A stretch of 64,000 nt of DNA from Octopus vulgaris. Taxonomy: Eukaryota. Positions 1-64,000 of this stretch are shown here, one piece after another. How positions within the stretch are numbered: position 1 is the stretch's first letter; each line of letters opens with the position of its first letter. The notes beneath the pieces are model-generated. The model had not been told where the DNA came from and searched no databases. It saw only the letters and a list, made by a program, of their open reading frames with translations. The translations under genes were made by a program, and so were the position numbers. The stretch lies in the NCBI GenBank assembly GCA_951406725.2, contig OX597814.1:15190001-15254000 (forward strand), written 5' to 3'.

Positions 1-1665
1 CCGCAAGTTTCCAAAAAAGAAAGAAACATTATAGGTTACAAAATAAATATAAGATTAAAAAATTGTTAACATTTATTATATTCATTATATATATTATTTC
101 CTGTATAAATTAGTATTACTAAGAAATATTACCGGTCCCTGGCACATTGGGAAAAAAAATGCCGGTACGACACATTAGATAGTTTGAGAAACACTGCCTT
201 AAATGATATGAAACAACACGTCTTTATTTTTATTGACAAACTTTTATCTAGTCTCGGTCTTACATACTTTGTATATGCAGGAAAAGCGAAAACTTTTGCG
301 TATACTTGGAGATGAACTGTTGGTGTAACCAATATATTCTGATAATTTAATTTAATGATTTAACGTTCTTCATTTGCATTGATTTGTGCTTGCCTAATAG
401 TCTTGTGTAATGCCGAGCAGGCATATTAATGTAACCATGTAAGCATAAACTCTTCCACACTGACACTGTTACTATACGAGAAGGCTGTCAAACGGCTGTA
501 ATCCTAAGGTTGTTAAGTGGTTCAATAAATATATTCACCATTCATACTTGTTATGGCTTATATATATAACATGGTTTTATCTGTTTGGGTTATTGTGTTA
601 AGACCACTGAGAAGAAAAGTAGTCGTAAAATTAGCACAGCGTAAGAAAATATTTTAGAAAACGATGACAGCAATAAACGGCCGTCCATTCTCGTTCTAGA
701 GTCCTCTTGAGAATATATTTTTTTCTTAGTGCTGCTCATTATATTCCTATATCCTGAGTAAGGTGTATTAACAAGAACGATAAAAGACGGCAATACTATT
801 GATAGTGATCGCAGTAGTGAAATACAATAAAAAATACGACACAGGATTATAAAAATATCTACAATATAAGCAAAATCAAGAGGGAAACGAATATAAAAAT
901 AAGAGAAACATGAGACTAAAATATTGCAAATGGATAGATAAATGATTGGGGAAATAGATAGGATAGTAGACGATAGCAGACGATAGTACACTTAAAGGTA
1001 TTAAAATAGAAATACACTTAAAATATGCAGATATATAAAGGGAAGAACGTGGACTGGAAAGTGCTTGAACTTGGGCTGCAGAAGTACACGAACGTTTTCA
1101 TGCACACACATGCATACGTACACAAAGCACACTACCACATACACATACATACACACATATGTACAAATATACATAGATACATTCACATCAAGCATGATTA
1201 TTATACAGATAGATACTTGCGTATACATACACGCACTAGTGCGTTCCGTCTGCGCGTTGTGCCATTTGATTTTCGAATCCAAACCTAGAAGAAAGTACTG
1301 ATGTGCATGTTCTTCAAATTGTCGATACAATTTCTTGACAGCAGCCCCTCACAACATTATGAACATTTTCCGGTTCAAAACGCAGATTATCAGAACAAAC
1401 ACTAGCACTGACTACTTCCCAAAAACCCACACCAGCGCACACACTAGCTCTGACCAGTTCCCAGCACCTACAGCACCTACACCATCATCCACACACCTAC
1501 CCATGCACACACGCACACATCAAAGTCACCAGCCCCCTTCCACACGAACATGCACGCTCTCACATACACACGCACGCGCACCTTCATTTTAGGACCACCA
1601 TTACTTTATTATCTCCCCTTCTTCCTATCTCTCCTCTGTGACCCCTCTGTCCTGCATTCGCTAGC

Positions 1666-1844
1666 ATAGATTGCTAGTCACTAAACCTTTTCTATTTTCT
1701 CTCTGTTAATTTCAGGTTTCCTTTCTGTGGAAGAGCGTAGGGTCGAAACGTAAAAGACTTTCTCACTTTCCGAGCGTTAAACTAATACATCTGTTTGTTG
1801 TTTACACACCCATCTTCGTCTTTTATTTTTTTCGTAAACTCTAC

Positions 1845-1847
<3 letters not shown>
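1666..1847 (+). mobile_element. Short hammerhead-bearing (TA)n-associated element, family H1, copy 1
   Basis: About 180 bp homologous to the four other copies. Contains CTTT CTGTGGA AGAGC GTAG GGTC GAAAC GTA AAAG (about 1720-1757). The 3' end abuts (TA)n. Confidence 0.75.
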
Positions 1848-1894
<47 letters not shown>

Positions 1895-2171
1895 TGAGAG
1901 AGAGAGACATAGAGAGAGTCTCAGATGAACCTACCTCGCCGCAGGAGGCGCAAATGATGGCAGCGACATCACACTCCCTTATTGACCAAATGCCACATAT
2001 CAGACGAGTCTTTCAATAATAACAGTGTACATTATTTACTTTATTTACATTATTTACATTATTTACATTATTTACATTCGACGAATATTTCTCCTCATCT
2101 TGTTTGTTGCATGTGTTCGCGCGCGTGCGTGAAGACATGCAACACACACACACACATATATATATATGTAT

Positions 2172-2330
2172 AGGATAGGCTTTTCTCGATTTCCATCTCC
2201 CAAATCAATTCAGAAGGCTTTGGTCAACCGAGGTTTATATTAGAAGACATATGCCCAAGGTAATACATGGTGGGCTTGAACCCGGAACCTTGTGGTACGG
2301 AAGAAAACTTCTTACCACTCAGGCACGCAT
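2172..2330 (-). mobile_element. SINE family A 5' fragment, diverged
   Basis: GCCCAAGG...TGAACCCGGAACCTTGTGG...CTTACCAC matches the family head. Confidence 0.65.
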
Positions 2331-2882
2331 CAGTCTTTTTTGTAAGATATGCTTGACATTGAATATGTACGCGGTGAAATAAAGAAAAATAATCATATAA
2401 AGAAATCTATTTATGTGGTATCAGAACATCTCCTGGGCATCTTATCACGCAAAATAAACATGTCAGAACATTTAATTTCTGAATGATCACATTAATTCAT
2501 TGATTATCTAACAGACTATTAATAACCTGAAAATAATTAAAAGCCTATTTCATTTCATAATGTTATTATCATATTAAAATTACAACATATTGTTTTAAAT
2601 TAATGAATACAATTTTCTGTTTTTAGACGTGAATGTGCAGAAGCTATGAAAAATATGAAGGGCGTTTTAGCATGGTGTCAATGGAGGTAAACAATAGTTG
2701 GTTATACAGCAGCATGTTTATTGCTGCTAAATTACATAGCAGGGAGTGGCGGTCATTTTGGTACAATTGTTATCGCACTCGAATAATATTAGAAAGTCAC
2801 GTGGTGATCTTGTTCGTTTTTTTCTCACATAATGTTATATTTGTGTATATACTATGATATGTCTTATTGCACTAGCATATAC

Positions 2883-2938
<56 letters not shown>

Positions 2939-2997
2939 ACACGCACACACACATGCATATATATACATGTATACAGATATTTATGAAAGCATATATA

Positions 2998-3469
2998 TAC
3001 AGGGTACGGTGAATAAACTGGCGTCTAAAAATGAAAATATCACTGATTTTAACAGATATATATATACCAAAATTATATTAAAAATATCTTGAAATACTAG
3101 AGTAAGTTTATACAATAAAATCGCCATTGGCTTCAATCACAGCCTCCAAACGACTTCAGAATCTCCTGAAACTCTTATGGACGGTCTTGTTTATGTGGGT
3201 GAATGCTGCCCTAATACTTGGCTTCAGTTCATCTTTGATATTACGGGGAATTTTGTTGGTCTCTAACATAACTGTGCTCCACACATAATAAAAAAGGGGG
3301 TTAGAGTATGGAGTGATAGGGGGCCTGATGTTAGGGGTAATGCAGTCGCAGAAATTGTCTAACAGCCATGACTGGGTTCTCCTGCTTGTGTGGAATGGTG
3401 CAGAGTCCTGTTTCCAGACATAGGGTCTTCTGGAAGCCACCCGCTTGACCTAGGCAGCAGCACTATAGA

Positions 3470-3470
<1 letters not shown>
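2998..3470 (-). mobile_element. Tc1/mariner-superfamily transposase 3' fragment with terminal TIR
   Basis: ORF 3156-3440 reads WKQDSAPFHTSRRTQSWL...PP..PYSNPLFYYVW (QDxAPxH and SPDLNP-like motifs). TA|CAGGGT terminus at about 2998. Confidence 0.75.
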
Positions 3471-3536
<66 letters not shown>

Positions 3537-3830
3537 ACCTATCTATCTATCTATCTATATTTCTCTTTCCATATATATACATACATATATATATATAATA
3601 TATGTGTTTGTTTGTATGTATGTATCCTTGCATGTGTGTATCTATACTTCTCCATATATCATGAGGAAGGGACCATAACCGCAAAATATTGAAATATAAG
3701 TAATAGCTCCAACAGTTCTAAATGTTTTTCTTTCGTTTATTTTGTAATTCATCCCCCATGGTTTCGGACATATATTGTACTTACATAATGCAATATCATA
3801 AAAATACTTCATCGTAACTATTCTATTGTA

Positions 3831-3930
<100 letters not shown>

Positions 3931-4084
3931 GTCTACTCTCTCGCAAACTCTCCACCCCAACAAAAGAATAGAGTAGTGAATAATGATAGGCCGTATGTTC
4001 TGTAGGTACACCTACATCTTCATCTGGAACTAAGGGTACATCCACAATAAATACAAGCATACCCATGTGCATATACGCGAATAT

Positions 4085-4131
<47 letters not shown>

Positions 4132-4270
4132 ACGACCTCGAACCCACAAGTGTGAACAAGAGAGACAGAGGAAGGCAGAAACAAGGAAAATGCCACTTAT
4201 ATTTGAACCCTATACAAATATTCCTTTAAAAAAACATTTCTTTTAATTTTTCTAAATTTAATTATTTAAT

Positions 4271-4318
4271 CATTACAGTTGAAAAGGTCTCAAAATGACT
4301 GAAACCGGTACTGAAATG
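4271..4318 (+). ncRNA. Type I hammerhead ribozyme motif, U3-A8 covariant core
   Basis: CATTACAG TTGAAAA GGTC tcaaaat GACT GAAAC CG GTA CTGAAATG. Stem I has 7/8 pairs, stem II 4 bp, palindromic ACCGGU stem III, GUA triplet. It sits in a ~240 bp cassette (4127-4366) between two (TA)n tracts. Confidence 0.72.
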
Positions 4319-4361
4319 TTCTTTATAAAATTATTTTAGCATTTTCTATTTTGACTTATTT

Positions 4362-4410
<49 letters not shown>

Positions 4411-4581
4411 GAGAGAGAGAGAGAGGTGGATCCAGGCGAGCAACAGATATCGAGTTAGTTCAAAGCTAGGGTTCAAGCGCAATTTCCAACTCGGCACATA
4501 TTGTAATTTCTCATTAGCTTCTTTTATTTCCCATCGTATTGCCACACACTTTTTATGAATACATGAGGTAATGCATGCATA

Positions 4582-4630
<49 letters not shown>

Positions 4631-4834
4631 TGCGTGGGTGTACGGTATGTATTTTCAACTATGCATGTTTTTCAATTGATGTTCACCTAATTGTGGCTGT
4701 ATTGACGTTTGGTGATGTTGTAATACCGCCTTTGTTCCTATAACTGCCCTTGCCTAGTTAGGTTTGGGCATGAAGGGATGAGGCATGTGAGAAATGTGTG
4801 GTCTACAAATACTACCAAATGTGACTACTCACGT

Positions 4835-4892
4835 ATTTATACATACATACATACATAGATGTATATATATATATATATATGTATATATATAA

Positions 4893-4923
<31 letters not shown>

Positions 4924-4974
4924 TGTATATATATATATATATATGTATGCATATATATATATATATGCGTATAT

Positions 4975-5042
<68 letters not shown>

Positions 5043-5044
5043 GT

Positions 5045-5093
<49 letters not shown>

Positions 5094-5130
5094 CATACCC
5101 ATATATAGCATATATATATACCCATATATT

Positions 5131-5184
<54 letters not shown>

Positions 5185-5190
5185 GTATAC
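4835..5190. repeat. Compound (TA)n/(CA)n microsatellite
   Basis: Directly visible. Confidence 0.95.
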
Positions 5191-5874
5191 TGACACATTC
5201 AAATATATATACGTGTGGTTGTATGCTTACGTGAACGGGTGAGTGAGCGCGCGCGTATTACATATTGTCTGTCTATGATTTACTGCCTTCATCAATTGTC
5301 CTTTGAGACCGTGTTTGATTTCCGCTTCTTTCACCAATACCACTCCCTCCAGAGACCCATTGATGCTACAAGTGATTGTCTGTGTTATTTTTTAATCCAA
5401 CTGTTGCTGTATTTCATTAATCATGCAGCTACCACAACAAAACCGGGTACAACGGTAACAATTCAGCCATAAATAACTGCTCATTGGACCTTTATTTCGT
5501 TGCTCTAGAAACTGCTCTGCCTCGCACACGTTCCAAACATATACTTTAAATATTTTCCTGCCTTTCATTTCCTGAATGATTATTCTTATATGCTTCCCAA
5601 GCTCAATGTCAGCCTAAAAAGACATTGGGATTCTAGCTAGAACCCATTATCTCACACCACTATTGAAGCACCGTACACTATCCACCTCTTGCCTCATAGG
5701 GTTGTTATAATCCTCCAAGTGTTCTTCGTTTTATAATCCTACTCTAGATTGTTCTTGCAAAATATTGATATCTCATCAGTTTATGATAGTTTTTTTTATT
5801 CTATTGATCAAATCATAATATTCCATTATATCGAATTGTTGATTTGTTATATCAATAAAGTTTGTTATTACAAT

Positions 5875-6106
5875 AAGGCGGCGAGCTGGCAGACACGTTA
5901 GCGCGCCGGGCGAAATGCTTAGCGGTATTTCGTCTGTCGTTACGTTCTGAGTTTAAATTCCGCCGAGGTCGATTTAGCCTTTCATCCTTTCGTGGTCGAT
6001 AAATAAAGTACCAGTTTCGCACTGGGGTCGATGTAATCGACTTAATCCCTTTGTCTGTCCTTGTTTGTCCCATCTATGTTTAGCCCCTTGTGGGCAATAA
6101 AGAAAT
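5875..6106 (+). mobile_element. SINE family B, young full copy with probable target-site duplication
   Basis: GAGCTGGCAGA A-box-like, GAGTT(C/T)AAATTC B-box-like and GCCTTTCATCCTTTCG..GTCGATAAA body. TCAATAAAGTTTG is repeated on both flanks (about 5852 and 6114). Confidence 0.85.
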
Positions 6107-9100
6107 ATATATTTCAATAAAGTTTGAACATTTGATCGTTACGTTCAAATTTACCTGTGCCTTATGATAGCCTTACTCTCTCAATTCTTTTGTTCTCGTG
6201 GTGTGCTTTCGCTCTCGCTTTGTATATAATAGGGTACAACTTCATATTGAGTCTAGACTCACTGGAGTATATGTCTTGCAGGTTTAGATTATCAACAAGG
6301 TGACTTAGTATCTGGTTGTATTACCATATGTTATTTGCAAGTGTTGATAAGCATTCAACTAGAATACTTTCAAACAATACATAACTTCAGCGTCGAAGAT
6401 AACCTTCCGTGTAAATCCAGACCAACCGTCTAATACTGGCCGTTAATAGAAGCACAAATTAAAACGCTTATAGATTAATCATATAATGCTTGGATCCATT
6501 TTTCACAACTTGCTCTATGATAGTTTCATTTCTTTAGTTGTCTCCAATGCTACTCATGTGCAATGTCTTCTTTCAGTTCAGTAAGGTGAGTTGCTTTAGT
6601 CACAGTATTTTGCCAGCTTTTGTTAGTCATTTGATAATTAGTTGTTTCGTAACCTTTGCATTCCATGCGATTTGTTATATACCTAGGTATTCATTTGCTC
6701 TATTTCCAGAATGCTTCTGTCACTTAAACAGATATTCTCACGCTCTCTTTTTATCTGTTAACTCTATGGTGTTATATAGAAAACCGTAGCGTAATGTGAC
6801 ATTGAGGTTTTGCTATTTTTGCATATTCTCTGAGCTATGCTAAGGACTGCAGTACATTTGCATTAGTGCTATGATGCCCAAACTCTGTAAAGCGTTATGG
6901 GAGACAAATACACTTTGAGAGGTACTTGCTAGCATTTTACATTAACCCCGATCTTATTAACGATAATCAGTGTACTTGGAATGGTCACAAGAACATCAAC
7001 AACAGATCATGTTGAACCGCCCCACTTCAATTTGCCTAAGTAGACCACAATTGCAAAAATTCGTGTCTGTATCAATTTATATTCAATTTGAATTCTCATT
7101 TTGGCATTTTTTAAAGAGCACTAAAGTCATTCAGCTGCCTCTCGCTGATCATTGGAACTAGTTCATCACCAATTTTAAAGCAAAAACCCTTTAAATAGTC
7201 CCTGCTTTATGGACATATTGCGGCATGATTTTGCCATGTGTATGTAGTCGACATTACATGAATATCTCGTTCAGCAGGTAAGGTGAGATGCTAGTTACTC
7301 ATTATTATTATTTCACACAACGTCAACTATATACATACACACCACTCAATATCAAATGCAGAACCGCCACGAAAAGAAGTGGCGAAATTATATACCCATG
7401 ATGAAACTCCTAAAGTATGAAAACTCTAAGGTATGAAACTTGAACGTAAATTTATGGTGATCCTAGATACTGTATAAAAAATTACCTCACACATCCTGGA
7501 ATTACAATATATAAATAAAAAAAAAACAAACATGCCAAGATTAGATTTATATGATTATAAAACAAAAAGAAAAATATATAAAAGAAAAGAAAATTCATAG
7601 GAAAGCTAAAAACTAAAAGTGTAGAGTGACTATATATTTATATTTCAATTTCTGAGAAATATTACCTGGAAAATCAATTAGCCGTATTAATGACATTTAC
7701 AATCCCTCACGTCTAAGGCTGAATTTGAAATTATACATCAGAAGATCACTTTACATCTCATAGCTGATTAGACTATATTCATAGAAATCATTTCTTACTA
7801 GCAAGAGTCAAAAATTGGTCTGGAGAAAAAAAATTGCTTTGTTGCGTAACGATATGGAACTGCTATATATTATATGAATAATTACGATTTTAATACAACC
7901 AACTGTATATCTGAGCTTTTATGCTTTTTACGTGACGTTTAAAATTATGCAAATTGGTTTGCACGCTAAATGTATTGTACTAGAAGGGAAAGTAAATGAT
8001 TGGCTACATCTACCGTGACGAAATAATACCAAATTATTTCTTATATAACAATCGCACTGTGCATCTTACCTGACAACAACATATATAATGGACAAGATAT
8101 TAAATATGTTTCCACATGAAAAATATACAGACACACGTACATATCAACGCATACACTGACAACCAATACAAAAAAAAAATATGTGTGTGTGTGAGTGTTT
8201 ATATACACACACATCTCACTCACACAAACACATGAACACAGCCACACAGACACGCACACATGATTTAATATGACTGGAAAATATTTTCTATCGATTTAAT
8301 ACCATCGAGATTTGATAGTTAAGTTCAGTAGAATTGAATACTATATTTCCTGTATACTGTAGGACAATTTATATTGAAATAACTACCATTAATATAACAT
8401 CGAAATGTATTATGGTTTTTCAATAGTTATCTTATATCGGCATTTTTCAATTTTTCATCACTCAGATATTATATAATACTCAGACTACAATTGATTATTA
8501 AAAAGATAAAAAGATAAAAAAATAAAAACAAACAAATGATACTACTGAAATTTTTCTTGAAAGCTCACGATATGGCATTTGGCTTTAAAATGCCAACATG
8601 AAAACAATAAATAGCAACTTCTATATTGTCATTTTCACACGTTCATATGACAGCATCGTTTTAACCTCAATATACTCTGGCTGAAATGAGAAAATGCAGT
8701 TGATAGTGTTGCGATATTTTTGTAGGGTTCAATGAGTATATGTTATTGCTATAGTTAGTATTAAGATTATATCACGGGAAATAACTCTATGTTAGTGATT
8801 TTGCATAGTTCATGCAAACAATTACAATATTTAGCATTAAATATCTCCTAGTAAAAAGGGCGGGGGCATATAATTGAAAATGTTCCATAATTATGGCCAT
8901 ATGTTACAGAGGTATGTGAATATGTGCTGTTGTTGTTTTTGTTTTTGTTGTTTTTCCCGCTATTGTTGTATATTCCTAGATTAGCACTGATCGAACAAAT
9001 GTAATAACAAAGGGATCTCCGGCGTACAAAGGAGTACATTATCCAATGTGTCTTTTCCATATTGAAGTCAGTGGTTTGTGATAAAAGAGTGATATCTCAT

Positions 9101-9396
9101 GTGCTGAAAACGCCTATATTAACGATAGAAACGCACTCGTTGACTTGTGTGTAAGAATGTAAATTACTTGCGTTAGATCACACTAATATTTCCCAGTCAG
9201 TCTAATCATTTTATAAAGTACTGCTGTGACGTTACACTTTATCATACCATTTTAATAAACATGTCTAGTAGAACTTAGTAGGAAAGTGCAATTTGTGATC
9301 GTGCTCACACAGTGATTAATTGCATTGAATAGGCTGTGGCAATTTTATACTACAACGAATAACAGAAAATAGAAAAATGCCACTACACATACATAC

Positions 9397-9690
9397 GTGG
9401 AGGCGCAATGGCCCAGTTGTTAGAGCAGCGGACTCGCAGTTTCTATTCCCAGACCGGACGTTGAGTGTGTTTCTTGAGAGAACATACCTAAAGCTCCACG
9501 ACCCTCCGGCAGGGTGGTGGTGGCGACCCTGGTTGTACTCTTTCGCCCCAACTTTCTCTCACTCTTTCTTCCTGTTTCTTGCGATGGTCTGGCGTCCCGT
9601 CCAGCTGGGGGGGGGGACACATGCGCCAAAGAAACCGGGAAACCGGTCCCATGAGCCTGGTTAGGCTTGAAAAGGCGCATAAATAAAAAA
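9397..9690 (+). mobile_element. SINE family C variant (deleted head, different tail, poly-A-like end)
   Basis: Shares the head and AAAGCTCC...CCGGCAGGG..GGTGG body with the 30545 copy. Confidence 0.78.
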
Positions 9691-10201
9691 AAATACACAT
9701 ACATACATGCATACATAGAAAAAATGACACGCACAAACACTCACACAGATATACATGCATGCATAAATACAGACAAATACATATAGTCTTGCATACATAT
9801 ATGTGTGTGCGCACGCGCGCGTGTGTGAGAGACAGAGAGAGAAAGAGAGAGGGAGTTCGTTTTTCAACGATTACCTTCCGTCTCAGTTATTGTTTGTACT
9901 CTTGTTCTGAACACCGCTACATATATTCTATGTGAATGAGATCATTTAAGTGTAAAACAATACTTGTATAATATGTATCTTGCAGGCTTTAACAATTTCT
10001 CAAAAATTTAATAACTCTTACGTAAATAATCAATAATACGTTCAGTATAGAATATTGAAGATATCGAAGATAATCATCTATACTTCCAGGCGTGCAACTC
10101 TTGGTAATTATCGAGTTGAATAATGCTTAGTATTTCATACTTTTGTGAAGAATCGCGCTTGTAGACTTTGAAATTCATTTCATTATACCGGTGAAATAAT
10201 A

Positions 10202-10343
10202 TAAGGTTGTCCCAAAAGTTCGTAGAAAGTCTTGGAAAATAATCGTCTCTATTTTGAGGAATAATTTTTGTTGTTTTTGTTAGTACTTGGCGAGTAAAAA
10301 TTCAATTTTCGCAAGTGTTTACGAACTTATAGGACAACCTAAT
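10202..10343. mobile_element. Mariner-derived MITE (~140 bp)
   Basis: TIRs AGGTTGTCCCAAAAGTTCGTA / TACGAACTTATAGGACAACCT, similar to the 32.6 kb mariner TIR. Confidence 0.7.
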
Positions 10344-10617
10344 AATTTGTTTTAGTATACTGCAAGTAGCAATTGCTCTTTACTTTCACCATGCATTTAA
10401 AAAAGAAACTACTGCATTTATTAGTAAAACGTTTCTTCTCCTATCCATCATTTGTTACTTTTCCAACTGAAATTAAAGTGCAATAGACAATGTTTTTATG
10501 CAACACATCTGTGAGGGAGCAATCTCTCAACTAATTCGATCTGAAATAAACTATATAAATATCATGTTTAGGAGCTATAATCTCCTGTTAAAAACGAATC
10601 TCCTGCACAATTACGAA

Positions 10618-11000
10618 TCTCTCTCTATATAAACGGCAGTTTGTCTGTGCGTTTTCTGTGTGTCTGTTTTCTCGTACCCTCACTCTGACCACGGCTTTCA
10701 ACCGATTCTGATGAAACTTGACACACACATAGCCCAATGTCATAATTCAAAACTAACGCAGCGAAAATTTTGAAAAGTTCCCCCAGTTCTGAAAAAAATC
10801 GATAAATTCGACATGGGGTCGAGAATCAGAAACCCAAACCACAGACCGTCTAGGGGACGCAACTCCACCTTTTTTAACTCTCAAAAAAATTTACCATCAT
10901 TTTTTTCCCATTTTTTTGCTATTTTTTGGCTATAACTCTCTAAAAATGCTTTATAGTTATTTCCCTTACAAACCTGAGCAACGCCGGGCGATACTGCTAG
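10618..11000 (+). mobile_element. Non-autonomous Helitron
   Basis: A|TC start, CTAG|T end and a subterminal GC-rich hairpin (CCTGAGCAACGCCGGG). The 3' ~110 bp is shared with the copy at 53020-53405. Confidence 0.75.
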
Positions 11001-11044
11001 TATCATATAAAATACGAATACAACCAAAAAAAAAAAAAATTGTA

Positions 11045-11050
11045 ACTCAC
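11045..11050 (-). other. 5' splice donor (ATAG|GTGAGT) of the K2P exon
   Basis: Consensus GTGAGT at the point where K2P similarity ends (TTIG|). Confidence 0.9.
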
Positions 11051-12068
11051 CTATTGTGGTTATGACAGTCACTGAATAAAGTAGAGCGCCAGCAAAGGAC
11101 CATTGTAATTCAGCCGTACCGTCTTTTCCATCCCAGCCTTGTTTTTTAATTGCTACAAATACTTCCTGTTGAAAGTCCAAAAGCACTTCGTCAGCGATAC
11201 GTGACCAGTTCTCTTCATGCAATATGTTTAACTCCTCTGTTAAATTCCATAAACGAATAACATGACGTTGCCGGTGCAAAGTCACCGTTCCTCGTTCATT
11301 TTCCTCATTGGGCGCTTCGAGTTTTTGAAAAATAAAACCTCCCAGAATTGAATAACCAATAACCAACGAACAAAGACCAATATTGGAGAAGAAAAACGTA
11401 ATGAAAGTTTTGCAACAGTTAACAACCCTGTTTGTAGTTTTCCGATGTGATTCACGAGTAGTATTTTTCTTTTCGACCACTTCTTTACCATTCGCCATAT
11501 TGCTATTTTTCCTTTTCTTGCGGTAACAACAACAACAACTACAGCAAAAGGATTTAGACGAATTTCGCTTTTTAGCTCTGTTTTTGGAATTATTGTCATC
11601 GATATTTTGTCCGTCGTCGTCGTCGGATCCATCGCTGTCTCTAACGATGACAACGGCACTTTCTTCTTGGTTGTTACGTACACTATTGGGTGACCGGTCA
11701 TTAGCCTGATCGACCGAAGTAGCGTAATAAGAACCAGAATCACTACTGCTGTTATCATCGTCGTCATCATCATCGTCATCATCTCCCATCTCTTCGTCCT
11801 CATCATGTGTGCAACTAACAATATTGACGACATTTTCAACATGGCGATTAGCACCACCGTTATGTCCGCTGGGACCACTACTGTTTTCACCGACATTTTC
11901 ACTTCCTTCGATATTTCCGTTTGAATTTCTGTTTTCTTCTGATTTACTTCCGCTCGCTGACCCAAAGCCACCGGGCTCCGCGCTATCAGCACTGATACTT
12001 GCAGTAGCCGGTCTGGACGAAATGTGTTTGGATGTTTGGTGTTTGTCTCTGACATGAAGGTCATCCAT
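11051..12068 (-). CDS. Two-pore-domain potassium channel (K2P, TWK/TWIK-family-like), first coding exon (N-terminus, TM1, cap helices, start of pore loop P1)
   Basis: The ORF encodes FFSNIGLCSLVIGYSILGGFIFQKLE (TM1 with K2P-type G..F..LE), then cap helices, then QWSFAGALLYSVTVITTIG (P1 helix and start of the TIGYG filter). A GTGAGT donor at 11050 interrupts the filter Gly codon in phase 1 (1018 nt = 339 codons + 1). An in-frame TAA 9 nt upstream supports ATG 12068 as the start. The ORF continuation to 10881 is intronic read-through. Confidence 0.93.
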
Positions 12069-12420
12069 TCTCCATTAATGCAGATAAAGATGCTGCTAAA
12101 AACATTCTTCTCACAGATTTCGTACCAAACGTCTGTTGATGCCAGCTGTAGAACTACAATTTTGGCATAACAAGAAATGTATCTCCCTCATTCATTATAA
12201 ATGTAGACTTATATATATTCAGCAATCATTCTGCCATAAATTGCACAATAATTTATAATCCTTACATAATAGTTTCATAATTCACAGATGATTGATGTAG
12301 ACAAGATTTATGATGAACGTAAGTGGTTGATATTCAAAGGATGTCAGTTATCAGCAGTGATCTCTTTTGAATGCAATTCAAATGACTGCAGCATCTGTAT
12401 GGAAAGAAGAGATAAAATAT
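12069..12420 (-). other. Probable 5' UTR part of the exon (12394-12069) with upstream splice acceptor
   Basis: The minus strand reads ATATTTTATCTCTTCTTTCCATACAG|ATGCTG, a polypyrimidine tract plus CAG ending at 12395. This implies one or more non-coding upstream exons. Confidence 0.55.
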
Positions 12421-12525
12421 GACTTGTTAGTTAAATTATACTGGTAAATCGATGACGAGTTAAAACGAAATAACGGTGTAAACGAGAGGGCGAGAAACTA
12501 GTGAAACTGAAAGCTAGACATCGCA

Positions 12526-12584
<59 letters not shown>

Positions 12585-12748
12585 GGGAAGCAGAGAAATA
12601 GAAAGAGAAAGAAAGAGACAGAGAAAAGGAACGAGAACTGTGAACGCTTAATATCTGTAAAGGTATAGTCATTTACTATAAATACAGGTAGCATATAAAA
12701 ATAGATGAAAGCATATCAAAGGTAAAGTTGATTAAATTCGTAAGAATA

Positions 12749-12751
<3 letters not shown>

Positions 12752-12779
<28 letters not shown>

Positions 12780-12859
12780 CATACATATATATATATATAT
12801 ATCATACATATATATATATCATACATATATATATATATATATCATACATATATATATAT

Positions 12860-12908
<49 letters not shown>

Positions 12909-13003
12909 CATACATATATATATATATATATATATCATATATATATATATCATATATATATATATGTATATATATATATATCATATATATATATATATCA
13001 TAC

Positions 13004-13035
<32 letters not shown>

Positions 13036-13075
13036 GTATATATATATATATATGCATACATAAATATATGTAATA
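12752..13075. repeat. (TA)n tract with recurring TCATACA interruptions
   Basis: Directly visible. Confidence 0.95.
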
Positions 13076-13214
13076 TATTACACACAAACACACACATACG
13101 CATACATACATATATATATGTACATATGAGAGTATACATGCACATATGAATGCTTACGGTGACACATACATTACATACTTTGAATATCATATTCCTTTTC
13201 ATGTCTAAATTCAA

Positions 13215-13246
<32 letters not shown>

Positions 13247-15012
13247 TGTGTACAGTGCTCAGGTGCACTACAACTCATCTAAAGTGTATATATAATCAGG
13301 TGAAGTTTCGGCGGATTTCGGAAAGCATGAGGGCCTTAAAAGATGCAGTGTCATGGCAGTCAACAACTGACGCAGGCAGTTTATTCCATGCTTCAGCAAC
13401 TCTGAGCGTGAAAAAATGTTTCCGAAAGTCATGGGAGCTGTATTGTTTTCTGACTTTGTAGGCATGTCCACGTGTGTTAGACACATGGAGATCAAAAAGG
13501 TGTTCAGTGTTGTTGTTGGTGAGGTGGTTGATAACTTTGTGGGTGTTTACCAAGTCCGTCGCCAAACGCCGGAGCTTCAGTGAATCCATGCCCAGGGAAA
13601 CAAGGCGCTCAGAATATGGTAGGTGTCTGATGGAGGGTATGCGTTTGGTTGCACGTCTCTGGACAGATTCCAGGAGGTCAATGTTCTGTGCAAGATAGGG
13701 GTTCCAAACTGATGATGCGAATTCCAAGGTGTGGTCGTACCATAGCTGTATACAGTTTTAAATAGATGGCTGGAGAGCGGCTAACAAAAGACCTGCTGAG
13801 TGATGCCAAGACACCCTCGGCCTTCCTGACAATCTTAGAGATATGCTTTGACCAACGCAAATCACTGCTGACAGTGATGCCTAGGTCACGCTCGCAAGAG
13901 GATTTCTTGATATCAGTGTTGTGGAGGGAGTATGTGAACGCAGGGTTTTTTCTCCCAAAATGCATGGTGGTACACTTGTCCACAGCCAGTTTCAGTTGCC
14001 AGTCTGTGATCCATTGCTGCATTGTGTCTAGGTCTGATTGCAGGAAAGAGTTGTAGACATCAGGATCTGTCCTTTTGATTTCAAGGTACAGCTTGATGTC
14101 GTCTGCATATTTCAATACTGTGGCATTCTTTAAATTGGCATCTATGTCGTTAATGTATGCCACAAACAAGAGGGGGCCAAGGACAGATCCCTGTGGTACA
14201 CCCGATGACATCTCATATGGTGTAGAGTGCTGTCCTAGAACTGTGACTACCTCCTTTCGGCTGAGGATGAAGGATTTCAACCAGTTAAAAAGGTCATCCC
14301 CCACACCCATTGCAGAGAGTTTCACCATAAGCCTTTTGTGTGGCACAGAGTTGAAAGCCTTAGCAAAGTCAAGGTAGACAACATCCACCCATGAGCCACT
14401 GTCAGTAATCTGAGTAATGTCCTCAAGGAACTCGACAAGCTGGTCACTGCAGCTGGAGTTAGGGACAAATCCATATTGTGAGGGTCGGATGAGACTGTGA
14501 GAGCTCCAGAAGTTCCAGAGTGTTTCTCTGACACACGATTCCATCAGTTTTGCAATACAGCTAGTGAGACTGACTGGGCGATAGTTGACAGGTGATGTGC
14601 GGTCGCCCTTTTTGAACAGAGGAATGACACTGGCAGTTTTCCACTGCTCCGGAGTAGCACCATTGTTGAGACAGTACTGGAAGAAAATAGAAAGCTGGTG
14701 TAAAAGGAAGTGCCTGCCACGTTTGAGAAGCAGGTATGTAACTCCATCGAGACCAGGGGAGGCATAGTTGCGCTTATTTTGAAGGTGACGTCGCAGCATT
14801 GCAGGTGTAAATTCCATAGTTGTTATGGAGTTTGCTGTTAGTGATGGTGAAGATGGTACATTTTGACTTTCAACAGTGAATATGTTTGCATAGCACTCGG
14901 CAATGAGTTCTGCGCATTCCTTGGGGTCGTCAGTGATCTGGTTTGTGTGAGGGTTGCGAAGAGGGCCCACTGGAGAGTGAGGTCTCTGCTTTGAGTGCAC
15001 ATATTTCCAGAG
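13215..15012 (-). mobile_element. 5'-truncated CR1/L2-group LINE with reverse transcriptase (one frameshift near 13727) and (TTA)n tail
   Basis: ORF 13678-15000 has SPGLDG, WKTASVIPLFKKG, NYRPVSLTS, YLDFAKAF, SGVPQGSVLGPLLF and YADD. ORF 13296-13727 continues with the CR1-type C-terminus (LESVQRRATK, TRGHAYK, FFTLRVAEAWNKLP). A trinucleotide tail lies at 13215-13246. Confidence 0.95.
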
Positions 15013-15671
15013 TATCTTTATAAGAATTATAAGTATCTTTATAAGAATTCAAATCAATATGTTTCATATCTGTTTTGGGGGGAAAAAAAGAGTGATCGAC
15101 AAATTACTCACCATAAAATGTCTTTATGAGTCTTATCAAGAGAATCTAAACACAGTTGTCCTGCTACAGAAACCAGACAAATTTTTCTAAAATTTATACC
15201 CTGTAGACTTAGAATAAAAGAATTTGCTAGATATATCTTCGATATATTATGACTGCAAAAAATAACACGAGGTGGTCATATTTGGAGCGCCTTTTATTAG
15301 GGCTCTTATAGAATATCTGCATAGATTAGAAATACGATTCAAATTTTTCGATATATTTATATATTTCACTCATTAAAATTAAAATTGAATCGATCAAAAG
15401 ATATATAAATTTGTATACCTTTTATTATAATTTGCGTCCACAGCATTACATCTATTAACTCATTTTAAGTTCCATTGGTAGTTAATCTCATAAAATATTT
15501 AAGGGTGTCACTAATTCGTTGTTTGCATAGAATACTACTGAAAAAAATCTAGTAAAGCTATGCGCAAAGGTGTTACAGACAAAATGAAGCAAATGAATGT
15601 AGAAAAACAGAAAGGGTTCATGACTGAGGGGATGGTGAATAAGCTTAAAGATGTAATATAGTACAAGTGAC

Positions 15672-15756
<85 letters not shown>

Positions 15757-15939
15757 TCCTTCTTTCTTCAAATTTTCTTCCGTTTCTCGCCGAGTCTTTT
15801 CCGTACTCCTAGGGCAGAGAAGCTCATTGTATGTATTTCCAGATTACACACGCAAATTCACAGGTAAAACATGTATTGTAAAAAATAATAAATAAATAAA
15901 TTCATGAATGGATGCTGTTTTCACAGCGATTATGCTCTT

Positions 15940-16860
<921 letters not shown>

Positions 16861-17574
16861 TGTAGTAGTCGTCCAAGTTGTTGCTGTTGTTGTAGCAGTA
16901 GCAGTAGTTTTTGTAATAGTTTCCTGCGTCTTGAACAGTTTTAGTGAGTTTCGAGCTGTGGTTTGTTCAAAAGATAGGAGAATAGAACCAGCATCACAAA
17001 TATAAGGAAATGATATTTGTAAACATATGCGAATATGGCTGCTCATGTATTTTCATACCATATATTTTGATTCCAGCAAATTCTTAGAAATATGACACAC
17101 ATGCCCTTGTAATAAGAAGCATACGATACTTTCATTATTTACAGAGTTAAGTGTAGAAATAGACAAAAGCAACGACAAGTTGGTTACTGTAAATCCATAC
17201 ATGTATCGGACGACAATATATCTCTACAAGAAACGTAGAAATTATCAAAATATAAAGATCTGGAAATAGGGATAACCAGAATTTTGGAGACCGAGGTCAA
17301 GAAAAACGATAAATTTTGTATTCTCGGAAACGACTAAAATACTTATATAAAGAAATACTTAAACCCGCAAGACATATACACATGCAATGCCATGCATATT
17401 CTATGCTACCAAAATGAAATAGCTAAATAAAATGGCAAACAATTCAAACAATCGACAAACCGAATGTTTTTCTTCTTTTTTTGGGTCACAAAACAGGAAC
17501 AAAAATCCCCAGAAAGAATCGAGAACTCTTTGTCTGTAGGTAAGTACAAGAGAAATACACGGACATTTTTATTG

Positions 17575-17612
<38 letters not shown>

Positions 17613-17614
<2 letters not shown>

Positions 17615-17795
17615 GATAGATCGCTAGCCACTACATATTCCTTATCTTCTCTCCTTGTTTCTTTCTGTATTCCTTTGTGTGGAAGAGCGTAGGCTCGAAA
17701 TGTTAAAGACTCTTTCACTTACCAAGCGTTATACTAATACATCCGTTTATTGTCTATACCACCTGTCTTCGTCTTTCTTTTTGACAATTCTCCCC

Positions 17796-17796
<1 letters not shown>
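17613..17796 (+). mobile_element. Family H1 element, copy 2 (degenerate core)
   Basis: Same sequence family: CTTT GTGTGGA AGAGC GTAG GCTC GAAAT GTT AAAG. Lies between (CT)n and (TA)n. Confidence 0.75.
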
Positions 17797-17865
<69 letters not shown>

Positions 17866-19299
17866 TCTTTATCAGAACGTCATTTACCATTTTGGATGAA
17901 GTTTCTCTCTAGTGTTTGTAAGAGCTTTCGATCATCGTTTCAAAACACGTACAATGCTTTTCAAAATCTTTATACTTAGTAAAACTGTATGAGCTAATTT
18001 TCACAAAAACATTTTAAGATATATATATCTAATGTAGGATAAAATTTTTTGAAAAAAATTCTATCAATGGCCAGCATATTAAAAAAACCTTCAAAGGTTA
18101 AATTTATAAGCAATTTATAAGTAAGGGCAAGGGAAAACAAAATTCTTTTGCCCTTACTTATATATATGTATACATCGATATGCATGCCAATGCATTTGCG
18201 TGTCACTAAGTTACACATACTCTTTCTGATTTCTTTAATAAGGATAGGACAGCGAATGACTTATTACTAACAGCATAGAATTGTTAGGAACGAAGTATGT
18301 TCTTCATAAAACACCTTCCATTTAATAACATATCCCGAAAATATCATCCGAATGAAAGAAAATAATATTAGCTACAAAATCAGATGACATAAAAGGAGTG
18401 CACTCAACTAAAAGTTAAAAAGGATTTCTCATACGCAAATTAATTGCGAAGTCCATATGGATTATTGAGATGATATTTTGCAGCAGAGGAAAAACACTCT
18501 CATCATAGCTTTGAGAAAGCATTAAAAATTAGAAATGCAGGGGAATAATTTGTGAAATTCCGATAATTGCTCTGTTGAGTGATGATGAAAGAAATTTAAA
18601 ATTTCACATTTTTATAACAAAATGAACAAAACCCTAATAAAAATATGTGAGAAAGGAACGATTAAAGCGATTATTTCGAAATAAGGATTATGTATTATTA
18701 GATATCACTATCAATAATTTATTACTGTTTAACACGATTATTATCATTATTTATTTAAGCTATGATCTAGTGCGGACAATGATGGTGAATTTATTGAGCT
18801 TTGCTTGTCAAAGTTTTCCAACAATATGTGATCACAATTTTTAATTTTTGCAAGGAAGGGGTCCTTGATCATATCGTCTTCAGTTCCCTAACCCCCTAGA
18901 TGGACTAGCTGGTATGTATAATGCAGTAGACTTCGATTCAGAATGTACAAATTGTAATTAAATACCCTATAGTCTTTTATCTGATACTCTATCGATTCTG
19001 CTAACCTATCATATCATTTAAACGTATATGAATTTTTCCAATACTCTAAAACTAAGCTTTCAGAAATTTCATCAGACTTGCTTACAAATTTAATCTCATA
19101 AACATTACTTTGGAGCTCCACGGCCAGCATTGTGCGGCCATGTAAATAGAATCATGTCTATTTTAGTTAATTTCAGGCGCCTTGTAGCTTTTGTCCATGT
19201 TAGGATACCGGGAAAATTGCACCCCAGTTCACATGCCTGGGAAAGGTTTTTATCTTGTAGCCGGTGTTCCCCCAACTGATTAATATCAAACCCCGTTAC

Positions 19300-20100
19300 A
19301 GGTCCTTACAAGTGGTATCTAAAATACGTATGACAGAGTATTTAGATAATTTTCCAAAGTAATACCTCTCATGACCTTCCTCTAACTGTTGCTTCTCACT
19401 AACAAAGGGTACCACCCCTGTCGAAATAACAGATGTAACATCTCTAGAAACCCATTCGATCGCCTGATCATTCTTTTCTGTGCCAGAAGATACTCCAATA
19501 CCTAGCAATTGTAGTCAATCTGTAAAACGTACTTGAATACCACCACGGAGTATTACTTTAAAAACTCGGAGGGTGCCACTGCGCAATCATTCTTGACCGC
19601 ACCCAGAATAATGCAACTGAGTGGAGTAATGTCACTTCCAGATGTGCTCCAGCTTCTAATGCGTGGGACGTTGCCTCCTCTTGGCATTTCTCCGCTTCTA
19701 TAGTGGCCCCAGCACCACTGATTCGACTATCATTCAGTATTTTCCAAACTAGTCACCGTCCACCATTACATCATTTCTGTTGTGTCCAATCCTCCGGGCA
19801 TCGCAATAATCACTATACCCAAACATTTTCGAAAACATCAACAACTCCCTGGTATCCTTTTCTTGTTCCTATCTTTCCTGCAGATGATAAATTGCAAAGA
19901 TTCAGGAGAAGATACATTAATGGAATCAGCCTCGTCAGCATAAGAAAGCTTGCGAAGAACTGACATAAATCCTCTAACCAAACACAGCAAGTAAAAATAC
20001 AATGAAACCATAAAACAATGTATCCCCAAAATCTAGGAAGAACTCTTTCCCGTGTTCTGCAATCGATCATCTGGATGTTTTACATCACTGTTGCCCATGA
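19300..20100 (-). mobile_element. Highly decayed LINE reverse transcriptase remnant
   Basis: Fragmentary minus-strand motifs LSYADE (YADD-like), ESLQ and HERYY appear in LINE order, with many stops and frameshifts. Confidence 0.4.
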
Positions 20101-21063
20101 TTTTCAAGATCAGCAAAATACCATGATCATTAATGAGTATCCTAGTTTATTGTACAGAAGTCAAGATCTATAAATTATCGTCATTAAACTGTTCTTAATA
20201 TATCGTCTATGTTTGCATCATTATATCGAATTTAGCAACACTTCCTTATGATTTTCGCATGAAGCTTTCCTTATATTATAAATCTCCATCTGGTAGCCAT
20301 TATGCTATTTTTTAGCTATGCTCTTTTTGCGTATTCATAAATGCTTGCGTTACACAGATTTTTATGCATCTGAATCATACCTGAAATGAATAACCTTTTA
20401 ATTTTTCCCTGGCCGTAGCATATCTCGTTATATTCCTTCATCACCATATATCAATTTAAGTTGCTCCTTCTTTGTAGTCATACCTTCGTCCGTGCTTTCT
20501 AATTCCTTCACTAAAATCTGTTAATGTTTCATCACAATCAATTTTCCAGACTTAAAACGGCTAATTACTAATTTATAGTAACCTGGTGTGCAATAGTCAT
20601 AGCTTATTTGGTTTTCTGTTTTATTGTTTCGATTTTATTATACATAAATTAATTTTTTTATTCAAGAATTAAAAACCATAAAGCTATTACTAGTTCACAG
20701 GCTCGATAATTTTCACTAAATAATAATAAAATTCGATATTAATAGAATTTATTATTAATAAAAGTCATTACTCACATCGAAAGGTACGATCCACAAAGTT
20801 ATGTCTCTATACATTAATAATCATGAAATTTCTATGTTCATAATTTAATACTTTAATTGGTTATTTCTTCAATAATTATGAGGTAGTCATAATTATTGCT
20901 GTAATAACTTAATAGTTTAATTGTTTAAATGTTGAATAATCATTAAATTATATATTAAAAAAATACATGATTTAACGTTATAATATGAGTTAATATTGAT
21001 TAATTTAAAGTTTGAAGAGATTATCCTTTCCTATAATGGATCTAGATCACTTATTCATATATT

Positions 21064-21177
<114 letters not shown>

Positions 21178-21591
21178 ATATATTTCGCTCTATGATTTAA
21201 CACAACTAACCATAAAGCGCAATACATGGTACACTGATACTTATCTTCCATTGTATCAAACGAACATTAGTTGTTTTCGACAAGTATCTAATAACACGGC
21301 AATTAGGTGATCACCTTGTAGTCAACACAGATTAATCTCGGTAGATACATACATGTCGAGTCAAATGATCCCAGGATATAGATGTAAAGTAATAAAAACG
21401 GTTAAAGTTTACGCTTATTTCAAAACACCTTAGGATACAAAATTAGTGGATAGAATTGTGTACGGTAATGAAACTCGAGCCACTTATCTGCAGAATACAG
21501 TTTCACAATCTACATATACATACATAAGATACACATAACATACATACACCAACACTCACACACACACCAACACTCACACACACACACAAAT

Positions 21592-21630
<39 letters not shown>

Positions 21631-21840
21631 TGTATATATATGCATATTTTAAAATTATAAGTATATGAAAGAATGGAGTTGAACGACTAGTTAACAAATA
21701 TCCTTTATTCTCGACATTCTCTGATGTGAATTTGCTACCCAGGTATCGGTTATCTTTCGAATTATCCTTAATAAGATAATTCATTCAACTACTCAAATAT
21801 ATATATGCATATGTACATCATTTAAAATACTATGTATAAT

Positions 21841-23037
21841 GCATTCATTTTAGATAGTTTTAATATCTTTTATAGAAATATATATATAAATATTTTATGG
21901 ATGGTAAACATCTCATAAAATGTAGTGATATTCAACCGGTTTTCACTATTTAAATTAGCTTTTCAAGGGACATTGTGAAGTAACGATTCCTTGACACGCC
22001 GTTTCAGATTTCTTGAAAAGCAAGAATAAATGGAGAGAGTGGATAAAGGGTGGCAAGGGGGACAACTACCCCTTCAGCGTTATTGAATAGCAGTAAATAA
22101 ATTTGATTTTGAAAATGGTTGTAATAATTATGTTGAAAGGTGTTCGCATTGCTAGGGTTGCTATTGTGGGAGTATTGTTGTTTAGACGAATTGGTTGGGT
22201 TTATGTGGTATGGGTGTTTTTGTTTGGAATGAGTTATAGGGGCATTCAGTCCTGTATGGGGCGCTGTGAAGTTGTTTTGTTTTTGTCTGGGAGAGAGAGT
22301 TGAAGTTCCGAAGGTTGAATTCCTATGTTGAGGAGTAGGTAGGATCCCCTGTCTGTTTCTGTTTGTTGGAAGGAAAGAATTGAAATAATAATAATTATTA
22401 TTATTATTCCTAGTCCTTGGGTGGTTCTTACTGGTGTTTAACCTGCTCAAGTTGTAGTCACAATTATGTGGGCCAAACGCACCTTTCCTTGAGATGTAGA
22501 GTTACGCAGCTTAAAGAACAGATTAGTTTTCCTCAATACAGGCAGTTAGCTCCCAGCAAACATATTGATAGGTGTGCAAGAAATAAAACACCGAATTTCC
22601 ATATTTTTCAATTATACCAATGAAAAAAGATTCAGATTTTTTACAAGAAAGCCTAAACAAGGAAAATCTGTTCATACAAAAGTACAGACCACAACATAAT
22701 ATACAAACTTGACCACCTGATCCTTACATATTCCTGTTTCAAAATCAAATTTATTTACCACTATTCAATAATACTGAGGACGTAGTTGCCCCCTAACCAC
22801 CTATTGCCCCCCTTTATACATTATCTCCTTTCCACTTTACTTTTCAAGAAATCACAAACGGCGTGATTCCTTTGTGTCAAGGACTGATTACTTCACAATG
22901 TCCCTTGAAAAGCTAATTTAAATAGTGAAAGCCGGTTGGATATCATTACATTTTATGAGACTATTACCATCCATAAACTATGTATATGTATATATGTATA
23001 TTTATAAAAAGATATTAAAACTATGTGAAATAAATGC
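21841..23037 (+). mobile_element. Penelope-like element remnant: GIY-YIG endonuclease 3' end plus pseudo-LTR, with an inverted pLTR copy upstream
   Basis: ORF 22417-22623 reads YWCLTCSSCSHNYVGQTHLSLRCR...HIDRC (GIY-YIG with CxxC), followed by KENLFIQKYRPQHN. 21841-22114 is a diverged inverted copy of 22737-23037. A hammerhead-like motif lies at about 22898-22945. Inverted pLTRs are typical of PLE insertions. Confidence 0.8.
22898..22945 (+). ncRNA. Degenerate hammerhead motif (U3-A8 core) in the Penelope pLTR; inverted copy at about 21928-21974
   Basis: TGTCCC TTGAAAA GCTA atttaaa TAGT GAAA GCCGGTT GGATA. The inverted copy reads GAAAACCGGTT. Confidence 0.55.
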
Positions 23038-23149
23038 TATTTCTTCCCCTTTCTACATCATTTCTACATCATTTCTACATATTTTCACTTCATAATTAAT
23101 TTCGCACGTGGTGTATACTGATGCTCCAGCATTTTTGCTCCTTTGATAT

Positions 23150-23283
<134 letters not shown>

Positions 23284-23379
23284 CGTGTGCATGCGTGTAA
23301 GTATAATCCATACATACTGAAACAATTATGTGCAAGTTATTTACCCATCCGAAACTTTCATCGTTAATCACACTCTGTC

Positions 23380-25130
23380 TTAGATAAACTTAGATAACTT
23401 AGATATGTTTCGACCAAAGATTGGTCCAGGCCATGTCTAACTTAATAGCACCACCTGATAGGATTATTCGAATCCTGTTTAAGTCAAGTTTTGTTCAAGT
23501 AGTGAGTTCTTGTTGGGTGAGTTGTATCAAGTTTTGTTCAAGTAGTGAGTTCTTGTTGGGTGAGTTGTATCCAATTATGGGTGGCTTATCTGGTATTCTT
23601 TGAAGGAATCTATCCAGACTCCATTTAAAGTTGATGGGATCATTTTCCTCTTTGATCTCCCTCGGGACAATGTTAAATAGGGCAGGGCCTGTTGAGGAAA
23701 AGAAATTATGTTGCCGTGTACATGTATGTTGTGATCTTGAATTGGGCAGGTGACGTATGGCCCGTGGTCCCAGTCTTGGATGAACCTTGAAGCTAATGTT
23801 TAGGTCGTTTGGGCAAAGTTGGCGGTATATTCTCCACATCGTACAAATGATGTACCGCTCACGGCGACGCTGGAGGGAGTAAAGTTTCAAGGCTTTAAGG
23901 CGATCCCAATAATCGAGAGCAGCCATGTCTTCAATTCATTTAGTGAGTACCCTCTGGGGTGACTCAATTCTGGAGATGTTTTGTCTTGTATGGGGAGACC
24001 ACAGTGGGCAGCAGTATTCAAGGTGTGGCCGTACAAAGGAGGAGAAAAGTGGTATGATGACACCTTGTTCTCTGGACCGGAAAGTCCTTAAGATCCAGGA
24101 ACTCATCCTACGAGCTATATCGACCTTCTTGTTGATGTGTGAACTCCAACTGAGATCGTCATCAACAATTACACCCAGGTCTCTGATATTGTTAGAGGCT
24201 GTGAGCGGTTCCTCTGAAGGAAGAGAGTATGGTTGTTTTAGTGAGGAATTTCTTCCAAAATGCATCAGCTCAAATTTTTCCCTCATTCAGTTGCATTTTG
24301 TTTCTGTCTGCCCATTGACTCACAGCATATAGATCAGACTGGAGTTGAGTTCGGTCTGCTTCTTCATTGACGATTTGCTGGAGCTTAGTGTCATCAGCAA
24401 ATATTTTCACTTTGCAGTAATGTACGACACTGGAAAGGTCGTTTGTGTAAATTATGAAGAGTAGCGGACCCAAAACAGTTCCCTGGGGAACACCGCTGGT
24501 GACTTTTGCTGGGCTTGAGTGGACTCCATCAACTACAACATGTTGTGTTTTATTCGCCAGGAAATACTTAATCCAGTGTAGAACTTTTCCACGGATTCCA
24601 ACATTTGCCAATTTTGAGAGTAGGATATTATGGTCTACCCTGTCGAACGCTTTACTGAAGTCAAGATATATGACGTCAGAGTTCGAACCTGTTCCCAAGG
24701 CTTTGAGTACATCTTCAATGTGGTGTAAGAGCTGTGTTAGACAGTCCCTGCCACAGCGAATGCCATGCTGATTTGCATTTAGGAGTTTGTGGGTCTCTAG
24801 GAAGTCAGCTATCCTTGATCTTAACACTCTTTCATACACTTTAATGATGTGGGAGGTGAGTGAGATTGGGCAATAGTTGACTGCGAGGGATCTGTTTCCC
24901 TGTTTGAAAACTGGGACGACCGACTGGGATAAAACTGTTTCGGTATATAACCTGCGTCTAACGAATTTCTCCAGAGGTTGGTCAGAGGGACTGCAAGTTG
25001 GTGTCTACATTCCTTCAGGAGACTAGCGGGGAATCTATCAGGGCCTACAGCAGAGTAATATTTGACCTCATTTATTGCTGCTATATATCTTCCCTGTCTA
25101 TATATCTTCCCTCTCTATATACCTTCCCTG
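23380..25130 (-). mobile_element. Second, older 5'-truncated CR1/L2-group LINE (several frameshifts)
   Basis: Consecutive ORFs 24270-24839 (YLDFSKAFDRVDH, SGVPQGTVLGPLLF, FADD), 23936-24286 (VRPHLEYCCPLWSP) and 23495-23926 (LYSLQRRRERY). A short tandem TAGATAA(A)CT tail lies near 23380-23405. Confidence 0.93.
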
Positions 25131-26025
25131 CTCATCTTTGATATTTGAATTATGTTTGTCATTAAATATTTATAATACAGACATATAACATTATGTTTTA
25201 TTAAGTGCCGTACAAAGTGACACACACATATATATATCTTATTACTTTTCCTAACATTGTAAATTCTCTTTGCTGATTGTTTTCTCTCATTCAAACTTAT
25301 TGTCTGTGTATTTATATTATGAATTGTTTCCCTATCTGTTTGTTTGTGTGTCGTGTGTGTGTCTATATATACAAATAAGTCATCACTCCCACAAAGAATG
25401 AGTTATTCAGTCGTATATTTCCATCAAATTCTCTATCTTAAACGCATAAACAATACCAATATAGAAATTTTTGAAAAACAGTTGAACACGTCTCGACTGT
25501 AAATATTATTTTTAACCTGAATTACGTATAGACATTTTATTCAAAAATTGAACTACAGAAACGAATCTACTATTTTTTTTATGAAATAACAATCATTTAA
25601 TAAATTATAAAAAAATATTTTTGCTTAAAATAAACTGACAATTTTATTTACCGAATATATCGAGACAATTATATGGCAAGGTAAAACATTATATAGTTAT
25701 AAATACGAAACCACTTTTCTTCCCAAATGTAAACATTTATGTTAACTCAATATTGCATTAATTCTGTTATGAATATCTATCATTATATCTCGATTATTTT
25801 GTTTACATATACTGCTTACAGTTACTAGAATTTCTTCTATTCTAAGTATCCTTCTATCGACAATATTACACATCAATTTTTTTCCTTCGGTATTTGTTTG
25901 TTTGCTTCATTGAATAAACATGCTCTCTGATACGTCAGAAATTACTGAAGTTAGGAGGTAAACATATTTTAGATAAATGTTTACGAAGACAATTTGGTGT
26001 TTCGTTTTGAATATATATATAATTT

Positions 26026-26049
26026 ACAACAACAACCACAACAACAAAA

Positions 26050-26133
<84 letters not shown>
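26026..26133. repeat. (CAA)n/(CTA)n microsatellite
   Basis: Directly visible. Confidence 0.95.
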
Positions 26134-26134
<1 letters not shown>

Positions 26135-27859
26135 TTACTGCAAATATATATGATATATACGTTGCGATTATGGTTACATGGAAAATGCCAAACAGATATT
26201 GCCCACCTGATAAAAATGTTCCTGTTTTCATTCGTTTACTTCTTGGTTCGTTAATTACCCGAGTCGATAGAGCGTTAGATATCAAACTTTTGGTAGTTAG
26301 TTACGTACTGAGTTCAAGCCTCACAGGAGCAGATATTCCCTTGCTTCAATTCGAAAGTGATAATACAAGTGCCAGTCAAACGCTGAAGAGACATATTTTG
26401 ATGCACACTCTCCCTGGAAATATGGAGACTTGAATGCTTGAAATTAAATATTGCATTAAATAGGCAAAGGTAAATATTCTCTCAAGTATTTTTTTTAGAC
26501 TATCTAACAGAAATGTTGTGTAAATATCAATAGAAAATAATCTTGTTGTTTATCTTTTCACGGCTATTTTACCTTCATAAAAAAAGTTAATAGGTTTAAA
26601 TTCCCTGTTGGGAGTTAACTCTCAATACGAAACATTAAATAAGCATCATTTGCATTTTGTGAAATTAGAAACTGCTATTGAGACTGTAATATTATGTACC
26701 TCATGTCCAGGTATTAGGTTCAACAACGATCAGGAGGTGTTATAGCTACGTCAGACAAGTTTTGCAGCTGGGATCGTTAATCGATACAATATAAACAATC
26801 TTCTTACTGGAGGCGTTGTATTTATTCGACCGTGGCAGACGTGTCTGAGCTGTCAACGAGCCATCAACGCCGATAATTTCTTTCCTCGATGTGCATACTT
26901 ATACAGTATTCTCTAAGTAAACAACCCTTCTTTCAGGTTAATCCAGGACATCTACTGGAAAAATTCGCTTCATAATTACTCTGCTTTCAATTCGATCCTA
27001 CTGCTTCTCGTCTCTTGGGAAAGCCTTTTACCAGATTTCCCAAGCACACCCACTAAATTCGAGTAAGAGATCTGTACGATGGATTAAATTTGGTATTTGG
27101 TATGATCGTTAATCTTTTGCTTGATTTAGGAGCTCCACTGGCTACTGAGGATATTCAACTAAGTCCGCTAATTGTCAATATGCTGACTAAGTCTTCAGTC
27201 TAAAGTTTCATATTCTATGATATTGATTGTTTGGGCGGTCAATGTGAACTCAGCCACCAGATTAGAGAAGATCAACTTCGAGCATTAACCCTCACTATCG
27301 GTGACTGCCTGCCACGAGGGTAAGACTAAGGGGGTCAACTGTGATAGTTGACAGATTCGGACAAAAGCATGCGGCCTACCGCCTCTTTCCAAAGAGGACA
27401 AAGAAAAGAGAAAACAAACCACCGAACAGCGGTTGTATCTGTGGCCACAGAATTTCATCCACAGGACTAGGCTATTAATTAATTAATTAGTGACTTAATT
27501 AATTCGGATGATTTGTTGCTGTGGCTATAATGATTTTTTGAATTTATATACTGTCTTTCACACAATACCTTACCTTTTATATATTTAACATATTCTGTAG
27601 TTAAACTACTTTGTGGATATATTTTTAATTCGTATTATGGCATAGAGTATGACCTTCTAGATACACTCCGAAACAGATGAGTAGATGAGAACTAAGTATC
27701 CTGCATACTGTTATTGATCCAAGTATAAATAAAATACAATGTCAAAACTACATTCTCGGTGTCTTTAAATGGTCATTTATCTAAAATACATGCACTTATT
27801 GGCACTTATTGCTAAGAGTTGCTTTCATACAAAACGCATGCAACTCTCAATGCTCAAGT

Positions 27860-28300
27860 CTATTTGAAGTAACCGTGGATGAAAAAAAGACACGCTTTAG
27901 TGAATCGAAAAGTAGTGATGTTTCATCAGGACAATGCGTTACTCCACACTGCAAAGATCACATCACAGAAGATCGAAGAGCCGGATTGGGAAAAAATTAC
28001 TCATCCATCTTATTCTCCCGACCTTGCTCCTTCGAACTACCATTTGTTTCGTAGTTTACAGAATCATTTGGAGGACATAACTTTCGCAAGCCTGGAGGAG
28101 GTCGAAACTGACATTTCAGAGTTCTTCGCTTTGAAACCAAGAGTTTTACGTTGATGGGATTAAAATGCTTGTAAATAAATGGAAGGAAGTCATAGATAAT
28201 CAGGGAAAGCACATTGATGATTAAATTTCATTTAATTATAATATTTGATCACTTGTTTTCTTTTCTTCAAAATTCGGACAGAAATTATGGGATGACCCGA
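27860..28300 (+). mobile_element. Mariner transposase 3' fragment
   Basis: FHQDNALLH and HPSYSPDLAPSNYHLF motifs, with a TIR-like end ...AAATTATGGGATGACCCGAT. Confidence 0.88.
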
Positions 28301-28574
28301 TGAATAAATGCTCATTAAATACTGTCAGATGCGATAGCGTCAAAAAAATTAATTACTAAATTCATCATTAAATTTTATTGCCTTTTAATTGCAGTGTATG
28401 TGTTAAGTTTAATTAAGATATGTTTCTGAAAGCTTAATGTCGTTTAGAAATAATTGATAGTTATTTATCGATATCACAATAAGGAACAAAGACGGTATTT
28501 ATGGCGGAAGATAATGAGCTGAATATTTACAGTTCTATGGAGGTGAAGAGAACGTTGATACTTAATATTAGTTT

Positions 28575-28792
28575 CAAATTTTGGCACAAGGTATGCAATG
28601 TCTAAGGAAGGAGGAAGTAAGTCGATCACATTATATCCATTGCTCAACTGGTTCTTATTTTATCGAACTCGAAAGTACGCAATGTAAAATCGACCTCGGC
28701 AGAATTTAAACCCAGACGTAAAGACAGTAGATATCGCAAAGCATTTTGCCGGGTGTAAATACTGCTAAGCATTTTGCCAGCTCGTTGCCTTA
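28575..28792 (-). mobile_element. Old SINE family B-related copy (others at about 29125-29330, 30340-30520, 43080-43200, 52760-52975)
   Basis: TCGACCTCGGCAGAATTT(G/A)AAC and CTAAGCATTTTGCC motifs are shared with family B. Confidence 0.65.
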
Positions 28793-29860
28793 ATATGATA
28801 GTTGATATAAAAAAAGGTTCCTTTTATAGAGGTCGGAAGATGTCCTTTCTAATTCATTTAGCTATGAGATAACCATTAGAACTTTCAACATATGTTCGTC
28901 TCGTACTGTATTATAGCTTTAGGCGTAGGGTAAGCATTAACCTTCCGCCATACTCTTCATGTAACAGAAATGACACAAAGATTATGCTGGTTTGTGTTGA
29001 AACTGGACGAACCTTCAGTTAATATAAATATGATTCAGTGAACCACGAAACAAATGGTAGTCTGAAGGAGCAAGGCCGGGCGAATAAGGTGGATGAGAAA
29101 TTGTTTCCCAGCCAAGCTCTTCAGATTTTGGCACAGGCCAGCAATTTCGGGGGGAAGGATAAAGCTGATTTCATTGATTCCAGTGAGCAGCTAGTATTAT
29201 TTTATCGACCTCCGAAAGGTTGAAAACCTAAAATCGACCTCGGTAGAATTTGAACTCTGAACATAAAGACGGACGAAATGCCTACTAAATGTTTTGTCAA
29301 ACGTGCTAGCTATTCTACCAGCTCTTCGCTTTAGAACGCAATGAAATATTGTCATTTGAACGGATTTTACAATAACATTATGGATAATAATTATCATTTA
29401 TTGTAAAATGCATTTTCACTTCGATCAATGATTGAAGCCAGGGCGTAACTAATATGACCTGAAAACAATAGTGACAATTCCTTTGACTAGATTGTCCATA
29501 TCGCATTATAAATAACACACAGCGAATTTTCCTTAGAATGTTCCAAGTTTCTCATAATCCCCATGGATGTGAATAATTTACTCCGATATTAAACACATAG
29601 CCATATAATTGATGGATTTCTGCACAGTTTCCTTCAGTTATATTACATTAGAGGCGATGGTAGAGAATGCTAGCGCATAGGAGGTGTGTAGTGGTATCTG
29701 AAAGACAAGGTTACGAAGCGAACGTCTTAACTACAAACTTATTCGTACGTGGTTATTTCATCAATATTGTTTTGGAGATACCTATAATCTATAATGAGCT
29801 TGGTCACAGTGAGATTGTTCTTAAGGTATTTCCCATTTTGTGACAGTACTAAATATATAT

Positions 29861-30196
29861 GACCCCCTTCGGTCAGACACTGACCATGGGTTTGCACCTA
29901 GAGAGTTACCCTCTAGGGCACAAGTCTGGGCAAGGTTGTTTTTTATGGAATACCGGCAGTCGCCCATGCATACCGGCCTCCCCTCTCCACGTCACCGATG
30001 TTGTCCAAGGGAAAAGCAAAGGCCGATACAGCTTGGCACCTGTGACATCGCAACTCATTTCTACAGCTGAGTGAACTGGAGCAACGTGAGATAAAATGTC
30101 TTGCTCAAGAAGACAACACGCAGCCCGGTCCGGGATTCGAGCTCACAACCTCCCGATCGTAAGCTCGACGCTCTAACCACTGAGCCACGCGCTTCA
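29861..30196 (-). mobile_element. tRNA-derived SINE family D (partial copy at 33683-33860 on +)
   Basis: Minus strand GCGCGTGGCTCAGTGGTTAGAGCG...TCGAATCCCGG head, CTTGAGCAAG motif, and a tail shared with 33683-33860. Confidence 0.82.
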
Positions 30197-30544
30197 TAAA
30201 ATGAAAATAAGATAAAATGAAAAAATACGTTTTACACAACTGTGAACATCTAATATAAGCAAAATGAAGGAATATTATGATAAACAAAGTGTAGTTGAAT
30301 GGTGAACGGTAGATTTAGCAAACATCTATCTGGCATGGTTGGGGTATTGAGAGAATCCATGAGGCGTCGGGCAATATGCCATCCGTTGCTTTGCGTACTG
30401 AGTTCAATTCAGGCCATGATGAAGTTGAATTTCATTCTTCTGTGGCCGGTAAAATGAAATGATAGGATCGACATAAATGAATAACATCCATCCTTCAAAA
30501 CCGCAGGCATTTTGTCTTAGCTAGAAACTATATATACTGTGACA

Positions 30545-30930
30545 GTGGAGGCGCAATGGCCCAGTGGTTAGGGCAGCGGACTCGCGGTCGTAGGATCGCG
30601 GTTTCGATTCCCAGACGGGCGTTGTGAGTGTTTATTGAGCGAAAACCGCTAAAGCTCCCCGAGGCTCCGGCAGGGGATGGTGGTGATCCCTGCTGTACTC
30701 TTTCATTACAACTTTCTCTCACTCTTAGTTCCTGTTTCTGTTGTACCTGTACTTCAACGGGCCGGGCCGGCCTTGTCACTCTCTGTGTCACGCTGAATAT
30801 CCCCGAGAACTACGTTAAGGGTACACGTGTCTGTGGAATGCTCAGCCACTTACACGTTAATTTCACGTGCATGTTGTTCAGTTGATCGGATCAACCGGAA
30901 CACTCGTCGTCGTAACCGACGGAGTGCTTC
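30545..30930 (+). mobile_element. tRNA-derived SINE family C
   Basis: GGCGCAATGGCCCAGTGGTTAGGGCAGCGGACTCGCGG...GGTTTCGATTCCC tRNA-like head followed by a non-tRNA body. Confidence 0.82.
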
Positions 30931-31449
30931 CATCCAACCATACTGTGACAAAATCAGTAGAGACTCTGAAATACATATCATGCTCTATTTTACTTGCAAC
31001 TCACAAAATTTAGAGTTGAAATATACTGAGATTCATTCTGCCTTTCAGTCTTGTAGATTCGATAAATAGAGTATCACTCAAATGCTGAGCGAGTCTAATC
31101 GAAACTACTCCAGAAGCAAAATCACTGGTTTTGTAGTAAACTTAGAGATCAATATTTTGTTGATCCCATTTACCTTCTGACTTAAAATATTACTGGAATA
31201 GATTTTGCCTTTCATTTATTCGGGGTATTAAAATATCGGTACCATTAATGTTCTGGGTAGTTTTAATCGGTTTATTTTCATTTCCGACAGAGTCGTGGCA
31301 TTGTGCCAAACTTAGAAATCAATAATATGATAAATAAAGAAACATAAAGAAATCGTAATTTGCCTTTATAACCTGATGCAGTTCAAAGTTCAAGTTTCAT
31401 TAAGCAAACAATACAAGGCAGACAATGCTTCCCATAAAACGATATACAT

Positions 31450-31510
31450 ATACGCGTGTGCGTGTGCCAGTATCTATTGATATACACACACGCATACATA
31501 CATACATACA

Positions 31511-31546
<36 letters not shown>

Positions 31547-31694
31547 TGTGTGTGTGTGTTTGTATATATGTATGCATATATATATATATGTGTATGTATG
31601 TATATATATGTGTGTGTGTGTATTTATATATGTATGTCTATATATGTATATATGTGTATGTATGTATATATATTTGTATGTATATAGATATGTG

Positions 31695-31725
<31 letters not shown>

Positions 31726-31740
31726 TTGTGTGTTTGTGTA
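31450..31740. repeat. (CATA)n / TA / TG low-complexity tract
   Basis: Directly visible. Confidence 0.9.
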
Positions 31741-32598
31741 TAAACAAGCTGTAGCGTGCTATTATACACTAACCATCAAACTGATTAAATAAAGCAAAAA
31801 TTGATACATATGAATAGCATTCTAAATATGATCCGAAGAGCGAAGATAACAATCGAAATCAGGAAAGAAAAACAATGCCAAAAAAAAGTAAGCACGTAAA
31901 CAAAAAAAATATAAATAAGCGAAGAGGAAAAAAAATTGAAAGAAATAAAAAGAAATCTGACGTCACTAAAATAGAGAACGCTTCATTTGAATATAAACAG
32001 GTAATATATAAAACATCCTATTTCGTTGAAGGAAGTCTGTTTAATCTTTCTTTCAGATCGCCGAAATGAGAAAGGGTTTCTTTGTTTCGTTTCGCTTTTC
32101 AGGTTGTAGGTTCTCGTATGATTAGTAAATATATAACTATATTTAGACTTTTGTTATTATTTGTCTTCCGGCTAGGTCAAACTGGGTTGTTTTTTTTTAA
32201 TCAAATATCGAAATAGGGAAATGAAACCTATGATTCACTGGGAGGATTCGGCTTTGTGAATTACGTTTATTAGAATTCATTCATTTTTGACATTGTTTGT
32301 CTTTGCAAATACGAAGATCGATCCGAAATGCATTATCAAGCGAATTCAATTCATGAAAATCTGGACCGTACTTTTGCGAACTGTAAGCTCGTTATGAAAA
32401 CTTATCGTGGAATTATTGGTATCGTAAACCTCTAAGAACAAATTTCTATTCATCAAATGTGACAGAGCTTTACGTAGAATGGTTGCACTGGGAAAATTGT
32501 AAATCTGACAGATTGAGTTGTAACTGTGAGGAACAACTCGAGCGCATGATGAAGCAACTCTGTCTATTATAGATGAATTCATTGCAAATCGTAAACTA

Positions 32599-33162
32599 TT
32601 GGGTTCTCCGGAAAGTTAGTGCCGATTTATAGTAGCTTATCTTTCGACTTATTTTAGAACATGGTTGAGCCCATAAAATAGGATTTGACTACACCTCCAT
32701 TTAGAGCACAGTTTAAGCTATCCTTTCGTGGAAGAATATTTATATTCCTATAACCTGTGTTAATTCTGTAACCCTTTCAAATGAGAGATAAGAAAGTTAG
32801 TTTTTGGCACTTGATGCTTTGCGAACCAGACAAAAATTGCTGCAGTTCGGCTGGGATATGTTACCCCACCCTTCATATTCACCAGATATTGCTACTTCGG
32901 ATTTCCACTTATTCAGGTCTCTGCAGAATTGTCTTAATGGTAAAAATTTCAATTCCTTGGATGACGTAAAAAGATACCTTGATGAAGTATTTGCCATGAA
33001 ACCAAATCAGTTCTTGGAAGAGGGTATTTTCAAGTTAAAGGAAAGATGGAGATGCATTGTACAACAAAATGGTTCATATTTGGTTGATTAAAAATGTAAT
33101 GGTAAGTATTTATGAACCTTTTTTTCCTTTAAAAATCGGCACGAACTTTCCGGACAACCCAA
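32599..33162 (+). mobile_element. Internally deleted mariner with both TIRs and TA target duplication
   Basis: TA|TTGGGTTCTCCGGAAAGTTAGTGCCGATTT ... AAATCGGCACGAACTTTCCGGACAACCCAA|TA. The ORF has HPSYSPDIATSDFHLFRSLQ and ERW..IV..NGSY. Confidence 0.92.
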
Positions 33163-34644
33163 TAATATCTCAATTCTGAGCTTTTCGATCCTAAAGCCGA
33201 TGAAGTACACAATCAACAGCCTGCATAATACGTGGCTATACTGTAATAATTGGCTTTCATTTAGATACGATAACAGTAATTTTCACGGTAGGAGTATTAG
33301 TTGACTACACTGACTCAATTGACACTTTGCTTTACCGATCGACGAGGGATTAAAGTCAGAGGTGACCCGTGCAAGATTTATCCACAGTATGTAAAGAACT
33401 ACGAAAAGTACTGCAAGGCATTTCTTTCGATGCTCCATCGATTCTGCCACTACACTGTCCTTATAAGATGTTGCTGTAATAATGAATCCTGATTTACAGA
33501 AGTTACAAGACACCAACGATCCTAGTACAAGAACAGAAACACAGGGGGCGTTTTGGTCAAGGGCTTTGATATTTCAGAAATATTTTATCGATACCCGAAA
33601 TGATGAAAGAAAAAGTTAATCTCAGTCGAATTTGAACTCAGAAAATAAGGAACCGGGATAATACCATAATCAATATATCCGGTCGCGACGTCACAGGTGC
33701 CAAGCTGTATCGGCCCTTGGATAACACTGGTGGCGTGGAGAGGGGAGGCCGGTATGCATGGGCGACTGCTGGTCTTCTACAAACAACCTTGCCCGGACTT
33801 TGCCTGGGAGGGTAATTTTCTAGGTGCAATCCCACGGTCAGTCATCACCGAAGGGGGTCTCAGTAATATATCCGAAGCTTTAATGGGTCTGCGTCATTAT
33901 TCGACATGATAGCTAGAGATACTAGTCAAATCTTCCTTAAAATACACATTACTGTCTTACTAAAGGATGGATACATTATACAATGTAGACCTACAAATAT
34001 TTAAAGAATCGAACTAGTCATGATAGATCGTACATCTGTTCACTTAGAGATGACCTTAGAAGAAATAACAGTAACTGTTTAATCAATGAAATATATATAA
34101 CTAACTCTCAATACTCCGTATGACTGAAGATAGGTACTCAAATTAAGCTAATAGGGACACAGTCACTTTGAAATTGTGAATTGCTGGCCGCAAATATGCC
34201 TGCCTCTAGACAAATCCGCAGTCGCTTAGAATTTGACTGGCAACATCCTCCTACTCATATTTCATCATATTTCTCAAATATCAAAATGCACCACGTGTTT
34301 CTGACGCAGTTTCACTGTAACAGTACAGGCAAATGTCAATATGCACTACTTCAGAGATTATTTCATATAATATAAGGTCCACTGCTTATTTTATAGCGTT
34401 TTCCCCCCACAAAATCAACGATTGGTAATTAGATGCTCCTTGTAGAAGATGAGATTGAAATTATATTTGATTCACGTGTCGGAACTTATGTCTTCTATAT
34501 GACAAAGATCTTTAAAACCTATGATTATCCATAGGTTTAACTGAACGGAATATCTAAACGTATGGACAAGACGACGATCTCTTTCCATTAAGCATAAATT
34601 TTGAATCAAGTAAACAAGATATCACAAGATTGTAAGCTATATAT

Positions 34645-34996
34645 GGTACAGCAGTGGCTTTGTGGTAAGTAGCTTGCTTACCAACCACATGGTTCCGGGT
34701 TCAGTCCCACTGCGTGAAACCTTCGGCAAGTGTCTTCTACTATAGCCACGGGCCAACCAAAGCCTTGTGAGTGGATTTGGTAGACGGAAACTGAAAGAAG
34801 CCCGTCGTATATATGTATGTGCGTGTATATGTTTGTGTGTCTGTGTTTCTCTCCCCAACATCGCTTGACAACCGATGGTGGTATGTTTACTAGGCTTCCA
34901 AAGAATAAGTCCTGGGGTCGATTTGCTCGGCTAAAAGGCGGTGCTCCAGTATCGCCGCAGTCAAAGACTGAAAGAAGTAAAAGAGATAAAAGAGAT
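34645..34996 (+). mobile_element. SINE family A copy with internal deletion
   Basis: Same head, body and AAAGAGA tail. Confidence 0.85.
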
Positions 34997-36217
34997 TTAC
35001 GTATGCAAAGATGAACTCACACCACAAAAACACTCTTTTAGGCGACACAATTCCTGGAGCACTTTTAAACTTGCTCCATTAACCAAACAAAGTGACACCC
35101 AAATCTCTTGTAGAATGGGAGTAATGACTTAATCTTTACCAGATGACAAAGAATAGCCCACTATTGACTGTAGATCTATTCGATAGAAACTGATCTGAGG
35201 ATGACAACAACAGTAAAGAGATATACGTGCTCTATAAAGAGCTAAATGCCACTGCCACAACTGCAACGCATTGCTTTCAGCAGGGTACAAGGTTGCATAC
35301 ACACATCTAAATTAAATAATGTTATCTCTTATTCAGGCTTAGCACAAAACGTGAATGCATGGAGAATGAAGGCGAGTTTCATAGCAATATACTCATATCA
35401 TGTAATATTCATGTGTCGTGTTGTAAAGTTAGCTTTATCTTGGGATGCTACCGATTGAAAATTATGGGGTTACATAAAATTACTAGAGGGAAAATGATTG
35501 AAGTGCGATGATTTTTTTTTTTCTTGGTTTTTTCTTATAGTTTCTGAAAATTTTATTGTGAATATTTGTCTTAAATGCATGGAATAACAGAAAGGAAATC
35601 TAAAACAACTAGCCAAAAACTTTCTATGATCTCATTAACACACTTTCCCCATTTTGCAACTTTCTATGCGTTATCCGGCAAGCTTGCCGTTGAATGAAAA
35701 TTCTCTCATTGATTGTATTCGACTGTTGTTATTGCATCCTTGTAATGATCGATTCCAAACAAGCGTGACATTTGTTTCACGTCGATTGAATGACTAAAAG
35801 TAATAAAACGTCCATCACTCCCTTTATCAATGAATGCAAACATGTGTAGAGGGAAAACAAAACCAAAAACGCAGGATTGGTCTCAGACGCTACATTTCAT
35901 CCCTTAAACATTGTACAGAGCTTTAATTATTTGCAGCAGACTTGTTCCTCTATTTCTTTTAATAGAGTCACAGTCCAGTACGGTGGGTTAACAGGAATAC
36001 ATTAAATAAAAATCCTTTGATGAGTGTAATGCATCGATTGTTTTACTAGCATATCACTGTCTACTTGACTATTTGTCTATCTGTCTGTTTATCAATTTAT
36101 CTCATTCTCTGTATATATATATATATATATATATACATATATATGGTGGCGAATATTCTTTATAAATATCACCACCAATATATATATATAAATATATATG
36201 ATTAAAATTAAAATTAA

Positions 36218-36292
36218 TTACGCTGACGATCTTCCAGATGTTTACGTATCCATATACCTAAATATTAGTAAGTGAAAGTAATTAGTACGTAG
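36218..36292 (+). ncRNA. Degenerate hammerhead motif
   Basis: TACG CTGACGA ... GAAAG TAATTA GTA CGTA. Stem I UACG/CGUA, palindromic UAAUUA loop, one core mismatch, weak stem II. About 20 bp from a TA tract. Confidence 0.45.
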
Positions 36293-36469
36293 GTAATCGT
36301 TTTTTATTTCTTTCATTTTCATTTGTCTTGCTTATTTTCAAACTTTGGTTATTTTGCTGATTTTTTTCTTGAGAACACATCCTTCGTGGTAAATGGCGAG
36401 TTTTGACGTCTATTTCTAGCATACAGGCTGTCCACTATTAGTGGTCATTCCTCTAAATCTTGTATGTAT

Positions 36470-36506
<37 letters not shown>

Positions 36507-37718
36507 ACATGGAAAGTAATATTCTTAAAATTATATACCTGGAAAAGTACTAGACAAGTTATTACACCTGTAAATGTATGTGACAAGCTATTATTTCCAG
36601 TAAAATAAAAATTAAGAAACTTTTTACTTAAAATATTGCAGCAAAGAATGCCAGTTCTTCTAATTTATCACTCTTAACAGTTCTCATCTTTTAAATTCAT
36701 TGAACAAAACTGTTCAGCTAATTTGTAAGTTTGTCTAATTAGTCACTTTTTTCTGTATTTAAGGTGGTAAATTAGCCAAATTTTACTTAAATAACTTTAG
36801 TGTTATTTGTAAGCAATAATAAAATATATTTCATATTCAAATTTTAATTTTAGCTGCCATATTTTAAGTAATAAAGTTTCTTATTCTTTACTAGAAATAA
36901 TATATTGTCCTATACCTTTACAGGCGTAATAACTTGTTTTGTACAATTCCAGGTTTATAATCTTAAGAATATGACTTTTCATGCTCGCATTTTCCCATAT
37001 AATCCATGATTTTTCCAGGCATTGCTGATATAAGATAATTTATAATGTGTCAATGTTTAATTTGAGGTTTTACCTTATAAGATAGTGAAAGATAATAGTT
37101 CAATTTTTCCATGTAAGTGATGATAATATTTCAATTTTTTTTTGTTTAATTTAAATATAAGTTGTGATTGAATTATTTGATATTACCCATCGAAAGCAAA
37201 TTATTAACAGGGATTTGTACCATGCTGTTGGTTGCAGCATAGCTCACCAAAAGTTACAAACAACAAGGCCCCAAAACCATCGGTTATGATGCTCACCTTT
37301 AGTAACCTAACTTTGCAATATTAGGTCTTCACAGGAATTCATTCTACGAAAAACAAAAAATTCCAATGATTCCGGGTTTGGGAACCAAAATTTTCAGCAT
37401 ATTAGGAGGTCAGGGTTCTTGATGCTACGCAAAAAAATCAAATATTCTTTTTAGTGAAAATCATGCGGGTGTTAATATAGAAATTTACCATAATGTTATT
37501 TAGACTCAGTTCAAACCTGATACAGCAAACCTATCAGCAAAGACATTCCAGTCTTCAGCAAACCGTCTTTCTAGGGATAATCTAGGATATTAAGTACAAT
37601 GGGCGTTTAATTTAGGTAGAGGGATAGTTTTGGCTGTTATTTTTAGCGTGTCGAGCGACCTGGTAGAGGCTCATTCGTTGGTTCGATTGCTTGATGAATT
37701 TTTTTACACATATATGTA

Positions 37719-37760
<42 letters not shown>

Positions 37761-38069
37761 TCAGCATAAGTTATAGAGTAAATCAAAAGCTGGGAGTTTC
37801 GTGTATTGGCACTTACCAAACACGAATTTGACCATTGTCATTCTGTATCTTCTGACGAAATAACTTCTAAAATACAAAATTTTGTCAAAACCGTTAAGAG
37901 TAAATCCTATTCTATGTGACACATTGTACCAGTATCAGCAGTTTCAAAGTGCTTAGTTAAAAAAGATTAATTAAATAATCTGTACGTCAAATTGAATAGA
38001 TCCGAAATGAAAGAAAGGCAAAGTCGACCTCGGCGTAATTTGAACTCAGAACGTATATATTATTTTAAT

Positions 38070-38270
38070 TGTTAAAGCCACTCGACTGCAGTCATGCTGG
38101 AGCACCACCCTTTAGTCAAACAAATCGACCCCGGGACTTATTCTTTGCAAACCTAGTACTTATACTATCGGTCTCTTTTGCCGAACCGCGAAGTTACGGG
38201 TATGTAAACACACCAACATCTGTTACCAGGTGATGATGGGGAGACGAACACAGTCACACAAACATATACA
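38070..38270 (-). mobile_element. SINE family A 3' fragment
   Basis: CATGCTGGAGCACC...AAATCGACCCCGGGACTTATTCTTTG...TTTTGCCGAACCGC matches the family tail. Confidence 0.75.
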
Positions 38271-38305
38271 TATATATAAATGTTTGTGTGTTAGACACAG
38301 AAACA

Positions 38306-38341
<36 letters not shown>

Positions 38342-38837
38342 CATACATACACGTGCACATGTATGTCGAGTTCACTTGTTTTATACGACCAGTTAGAGGT
38401 AAAACGTGTTGTCTAAGAAAAGTCTTGCAAATATACCTTAATACTAAATGTGTACCATCCCACCACCTGCCACCTGTTGTTGTCTTGTTTTATATACGTT
38501 GATTAACCATTTAGTAGAGCATACACACATATAAAAACTCAAAAACACACGCACACAGTCACATACACACATAAATATGTGTGTGTGTCTGCTTTTTTGT
38601 GTGTTTATGTGTGTGTGTGTACTTACATAAGACGGTTTTTTTCTATATTAATTTTCATTTAGAAGATATTCTGCAATTGACGTTATTGCTGAAGAGGCTG
38701 TGAAGAAGGATCAAATTCGGAAACACTTGTTTGCTAAATTGTTAATCTCGATGGCATTACTTGTTAAAATCTGAATTGACACCGCAGTGTTTTCCCTCCA
38801 CTCATAACCTGAGTAAAATATCTATGAATGATATCAA

Positions 38838-39244
38838 GGCGCAGGAGTGGCTGTGTGGTAAGTAGCTTGCCTACCAACCACATGGTTCTGGGTTCAGTCC
38901 CACTGCGTGGCATCTTGGGCAAGTGTCTTCTACTATAGCCCCGGGCCGACCAATGCCTTGTGAGTGGAATTGGTAGACGGAAACTGAAAGAAGCCTATCG
39001 TATATATGTATATATATATGCGTGTGTGTGTTTGTGTGAGTGTGTTTGTCCCCCTAACATTGCTTGACAACCGATGCTGGTGTGTTTACGTCCCCGTCAC
39101 TTAGCGGTTCGGCAAAAGTGACCGATAGAATAAGTACTGGGCTTACAAAAACGAATAAGTCCCGGGGTCGATTTGCTCGACTAAAGGCGGTGCTCCAGCA
39201 TGGCCGCAGTCAAATGACTGAAACAAGTAAAAGAGTAAAGAGTA
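38838..39244 (+). mobile_element. tRNA-derived SINE family A (CORE-like body, internal TA/TG microsatellite, AAAGAGT tail), full length
   Basis: A box (TGGCTGTGTGG), B box (GGTTCAGTCCC), CTTGGGCAAGT motif and a repeated tail. Several near-identical copies occur in the window. Confidence 0.88.
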
Positions 39245-40719
39245 TATCTATGTAAATATCTATGTAAAATGATGTAAAATTATCTATGAATGATATTTGT
39301 GCAAAAATATGCTTCTGAAGAATGAGTTTGGCGGCAGAATTTCAATTCTTACATTCAACAAATTCTCTTGACATCACTCACTCTGTAAAGCTTTTTGCGA
39401 ATCTACGAATTCTAAAAGTCATGCAGTGCGTATTAATGACCTGTCTTATTCGAGTAAATTAATCTACGCAACGTTAGAAAGAAAGTGAGAGAAATTTCGA
39501 TTTGGAGTTCCTTCCGTCTAATGATTTAATTTTACTTACGATCATTGAATGACCTTAAAATGTGTAGAGTCTTAGCTTATTCAATTTTCTCATTTTCTCC
39601 TTCGTATATTATTACAAATTTATATAGCTAACAAGAGTTAATTAAGTGAAAAATTTAAGAACATTTTTTTCGATATAACATCGGATCCATGCAGCAACAG
39701 TTTACAAATAATATCCAAAGTTGTACATTGACGTGAAATCTCATTATTTTTTTGATTCAGCGCACTAAAAATACTCACATTAGAGTATTTTCGATCGATG
39801 CATTACATAAACACCATATTGAAAAGTGTAAAATCTACTTATATAACGAATAAAAAGAAAGATGACTATTTACAGTTTCCCATACAATTTCTGATCGAAT
39901 GTCATTCGTTCATCATGAAATTTTATGAGTTACATACTATTATATCACATCCACATTACGCAAGAAAACCACTTAAGACGGAAAAAAATGTTGATCAATA
40001 TTGATTTTTTTTCTTAGATGCAGTATAATATACTTTTCTCTTTCTCATATAAAAACAAGAGTATAGAAATCTGAACAACACATTTTTCCAGAGTAAAAAA
40101 GAGATATTAGGTTTTGTTAGAGTTATGGTTTTATGAATATTTTGTGGATACTGTAGTAAAGTAAACATAGAGCTGTGTAAAGTTAGCGTTTCTGCATAAA
40201 GGTGAGAAGAGTCTGTAAATTGCTAGCAATCCCTGATTATATACCTTCCATATACTTCCATTCTTACATTAAATATAAAAGCCTATGAAAGCACACTGCA
40301 TATTGATCGGTCGGTTTAAATACGTGAGGCATGAGAATTCTGAGTAATTACTAAATGATGCGGGTCAATGACAAACTCTATATGCAGTCGATAAATCTAC
40401 CAGAAATAAAAGTTAAATGTTCACCAAATCATACATATTCTTTGAAAAATACAATTATGGAAACAATATGATTTTATTTTAAATTTTCGCCAACATTAAA
40501 CAAGTTTGTGAGATGTGTAGTAATATTTCATGGCGGGCGAAGGAACATATTTAAGATGAAAAGAAAGATTTTCTATACTCAGCATGGGAATTTATTGTAT
40601 TTTGTTATCAATCGCACCTTGGTCTGATATATTTCAAATTACAATATAAAAAAACCCAATAAATTCACTGAGGAACAACATAGCAATTGTTTACAGTAGC
40701 TTACAATTAACACCTAATG

Positions 40720-42500
40720 GGCTGTAAAATATGTCAGTTGTGCATATTCTGGCGGGGTTGCCTGTAACTGCTAGCAATTTAGTTTCTACGTTTCTATTGC
40801 CTAATATTTTCTGATGTTGTTGGAAAGAAGAAAAGTAGTCGATTTAGTAGGCTGCTACTGTTGTTGTGAAGCCAGGTTTTTTGATGATTTAAGAGGGATT
40901 ATTACAATTCTTTCTTGAGAATAGTAGATGCAGATGTGTATTATTATCTACATACGTGGCTACACGCATGGTCTATGGAGATGGAGACGTATTTTGTTGC
41001 CACAAGTAGAATGGAATGGATTAAAAACCCAATCATTTTTGTACTCTATTGTAGTAATTGCATGTTCAGCAAGGTCTGTCCTAGAAAACCACTCAGGATT
41101 GTCAGAGCGACACTGTTTTACTATTCAGTATTATGTGTTATCTATTAAGATGGTACTGAAAACTCCTCGATTGATTCTTTGCTAGGGATGAAATCAAACT
41201 CTTTGCCGTTGTTAATAATAGGAACGCTATATGTGAGAGATTGCCATGTATTTTTGTGAAAGTATTAATGTTCGGAACCCGTGTTGTTTGGAGTAAGAGT
41301 TGTGCATGTGTCAGGAATTAACCTGCACATCTAAATGTCTAAATGGGAAGAACCTTAGGGTGTAAACTTGAGCTTTTGAGTTGGAATAATTTTGACAACA
41401 ATTCATTCTGGCAATTTACCAATACTACCACGACTAGTGAAATATATTTTGGGCTTTCCTGATTTCTTCATGTATGAATAGTTTTTGGTTGATTCTTTTT
41501 CATTTTTAGATTTCAGAAAAGCGTTTTAGCTGAGTAATAGAAGTGAACTACAATGGCAGTTTTGCTGGAACGGCCTTTCGTTTGTGCTCTTGTTTACGCC
41601 GAGTAGCATTTCTCTATTAGTTTTTTTCAGTTACGTTTGGTTGGAAAGCTTACCATTTTTGTCCGCTTCTATTCTTTATATTTTTCATATTTAGGCGTTT
41701 GATGCTCTCTTTTATATAGGATGTGCTGAGGTTTTGGTGCTTCGTGTTTGAGCTTTACACTTTCAGTGTAAGTCTGGTTGTTGCTGTTGGCAGACGGGCC
41801 TGTATTTTGAATGTTGTTTCGTGAGGCGTGCTTCTTTTGGATGATTCTATAAGCATTTTGAATATATGCTATGTAGTGTCTTCAAAGGATATTGACGTGT
41901 TACAGAATTCTGAAAACGTTAATATGACTACGTTTATGTATTTGTTTTGAAAGATTCTTAACGTGTAAACGTTGTTGAAGCAGATATTGTTATACTTTGG
42001 GTGGCCATATTTTGCCTATTAAACATACACACACACACATGTTTGGTCTTTACTTCATCTTTATTATCATTATTTTAGTTTCCGTGTGAAAGCAGTTTTG
42101 AGAAAGACAAAATGGAATAAGCAGAACAAGAGGAGACACATGGGACAGAGAGTCGCTGAAGAGGTCACTAGATGTGTGATGAAAGAGCTTTGACAAAGAA
42201 ATTCAAATAATATCAATAAACCTGAAGTGAAGACCAAATATATAGTACGTGTGTTTAATTTGCAGAATATGACCATCTCCAAGTATGGCAATATGTTAAT
42301 TTTATTTCATGGTGAAACTCATTTTATTATGCTTCTCTGAAATTTGTAAAAGTACTTTTGCACTTTTCCTTGAAAGGTGTGCTATGATTAGAGGACAACT
42401 GGAGATTGGTTTATCAAGTGGTTGTTGTAATAATGTATGTGAAGCTAAATTGGTTTCTGAGGAAAATTTGTTTTGGTTAACTTGGTAAGCTATGTTGGCG
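40720..42500 (-). mobile_element. Very decayed Penelope-like reverse transcriptase remnant
   Basis: Minus-strand fragments appear in PLE order: YGHPKY (cf. YGLPKIHK) near 42000, LKFT...HLDI near 41350, SLAK near 41180, and SYRQP (linker) near 40770. All frames are broken. Confidence 0.45.
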
Positions 42501-44314
42501 AAGAGTATTTAATAGTGATTGATTAATTACGACCGGCTAGAGTATTTTAAATCGTGAATATTGATAGGAATCTAAACTTTAAATAATTTTCCAATTAATT
42601 TTCATGGCGATACAATCATGGATTAAAAATTTTCAATATCTGCTTTAACTTGATAATTGAATTATACACATTGGTGATGCTATAAATTATGAGCGCCTTC
42701 CTTTTAAATTCGTTAACGTTTCCTCTCAAGTTTTATTCTCTCTTTTCAACTCGGAGGGCGGTTTGATTTACTTGAGAATTATTAGTGTATGTCATTAATA
42801 CATCTTATTTATCTAAATTCCTACTATTGGCCACCTTGAATTATTCACATTAAATCATCTTGTTTCTAACAATCAAATATTAACTCTTCCTATTCCTAGC
42901 AATGGTGCATGTATAGTTATTATTTTCCATCAGTCATGTCATTACACATCACTTTAGATTACACGATGCTGGCTCATTCTTCTTGCTGAGGCTTTACACA
43001 TATTCTTCTAATTTAGGAAAGAGACTAGAAAATTTGATGGACACTTGTACTTGAAGGGTTCTTTATATTATTGCTCCGGAAAAGATAAGATCTAAAATTT
43101 CCTTCAGGGGAATTTGAACTCAGAGTGTAAAGACAAAGAACGAATGCCGATAGGAAATTTTCTCCAAAGTCCTATCGATGCTAGAAGACCGCCACCTTGA
43201 AGCTTTACATTATGAAATAATCAATATAAAATACATTTATTATATAACATTAAAATTGATTCTTATGTAGACACAACGCTAAATATTGGAGAAAAGAATA
43301 TGAATGATGAGCCGAATAGAGTACTTGAATGTTACATATTTCCTCGATTGCAGAAGGAAGCAAAAATTTTAACACAGGTAGGTTACAAAGGATGGGAAGA
43401 TATGTATGAAAATGAAGCGCAGCATTTATATCGTGCTTCACCACTATTACTATGTAATTCTTTCTATTGTAGGAACAAGGCCTCATGTTTTCGGAGAATT
43501 AATTAAATAACAGGTGGCATTTTGTCCGGCATTCTGCCGAACTACGAATTATATAAAACATATGATGTTTTGTTTATATTCTTTGAATGTAACTACAGAC
43601 CGCATTCATTTATATACATTTAAATGGTAATGGCTATGTTTTCGAGCATATTTCTGCACAACAGGTAATTGTGTAAAGGAACCTTGTTCCGCATTAGTGA
43701 TTATCTTCGATATTTAACTAAAATACGAGGAATGTTTTGTAACAATAACATACGCATGATTACAGGTATTCTAAGCCTTTGAAAATCGAAACAATGCAAT
43801 AAGGTTGGGATTTAACAACGTATAAATCACATTCTATTTAACCACATTCCTTCGCGAGGACAGCTTTTCTTCAACTGTCATTTTATATTTTATGTCTCTA
43901 CTGAATGATGTCTCTACAGAATTCCTTTTTTCTCCTTCCATTTCTGTATGAACGATTCCCTTTCTATACTTTCTCTCCGCTGCTCTAAGCAATTATCTTT
44001 TCCTAAATCGTTGTACCCGTGTTACAATTTGCATATCTATTGTTTCCATTTTTATGATTTATTCTCCACGTAGTTTTATCTTTGCATTCCTGTTTTCCCG
44101 CAGTTTGCTATACAAGAGATCTTGTTTACTTTCAGATAATTAACTGCCTATACAACCATAAATGAACGAAATATTGGACATAAAATACCTGCACCGATAA
44201 AAATATTAGGATAACACTTCAATTTTCACTTACCAAAGTCCAATACCTTTTACCGTGCTTGTTTATGCAAAGAATGTAAATACACAGAACTTGCGTCACC
44301 CTTGTAGCAAATAA

Positions 44315-44638
44315 TCGAGCAAATCGACCCCGGGACTTATTCTTTGTAAGTCCAGTACTTATTCTATCGGTCTCTTTTGCCGAACCGCTAAGTGACGGGG
44401 ACGTAAACACACCAGCCTCGGTTGTCAAGCAATGCTAGGGGGACAAACACACACACACAAACACATATACACATATACGACAGGCTTCTTTCAGTTTCCG
44501 TCTACCAAATCCACTCACAAGGCATTGGTCGGCCCGGGGCTATAGCAGAAGACACTTGCCCAAGATGCCACGCAGTGGGACTGAACCCGGAACCTTGTGG
44601 TTGGTTAGCAAGCTACTTACCACACAGCCACTCCTGCG
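44315..44638 (-). mobile_element. SINE family A copy
   Basis: Reverse complement of the 38838 copy, slightly 3' truncated. Confidence 0.88.
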
Positions 44639-44947
44639 TTTATACGTATTTTTATCACAAAAGTTGAAGTTCAAGGAATATGTGTCAAACGTAGGTGCCG
44701 TTATCAAACCTAGGTGGTATGTTCTTAACCGAAACTGCCTAACGTACCTTATTTGCTTTTATTCTTCAATTTAGCAGTTTATGAAATCATAAATGTTTTA
44801 TACAGGCACTTTGTGTACTTAGTCGAGTGTCTGTTAAATTTTCTACTCACCTTGTCTCTGTGTAATGTTGTTCTACATCCCCGCGAGTATTAGGTATCCA
44901 CTTTGTTAAACGACTAACGTATGTATGAACGGCATCTGTAAAAGATA

Positions 44948-45000
44948 TTATCATTACTATTATCATCATCATCATCATCATCATCAACATCATCATCATG

Positions 45001-45044
<44 letters not shown>

Positions 45045-45096
45045 TATTATTATTATTATTGTTATTGTTGTTGTTGTTATTGTCGTTATTGTTATT
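44948..45096. repeat. (ATC)n-(ATT)n-(GTT)n compound microsatellite
   Basis: Directly visible. Confidence 0.95.
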
Positions 45097-45934
45097 AAGT
45101 GGATGAAGTGACAGAATGATTAGCAGGCCGGAGTATTACGTAGCAGCATTTCATCTAAATCAAGACTGTAAGTTAAAGTTCATTTCAGACTTGATAAACT
45201 GAAGTACCATTGGAAACTTAATACAATCAGGTAATCTCTTCCGCAAGTTTCGTTCCTCAGGCCAATATCGGAAACATATATTAAGAACGATGCTAAGGAA
45301 GAACTTGTTACTGTCTCGGAAAACTCAGATACGGTTTTCATTCAAGTACATTACATTTTGAATTCAAATTCAACCGAAGTTAGAGTTATCTTTCTTACAT
45401 CTGGAATCGATAAACAAAATACCAGACTAGTGTCGGGGGTTTTGTAATTTGTTAGTTTGGTGTGACACCTCTACAACTCTTCTCGAAATATGAGAATTTA
45501 TATCTATGTACTAAATTAATATTTTTATTGTTGCAATTCATAGGCAAAAGGTATGCCTAGAAGCCGATTGTCTTATCTTAAAAGCTATTCTCTCAAAAGA
45601 AAATTCGGTATGCTTAATAAATTTCGTTACTATGAGATTAACGAGGAACAAGTGAAGTAATTGTAGTAGGTGTTTGCTATATGTGAAAAATTGACTTATG
45701 GTTTTCTGTCGGGTTTCCGTATAACTACAGATAAAAGGGTTATGAGTCATAAAATACTGAGAACTAAATCTTTGGATTAGTACAGTAAGTAAAATTGAAA
45801 ATATTCTGTGTAATAGAATCATTTATCAAAATGACACTAGTATGAGTAATGCTCCACAACATTGGTAGGAAGAGTGTCAATACAAAACATGAATTAATAT
45901 TAGTATTATTAAATATTCATTAAAAAATAATATA

Positions 45935-46094
45935 AGGAGTGGCTGTGTGGTAAGTAGCTTGCTAACCAACCACATGGTTCAGGGTTCAGTCCCACTGCGT
46001 GGCAACTTGGGCGAGTGTCTTCTGCTATAGCCCCGGGCCGACCAATGCCTTGTGAGTGGATTTGGTAGACGGAAACTGAAAGAAGCCTGTCGTA

Positions 46095-46137
<43 letters not shown>

Positions 46138-46489
46138 GGTGAATTGAAGAAATGGAGCTGAACGCAGATTGAACAGAAATCGTTTTATTTCATTCTACAC
46201 GTGTTTCGAAAGGCACAAATTACCAAAATCCGATTGAATAATTTGGTAATTTGTGCCTTTCGAAACACGTGTAGAATGAAATAAAACGATTTCTGTTCAA
46301 TCTGCGTTCAGCTCCATTTCTTCAATTCACCAATAATATTTTAATTTCAATTATCCGCACCAACGCACGGTTGCAACACCATATGGTTGTACCTCCAACC
46401 GTGCTGTTTACTGCTGTGATTTTTGCTACTAAGGTATCGGTTAAACTTTTGATTAATCTACTACAAGATTATTCATCTTTCTATTTCAC

Positions 46490-46548
<59 letters not shown>

Positions 46549-46765
46549 ATGTGTTTGTGTGTCTATGTTTGTCCCCCTAGCATTGCTTGACAACTGATGC
46601 TGGTGTGTTTATGTCCCGACACTTAGCGGTTCGGCAAAAGAGACCGATAGAATAAGTAATGGGCTTACAAAGAATAAGTCCCGGGGTCGATTTGCTCGAC
46701 TAAAAGGCGGTGCTCCAGCATGGCCGCAGTCAAATGACTGAAACAAGTAAAAGAGTAAAAGAGTA
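45935..46765 (+). mobile_element. SINE family A copy interrupted by the fold-back element
   Basis: The head 45935-46095 and tail 46540-46765 are colinear with 38838-39244. Confidence 0.88.
46135..46493 (+). mobile_element. Fold-back element (perfect 93 bp arms, 14 nt loop, ~160 bp tail) inserted in the (TA)n of a SINE
   Basis: 46135-46227 is the exact reverse complement of 46242-46334. It contains the hammerhead 3' half CGAAAC ACGT GTA and is flanked by (TA)n on both sides inside the SINE at 45935-46765. Confidence 0.85.
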
Positions 46766-47924
46766 ATAAGAAAACGTGAACAAAGGCTTTACAATGTATT
46801 CGTTTGATTAGTTAGAAATAGCGAACAAATATCTCTGGAATCAAATATTTCCGTATTTAAAATGGAAAAATGCAATGGATTGTACAGTCCGAGATACTGA
46901 AGCTCAAAGGCTCTGATTCATCGTTCATCTTGATCAATGCTAATCTAAGATAAACACCAGCGCCATCAACAACGAGAATAACAATAATATTACCAATAAT
47001 GAACTGTAGTGGAACCTGTGACAGTAAAAATGGATGTGCATGTTCGTTGTTTGCGTAAATATAATGGCTGAGAAGTAGCAAAGGCAAAAAGTATTGATAA
47101 AAGGAATGAGGAAAATATATAACTTAGCCCAAATAGAATATATCAACCTTGGTAACATACAGTTGTTTCGTTTATTTCTTCTTTTGTTTCAGCGTTGTTC
47201 AAGCTTATAAATACGTAATGAGGACATAAAGAACAAAAGCTAATACATGTTTTGTTTTCTTGATATTTCCCTTCAACAGCGATTACGGTATTGTTATTGG
47301 AAATCAGATTAAGTGATTTTTAGTTCCAATACAAATATTCGTTGAAGCATTTATGACATAAATGGCAGAAAATTTTGCCGAGTCGCATATGATTTGCGAG
47401 ATTAGAAGGAATATAAATTATCAAATATATCACGTTCAGTAAAGCCAGTTAATATCGGAAATAGTTATATGATTTCACCGACGTGGGAAACCATAACATT
47501 GATAGGGTTAAAAGTTTGTTTAAAGTATTACAAATAAGCCACCATTAATGCCATACGCTGTAGGAATAGTGATCAAGGCTAGCAGAAATCTTACAATTTG
47601 GTTTTATGTTGAAATAAACAGGTTTTATAAAGGCACTGACCTTTTCATTAGTTATTAAAACCAGCTACTTGCTACTCACACATATATGTGTACACACGCA
47701 TACACCTTACTCTCACACACATGCATATGTATTTATATAATACATATAGATGTATACCAGATGCTGTAACACATTACTGGTCTCAGTGAACTTTGCATTG
47801 TTTTATCCATCAAATGACGCCACACCACTGACTAGGCGAGCAGGCCAAACTCCCCCTATCATTGAAAGGCGTGCCCGGTCTGGGAGTTGAAGCGACCACC
47901 TAACGGTCGTGCCTTCATATGTAT

Positions 47925-48599
47925 ATATATATATATAAAACTGAAATGCGTTTTACCGCTTGGATCGCTTTCAATGCCACTACATCCCGTCCGATTCGCT
48001 CCAAAATTTACAGGGACATGTAGAATGAGGTGACGATGCTCATAGGCTACCTTAGAAATCCTTATCTTAAAAGGTGTGGTTGCTAGGGGCCATCTTCCTC
48101 ACTCACGCTATTTCCTCCAATATCCTCTCACTCCTCTTCATATATAACTTTGACACTGTCCACTACCGTTATTTAAAGTATCTGTTACTCTCGCTATTTC
48201 CTCTCTTTTTCACTGACTCTTTTCAAATCATCATCATCGTTTAACGTCCGTTTTCCGTGCTAGCACGGGTTGGACAGTGTGACCGGGGTCTGGGAAGCCA
48301 GGAGGCTACACCAGGCTCCAGTCTGATCTGGCAGTGTTTCTACAGGTGGATGACCTTCCTAACGCCAACCACTCTGTGAGTGTAGTGGGTGCTTTTTTCG
48401 TGCCGCCGGCACAGGTGCCAGGGGGGCTCGTAGTGGCAACGATCGGTTAGTGCTTTTTACGTGCCACCGGCACAGAAGCAAGTCAAGGCGGCGCTGCAAT
48501 CGGCCACGTTCGGATGGTGCTTTTTACGTGCTGAAAGGAAGCAACAGAAAGTAACAACCACACTCTTACCCGCGCGTAGAGCGGATCACCTTTAGCTAG
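47925..48599 (+). mobile_element. Probable non-autonomous Helitron with a nested retroelement fragment (48228-48530)
   Basis: Starts with ATATATAAAACTG and ends with CCCGCGCGTAGAGCGG...CTAG|T. A GC-rich insert starting with (CAT)n contains internal GGTGCTTTTTACGTG repeats. Confidence 0.55.
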
Positions 48600-48655
<56 letters not shown>

Positions 48656-48658
<3 letters not shown>

Positions 48659-48847
48659 AGAGTTTACGAAAAAAAACAAAAGACGAAGACAGGTGGTGTA
48701 GAAAACAAACAGTTGTATTAGTATAACGCTCAGGAATAGAAAAAGTCTTTTACTTTTCGAGCCTACGCTCTTCTACAGAAAGGTACACAGAAAAAAACAA
48801 GGAGAGGAAAAAATGTGTGTAGTGGCTAACGATCTATCATGGCGACT
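48656..48847 (-). mobile_element. Family H1 element, copy 3
   Basis: Reverse complement CTTT CTGTAGA AGAGC GTAG GCTC GAAAA GTA AAAG. (TA)n on both sides. Confidence 0.75.
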
Positions 48848-48867
48848 GATATATATATATATATATA

Positions 48868-49077
48868 ACGGGAAGCTTTATGAAAATAAACAAAAGACGA
48901 AGGCAGGTGGAAAACAAACGAACAATTGTATTAGTATGGCGCTCAGGAAATATAAATAAAACAAGTCTTTAACGTTTCGAGCCTACGCTCTTCAACAGAA
49001 AGATACACAGAGAGAGAAAAACACAGAAAGAGGAGAGAAAAAAAATGCGTGCAGTAGCTAACGAATCAACATGGCGA
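48868..49077 (-). mobile_element. Family H1 element, copy 4 (best-preserved ribozyme)
   Basis: Reverse complement TCTTT CTGTTGA A GAGC GTAG GCTC GAAAC GTT AAAGA at 48966-49003. (TA)n on both sides, in tandem with copy 3. Confidence 0.78.
48966..49003 (-). ncRNA. Minimal type I hammerhead ribozyme-like motif, A6U variant
   Basis: Stem I UCUUU/AAAGA, core CUGUUGA, stem II GAGC-GUAG-GCUC, GAAAC, palindromic AACGUU stem III, GUU triplet. Confidence 0.6.
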
Positions 49078-49603
49078 TTTATATATATATATAAACATAT
49101 GTTATAATTATAAACAGGGCCAATTCTCTGCATGGATTTTCAAACCATATTGGTTTCTCATCAGGGGCATCCACATCACACTAACACACTCCAGAGAAAG
49201 AATCAACCAATCTGTTTATATAATCAACAAATGCAGCAGTTATTCTGTGAAGGTGTCTCTAATTTGCATACCGAAAATGTTTAACACTATAAATACCAGC
49301 AACGTGTCAACGGCGATCTTAGTTCACACAGTATTAAGGTATGATGCAAATATGTAACTTATGGTATAATACCTATATATATATATATATATATAAGAGG
49401 TAATGGTGTCATTGAGAACCAAATTTGTCAAGTAATGCAGAATAAGTGCTATAGATAGACAGTAGTTAAGTTCCAGATTCGGTGAGTTTGTGAATAAGGG
49501 GTTCAACGTTGATCATATGTCAGCGTGTGTATATAAGAACTTTTTGCGTAATGAGATAAAAAAACCCAGGCTGTGTAGGTATTAGAACATTTATAGATAG
49601 AAG

Positions 49604-49655
49604 GCCTTGCAGCTGTTTCCAGGATATTTATTAGTTATATCCCTTCATCAGAGAC
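49604..49655 (-). ncRNA. Type I hammerhead ribozyme motif (cleavage triplet mutated to GCA)
   Basis: Reverse complement GTCT CTGATGA A GGGATAT aactaataa ATATCCT G GAAAC AGCT GCA AGGC. Canonical core, 7 bp stem II, near-palindromic stem III, stem I GUCU/AGGC. Confidence 0.7.
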
Positions 49656-49903
49656 GGTGTGGGGGGATAGTTAAATCATAGTTAGTTTAGATGTGATGCA
49701 AAATAGAGAGTGAGGTGGAGGAATGAAAATAGATGTGAGATATGTAGGGATATTGAATTTGTAGATCCTTAAATACTTTTGGAATTTCTTATATATACAC
49801 ATATATATATATATGCATGTATGTATATATATGTATGTATGTATATATATATATATGTATATATGTATATATATATATGTATGTATGTATATTTATATAT
49901 GTA

Positions 49904-49956
<53 letters not shown>

Positions 49957-49957
<1 letters not shown>

Positions 49958-50145
49958 GGGAGAATTCACTAAAAGAAAAAAACAAAAGACGAAGGCAGGT
50001 GGTGTAGACAGCAAACAGATGTATCAGTTTAACGCTCGGGAAGTAAAAAAGTCTTTAACGTTTCGAGGCTATGGTCTTTGACAGAAAGGAACACAGAAAG
50101 AAACAAGGAGAGAAAATAAAGAATGTGTAGTGGCTAGCGATATCT
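49957..50145 (-). mobile_element. Family H1 element, copy 5 (degenerate)
   Basis: Reverse complement CTTT CTGTCAA AGACC ATAG CCTC GAAAC GTT AAAG. Flanked by TA-rich tracts. Confidence 0.72.
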
Positions 50146-50160
50146 ATCTATCTATCTATA

Positions 50161-50192
<32 letters not shown>

Positions 50193-50195
50193 AAA

Positions 50196-50577
50196 TATTA
50201 GGGAATAAATCCAAATTTACAAGGAAAAATCAGATTTAAGATTGAATCCAATTTTATAATAAAATATTATATTATAATAAATTAGAGACAAAACCACCAT
50301 TATGCAAATTAATCAAAGAAAGACTTAAGCCAATACATAAAAAATAAAATAATTTATATAAATTAAAATTTAACAAATGAATAACCACTACGAAGTTTAT
50401 AACTCGCTAAGAAGGTTTAGAAACCACCTGAAGAATGTCTAAGATGTGCTGACACGAAACGATCGTAGTGGTTATTCATTTGTTAAATTTTAATTTATAT
50501 AAATTATTTTATTTTTTATGTATTGGCTTAAGTCTTTCTTTGATTAATTTGCATAATAGTGGTTTTGTCTCTAATTT

Positions 50578-50585
<8 letters not shown>
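50196..50585. mobile_element. Fold-back hammerhead element (family H2) in (TA)n with 123 bp inverted arms
   Basis: 50271-50393 and 50463-50585 are reverse complements with one mismatch. 50196-50270 continues as the reverse complement of the 55930-56003 family tail. Confidence 0.8.
50422..50473 (+). ncRNA. Type I hammerhead ribozyme motif, apparently intact
   Basis: AACCAC CTGAAGA A TGTC taagatgtgct GACA C GAAAC GATC GTA GTGGTT. Perfect 6 bp stem I, palindromic ACGAUCGU stem III, GUA triplet. Confidence 0.82.
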
Positions 50586-50624
<39 letters not shown>

Positions 50625-50627
50625 GAT

Positions 50628-50923
50628 ATAAAAAGCAACTAAGTAACAAGGATGCCCGGGTATTAATGCATTAAGGCCGTTTCAAAGGGTTCCAATTCAT
50701 AGATCAATGCAAGCATTACATCAGTTTAAAATAACCCGGCTTCCTCGGATGCATAGGACCATATAGGCTTTCAACGCACAGGATACTCCATTATAGTTTT
50801 TTTAGCAAAATTTTCATCAGAACTAGAAAATAAATGGATTACATTGATCGATTGGATGGAACCGCTTGAATTGACTGAAATGCACTAATACCTGCACATC
50901 CTCGTTCCTTATTTGCCTTTTAT
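50628..50923. repeat. Diverged inverted repeat next to (TA)n
   Basis: ATAAAAAGCAACTAAGTAACAAGGATGCCCGGGTATTAATGCATT (50628-50672) matches the reverse complement of 50879-50923. Similarity extends inward (GGTTCCA...GATCAATG). Confidence 0.6.
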
Positions 50924-51257
50924 TCACTTGTGTTTCTGGCTCAATAGCTTCATCAGAAAAACAATTGCCTTAGATTATCTTTAGGAGCTAAATGCCCCAA
51001 AGTTATTCATGATTTTAACAGTGGAATTTCAAGTGGACAAAGCGGATTTTTAAATAGTCCAAAGTGGTTTCGTAATCCAATATTTACACGCTATTGTTTC
51101 TAAATTCTTGAGACGTAAACTATCTATTTTCACTCTCACTCGAAAACGCATATGTGTATATATCCATGCATACATATAAACATAAACATATTCACATGCA
51201 TATATACGTGTGTGTGTGTATATTCATGTAGAAATTCAGGCGCAGGATCCTTAAGTG

Positions 51258-52068
51258 CACGAATGGTATCAAAACGTTCCCAAACCAACTCTGTAGTGCA
51301 CTAGCAGATGACAGCACACGCCTGCTAATGCAGTGAGAACTAGCAGTGACCTTCGCTGTGTTTTCTTCACATGTGAAATTTCTGTTTTTGTAATCATGTG
51401 TATGCTGTAGTCTGTGGTTTTGTCATGGACAGGAACAAAGAGCCAACGTGAAATTTTGCATTAAACTTGGGAAGTCTCATACAGAGACATTGACAAGCCC
51501 ATGGCGTCGAGGCAATGTGTCGTACGTAATGTTTCGAGTGACACGAGCACCTCAAAAGCGGAAGGACATCTTTGGAAGACGATGAGAAATCTGGAAGACT
51601 TGCCACGGGAATCACCCCCTATCGAAATGTGCTATTGTGAATTCGCCCCTATGGCCAGCCGTCAATCTAGAGTTTTACGGACATGTTTTGAAGCTTTTGA
51701 GGGAGGAAATTCGGCGAAAGCGACCAGATATATGGGGCACGAAGAATTGGATTCGTCACCGAACTCTCCTCGCTCGTGATTTTCTCGCCAAAATCAACAT
51801 GGTGCCGATTCGGCACCAGTCCTATTCACCAGACTTGGCACTGGCCGACTTCCATCTCTTCAAGATAAAAATACAGCTCAGAAGTCGCTATTTTCGAGAT
51901 CCAGAGCGAATCGTAGTAGGTTCTAGACTCGCTTACGGAAAACGAATGCCAGGCCAGATTCCAAAATTGGTAGGAGCGCTGGACCGGTTTATTGCTGCGA
52001 AAAGTATCTATTTCGAAGGAGATGATGTTAAAACCTAGCAAAATAGGTTATTCTGATACCACCTCATA
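51258..52068 (+). mobile_element. Decayed, internally deleted mariner
   Basis: IRRKRPDIW, HQSYSPDLALADFHLF and IYFEGD motifs, an N-terminal HTH-like remnant, and GGTATCA / TGATACC TIR remnants. Confidence 0.8.
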
Positions 52069-53019
52069 AATATTTCCAAATCCCATTAATGGTTTTAATT
52101 TCAGAACAATAATGCAGTCTACACCTTTAATTACAACGTAAAGATAATCATGCAATTGTCAACATGATAGTAATCTTTCAAAACTTCTAATATAATACAC
52201 GAAAATCAAATGAGATAATAACATTTTAAGAGATATAAAGATATAATCGGGGATATATTATTAGATTAAGTGATAATGACTTCAAAATTCGTTTCAGCTT
52301 TATTCTGTTCATTCATTATTTTGTTCTAGAAACCGGAAAATTACATGTCTCACATTCATTTCCAATGATACTTGAAAATTATTATTTTTTTATGGAAAAC
52401 AAAAGTTGTTCATATTTACACTAAAAACTGTCGAGCGAGAACTTTTATTATTTGAAAACATCTACAGATTAAACATACGATCAGAGAAACCAAAGCACTG
52501 TAGGTTAATTTCATTGTTGATATATACACATACGTTTCAAATTACTCATACTAGTAACTAATTCTACACAATAGAAAATTGAGAACACTGAGAATAGAAT
52601 AGCAAAGCCTAGGTAAAATTTTATGCACAGGCAAGTGTCAACGTTTTTAGATTTTCAGAGAAATATTGACGTTTATTTTCGTATATACATGTACATGTCC
52701 ATATATCACCACTATTGTCGGGTATAATTTCCTGTAAGCGTTAAACCTAAACAGCTCAGCTTGGTTTCAAATTTGTCAAAACGACAGTAATATCGGGGAA
52801 GTATTTAAGTCAATTTCCTCGATTCCAATGTTCAGCTGGTACTTATGTTGTTGAACACGAAAGGAGGAAAAGCAGAGTCGACCTGGGCCAAATTTGAATT
52901 CAGAATTTAAATACTGAAGAAATAGCACTAAACTTTGCGCCCGTTTGGTAACGCTTTTGCCCAGCTCAACGCCTTAAACAACTATTTTTATTGTTATTTA
53001 ATGATTACTTTATTGAGAA

Positions 53020-53405
53020 CTAGCAGTATCGCCCGGCGTTACTCAGGTTTGTAAGGGAAATAACTATATAAGCATTTTTAGAGAGTTATAGCCCAAAAAT
53101 AGAAAAAAGTGCATTAAAAATGGAAAAAAAATTATGGTAATTTTTTTTTTAAATCGTTGACTCATCGTAGACATTTTTAGAGAGTTACTTCCCTTATATA
53201 ATAGCGAAAAAATGCATTAAAATGGAAAAAAATGATGGTAAATTTTTTTTTAAATCGTAGGCGCGCGCTAATACCCAGAAGGGCTCGATATGAATCACGG
53301 CTATAAGATACCCGGTTTTGGTTAAACTGCACCGCAAAATGTGGGAGTAGTTAGGAATCTAAATCGTAGGAGACAGACACACAACTTGACTTTTATATAT
53401 AAAGA
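53020..53405 (-). mobile_element. Non-autonomous Helitron (same 3' end as 10618-11000)
   Basis: Minus strand A|TCTTTATATATAAAAG ... AACGCCGGGCGATACTGCTAG|T, with an internal ~95 bp duplication (CATTTTTAGAGAGTTA...GCATTAAAA). Confidence 0.75.
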
Positions 53406-53757
53406 TTTTTTATTTCAAACTATCAATCAGTGACCGCTATGATATTTTGATACTTTTCACTCTATGGTTATTATATTACGAATTTTATATTTCATTTACT
53501 GTAATTGGCAAACGTTCCAGAATGAGAAACTGAGAAACAAAACAAATCTTAGTTTTAGCTTTGTGTGAATTATATGATTCTACTTTGAATAATGAAAAAT
53601 CTCCCTTTTCTATGCCTTGTTTACAAGTACGTATAACAAACATTTACAACCCACACACACACACACACAAACAGACCGCGCCCGTACACACCACCTGTTT
53701 ATATGCAAATGTACTTGATGACATGAAACACGTGATCACATGTGTGTGTATGGTGTG

Positions 53758-53798
<41 letters not shown>

Positions 53799-54699
53799 CT
53801 GTTTATCTCTGTGTGTATAATCAGGTATTTATATATGAATGTATTTGTATTTCTGCCATTTTGTAGCTGCGTCATAAAATTAACGATGTAATGGTCATGG
53901 AAAAATTACTTCTTCTACGTCACTCATCTCGTGAATGTATATTTCTCAGTGCTAGCATAGCTCTTTCTGTCTTTCTTTCTACTACTCCTCCCCTCTCTCT
54001 TTCTTCCACTCACTCTCTTTTTATCCCACTCACTCTCTCTTTGTCCCACGCTTCTCGTTCCACTAGATCAAGAGTTAAAAAGCCAAAAGTTTTTTCAGTG
54101 TCGGACACCTAAAACTTGATGAAAGCACGGTACATGCTACCAAGTCATACTGATTTGCGACCGACAATATTGTTTCCTTCCATTTTCCCAATAAAAAAAC
54201 AACCCTGGTTTTTGTTCACATCTTAAATTTTAATTAACTTGTTAATTAATAAATTAATTATTGACTGATTGCTTTTCGAAAGACCTTCTATACACAGACT
54301 TGACCTTTTTAATATTTTCTTATTTCTCGAACAGAGATGTTGTTCTCTTCTTTCTGAATTGCAAGAACTGAAGAACATGGTGTGTGGGGAAATATATATT
54401 GACAAACCGATCAATAATTAATTAATCAGTTTATTAATTAATTAACAATAAAATGAGGACTGCGATAAGTGTCTATGATTTAATTGAAAGAATAAAGAAC
54501 CAAAAGTCCAAAAGTAAACATGTATATGTATGCATGTATTCACACAAGCAGATTCCCTCCCATATATATATATCTGGGGAAACGTATATAGGTGCACATA
54601 TACACAGAGTGTTCGAGATAAATTTGACAGTTTGCATAAACGGAAAAGGAAATGCAACATCCTCTCAATAATAAAGTATTTAGAACAAAATGCAATTTG

Positions 54700-54990
54700 A
54701 CTATCGTTCCATGATAACCGTACGTTCATCGCAGACGTCCTTACATTCTACTATGGTCTCAAGAAGGTTCCGAAACAATGCGCATGCATTCATCACTGAG
54801 CATGGGAAGGACTTTGAACACCTTGATCTCGGCTTCAAACTCGGCTTTGGCGTTGCGAAGTGAACGGTCGGTGCCTTTCTAAATCGCGCTCTAGTATCAT
54901 TACGGTTACAATCAAGGGTGGGAGGCCAGAAATCGGGGCTGGTTCACCGACAACCACTTCTAGAGGCACGGCAAGGAGCCGAATCTTGTT
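54700..54990 (-). mobile_element. Possible LTR-retrotransposon (Ty3/gypsy-like) gag N-terminal remnant
   Basis: GC-richer island with minus-strand fragments PDFWP and NAKAEFE...KVFKVLPMLSDE, resembling gag LPxFWP...EAxF. Frames are broken. Confidence 0.35.
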
Positions 54991-55190
54991 ACCACACCCC
55001 TAGCATTGTAGCAACAACCCTCTCCAGCGTGGGATTGACCAGTCTTCAGCATCTTCTCTTACTCTATTGAATAGAGTCTAAAGCCCTGTTCGAAGATGTA
55101 GCTATGAGCTCCTGCAGTCAGAACACCGGCTGGGAAATCAACGTCCAATCCACAGAAGCACAAAGATATTCTTGCTGATCTCCCTATTTC

Positions 55191-55228
<38 letters not shown>

Positions 55229-55343
55229 CTCAGCTGTGAACTTGGAACTTAACGGGTGAACAATTATAGCGTTTACTCAGCGTACCTATTCATTTAGATC
55301 ACCAGTGAGCACCCCCATATATATATATATATATATATATATA

Positions 55344-56003
55344 AGATTTTGAAAGTTCGTTTAAGTTAGTTTATTTGTATTTTGAAATTAGCTATTTCAT
55401 CTTTAAATATGAAAAATTGAATTTATTAGGTTTTCATTATATACAATTATTTATAGAGATTATTTTAGATCTTGATTATAATATTTGTATATATTTTCAT
55501 TGATAATTTATATATATTAGTCATTTTAAATATTTATGTAATTAGATATAGACTAATATTGATATTAGATTATGGGTTTTCTACCTTATAAATTAAAGTT
55601 AATATTTAACATTATAGTCGATTTCGATATAATCATATTTAATAATAGAGTTTATTATAAGTAAAATTATTATATTATATATATTATTTATATCTTAAAA
55701 ATATTGATTATATTTTTAGATATTTAAACCACCTGATGAATGACTGCGACTCAAAAATTTGAAGACGTTAGCAGGCATGAAACAATCGTAGTGTGATATT
55801 AATTATATTTTTTAATAATTTTGTTATATATTTAAATAATATAAATTAAATAATCTTATGTATTGTTTTAAGTTTTTCATTGTTTGATTTGCCTAATAGT
55901 GGTTTTGTCTCTAATTTAATATAATACAATATTTTACTATAAAATTGGATTCAATCCTAAATCTGATTTTTCCCTGTAAGTTTGGATTTATTCCCTAATA
56001 TTT
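55344..56003 (+). mobile_element. Family H2 element, longer AT-rich copy between two (TA)n tracts
   Basis: Shares the hammerhead and downstream tail (GTGGTTTTGTCTCTAATTTA...AAAATTGGATTCAATC...TTTGGATTTATTCCCTAATA) with 50196-50585. Confidence 0.75.
55726..55793 (+). ncRNA. Type I hammerhead ribozyme motif (same family as 50422)
   Basis: AACCAC CTGATGA ATGACTGC ... GCAGGCAT GAAAC AATC GTA GTG. Canonical core, 7/8 bp stem II with a long loop. Confidence 0.75.
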
Positions 56004-56027
56004 ATTATATATATATATATATATATA

Positions 56028-56345
56028 ATACAGTGTACATTAAAACACATTAAGACGCTTCCAAAATTATAGAAATTTTCACTACCAGTGGACTAGCGTA
56101 GAAGAAAATTAGTCAATAGACTATATATTGTTCATATAAAATACAGTCGAGAATTTATCCCTAATTAGGGGTTTGGACTTTAACTGTTCTTTGTAGCGTA
56201 ATGGATTCCTCTGATGGAAGCCTCTTCATATGTTTTAATGTACACTGTATTTTACATGAATAATATATAGTCTATTGACTAATTTTCTTGTACGCTAGGC
56301 TACTGGTAGTAAAAATTTCTATAATTTTTATTATCCTGATATTAT
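56028..56345. repeat. Rearranged inverted-repeat cassette between (TA)n tracts
   Basis: 56028-56062 is approximately the reverse complement of 56214-56251, and 56063-56146 of 56246-56328. CTGATGG lies at about 56211. Confidence 0.7.
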
Positions 56346-56365
56346 TTATTATGTATATATATATG

Positions 56366-56459
<94 letters not shown>

Positions 56460-56846
56460 GAGAATATGAGTGGATTAGCTCACTTGTGATCTAAATGACT
56501 AAGTACAAGTACAATATGTACAATGACTGTTCATCCGTTAGGTTCCAAGTTCACAGCTGAAGCTGGAGTTGAGGATCCGTATTAGACTTCTGTGTTGGCA
56601 GATATGTATTATATTAGAGGAAAAAGAACCACAAAACCCAAGACAGTACCTGAAGTCATAGGCTAGCATGTCCGTACACTGGATATTCCGTCAAGGTGAG
56701 TATTATGAAAATTCTATACAGGGAAATTCACTGTTTTGTAAGGAATAAAATTTATCAGGGATCATAACTAAACGCTTTCACATATGTACGGACCAACTTC
56801 CATAGCCCCTGGAAAAAGATGACGTGTGAACTTTATTCTCCTGTCT

Positions 56847-57075
56847 GAGCTGGCAGACACGTTAGCGCGCCGGGTGGAATGCTTAGCGGTATTTCGTCTG
56901 TCGTTACGTTCTGAGTTCAAATTCCGCCGAGGTCGACTTTGCCTTTCATCCTTTCGGGATCGATAAATAAAAGTACCAGTTTCGCACTGGGATCGATGTA
57001 ATCGACTTAATCCCTTTGTCTGTCCTTGTTTGTCCTCTCTATGTTTAGCCCCTTGTGGGCAATAAAGAAATATAT
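56847..57075 (+). mobile_element. SINE family B copy
   Basis: Nearly identical to 5875-6106. Confidence 0.85.
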
Positions 57076-60000
57076 ATTCTATCTACTTTTACTCTTTATT
57101 CTTCTATTTTGTTACTTATAAACCGTGAATTTCCGTCTAGAATTTTCATGTATATTCACCTTGTTTCTGGTGACACAATACCCAGTGTCCAAACACGGTA
57201 GCTTATCGCTTGGGTTACCCAGAAACAGCTGTAATACTTTAGATTAATTTTAGTCTAAATGACTTCAGACACGCGACCAGCCATGGTTTTTCTGATCCTT
57301 TTTCCTTTACTATAACACGCACTCACATACACACACACACACTCACACCCACACACACATACACCCACACACAAACACACAGACACACACACTCGCACGC
57401 ACACACACGCACACATATAATGTGAGTTTTTTTCTAGTGGCGATATATTCGGTGTTAATTTCTGTCATGTAAAGATTTTTAATGCATCAGTCAATAAAGT
57501 AGCATATACATGTATACAGACTCAACACATATATACACACATACATATATACATGTGTGTGTGTGTGTGTGTCTTTGTATGGGGGTGAGGTGCACACGCT
57601 CGAGGTGTTGTTATTGCTTTTGTTGTTTCGAGCCCATTCTTCTATGATTAAGCAGATTCATCATCAGTGGACTTCTAGCCATAATCGTATTTTTGGATAA
57701 TGCCCCATTTTACAACGTACCCTTTATCTCGAAACGATAAGGTGGTATTTAACGTTTATCAATATCTGCTATAACTGAATAGGTGGGCCACCACGTCGAG
57801 ACTCGTCGTGAACTTAAATGTTGTATAGCGTGCTATACAGTGATCTTATACATTTTCACACTATCCTATGTATGCCTTTATATTCTTCTGGGGGCGATGT
57901 GCTGTGGACACAATAAAAGTAGGCTACGTTACAACAGTACAATAGATGCCTTTTCTCTTCCAGAATTAAAATTATTTCTTTCCCTCAAGATTTCTTGTTA
58001 ATTGCTTAAGTATAACGGAAAAAAATTAAAAGGTAATTTTATACTGAAGGCATTTCTGTATGAGTGCCATTTATTTATTTATTTTTTTTTGTCAGACACT
58101 TATAGGAGGTATAGCGAATTTACAACGGCGAAATATTGCATATTTATATAGTGACAACATCAGAAGGGTTTCGAGTTTTTAACAGCATAAAATCGCTTTA
58201 CATCTTAATTAGGTTTTCTGTACATTCTCAGTATACACTGCTATGCTGTTGATCGAAGATGTGTTGAGTTCTACTACGAACCATAATTGTTATATTGAAA
58301 GTGTTTACCAAAGGATTGTTAACGTTTCTGAAAGTGTACTTGTTTTGTACGTCGATATGCTAATTATAGAAATATCATTATTTCTAATTCTCTCAAAAGG
58401 AGACTACGGCAGCGGTACTGAATATTAATAGTTATCGCCATGCTAACATGGCAGGCCAGAAAAATAGGATGAATGCTGCTGTTGATTACCTCCAAGAGGC
58501 CATCGCCTTTAGCTAGCTATGTGACACACAAACCTGCGTCCATTATAATCTTCGAACAGGGGAGGTCAGCAGCATCCCCTTGCTGGTCTGGAAACCACAA
58601 ACTAGTTTCGAGGTGGTTGCCTCTTATCAATGTGGAGTAGCCGAAATTGTCGTATGTATGTACTGTTTATGGATTTATCAATGTCATGAAAGGTGCAAGA
58701 TGAAATTAACTCGTCTTTCAGGATTCATAACTTAATACAAGCTCACAAAGTCGGTTTCCCAGATCTTTTGAACAACACATTATCTATTTACAATGTACCG
58801 ATCTCACGTTCACAACGTTGATGATGATCTAGTGACATGGGATATTCTCTGTCACTTGAGTGGAATAAATATCATAGAGATTTCTTTCTAAATTACATGC
58901 TTATCGGTTTTATCTCCGTTGCGCTTTCAAACAGTAGTGGAATAACTGGTAACGGCGCACAGCATTTTGTATGTCTATTTTTATACCGGCTGAAGTCGAA
59001 AGTTATCAAAATATTTAAATGTACTGAAAGCTTACAGAAGATAAATATATAAGTATATAAATAAGTTTCTAAATAGAAACGTTATTATTTCTAATTCTCT
59101 CAAAGAGAGATATTCAGTAACAGTATTTCAAAAAGTAAAGACTATTTGCCAACATAATGTGGCAGTCCCAGATGGGACGAATGTTACTGTTGTTTTCTTT
59201 ACTGTATATTTTCTTTATATGGTCATATTTGAAATTTGTCATATTCGTTTATTATTAATTCCGCATTGATATTGGTTGTAGCTTTAAGTAATCACTAATT
59301 AGCAAACACTTAAGTTGATTGATCTCTTTGATTAAATAACTTAGAATAAGATTCATGTGTGCCTGATTGCAACGTAAATCTCTATTCGGTATTTCAAGGT
59401 GTACAACCAGTAACTTTTCTCTTAGAGAGCTCCGCATTGTAAGATAATTTCGGCTGTATTTGAGCGTGCATACTTCATTCCTTGAAGATAATCATAACCT
59501 AAAATATACGCATGATTTCTTTACATAGGGATATTGGAAATCCAGTGTTTTTAGTTTATTTAAATAACATTACTATTAACTGTATCTGGCTTCTGATTGA
59601 TTCCAGAAGACTTTCAGTGAATGAATAAATGCGACAATTTGATGCTTGAAAGGCTAACGGATTTTCTCTTGTTTTCGTCACTCAAATTCCTTTCGTAAGG
59701 CATCAGTTATCCTGAGACTATGATAAAAGATAGTATTTTATAGATGCCATCTTTTAATTGTAGTATGGTGATTGTTTCTGTGGTTGCGGCAGGATTTGAG
59801 AAGTTTGGCAGCAAAAGAATGGGAATAATTCCCTCCTTTTTGTGCTGCGTTTTACTTGTGAGTGAGGACATGCATGTTTAAGTGAAGTTTTGGTACTGAA
59901 ATTTTGATTTCTTTTTGATATGCACATTGTTTTGTGTAGAGACATCACCTACGAATGGTTGCCATCGTTGTTTCGAATACTATATTCTGCTCTCGTTGGT

Positions 60001-63000
60001 TAGAGTAGTTTTCTGCTTCGAAGATTCACTGTTTGACCGCTATTCGAACCGTTGAATATCTCATTTTCGTTTCTAGTTGTTAAACTAGAAAGTTACTATT
60101 CAAAACTATTATTCACTGTAACATTTCTCTATGTCCCTCACTCTCTCATTTTCCATCTCTTTCCTTCCTCCCTCCTTCTCTCCTCTCTCTCTCTTTCTCT
60201 CTCTTGTAAGAGAGTATTTCGGAGGGTTTTGGGTTAGTAGATGTACGAGGTTGAGTGAGTGTGTGGTTGTTTCTTTCTTTGGCTGTGAGAGCACCTTCAC
60301 TCTTTCATAAGAACATTTCATGCACCACTGCTCATTGAATCAATTCTATGCCTCTGCGAAATATGCATATGTTTTGTTTTCTTTTTTTGTAAAATAAAAT
60401 ATTGATTTATTTAAAAAAAACACTAACATAATGATAATTTCAGTATGTAAATTGAATTCATACACATTGATGTGTAAAAGAAAATCAGTAAAATATAATA
60501 AAAAAAAATTCACTGGCAACTTAAAAAACGAAATTAATAAAAACTCTTAAAATTGTAGAAATAAAAACTTTTGCTTCACAAGAAATACGAAAAAAGTGAT
60601 CTTTCCACTGGTTTATATCATTTTTTTTTAATACAGCATCAAAATTCTGCCGTTATTGTCGATGAAATTATGGTAAAAAGCTACATCAAAGTAATTTTAT
60701 AGTTTAATCATATCAAATATTATTATATCGCAATCTTATGTATTCGTGTAATTTATGTCCGCATATTCGGATATTCGGATGTGTAATCTAGTTATCGCTT
60801 TTTTACTGATAACTGATAAACTATAATTGAAACCTATCTTACACTTTGCTGGAAATTGCATGTGGCCAAATAATTTTGGTGCTGGACTACGAGTTAATAA
60901 AATAACGGTTCATGCATGCTTCAATCTGCACTGCATTGTATGAGTGACCAAAATGCATAACCCCATGTACAGCTAAGTGGTCTTCCTCCTGGTCATTTGA
61001 CGTGTAATATCATGCATGCGGTTGTATAAAGAAATGGGCACGCTGGATAACTTTAAGTCACCACGTTTGGAAAGAAAGGAAACGAAATGCTATGTCATCG
61101 TGATAGCAACCTCTGATCATAGATCTGGTTTTAAACTGATTTGGACTGAAATAATAAGAACAAAAAGTTTCCTATAGCAACTCTCATCTAGCCTTAAAGT
61201 AGCTATTAACACTAAGGCAGTCGAGTGACATAATTGTTAGAGCGACGAGAAATGCATTGCGGTAATGTACCCACTTATTGCGTGTTGGGTTGGAATACGG
61301 GTGAAATGATCTTCGTATTTGATCTGGTAGGATTTGATAAATAAAGTCCCAAACAAGCGCCGGAAAGTTTTTTTTCTTTTCTTTTCTCTTACAATCTGCT
61401 TCACTGAGATATGAAACTGCCTTGTGAATCGAGTGCTCCTTTCTTTTGGGAAATGGCAAGAGATTTAGCAATAGGTTAGCAACATATTTCGCATTAAAAA
61501 AAAATGATCCACATAACCAAAGAACATAGTAGATGTTGACGAACTGATACGCTCTTCAGCACAAAGCGGTACGAAAAAAAAATTAATAAAGATTAAGAGA
61601 AATATATGTCGTGATTCTATCCCGAAAACCGTTAACTAGATTTAATTCTTATGTTTTTAACGTCTACTATGCAAAATGTACCAACAAAAACAATTTAGTT
61701 GGCAAGTATTCATATATATTTATTGAAAAAATATTTCTAAATGTTTGTTATTGTATAATTTTAATTAGAGTTTAGACATATTTTTTTATAACGTGAATTT
61801 CAAAGAAATTGAATTTCATGCTTTAAATTTCCTTCACTTTCAGACACAGTATATAATTATTTCAATAGATTGTCTTATTATTTGTATGCTTCAGTAAATG
61901 TTTTATGTAACGATATAAAATAAAAATCATTTTATATATCAGTGATGTTTCAATGGCTGCTAAAAGGAAATATTTAAACTCTCTGTTGTTTTAAATTTGG
62001 ATTAAAACAACTGAAAATTATTATTGTATCAGTTGCTGAAACATTTTAATAAATCTTTCTATTTAATACAAATCTGCCAAAAGTATTTTAGGTGAGATTT
62101 CCCTTTGCTTTCTCAATTGTACATTAACGAAATAGAGGCTGAATTCTCATAAAAATGAACAATGAACTATCATACCGAATAATGGAGCAAATAGGAAGAT
62201 TGCTATTAGTATTAGTGTTAGAAATATAATTTACATGTACAATGTATAGTTGTTAACAATGAAAATTCACGTTCCTTAATGTCTCGATGTGTGATAAAAA
62301 CATTCATTCATATAATAAAGCTGTGTGCGTATATATTTAAAACCTTATGTACTCTCAAACATGGAAAAACTTCGTTGCGGTAATCGTTTCGAAAAGTAAA
62401 TTTTCGTTATAGATTATGTGTACAAAAGAAACACATGGGCTGTGTATGACGCCCTCGAACTGTAAAACACGTATATATGCGCGGTTACGCTTCATCAGTA
62501 ACACACAGATTTAGTCGCTCACAATCCATTAAGAAATGCTTTTTTTTATATATAAACAGGAAAAAATACATTTCTTGGTAGGTGCTGAGCTTTTTCGGGC
62601 TTTAATTAAATGAAGGTACATTAAGTAACAAAGATTGGGGATATTCTCATTTAACACTGTTTCATACATTGAGTCAAATAATAATTTACTGTAAGACAGA
62701 TAATTAGTTAAGTCTAAGAAGCAGTCTAATTCGTAGATGTGTTTTAGATGTAAACTATATCTGATCGAGAACATCAAAGAGATTAAAGTAGTTACCCAAC
62801 CTACTTTTTATTCAGGTAGTATATCTAGGGCTAAAATATGCATTATGTCAACTATTTGTGTCAGTAGAATATGACTGGAGAATATATTTTTGCCAATAAT
62901 GAATGGCGGCTTAGACTTTCCCAGTTTCACTCAGCTGGCTCATAGGTTAACTACATTTTACTAACAAAGAAATCGATCATTTGTATTGCACACTATCATT

Positions 63001-64000
63001 AAAATTATCTCTTTAGCCAAGGCCAGTCATGGTTGAACTTTTAATCCTTTCTTTTAATGTAGGACAATATCGCGATTAGCAGCCATAAGGTTTATATGAG
63101 CTACCAATTGTGGAAAAGATGTAGGAAATTATCTACAGATATGCGACCTTACCCGAATGCATGTAACAGCTCGGGATCCACTAAGATCATGGTAAGATCA
63201 GGCAGTGGTGTTACAAATGGAACACACATTTCATCTACACAAAGTTTTTATACAGTTTCTATCTCTGTATCGAATTTCAGTTACAATGCTTGATCAATGT
63301 GTCGCTATCGTCCTTAACACATGTGTAAGGCGTCAGTCATAGAACAGAATTCAAAAGAAAGTTGGAGTCAAGCGAAAGTCTAAACCACACGTCCCTACTC
63401 TGTACTGAATGCGCTCACATCTGACTGCATATCTGTTACATTGTCATCTTGTTTGCTTATGGCTGAAACAAAATATAATCAGGCAAGGATGATAGAAAGT
63501 GCTCAAATGGTCAGCAAATTGGACGACTGCTTCTTGAATCATGTTTTTATGAAATAGTAGTAAATATATTTAATTCTATACATTCACTTAACGCTTTCAA
63601 ACACGAAGCTTTATACACGTTGTATAAGTCTCTCTAAATCGCCAAAAACTCAGGTTTAAATTTTCAGATCCGTATTTAGTCAAGCAATAATCGATATGTA
63701 CATGCATAAGCTCAGAAATATACACATGTATAACACATAAACACACACATATACGCACCTTTATATACTTCATAATGTAAGTCAAATGTTATTGACGAAA
63801 ATAAAATGTTACTAACTGAAAAGTAGACAAATTGGTTATATCCTAGGCTTCTATCTCTTCATAAATGGAAAGAGTCTGCCGAACTGATCATCATCCGACC
63901 ATTGAGAATTAAAATCTGCGACCAAAACTGGTGGTGCCATTTGTCCAAAAAAGGAACCTCCAGGGCTACTTCATAACAGTCTATTTTTTTCTTTTTCAAC

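What the first reader, a model, noticed from the sequence alone, without database searches (positions are those of the whole stretch)
48600..51000. Nested insertion hotspot: at least seven cassettes separated by TA tracts in 2.4 kb
Seen in order: TA, H1, TA, H1, TA, a cassette with partial hammerhead (49137-49164), TA, a cassette with hammerhead (49604-49655), TA mosaic, H1, TA, H2 fold-back, TA, an inverted-repeat cassette. Most ribozyme motifs are on the minus strand, the same sense as the K2P gene. Inference: one ancestral TA microsatellite at a Helitron 3' end was repeatedly split and re-expanded, a self-reinforcing landing pad that may contribute to genome expansion.
Basis: partly seen in the sequence, partly recalled or inferred. 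Interest (0 to 1): 0.7.

Follow-up and report, generated by a model that had tools for sequence, protein, structure and literature searches.

The report
Penelope fragments stacked in TA repeats
Seven short transposon ends, several traced to Penelope-like retroelements and each carrying a full or decayed hammerhead ribozyme-like motif, sit side by side between TA repeats, likely because each element independently inserts into TA repeats; similar stacks occur elsewhere in this genome, so the locus is an unusually pure case of a known kind of process.

Summary
The array is real: seven cassettes between TA tracts. They are side by side, not nested.

Three cassettes (H1) are terminal repeats (pLTRs) of a Neptune-type Penelope-like element; the middle one matches a young family with an intact RT plus GIY-YIG ORF. 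H2 is a Hydra-clade pLTR with an inverted 5' arm. Three others look alike, but no parent ORF was confirmed.

Each family is dispersed on its own and ends at TA: 29 of 37 copies in 1.2 Mb of sampled genome, against 5% for control positions. Nearest-copy identities run from 85 to 100% and are interleaved, so the array grew stepwise. The Helitron has TA on both sides and a 98%-identical 3' part: likely a late arrival, not the founder.

Chains of six or more cassette-sized gaps occur 3 times in 1.2 Mb. A tract beside one element attracts another barely above background (14 of 207 versus 10.6 expected), and neighbours elsewhere show no clear orientation bias.

TA targeting, pLTR hammerheads and microsatellite-built arrays (plant SaTars) are published. 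An animal retroelement version and a conserved A6U hammerhead core were not found in my searches. The scan noted a related TA-inserted hammerhead unit elsewhere in this genome.

The parts
47914..47937 (.). TA tract at the left end of the Helitron
47938..48599 (+). C0: internally deleted non-autonomous Helitron-like element (family 5' TCTATATATAAAACTG, 3' hairpin then CTAG|T); likely a late arrival
   Evidence: 3' part 97-98% to other copies, 5' part up to 93-95%; 13 of 17 other 3' ends abut TA; full copy in L164 about 1.87 kb
48600..48655 (.). TA tract 1
48656..48848 (-). C1 (H1a): pLTR-type fragment of the H1 family, sister subfamily of C2; hammerhead core CUGUAGA about 48778-48755, stem III palindrome broken in this copy
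   Evidence: (24 of 24 relatives end at TA; best 97%)
48849..48867 (.). TA tract 2
48868..49079 (-). C2 (H1b): solo pLTR of a young Neptune-type Penelope-like element; minimal hammerhead with CUGUUGA core about 48998-48975
   Evidence: up to 100% identity; 29 of 29 end at the same base before TA; 99% to both flanking repeats of the full element L340
49080..49093 (.). TA tract 3
49094..49373 (-). C3: old hammerhead-bearing fragment; family has palindromic stem III, this copy has lost it by deletion; parent not confirmed
   Evidence: best 86%; degraded Neptune-type EN upstream in 1 of 29 loci (L075)
49374..49395 (.). TA tract 4
49396..49789 (-). C4: hammerhead-bearing 3' fragment with a 21-nt inverted 5' piece; cleavage triplet GCA where relatives have GUA; parent ORF not found
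   Evidence: best 90%
49790..49954 (.). TA/TG mosaic tract 5
49955..50141 (-). C5 (H1c): older H1 subfamily copy, hammerhead core and stem II mutated
   Evidence: (17 of 19 relatives end at TA; best 92%)
50142..50178 (.). ATCT/TA tract 6
50179..50583 (-). C6 (H2): Hydra-clade pLTR plus tail at the left, joined to an inverted 5' arm; canonical-core hammerhead on the inverted arm, 50428-50459 (+)
   Evidence: (L122 joins a Hydra-type RT fragment to this repeat at 97%)
50584..50621 (.). TA tract 7
50626..50927 (.). C7: old two-armed fragment of a dispersed family; CUGAUGA and GAAA boxes conserved but stems doubtful; right end not at TA; polarity ambiguous; parent not found
   Evidence: (best 85%)

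Best explanation
The array is a side-by-side stack of independent, 5'-truncated transposon ends, four of seven traced to Penelope-like families (three Neptune-type, one Hydra-clade) and the rest likely of the same kind, which likely accumulated over a long time because each element inserts into TA repeats. Shown: family identities, fixed 3' ends at TA, variable 5' ends, inverted 5' arms, mixed ages. Inferred: the element's GIY-YIG endonuclease nicks a TA tract; the RNA 3' end, which ends in UA repeats (the full element's pLTR is itself followed by TTATATAT), anneals and primes reverse transcription; early termination leaves little more than the pLTR, sometimes with an inverted second arm. Each insertion would leave TA on both sides, so one target becomes two and chains grow without any special attraction. 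The Helitron likely landed late at an A|T site in the same TA run.
For: C2 matches both flanking repeats of a full element with a 1082-aa RT plus GIY-YIG ORF; that ORF has DKG, a CX4CxxC linker and the CxxC-H-H endonuclease pattern. 29 of 29 other C2 copies end at the same base before TA; 18 extend upstream into shared parent sequence and 11 do not. C6 is joined to a Hydra-type RT in L122, and full relatives have DKT, CxCX5C and no CCHH. 29 of 37 sampled copies have a TA tract at one or both ends versus 5.3% of control positions. Nearest-copy identities, left to right: 98, 97, 100, 86, 90, 92, 99, 85%. Chain lengths in the sample fall off about geometrically. PMC8557442 describes the same anatomy and TA bias.
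Against: No parent ORF was confirmed for C3, C4 or C7. The all-Penelope make-up is extreme: with 38 of 296 sampled gaps being of the seven profiled families, my arithmetic gives about 0.06 such six-cassette runs per genome, or about 1 if the true share is 20%. One sampled chain (L259) has 4 such elements in 7 gaps (permutation P=0.026). Six of six polarised cassettes here point the same way (chance about 0.03, post hoc). Target-site duplications cannot be read in TA, and no empty allele was seen.
Confidence: 0.85

Rival explanations
1. True positive feedback: an existing pLTR makes the neighbouring TA tract a preferred and oriented target, for example by transcription from the pLTR or by RNA pairing between hammerheads, giving polarised Penelope-only arrays.
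For: All seven cassettes are of this type and six of six point the same way. L259 is Penelope-rich (P=0.026). An earlier cut of the neighbour test gave 12 versus 7.4 expected, P=0.07. Same-family neighbours were co-oriented in 3 of 3 anchored loci.
Against: With more loci the excess shrank to 14 of 207 versus 10.6, P=0.18. Cross-family neighbours were 6 same and 5 opposite. PP transitions were 3 of 139, near what independence gives. L259 has mixed orientations.
Confidence: 0.12
2. One reading: a TA microsatellite born at the Helitron 3' end founded the array.
For: The Helitron 3' end abuts the first tract, and 13 of 17 other copies also end at TA.
Against: TA also lies at its 5' side. Its 3' part is 98% identical to relatives and its 5' part 93-95%, against 85-90% for C3, C4 and C7. 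C3 is present at 98% in runs of three differently labelled organisms, so it is old.
Confidence: 0.04
3. The cassettes are parts of one larger composite element or a segmental duplication.
For: An H1b-TA-H1a pair in the same order occurs at L319.
Against: No C0-C1, C2-C3, C3-C4, C4-C5 or C6-C7 junction recurs in the other loci held; the one C5-C6 case is 225 nt apart at 81%. The L319 pair is only 92% to C2 while lone copies are 100%. Ages differ widely.
Confidence: 0.02

Closest known systems
Penelope-like elements of the Neptune and Hydra clades (Craig et al. 2021, PMC8557442; passages, section 11 and supplement rows read)
   Same: pLTRs with hammerheads, inverted 5'-truncated copies, a tail at one end, insertion into (TA)n. 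The supplement lists Hydra-1_Obim and two octopus Naiads with (TA)n preference; the Hydra-1_oBim hammerhead shares CTGAAGA and the ATGTCTA stem II strand with C6.
   Different: In the passages read, the paper describes single families, not mixed-family stacks, and says the Neptune linker is only hypothesised to drive microsatellite bias. The C6 family is a different Hydra family by eye (KWK for RWK); no alignment to the published sequences was run.
SaTar modular transposon arrays of guayule and rice (Valdes Franco et al. 2018, PMC5907723; abstract and passages read)
   Same: Linear, non-nested arrays of unrelated short elements, each flanked by (TA)n, built by microsatellite targeting.
   Different: SaTars are non-autonomous Mutator-like DNA transposons with TIRs in plants. 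Here the units are retroelement ends with hammerheads, plus a Helitron, in an animal genome.
Minimal hammerheads of PLE pLTRs (Cervera and de la Pena 2014, PMC4209133; parts 1 and 2 of 4 read)
   Same: Type I motif, extra nucleotide before stem II, short palindromic stem III, mostly found as single dispersed copies from truncated elements.
   Different: The H1 families carry U at position 6 (CUGUNGA) in all three subfamilies; the parts read mention only a U3-A8 core variant.
Metazoan non-LTR retrozymes (10.64898/2026.07.22.740005, part 1 of 5 read; PMC7229834, search listing only)
   Same: Short non-coding units with type I hammerheads, proposed to derive from PLE pLTRs.
   Different: Retrozymes are head-to-tail repeats of one unit. 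Here neighbours are different families or subfamilies separated by TA.

Membership tests
Penelope-like element (H1, C1/C2/C5) | Single ORF with RT and C-terminal GIY-YIG endonuclease | tested here: met
   L340 ORF 1082 aa; RVT_1 E=1.4e-7 above cut-off, GIY-YIG E=0.006 below cut-off. Shown for the C2 subfamily; C1 and C5 are linked by 72-78% DNA identity.
Penelope-like element (H1, C1/C2/C5) | Direct pseudo-LTRs flanking the ORF | tested here: met
   L340 1-216 identical to 4483-4698; C2 matches both at 99%
Penelope-like element (H1, C1/C2/C5) | Hammerhead motif in the pLTR | tested here: inconclusive
   Stems and GAAA..UA conserved, but core reads CUGUNGA; fold z=-2.2 for C2; cleavage untested
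Neptune clade | CX2-5CxxC linker, DKG motif, CCHH in the endonuclease | tested here: met
   CSRPRCRTC, DKG, CISCSLC followed by two His
Neptune clade | RT phylogeny with reference clades (to exclude Nematis) | not tested
   No reference proteins were available as tool sequences
Hydra clade (C6) | DKT for DKG, CxCX5C linker, no CCHH, RWK motif | tested here: met
   L342/L343: DKT, CTCRDKSNC, no CxxC between GIY and YIG; KWK in place of RWK. L122 RT fragment is 87% to L342 and joined to the C6 repeat. Pfam gave no RT or EN match for L342.
Hydra clade (C6) | Canonical hammerhead and (TA)n insertion | tested here: met
   CUGAAGA..GAAA CGAUCG UA in 19 of 29 loci; 6 of 6 sampled events at TA
Penelope-like element (C3, C4, C7) | Link to an RT/GIY-YIG ORF | tested here: inconclusive
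   Only L075 (1 of 29 C3 loci) has a degraded co-oriented EN upstream; none for C4; one 27-aa weak hit for C7 in L151
SaTar (plant MULE arrays) | Non-nested array of unrelated elements separated by microsatellite | tested here: met
SaTar (plant MULE arrays) | Units are Mutator-like elements with fixed TIRs | tested here: not met
   One fixed end, variable other end, variable inversion breakpoints, RT parents
Non-LTR retrozyme | Head-to-tail tandem repeats of one hammerhead unit | tested here: not met
   Adjacent units are 77% alike or unrelated and separated by TA
Helitron (C0) | 5' TC, 3' hairpin plus CTRR, insertion between A and T | tested here: met
   Family copies show TC..CTAG|T; short 3' hairpin. 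The 5' TC is not visible in the window copy; no RepHel parent was sought.

The most novel reading that the evidence does not exclude
Penelope-like elements re-target the TA tract beside an earlier pLTR, in the same orientation, so that polarised multi-clade ribozyme arrays build themselves; and the CUGUNGA core kept by three H1 subfamilies, including a young family with many long open ORFs, is an active hammerhead variant that cleaves as a dimer.
Probability: 0.12. Interest if true: 0.65.

Novelty: new variant of a known kind. Interest (0 to 1): 0.32.

Why it matters
It shows that microsatellite-built modular transposon arrays, described for plant DNA transposons, also arise in an animal genome from Penelope-like retroelements of at least two clades sharing one target. 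It gives direct genomic support for TA targeting by a Neptune-type family, and names a young family (at least 70 loci at 99% protein identity over the query, many with frames over 1000 aa) suited to testing target choice. The contribution to genome size is modest: about 0.8% for the five families by my estimate. The A6U core is a cheap, decisive ribozyme test.

Tried and rejected
Rfam at gathering threshold: no match in the window. Dong/R4 LINE as the H1 parent: rejected, the ORF ends in GIY-YIG. MITE reading of C6 and C7: rejected, arms break at variable points and one end carries a tail. No RNA holder listed. Monomer folding z-scores were weak for C4, C6 and C7, as expected for dimer-type motifs, so they were not used as support. 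Tract length did not predict occupancy (4.5, 3.8, 7.2, 5.1%). Low-scoring H1 profile hits on TC-rich DNA were dropped by a 45-bit cut (42 hits became 24). Window-derived loci and one duplicate locus (L150) were left out of the neighbour counts. No earlier findings near this place.

Full report
Observation. The window is G000:C1:15190001-15254000 of a 2.8-Gb animal genome. Its size and repeat content suggest an octopus; that is my inference. Seven TA tracts and seven cassettes are present as described. No cassette interrupts another, so the array is modular rather than nested. It extends left through a Helitron-like element to another TA tract at 47914-47937, and ends near 50927, after which 200 bases had no match in the other loci held.

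H1 is a Penelope pLTR. A genome search with C2 gave 40 scored matches at 92-100%. In 29 of 29 other loci the match ends at the same base and is followed by TA alternation; 18 continue upstream into shared sequence and 11 do not. Upstream lies an ORF with RT and GIY-YIG. A full copy, L340, has identical repeats on both sides of a 1082-aa ORF, and C2 matches both at 99%. The upstream repeat is followed inside the element by TTATATAT. The protein has DKG, a CX4CxxC linker and a CxxC-H-H endonuclease, the Neptune pattern as defined in PMC8557442; Nematis was not excluded by a tree. The family is young: at least 70 of 150 scored loci are 99% identical over the protein query, many in frames over 1000 aa. 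C1 and C5 belong to older sister subfamilies, with best matches of 97% and 92%; their relatives end at TA in 24 of 24 and 17 of 19 loci.

H2 is a Hydra-clade end. C6 copies are 98% alike and mostly two-armed with variable breakpoints; one arm carries an extra tail. L122 joins an RT fragment to this repeat. Full relatives L342 and L343 encode about 840 aa with DKT, CxCX5C and no CCHH, and carry an 84-85% match to the C6 tail and repeat just upstream of the ORF. These are the Hydra traits in section 11 of PMC8557442, where almost all families insert into (TA)n. Against: Pfam found no RT or endonuclease domain in L342, and RWK reads KWK.

C3, C4 and C7. Each is a dispersed family with best matches of 86, 90 and 85%. 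C4 has a fixed 3' end followed by TA in about 25 of 29 loci by eye, and a 21-nt inverted 5' piece. C3 and C4 families have type I hammerheads with palindromic stem III; C7 keeps both core boxes but its stems are doubtful. No parent ORF was confirmed, so their Penelope origin is inferred from anatomy.

Ribozymes. By sequence, only C6 (canonical core) and C2 (family type) are intact. C1 has lost the stem III palindrome, C3 the 3' half, C4 the cleavage-site U, and C5 part of the core. All three H1 subfamilies have U at position 6: CTGTTGA in 28 of 29 C2 relatives, CTGTAGA and CTGTGGA commonest in the others. A related family in the sample has canonical CTGACGA. That A6 is normally invariant is recalled knowledge. 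One search for 'hammerhead' with 'A6U' listed two papers on other subjects, seen as listings only. PMC4209133 reports that such minimal motifs cleave weakly and only as dimers.

Order of events. Nearest-copy identities from left to right are 98 (Helitron 3' part), 97, 100, 86, 90, 92, 99 and 85%. These come from the best 40 scored candidates per search, so they are proxies for age. Old and young units alternate, which fits insertion into any internal tract rather than growth from one end. C3-specific contigs at about 98% occur in runs labelled organisms A, B and C, while its paralogues are at most 86%, so C3 is likely old and shared. The Helitron has TA on both sides and 13 of 17 other copies end at TA; it is best read as another TA-landing passenger.

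How special is the locus? I sampled 120 evenly spaced 10-kb pieces. They hold 811 merged TA tracts and 39 events of the five families; 29 of 37 away from edges touch a TA tract, against 5.3% of control positions. Chains of six or more cassette-sized gaps occur 3 times in 1.2 Mb, roughly 7,000 per genome with wide error. This overstates independent insertions, because an abundant SINE carries an internal TA tract and counts as two gaps. L259 is an independent array with four hammerhead-family fragments in mixed orientation. A tract beside one element has another on its far side in 14 of 207 cases versus 10.6 expected (P=0.18); a smaller earlier set gave 12 of 164 versus 7.4 (P=0.07). Cross-family neighbours were 6 same and 5 opposite in orientation. 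The window's purity is in the far tail, about 0.06 to 1 expected per genome by my arithmetic, and L259 has permutation P=0.026, so mild clustering is not excluded.

Mechanism. Shown: independent dispersed families, fixed 3' ends at TA, variable 5' ends and inversions, two protein-coding parents, mixed ages. Inferred: endonuclease nicking in (TA)n, priming by a UA-ending RNA, truncation that leaves mainly the pLTR, and doubling of targets at each insertion. Untested: tract re-expansion, ribozyme cleavage, transcription of the array, polymorphism.

Comparison with print. TA-biased Penelope-like elements, including octopus Hydra and Naiad families, are in PMC8557442 and its supplement. Hammerheads in pLTRs are in PMC4209133. 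Non-nested arrays built by microsatellite targeting are in PMC5907723 for plant Mutator-like elements. The octopus repeat annotation PMC13282606 (part 1 of 3 and passages read) lists 31 recently active Penelope-like families and treats hotspots at 100-kb scale; its supplement was not read. Three searches did not list a paper on mixed Penelope arrays in TA tracts; subscription papers and Repbase entries were not searchable.

Verdict. A real, well-explained array: a retroelement version of a known array-building process. Interest 0.32.

Noticed in passing
L259 7387-9220: Independent TA-spaced array with four hammerhead-family fragments (H1 twice and two other families) and SINE pieces, in mixed orientation.
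   Followed up: partly
random sample L175-L294, H1 copies: H1 5' ends cluster at the pLTR start: 7 of 22 non-edge copies stop within profile positions 2-6 and 2 extend into the parent, hinting at a preferred template start or solo-pLTR product.
   Followed up: partly
L261 8050-8475; window 34645-34985, 38837-39235, 45935-46755: Very abundant SINE-like element (about 190 hits per half in 1.2 Mb) with an internal CA/TA tract and ends at TA; at window 45935-46755 its halves are about 490 bases apart. tRNA origin is recalled, not tested.
   Followed up: partly
L200 8391-9998 (-), L234 7141-8400 (+): Two further Neptune-type families, about 30% identical to the H1 protein; L234 starts and ends at TA and has a hammerhead-like motif near its 3' end.
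   Followed up: partly
window 1655-1848, 17613-17797 (+) and 55723-56027 (+): Lone H1 copies and a lone C6-family copy elsewhere in the window, oriented opposite to the array.
   Followed up: partly
window 22432-22709 (+): Degraded GIY-YIG fragment of another Penelope-like family (57% to the L234 protein).
   Followed up: no
   Followed up: partly
window 13296-15048, 23495-25004, 51465-52038: LINE-type RT remnants and a mariner-like transposase remnant by eye from the ORF list; labels recalled, not scanned.
   Followed up: no
window 50928-50970 (-): Another CTGATGA..GAAA pair just right of C7, with no match in the other loci held.
   Followed up: partly
L157, L159, L165, L168: The Helitron family forms head-to-tail tandems, and full copies carry a 72-74% match to the C6 repeat internally.
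   Followed up: no

What the first reader, a model, noticed from the sequence alone, without database searches (positions are those of the whole stretch)
48656..49077. Family H1: ~190 bp five-copy element whose hammerhead has a fixed non-canonical core (CUGUNGA)
Seen: all five copies (1666, 17613, 48656, 48868, 49957) have U where the canonical CUGANGA has A6, while position 7 varies freely (G, G, A, U, C), as expected for the unconstrained hammerhead position. Stem I (UCUUU/AAAGA), stem II (GAGC-GUAG-GCUC after an extra A) and GAAAC-GUH with a zero-loop palindromic stem III are retained. Copies 3 and 4 lie head-to-tail, separated only by about 20 bp of TA, the arrangement needed for dimeric hammerheads. 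Inference: a natural A6U variant that may cleave only as a dimer, possibly releasing a ~210 nt monomer or circle.
Basis: partly seen in the sequence, partly recalled or inferred. Interest (0 to 1): 0.82.

Follow-up and report, generated by a model that had tools for sequence, protein, structure and literature searches.

The report
Penelope hammerhead with fixed U6 core
These repeats are the cut-off tail ends of a very abundant Penelope-type jumping gene, and their small hammerhead RNA motif carries U at a core position that is A in nearly all described hammerheads, kept through seven successive waves of copying, so it is likely a slowed but still working self-cutting RNA (cutting untested).

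Summary
U at hammerhead position 6 is real: 5 of 5 window copies, and 17,626 U against 207 A and 482 C/G among exact genome-wide matches. The '190 bp element' is not a unit of its own. It is the 5'-truncated 3' end of an endonuclease-bearing (Neptune-like) Penelope retrotransposon; long copies run up into RT and GIY-YIG coding sequence, and copies end about 95 nt past the cut site at (TA)n. Across seven successive subfamilies, 0 of 30 structurally constrained hammerhead columns changed against 56 of 144 flank columns. Only the two free positions (7 and 17) moved, so the fold was under constraint while carrying U6. A sister family of about 14,000 matches mostly carries another U-turn change, U4C. 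The dimer-to-circle idea for copies 3 and 4 is not supported: they are 77% identical, come from different subfamilies, copy 3 has a broken helix III palindrome, and most copies stand alone. Only copy 4 is intact. I found no natural A6U hammerhead in the papers I could search, but the key survey of Penelope hammerhead variants was not available. Verdict: a new core variant of a known ribozyme kind; activity untested.

The parts
48747..48782 (-). Copy 3 minimal type I hammerhead (U6 at 48775, A7, predicted cut after 48751); C15.2A breaks the helix III palindrome
48656..48849 (-). Copy 3: truncated 3' end of the Penelope-like element, subfamily S5; 3' end abuts a long (TA)n run
48850..48867 (.). 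(TA)n spacer: the target tail of copy 4, next to the 5' truncation of copy 3
   Evidence: target preference
48868..49078 (-). Copy 4: truncated 3' end, youngest subfamily S7
48967..49002 (-). Copy 4 hammerhead, the only intact one in the window (U6 at 48995, U7, predicted cut after 48971)
49957..50142 (-). Copy 5, subfamily S3; hammerhead 50053-50088 decayed (G8A, two stem II pairs lost), U6 at 50081
17611..17797 (+). Copy 2, subfamily S3; hammerhead 17673-17708 decayed (C3G, C15.2U), U6 at 17680
1430..1848 (+). Copy 1, subfamily S2; keeps about 230 nt more of the element's 3' UTR upstream (start approximate); hammerhead 1721-1756 with one stem II mismatch, U6 at 1728

Best explanation
The repeats are 5'-truncated 3' ends of an endonuclease-bearing Penelope-like retrotransposon whose minimal type I hammerhead has carried U instead of A at core position 6 through seven successive subfamilies, and this hammerhead is likely a slowed, dimer-dependent ribozyme that is still needed by the element. 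Shown: the element identity, the fixed 3' end about 95 nt past the cut site at (TA)n, U6 fixation, and constancy of the hammerhead columns against diverging flanks. Inferred: the element's RT-endonuclease nicks (TA)n and copies the RNA from its 3' tail, mostly stopping early; two hammerheads in a tandem transcript would pair through the ACGU palindrome and cut after GUA/GUU. U6 would lower the rate (it removes a U-turn contact and is predicted to let U4-G5-U6 pair with A15.1-C15.2-G16.2 in the monomer), which would be tolerated or favoured because the RNA must keep the tail behind the cut site long enough to be copied. The window copies are passive, mostly decayed products.
For: Element: 5' extensions reach a GIY-YIG-like C-terminus, then a CxxxxCxxC linker and RT motifs; a 267-aa open stretch of a young copy hits 91 proteins, best E 2e-75 at 48% identity, many with PF00078 and some with PF01541. 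U6: 17,626 U, 207 A, 482 C/G; 73 of 75 in a sample anchored outside the hammerhead. A6 copies occur in all seven subfamilies, mostly with the subfamily's own position 7, as expected for post-insertion changes. Constraint: 0 of 30 constrained columns vs 56 of 144 flank columns differ between subfamily majorities, Fisher p 2.6e-6, using only copies not picked by a hammerhead pattern; position 7 changed 5 times and H17 twice, only between A and U. G8, G12 and C3-G8 are kept. One stem I pair swaps C-G to G-C in sister families. A natural A6C hammerhead is slow but active (PMC3088659, PMC7151607), U4C is slow in vitro yet supports viroid infectivity (PMC3088659), and minimal Penelope hammerheads cut weakly and only as dimers (PMC4209133). 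Predicted G5-C15.2 pairing rises from 0.00-0.23 with A6 to 0.29-0.98 with U6 in all seven subfamilies.
Against: No cleavage was observed. In a full mutagenesis of one hammerhead all single changes in the CUGA turn had low activity and no second change rescued them (PMC9901934). One invariant column does not prove selection for U: 86 of 146 flank columns also never changed. In the oldest subfamily position 6 is non-U in 23 of the first 100 matches against 45 of 790 at position 4, which points to relaxation rather than a need for U. Only 1 of 8 stem pairs covaries. In the energy model the active dimer (-12.9 kcal/mol) is far less stable than two monomer rods (2 x -10.8). No integrated copy starts (0 of 76) or ends (0 of 75) at the cut site. 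RNA reads showed no start/end pile-up or joint (weak test). The seven subfamilies form one ladder and were cut by eye from the tree, so they are not independent samples.
Confidence: 0.6

Rival explanations
1. The hammerhead fold no longer cuts and is kept as a shape or sequence that the element's RT-endonuclease binds to pick its own RNA 3' end; U6 (and U4C in the sister family) mark loss of catalysis.
For: All integrated copies examined run through the cut site (75 of 75; 0 of 76 start there). Two large sibling families each carry a different U-turn change. CUGA-turn mutants have low activity (PMC9901934). Naiad Penelope elements spread without canonical hammerheads (PMC8557442).
Against: The columns that moved are exactly the two that catalysis leaves free, H17 stayed A or U, and G8, G12, C3 and the ACGU palindrome stayed fixed. 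Uncut ends are also expected from a re-ligated or uncut template.
Confidence: 0.27
2. The motif is a dead relic or a DNA-level signal; its constancy among subfamilies is an accident of few master lineages and of how copies were selected.
For: Subfamilies form a single ladder; inclusion in the tree needed a fuzzy hammerhead match; flank columns include indel-prone pyrimidine runs that can inflate their variability.
Against: The sample anchored on a motif outside the hammerhead shows the same constancy in 75 of 94 segments, the other 19 being 15 truncated, 2 cut by the locus edge and 2 with indels; the downstream flank alone has 29 of 88 variable columns; sister families that barely align in the flanks keep the same stems and core frame.
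Confidence: 0.08
3. One reading: a short retrozyme-like unit whose tandem pair (copies 3 and 4) forms a dimeric hammerhead and releases a ~210-220 nt monomer or circle.
For: Copies 4 and 3 are head to tail, 220 nt cut to cut; same-strand neighbours (9 of 126) exceed the about 2% expected from half of the 3.9% random neighbour rate; one locus (L014) has four copies at about 287 nt spacing.
Against: The pair is 77% identical and from different subfamilies; same-strand neighbours are 76-91% identical; copy 3 has C15.2A; the unit is a truncation of a coding element. A true near-identical tandem array with a canonical core exists elsewhere in this genome and is a different family (L193). No go-back joints.
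Confidence: 0.05

Closest known systems
Minimal type I hammerheads of metazoan Penelope-like elements (Cervera & De la Pena 2014, PMC4209133)
   Same: Open 4-bp stem I, extra nucleotide after A9, G10.1-C11.1, no loop 3 with palindromic 15.2-16.2, U-rich flank, place at the element's 3' repeat, mostly solitary truncated copies.
   Different: Position 6 is U. All 44 representatives seen in their Fig. S3 (44 of 56) have A6, consensus CUGANGAH; the core variant they report is U3-A8.
Natural A6C hammerhead of phage Bcep176 (PMC3088659; PMC7151607)
   Same: Pyrimidine at position 6; slow but active, prefers Mn2+ over Mg2+.
   Different: A single phage example with C; here U, in at least 17,626 genomic copies of an animal retrotransposon, with a minimal dimer-type architecture. 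Activity not measured here.
EN+ Penelope-like elements, Neptune type (features as described in PMC8557442)
   Same: RT followed by a CX2-5CxxC linker and C-terminal GIY-YIG; insertion into (TA)n; partial tandems (L321) and close inverted pairs; sense-strand hammerhead near the 3' end.
   Different: Non-canonical hammerhead core; long low-complexity pyrimidine-rich 3' UTR. Clade not placed by an RT tree.
Non-LTR retrozymes (PMC7229834; bioRxiv 10.64898/2026.07.22.740005)
   Same: Short hammerhead-bearing animal repeats related to Penelope repeats.
   Different: Retrozymes are non-coding tandem arrays giving circles; this family is a truncation series of a coding element and is mostly solitary.

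Membership tests
Minimal type I hammerhead of Penelope-like elements | Core CUGANGA with A at position 6 | tested here: not met
   U in 17,626 of 18,315 exact matches
Minimal type I hammerhead of Penelope-like elements | Other core positions (C3, U4, G5, G8, A9, G12, A13, A14, A15.1, U16.1, H17) | tested here: met
   Majority letters in all seven subfamilies; counts in 75 copies
Minimal type I hammerhead of Penelope-like elements | Extra nucleotide after A9, G10.1-C11.1, palindromic 15.2-16.2 without loop 3 | tested here: met
   features listed in PMC4209133
Minimal type I hammerhead of Penelope-like elements | Stems I and II supported by covariation | tested here: inconclusive
   1 of 8 pairs has a two-sided change, only between this and sister families; the rest never vary or only break
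Minimal type I hammerhead of Penelope-like elements | Self-cleavage as a dimer | not testable with these tools
   Bench assay needed; read lay could not see 3' fragments
EN+ Penelope-like element (Neptune type) | One frame with RT and C-terminal GIY-YIG endonuclease | tested here: met
   Open frame from RT palm to GIY-YIG in L321; homologues with PF00078 and PF01541. Direct Pfam GIY-YIG match is below cut-off (E 0.01-0.018)
EN+ Penelope-like element (Neptune type) | CX2-5CxxC linker before the endonuclease | tested here: met
   C-x4-C-x2-C in many copies; feature from PMC8557442
EN+ Penelope-like element (Neptune type) | Insertion into microsatellites, fixed 3' end, ragged 5' ends, tandem and inverted structures | tested here: met
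   65 of 75 end in a simple repeat, most 90-105 nt past the cut
EN+ Penelope-like element (Neptune type) | Placement in the Neptune clade by RT phylogeny; full-length copy with both terminal repeats | not tested
   No named reference proteins at hand; the six long loci fetched were all 5'-truncated within the RT
Non-LTR retrozyme | Tandem arrays of similar units, no coding sequence | tested here: not met
   9 of 126 with a same-strand neighbour, 76-91% identical; coding 5' extensions
Non-LTR retrozyme | Abundant unit-length circular RNA | tested here: inconclusive
   No joints in three RNA runs of a related organism, but the reference fitted only the hammerhead

The most novel reading that the evidence does not exclude
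U6 is a selected safety catch: it zips the catalytic core of a lone hammerhead shut (U4-G5-U6 on A15.1-C15.2-G16.2) until a partner copy, the element's protein or Mn2+ opens it, and two sibling Penelope lineages in one genome have each detuned the U-turn (A6U, U4C) because a retroelement gains from a slow ribozyme.
Probability: 0.22. Interest if true: 0.78.

Novelty: new variant of a known kind. Interest (0 to 1): 0.54.

Why it matters
A6 counts among the invariant hammerhead nucleotides, and standard descriptors require it, so this family of tens of thousands of copies is invisible to them (Rfam gave no match in the window). Why Penelope elements keep weak minimal hammerheads is an open question (PMC4209133, PMC8557442). 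This genome offers a natural series - canonical A6, A6U and U4C in sibling elements with the same stem II - that lets one test whether cutting, slow cutting, or only the fold is what the element needs.

Tried and rejected
Rfam scan of the window: 0 matches. Pfam found no RT domain in five short RT/linker pieces and only a sub-threshold GIY-YIG match; identity rests on homologues. A distinct A6 or C6 subfamily inside the oldest group: not shown (378 and 153 of 2000 shuffles reach the observed clustering). Mapping of 5' ends was spoiled by alignments running into microsatellites; I use only the cleaner count. A search for a separate U6 family with another loop 2 (249 matches) returned what look like point variants of the same family. 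Sequencing-run search: no holder on record as RNA listed; seven coded organisms (A-G) hold the stretch, but only B (raw RNA reads) and C (contigs) were laid. A second lay with a better reference and organisms E-G did not complete, so cleavage ends in RNA and U6 in those organisms stay open. Earlier scan notes: none for this genome or sequence. A paper on coronavirus hammerhead variants has no A6U or A6C. An alternative pairing of the downstream GAGC with the stem II 3' strand is predicted only weakly (median 0.06-0.50) and cannot be tested by covariation.

Full report
Observation. Five copies of one repeat lie at 1430-1848 (+), 17611-17797 (+), 48656-48849 (-), 48868-49078 (-) and 49957-50142 (-); pairwise identity is 74-85%. 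Each has a 36-nt hammerhead-shaped stretch: CUUU, core, extra A, stem II GAGC-GUAG-GCUC, GAAAC-GUH, AAAG. Position 6 is U in 5 of 5 and position 7 is G, G, A, U, C, as stated. Only copy 4 is intact; the other four have one to four differences in core, stem II, loop 2 or the palindrome. Rfam finds nothing in the window.

What the element is. The window lies in a 2.8 Gb animal genome, which I did not identify. Forty-two aligned copies share one 3' end next to (TA)n and have ragged 5' ends. The longest reach about 690 nt upstream into a frame like a GIY-YIG C-terminus. A search with that part gave 1,813 candidates, 40 scored; the 30 loci show RT motifs, a C-x4-C-x2-C linker and the endonuclease. 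A young copy (L189) has an open 267-aa stretch between two TA runs that hits 91 of 2,678 candidate proteins, best E 2e-75, many annotated PF00078 and some PF01541; direct Pfam matches are sub-threshold. L321 holds two long copies head to tail. This fits an endonuclease-bearing Penelope-like element of the Neptune type as described in PMC8557442 (passages read); clade placement was not tested and no full-length copy was found among six long loci. Sixty stretches at round coordinates (600 kb) held 8 copies with the core, about 37,000 genome-wide (14,000-65,000).

Is U6 fixed? With the rest of a 29-nt pattern exact, position 6 is U in 17,626, A in 207 and C or G in 482 matches (88 of the first 100 C/G are C). 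In 94 segments anchored on a motif outside the hammerhead, 75 contain it and 73 of these have U6; the other 19 are 15 truncated, 2 cut by the locus edge and 2 with indels. A tree of 235 copies built without the hammerhead columns is a ladder, which I cut by eye into seven subfamilies (222 copies) plus 6 sister copies; 7 rows at the boundaries were left out. Median divergence from the subfamily majority runs from 14% (oldest) to 3% (youngest). A6 copies, oversampled on purpose, occur in every subfamily. In the oldest subfamily position 6 is looser: 77 U, 14 C, 8 A, 1 G in the first 100 of 745 matches, against 45 of 790 non-U at position 4 (p 1.7e-7). So early source elements probably varied at position 6 before U took over, though A6 and C6 copies do not cluster significantly. 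RNA reads of a related organism also carry U6: C in 112 of 1,741, 74 of 1,610 and 33 of 1,189 reads, A below the 5% listing limit.

Is the fold constrained? Between subfamily majorities, 0 of 30 constrained hammerhead columns differ against 56 of 144 flank columns (128 copies not picked by a hammerhead pattern; p 2.6e-6; all 222 copies: 58 of 145). Position 7 changed five times and H17 twice, between A and U; the flank mean is 0.65 changes per column. This is the pattern of a hammerhead under constraint while it carries U6. Limits: the ladder steps are not independent, flanks have indel-prone runs, 86 of 146 flank columns also never changed, and only 1 of 8 stem pairs covaries, between this family and its sisters.

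Sister families. A related pattern with A6 and the same stem II has 14,003 matches; 70 of the first 100 carry U4C. These share the downstream GAGCG and the (TA)n tail, and most swap one stem I pair to G-C; their coding part was not found in the 30 loci fetched. So the two large sibling families each deviate in the U-turn, while canonical forms also exist.

The tandem pair. Copies 3 and 4 are 77% identical and fall in S5 and S7. I infer that the younger copy 4 landed in TA next to copy 3. Copy 3 has C15.2A, which weakens one of the two active sites of a dimer; the cut-to-cut distance is 220 nt. Of 126 anchored copies 9 have a same-strand neighbour within about 1.5 kb (76-91% identical) and 8 an inverted one, two pairs counted twice. 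That is above the random rate (3.9% for either strand) and fits the known habit of Penelope elements to land beside each other (PMC6765202, passages). A true retrozyme-like array with near-identical 350-360 nt units and a canonical core lies elsewhere (L193).

Mechanism. Shown: identity, ends, fixation, constraint. All 75 core-anchored copies run past the cut site, most ending 90-105 nt later, and 0 of 76 begin at it, so copying starts on uncut or re-ligated RNA. Inferred: target-primed copying from the tail at (TA)n; two hammerheads in a tandem transcript pair through ACGU and cut slowly. Published minimal Penelope hammerheads cut weakly and not as monomers (PMC4209133, parts 1-2 of 4 read). 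A6C is slow but active and prefers Mn2+ (PMC7151607, parts 1-2 of 4; PMC3088659, section 8 and passages). Against activity, every single change in the CUGA turn was low in a full mutagenesis (PMC9901934, passages; no A6U value seen). Folding 50 intact natural copies, U6 raises the predicted G5-C15.2 pairing from 0.00-0.23 to 0.29-0.98 by subfamily; for copy 4 the active dimer model (-12.9 kcal/mol) is well above two monomer rods. This is a secondary-structure model only. I put slow-but-working at 0.6, fold kept for binding at 0.27, relic at 0.08, retrozyme circle at 0.05.

RNA. Three raw RNA runs of organism B gave 1,775, 1,653 and 1,212 reads, almost all on the hammerhead part, equally in both directions, with no start/end pile-up and no joint.

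Novelty. Six paper searches (terms included A6U, CUGUNGA, CUGUUGA, CUGUCGA, U4C with hammerhead) showed no natural A6U hammerhead in their listings. The 44 of 56 representatives seen in the supplement of PMC4209133 all have A6 (one supplement file not searchable). PMC7229834 and PMC11014351 were seen as passages, the 2026 preprint as part 1 and passages (supplements not seen). Lunse et al. (PMC5785218), the large survey of Penelope-associated hammerhead variants, is not held and could contain U6 examples. Verdict: a new core variant of a known ribozyme kind in an ordinary retrotransposon setting; interest 0.54.

Noticed in passing
L327-L356 (G000:C1), also L128, L179: Sister repeat family with 14,003 matches to an A6 pattern; 70 of the first 100 have a U4C core (CCGACGA), with the same stem II and (TA)n tail. 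The U4 forms may partly be CpG decay of C4 (not tested).
   Followed up: partly
L193:3070-4560 (G000:C1 near 20.0 Mb): Tandem array of near-identical 350-360 nt units, each with a canonical CUGACGA hammerhead and a CCGG palindrome, on both strands of the locus: looks like a true non-LTR retrozyme.
   Followed up: partly
window 58596-58634, minus strand: Hammerhead with the U3-A8 core swap (UUGAUAA), 5-bp stem II and a CUAG palindrome; a different family.
   Followed up: no
window 49610-49655, minus strand: Canonical-core (CUGAUGA) hammerhead-like motif with a long stem II between copies 4 and 5; a similar stretch appears in L046.
   Followed up: no
window 48939-48944 (minus), and all subfamilies and sisters: A GAGC(G) 20-35 nt behind the cut site is kept across this family and its sisters; it repeats the 5' strand of stem II and could replace it. 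Unexplained.
   Followed up: partly
L072, L102, L117, L149, L169: Close inverted pairs of copies (136-339 nt apart), the usual fold-back insertion form of Penelope elements.
   Followed up: no
window 13678-15000 and 24270-24839, minus strand: Two open frames with Pfam RVT_1 matches (E 1e-36, 1e-24), unrelated to the family by tblastn.
   Followed up: no
L189:156-3596, minus strand: A 1,146-codon open frame that reads like an endonuclease-RT LINE protein (by eye), so probably a young non-LTR element.
   Followed up: no
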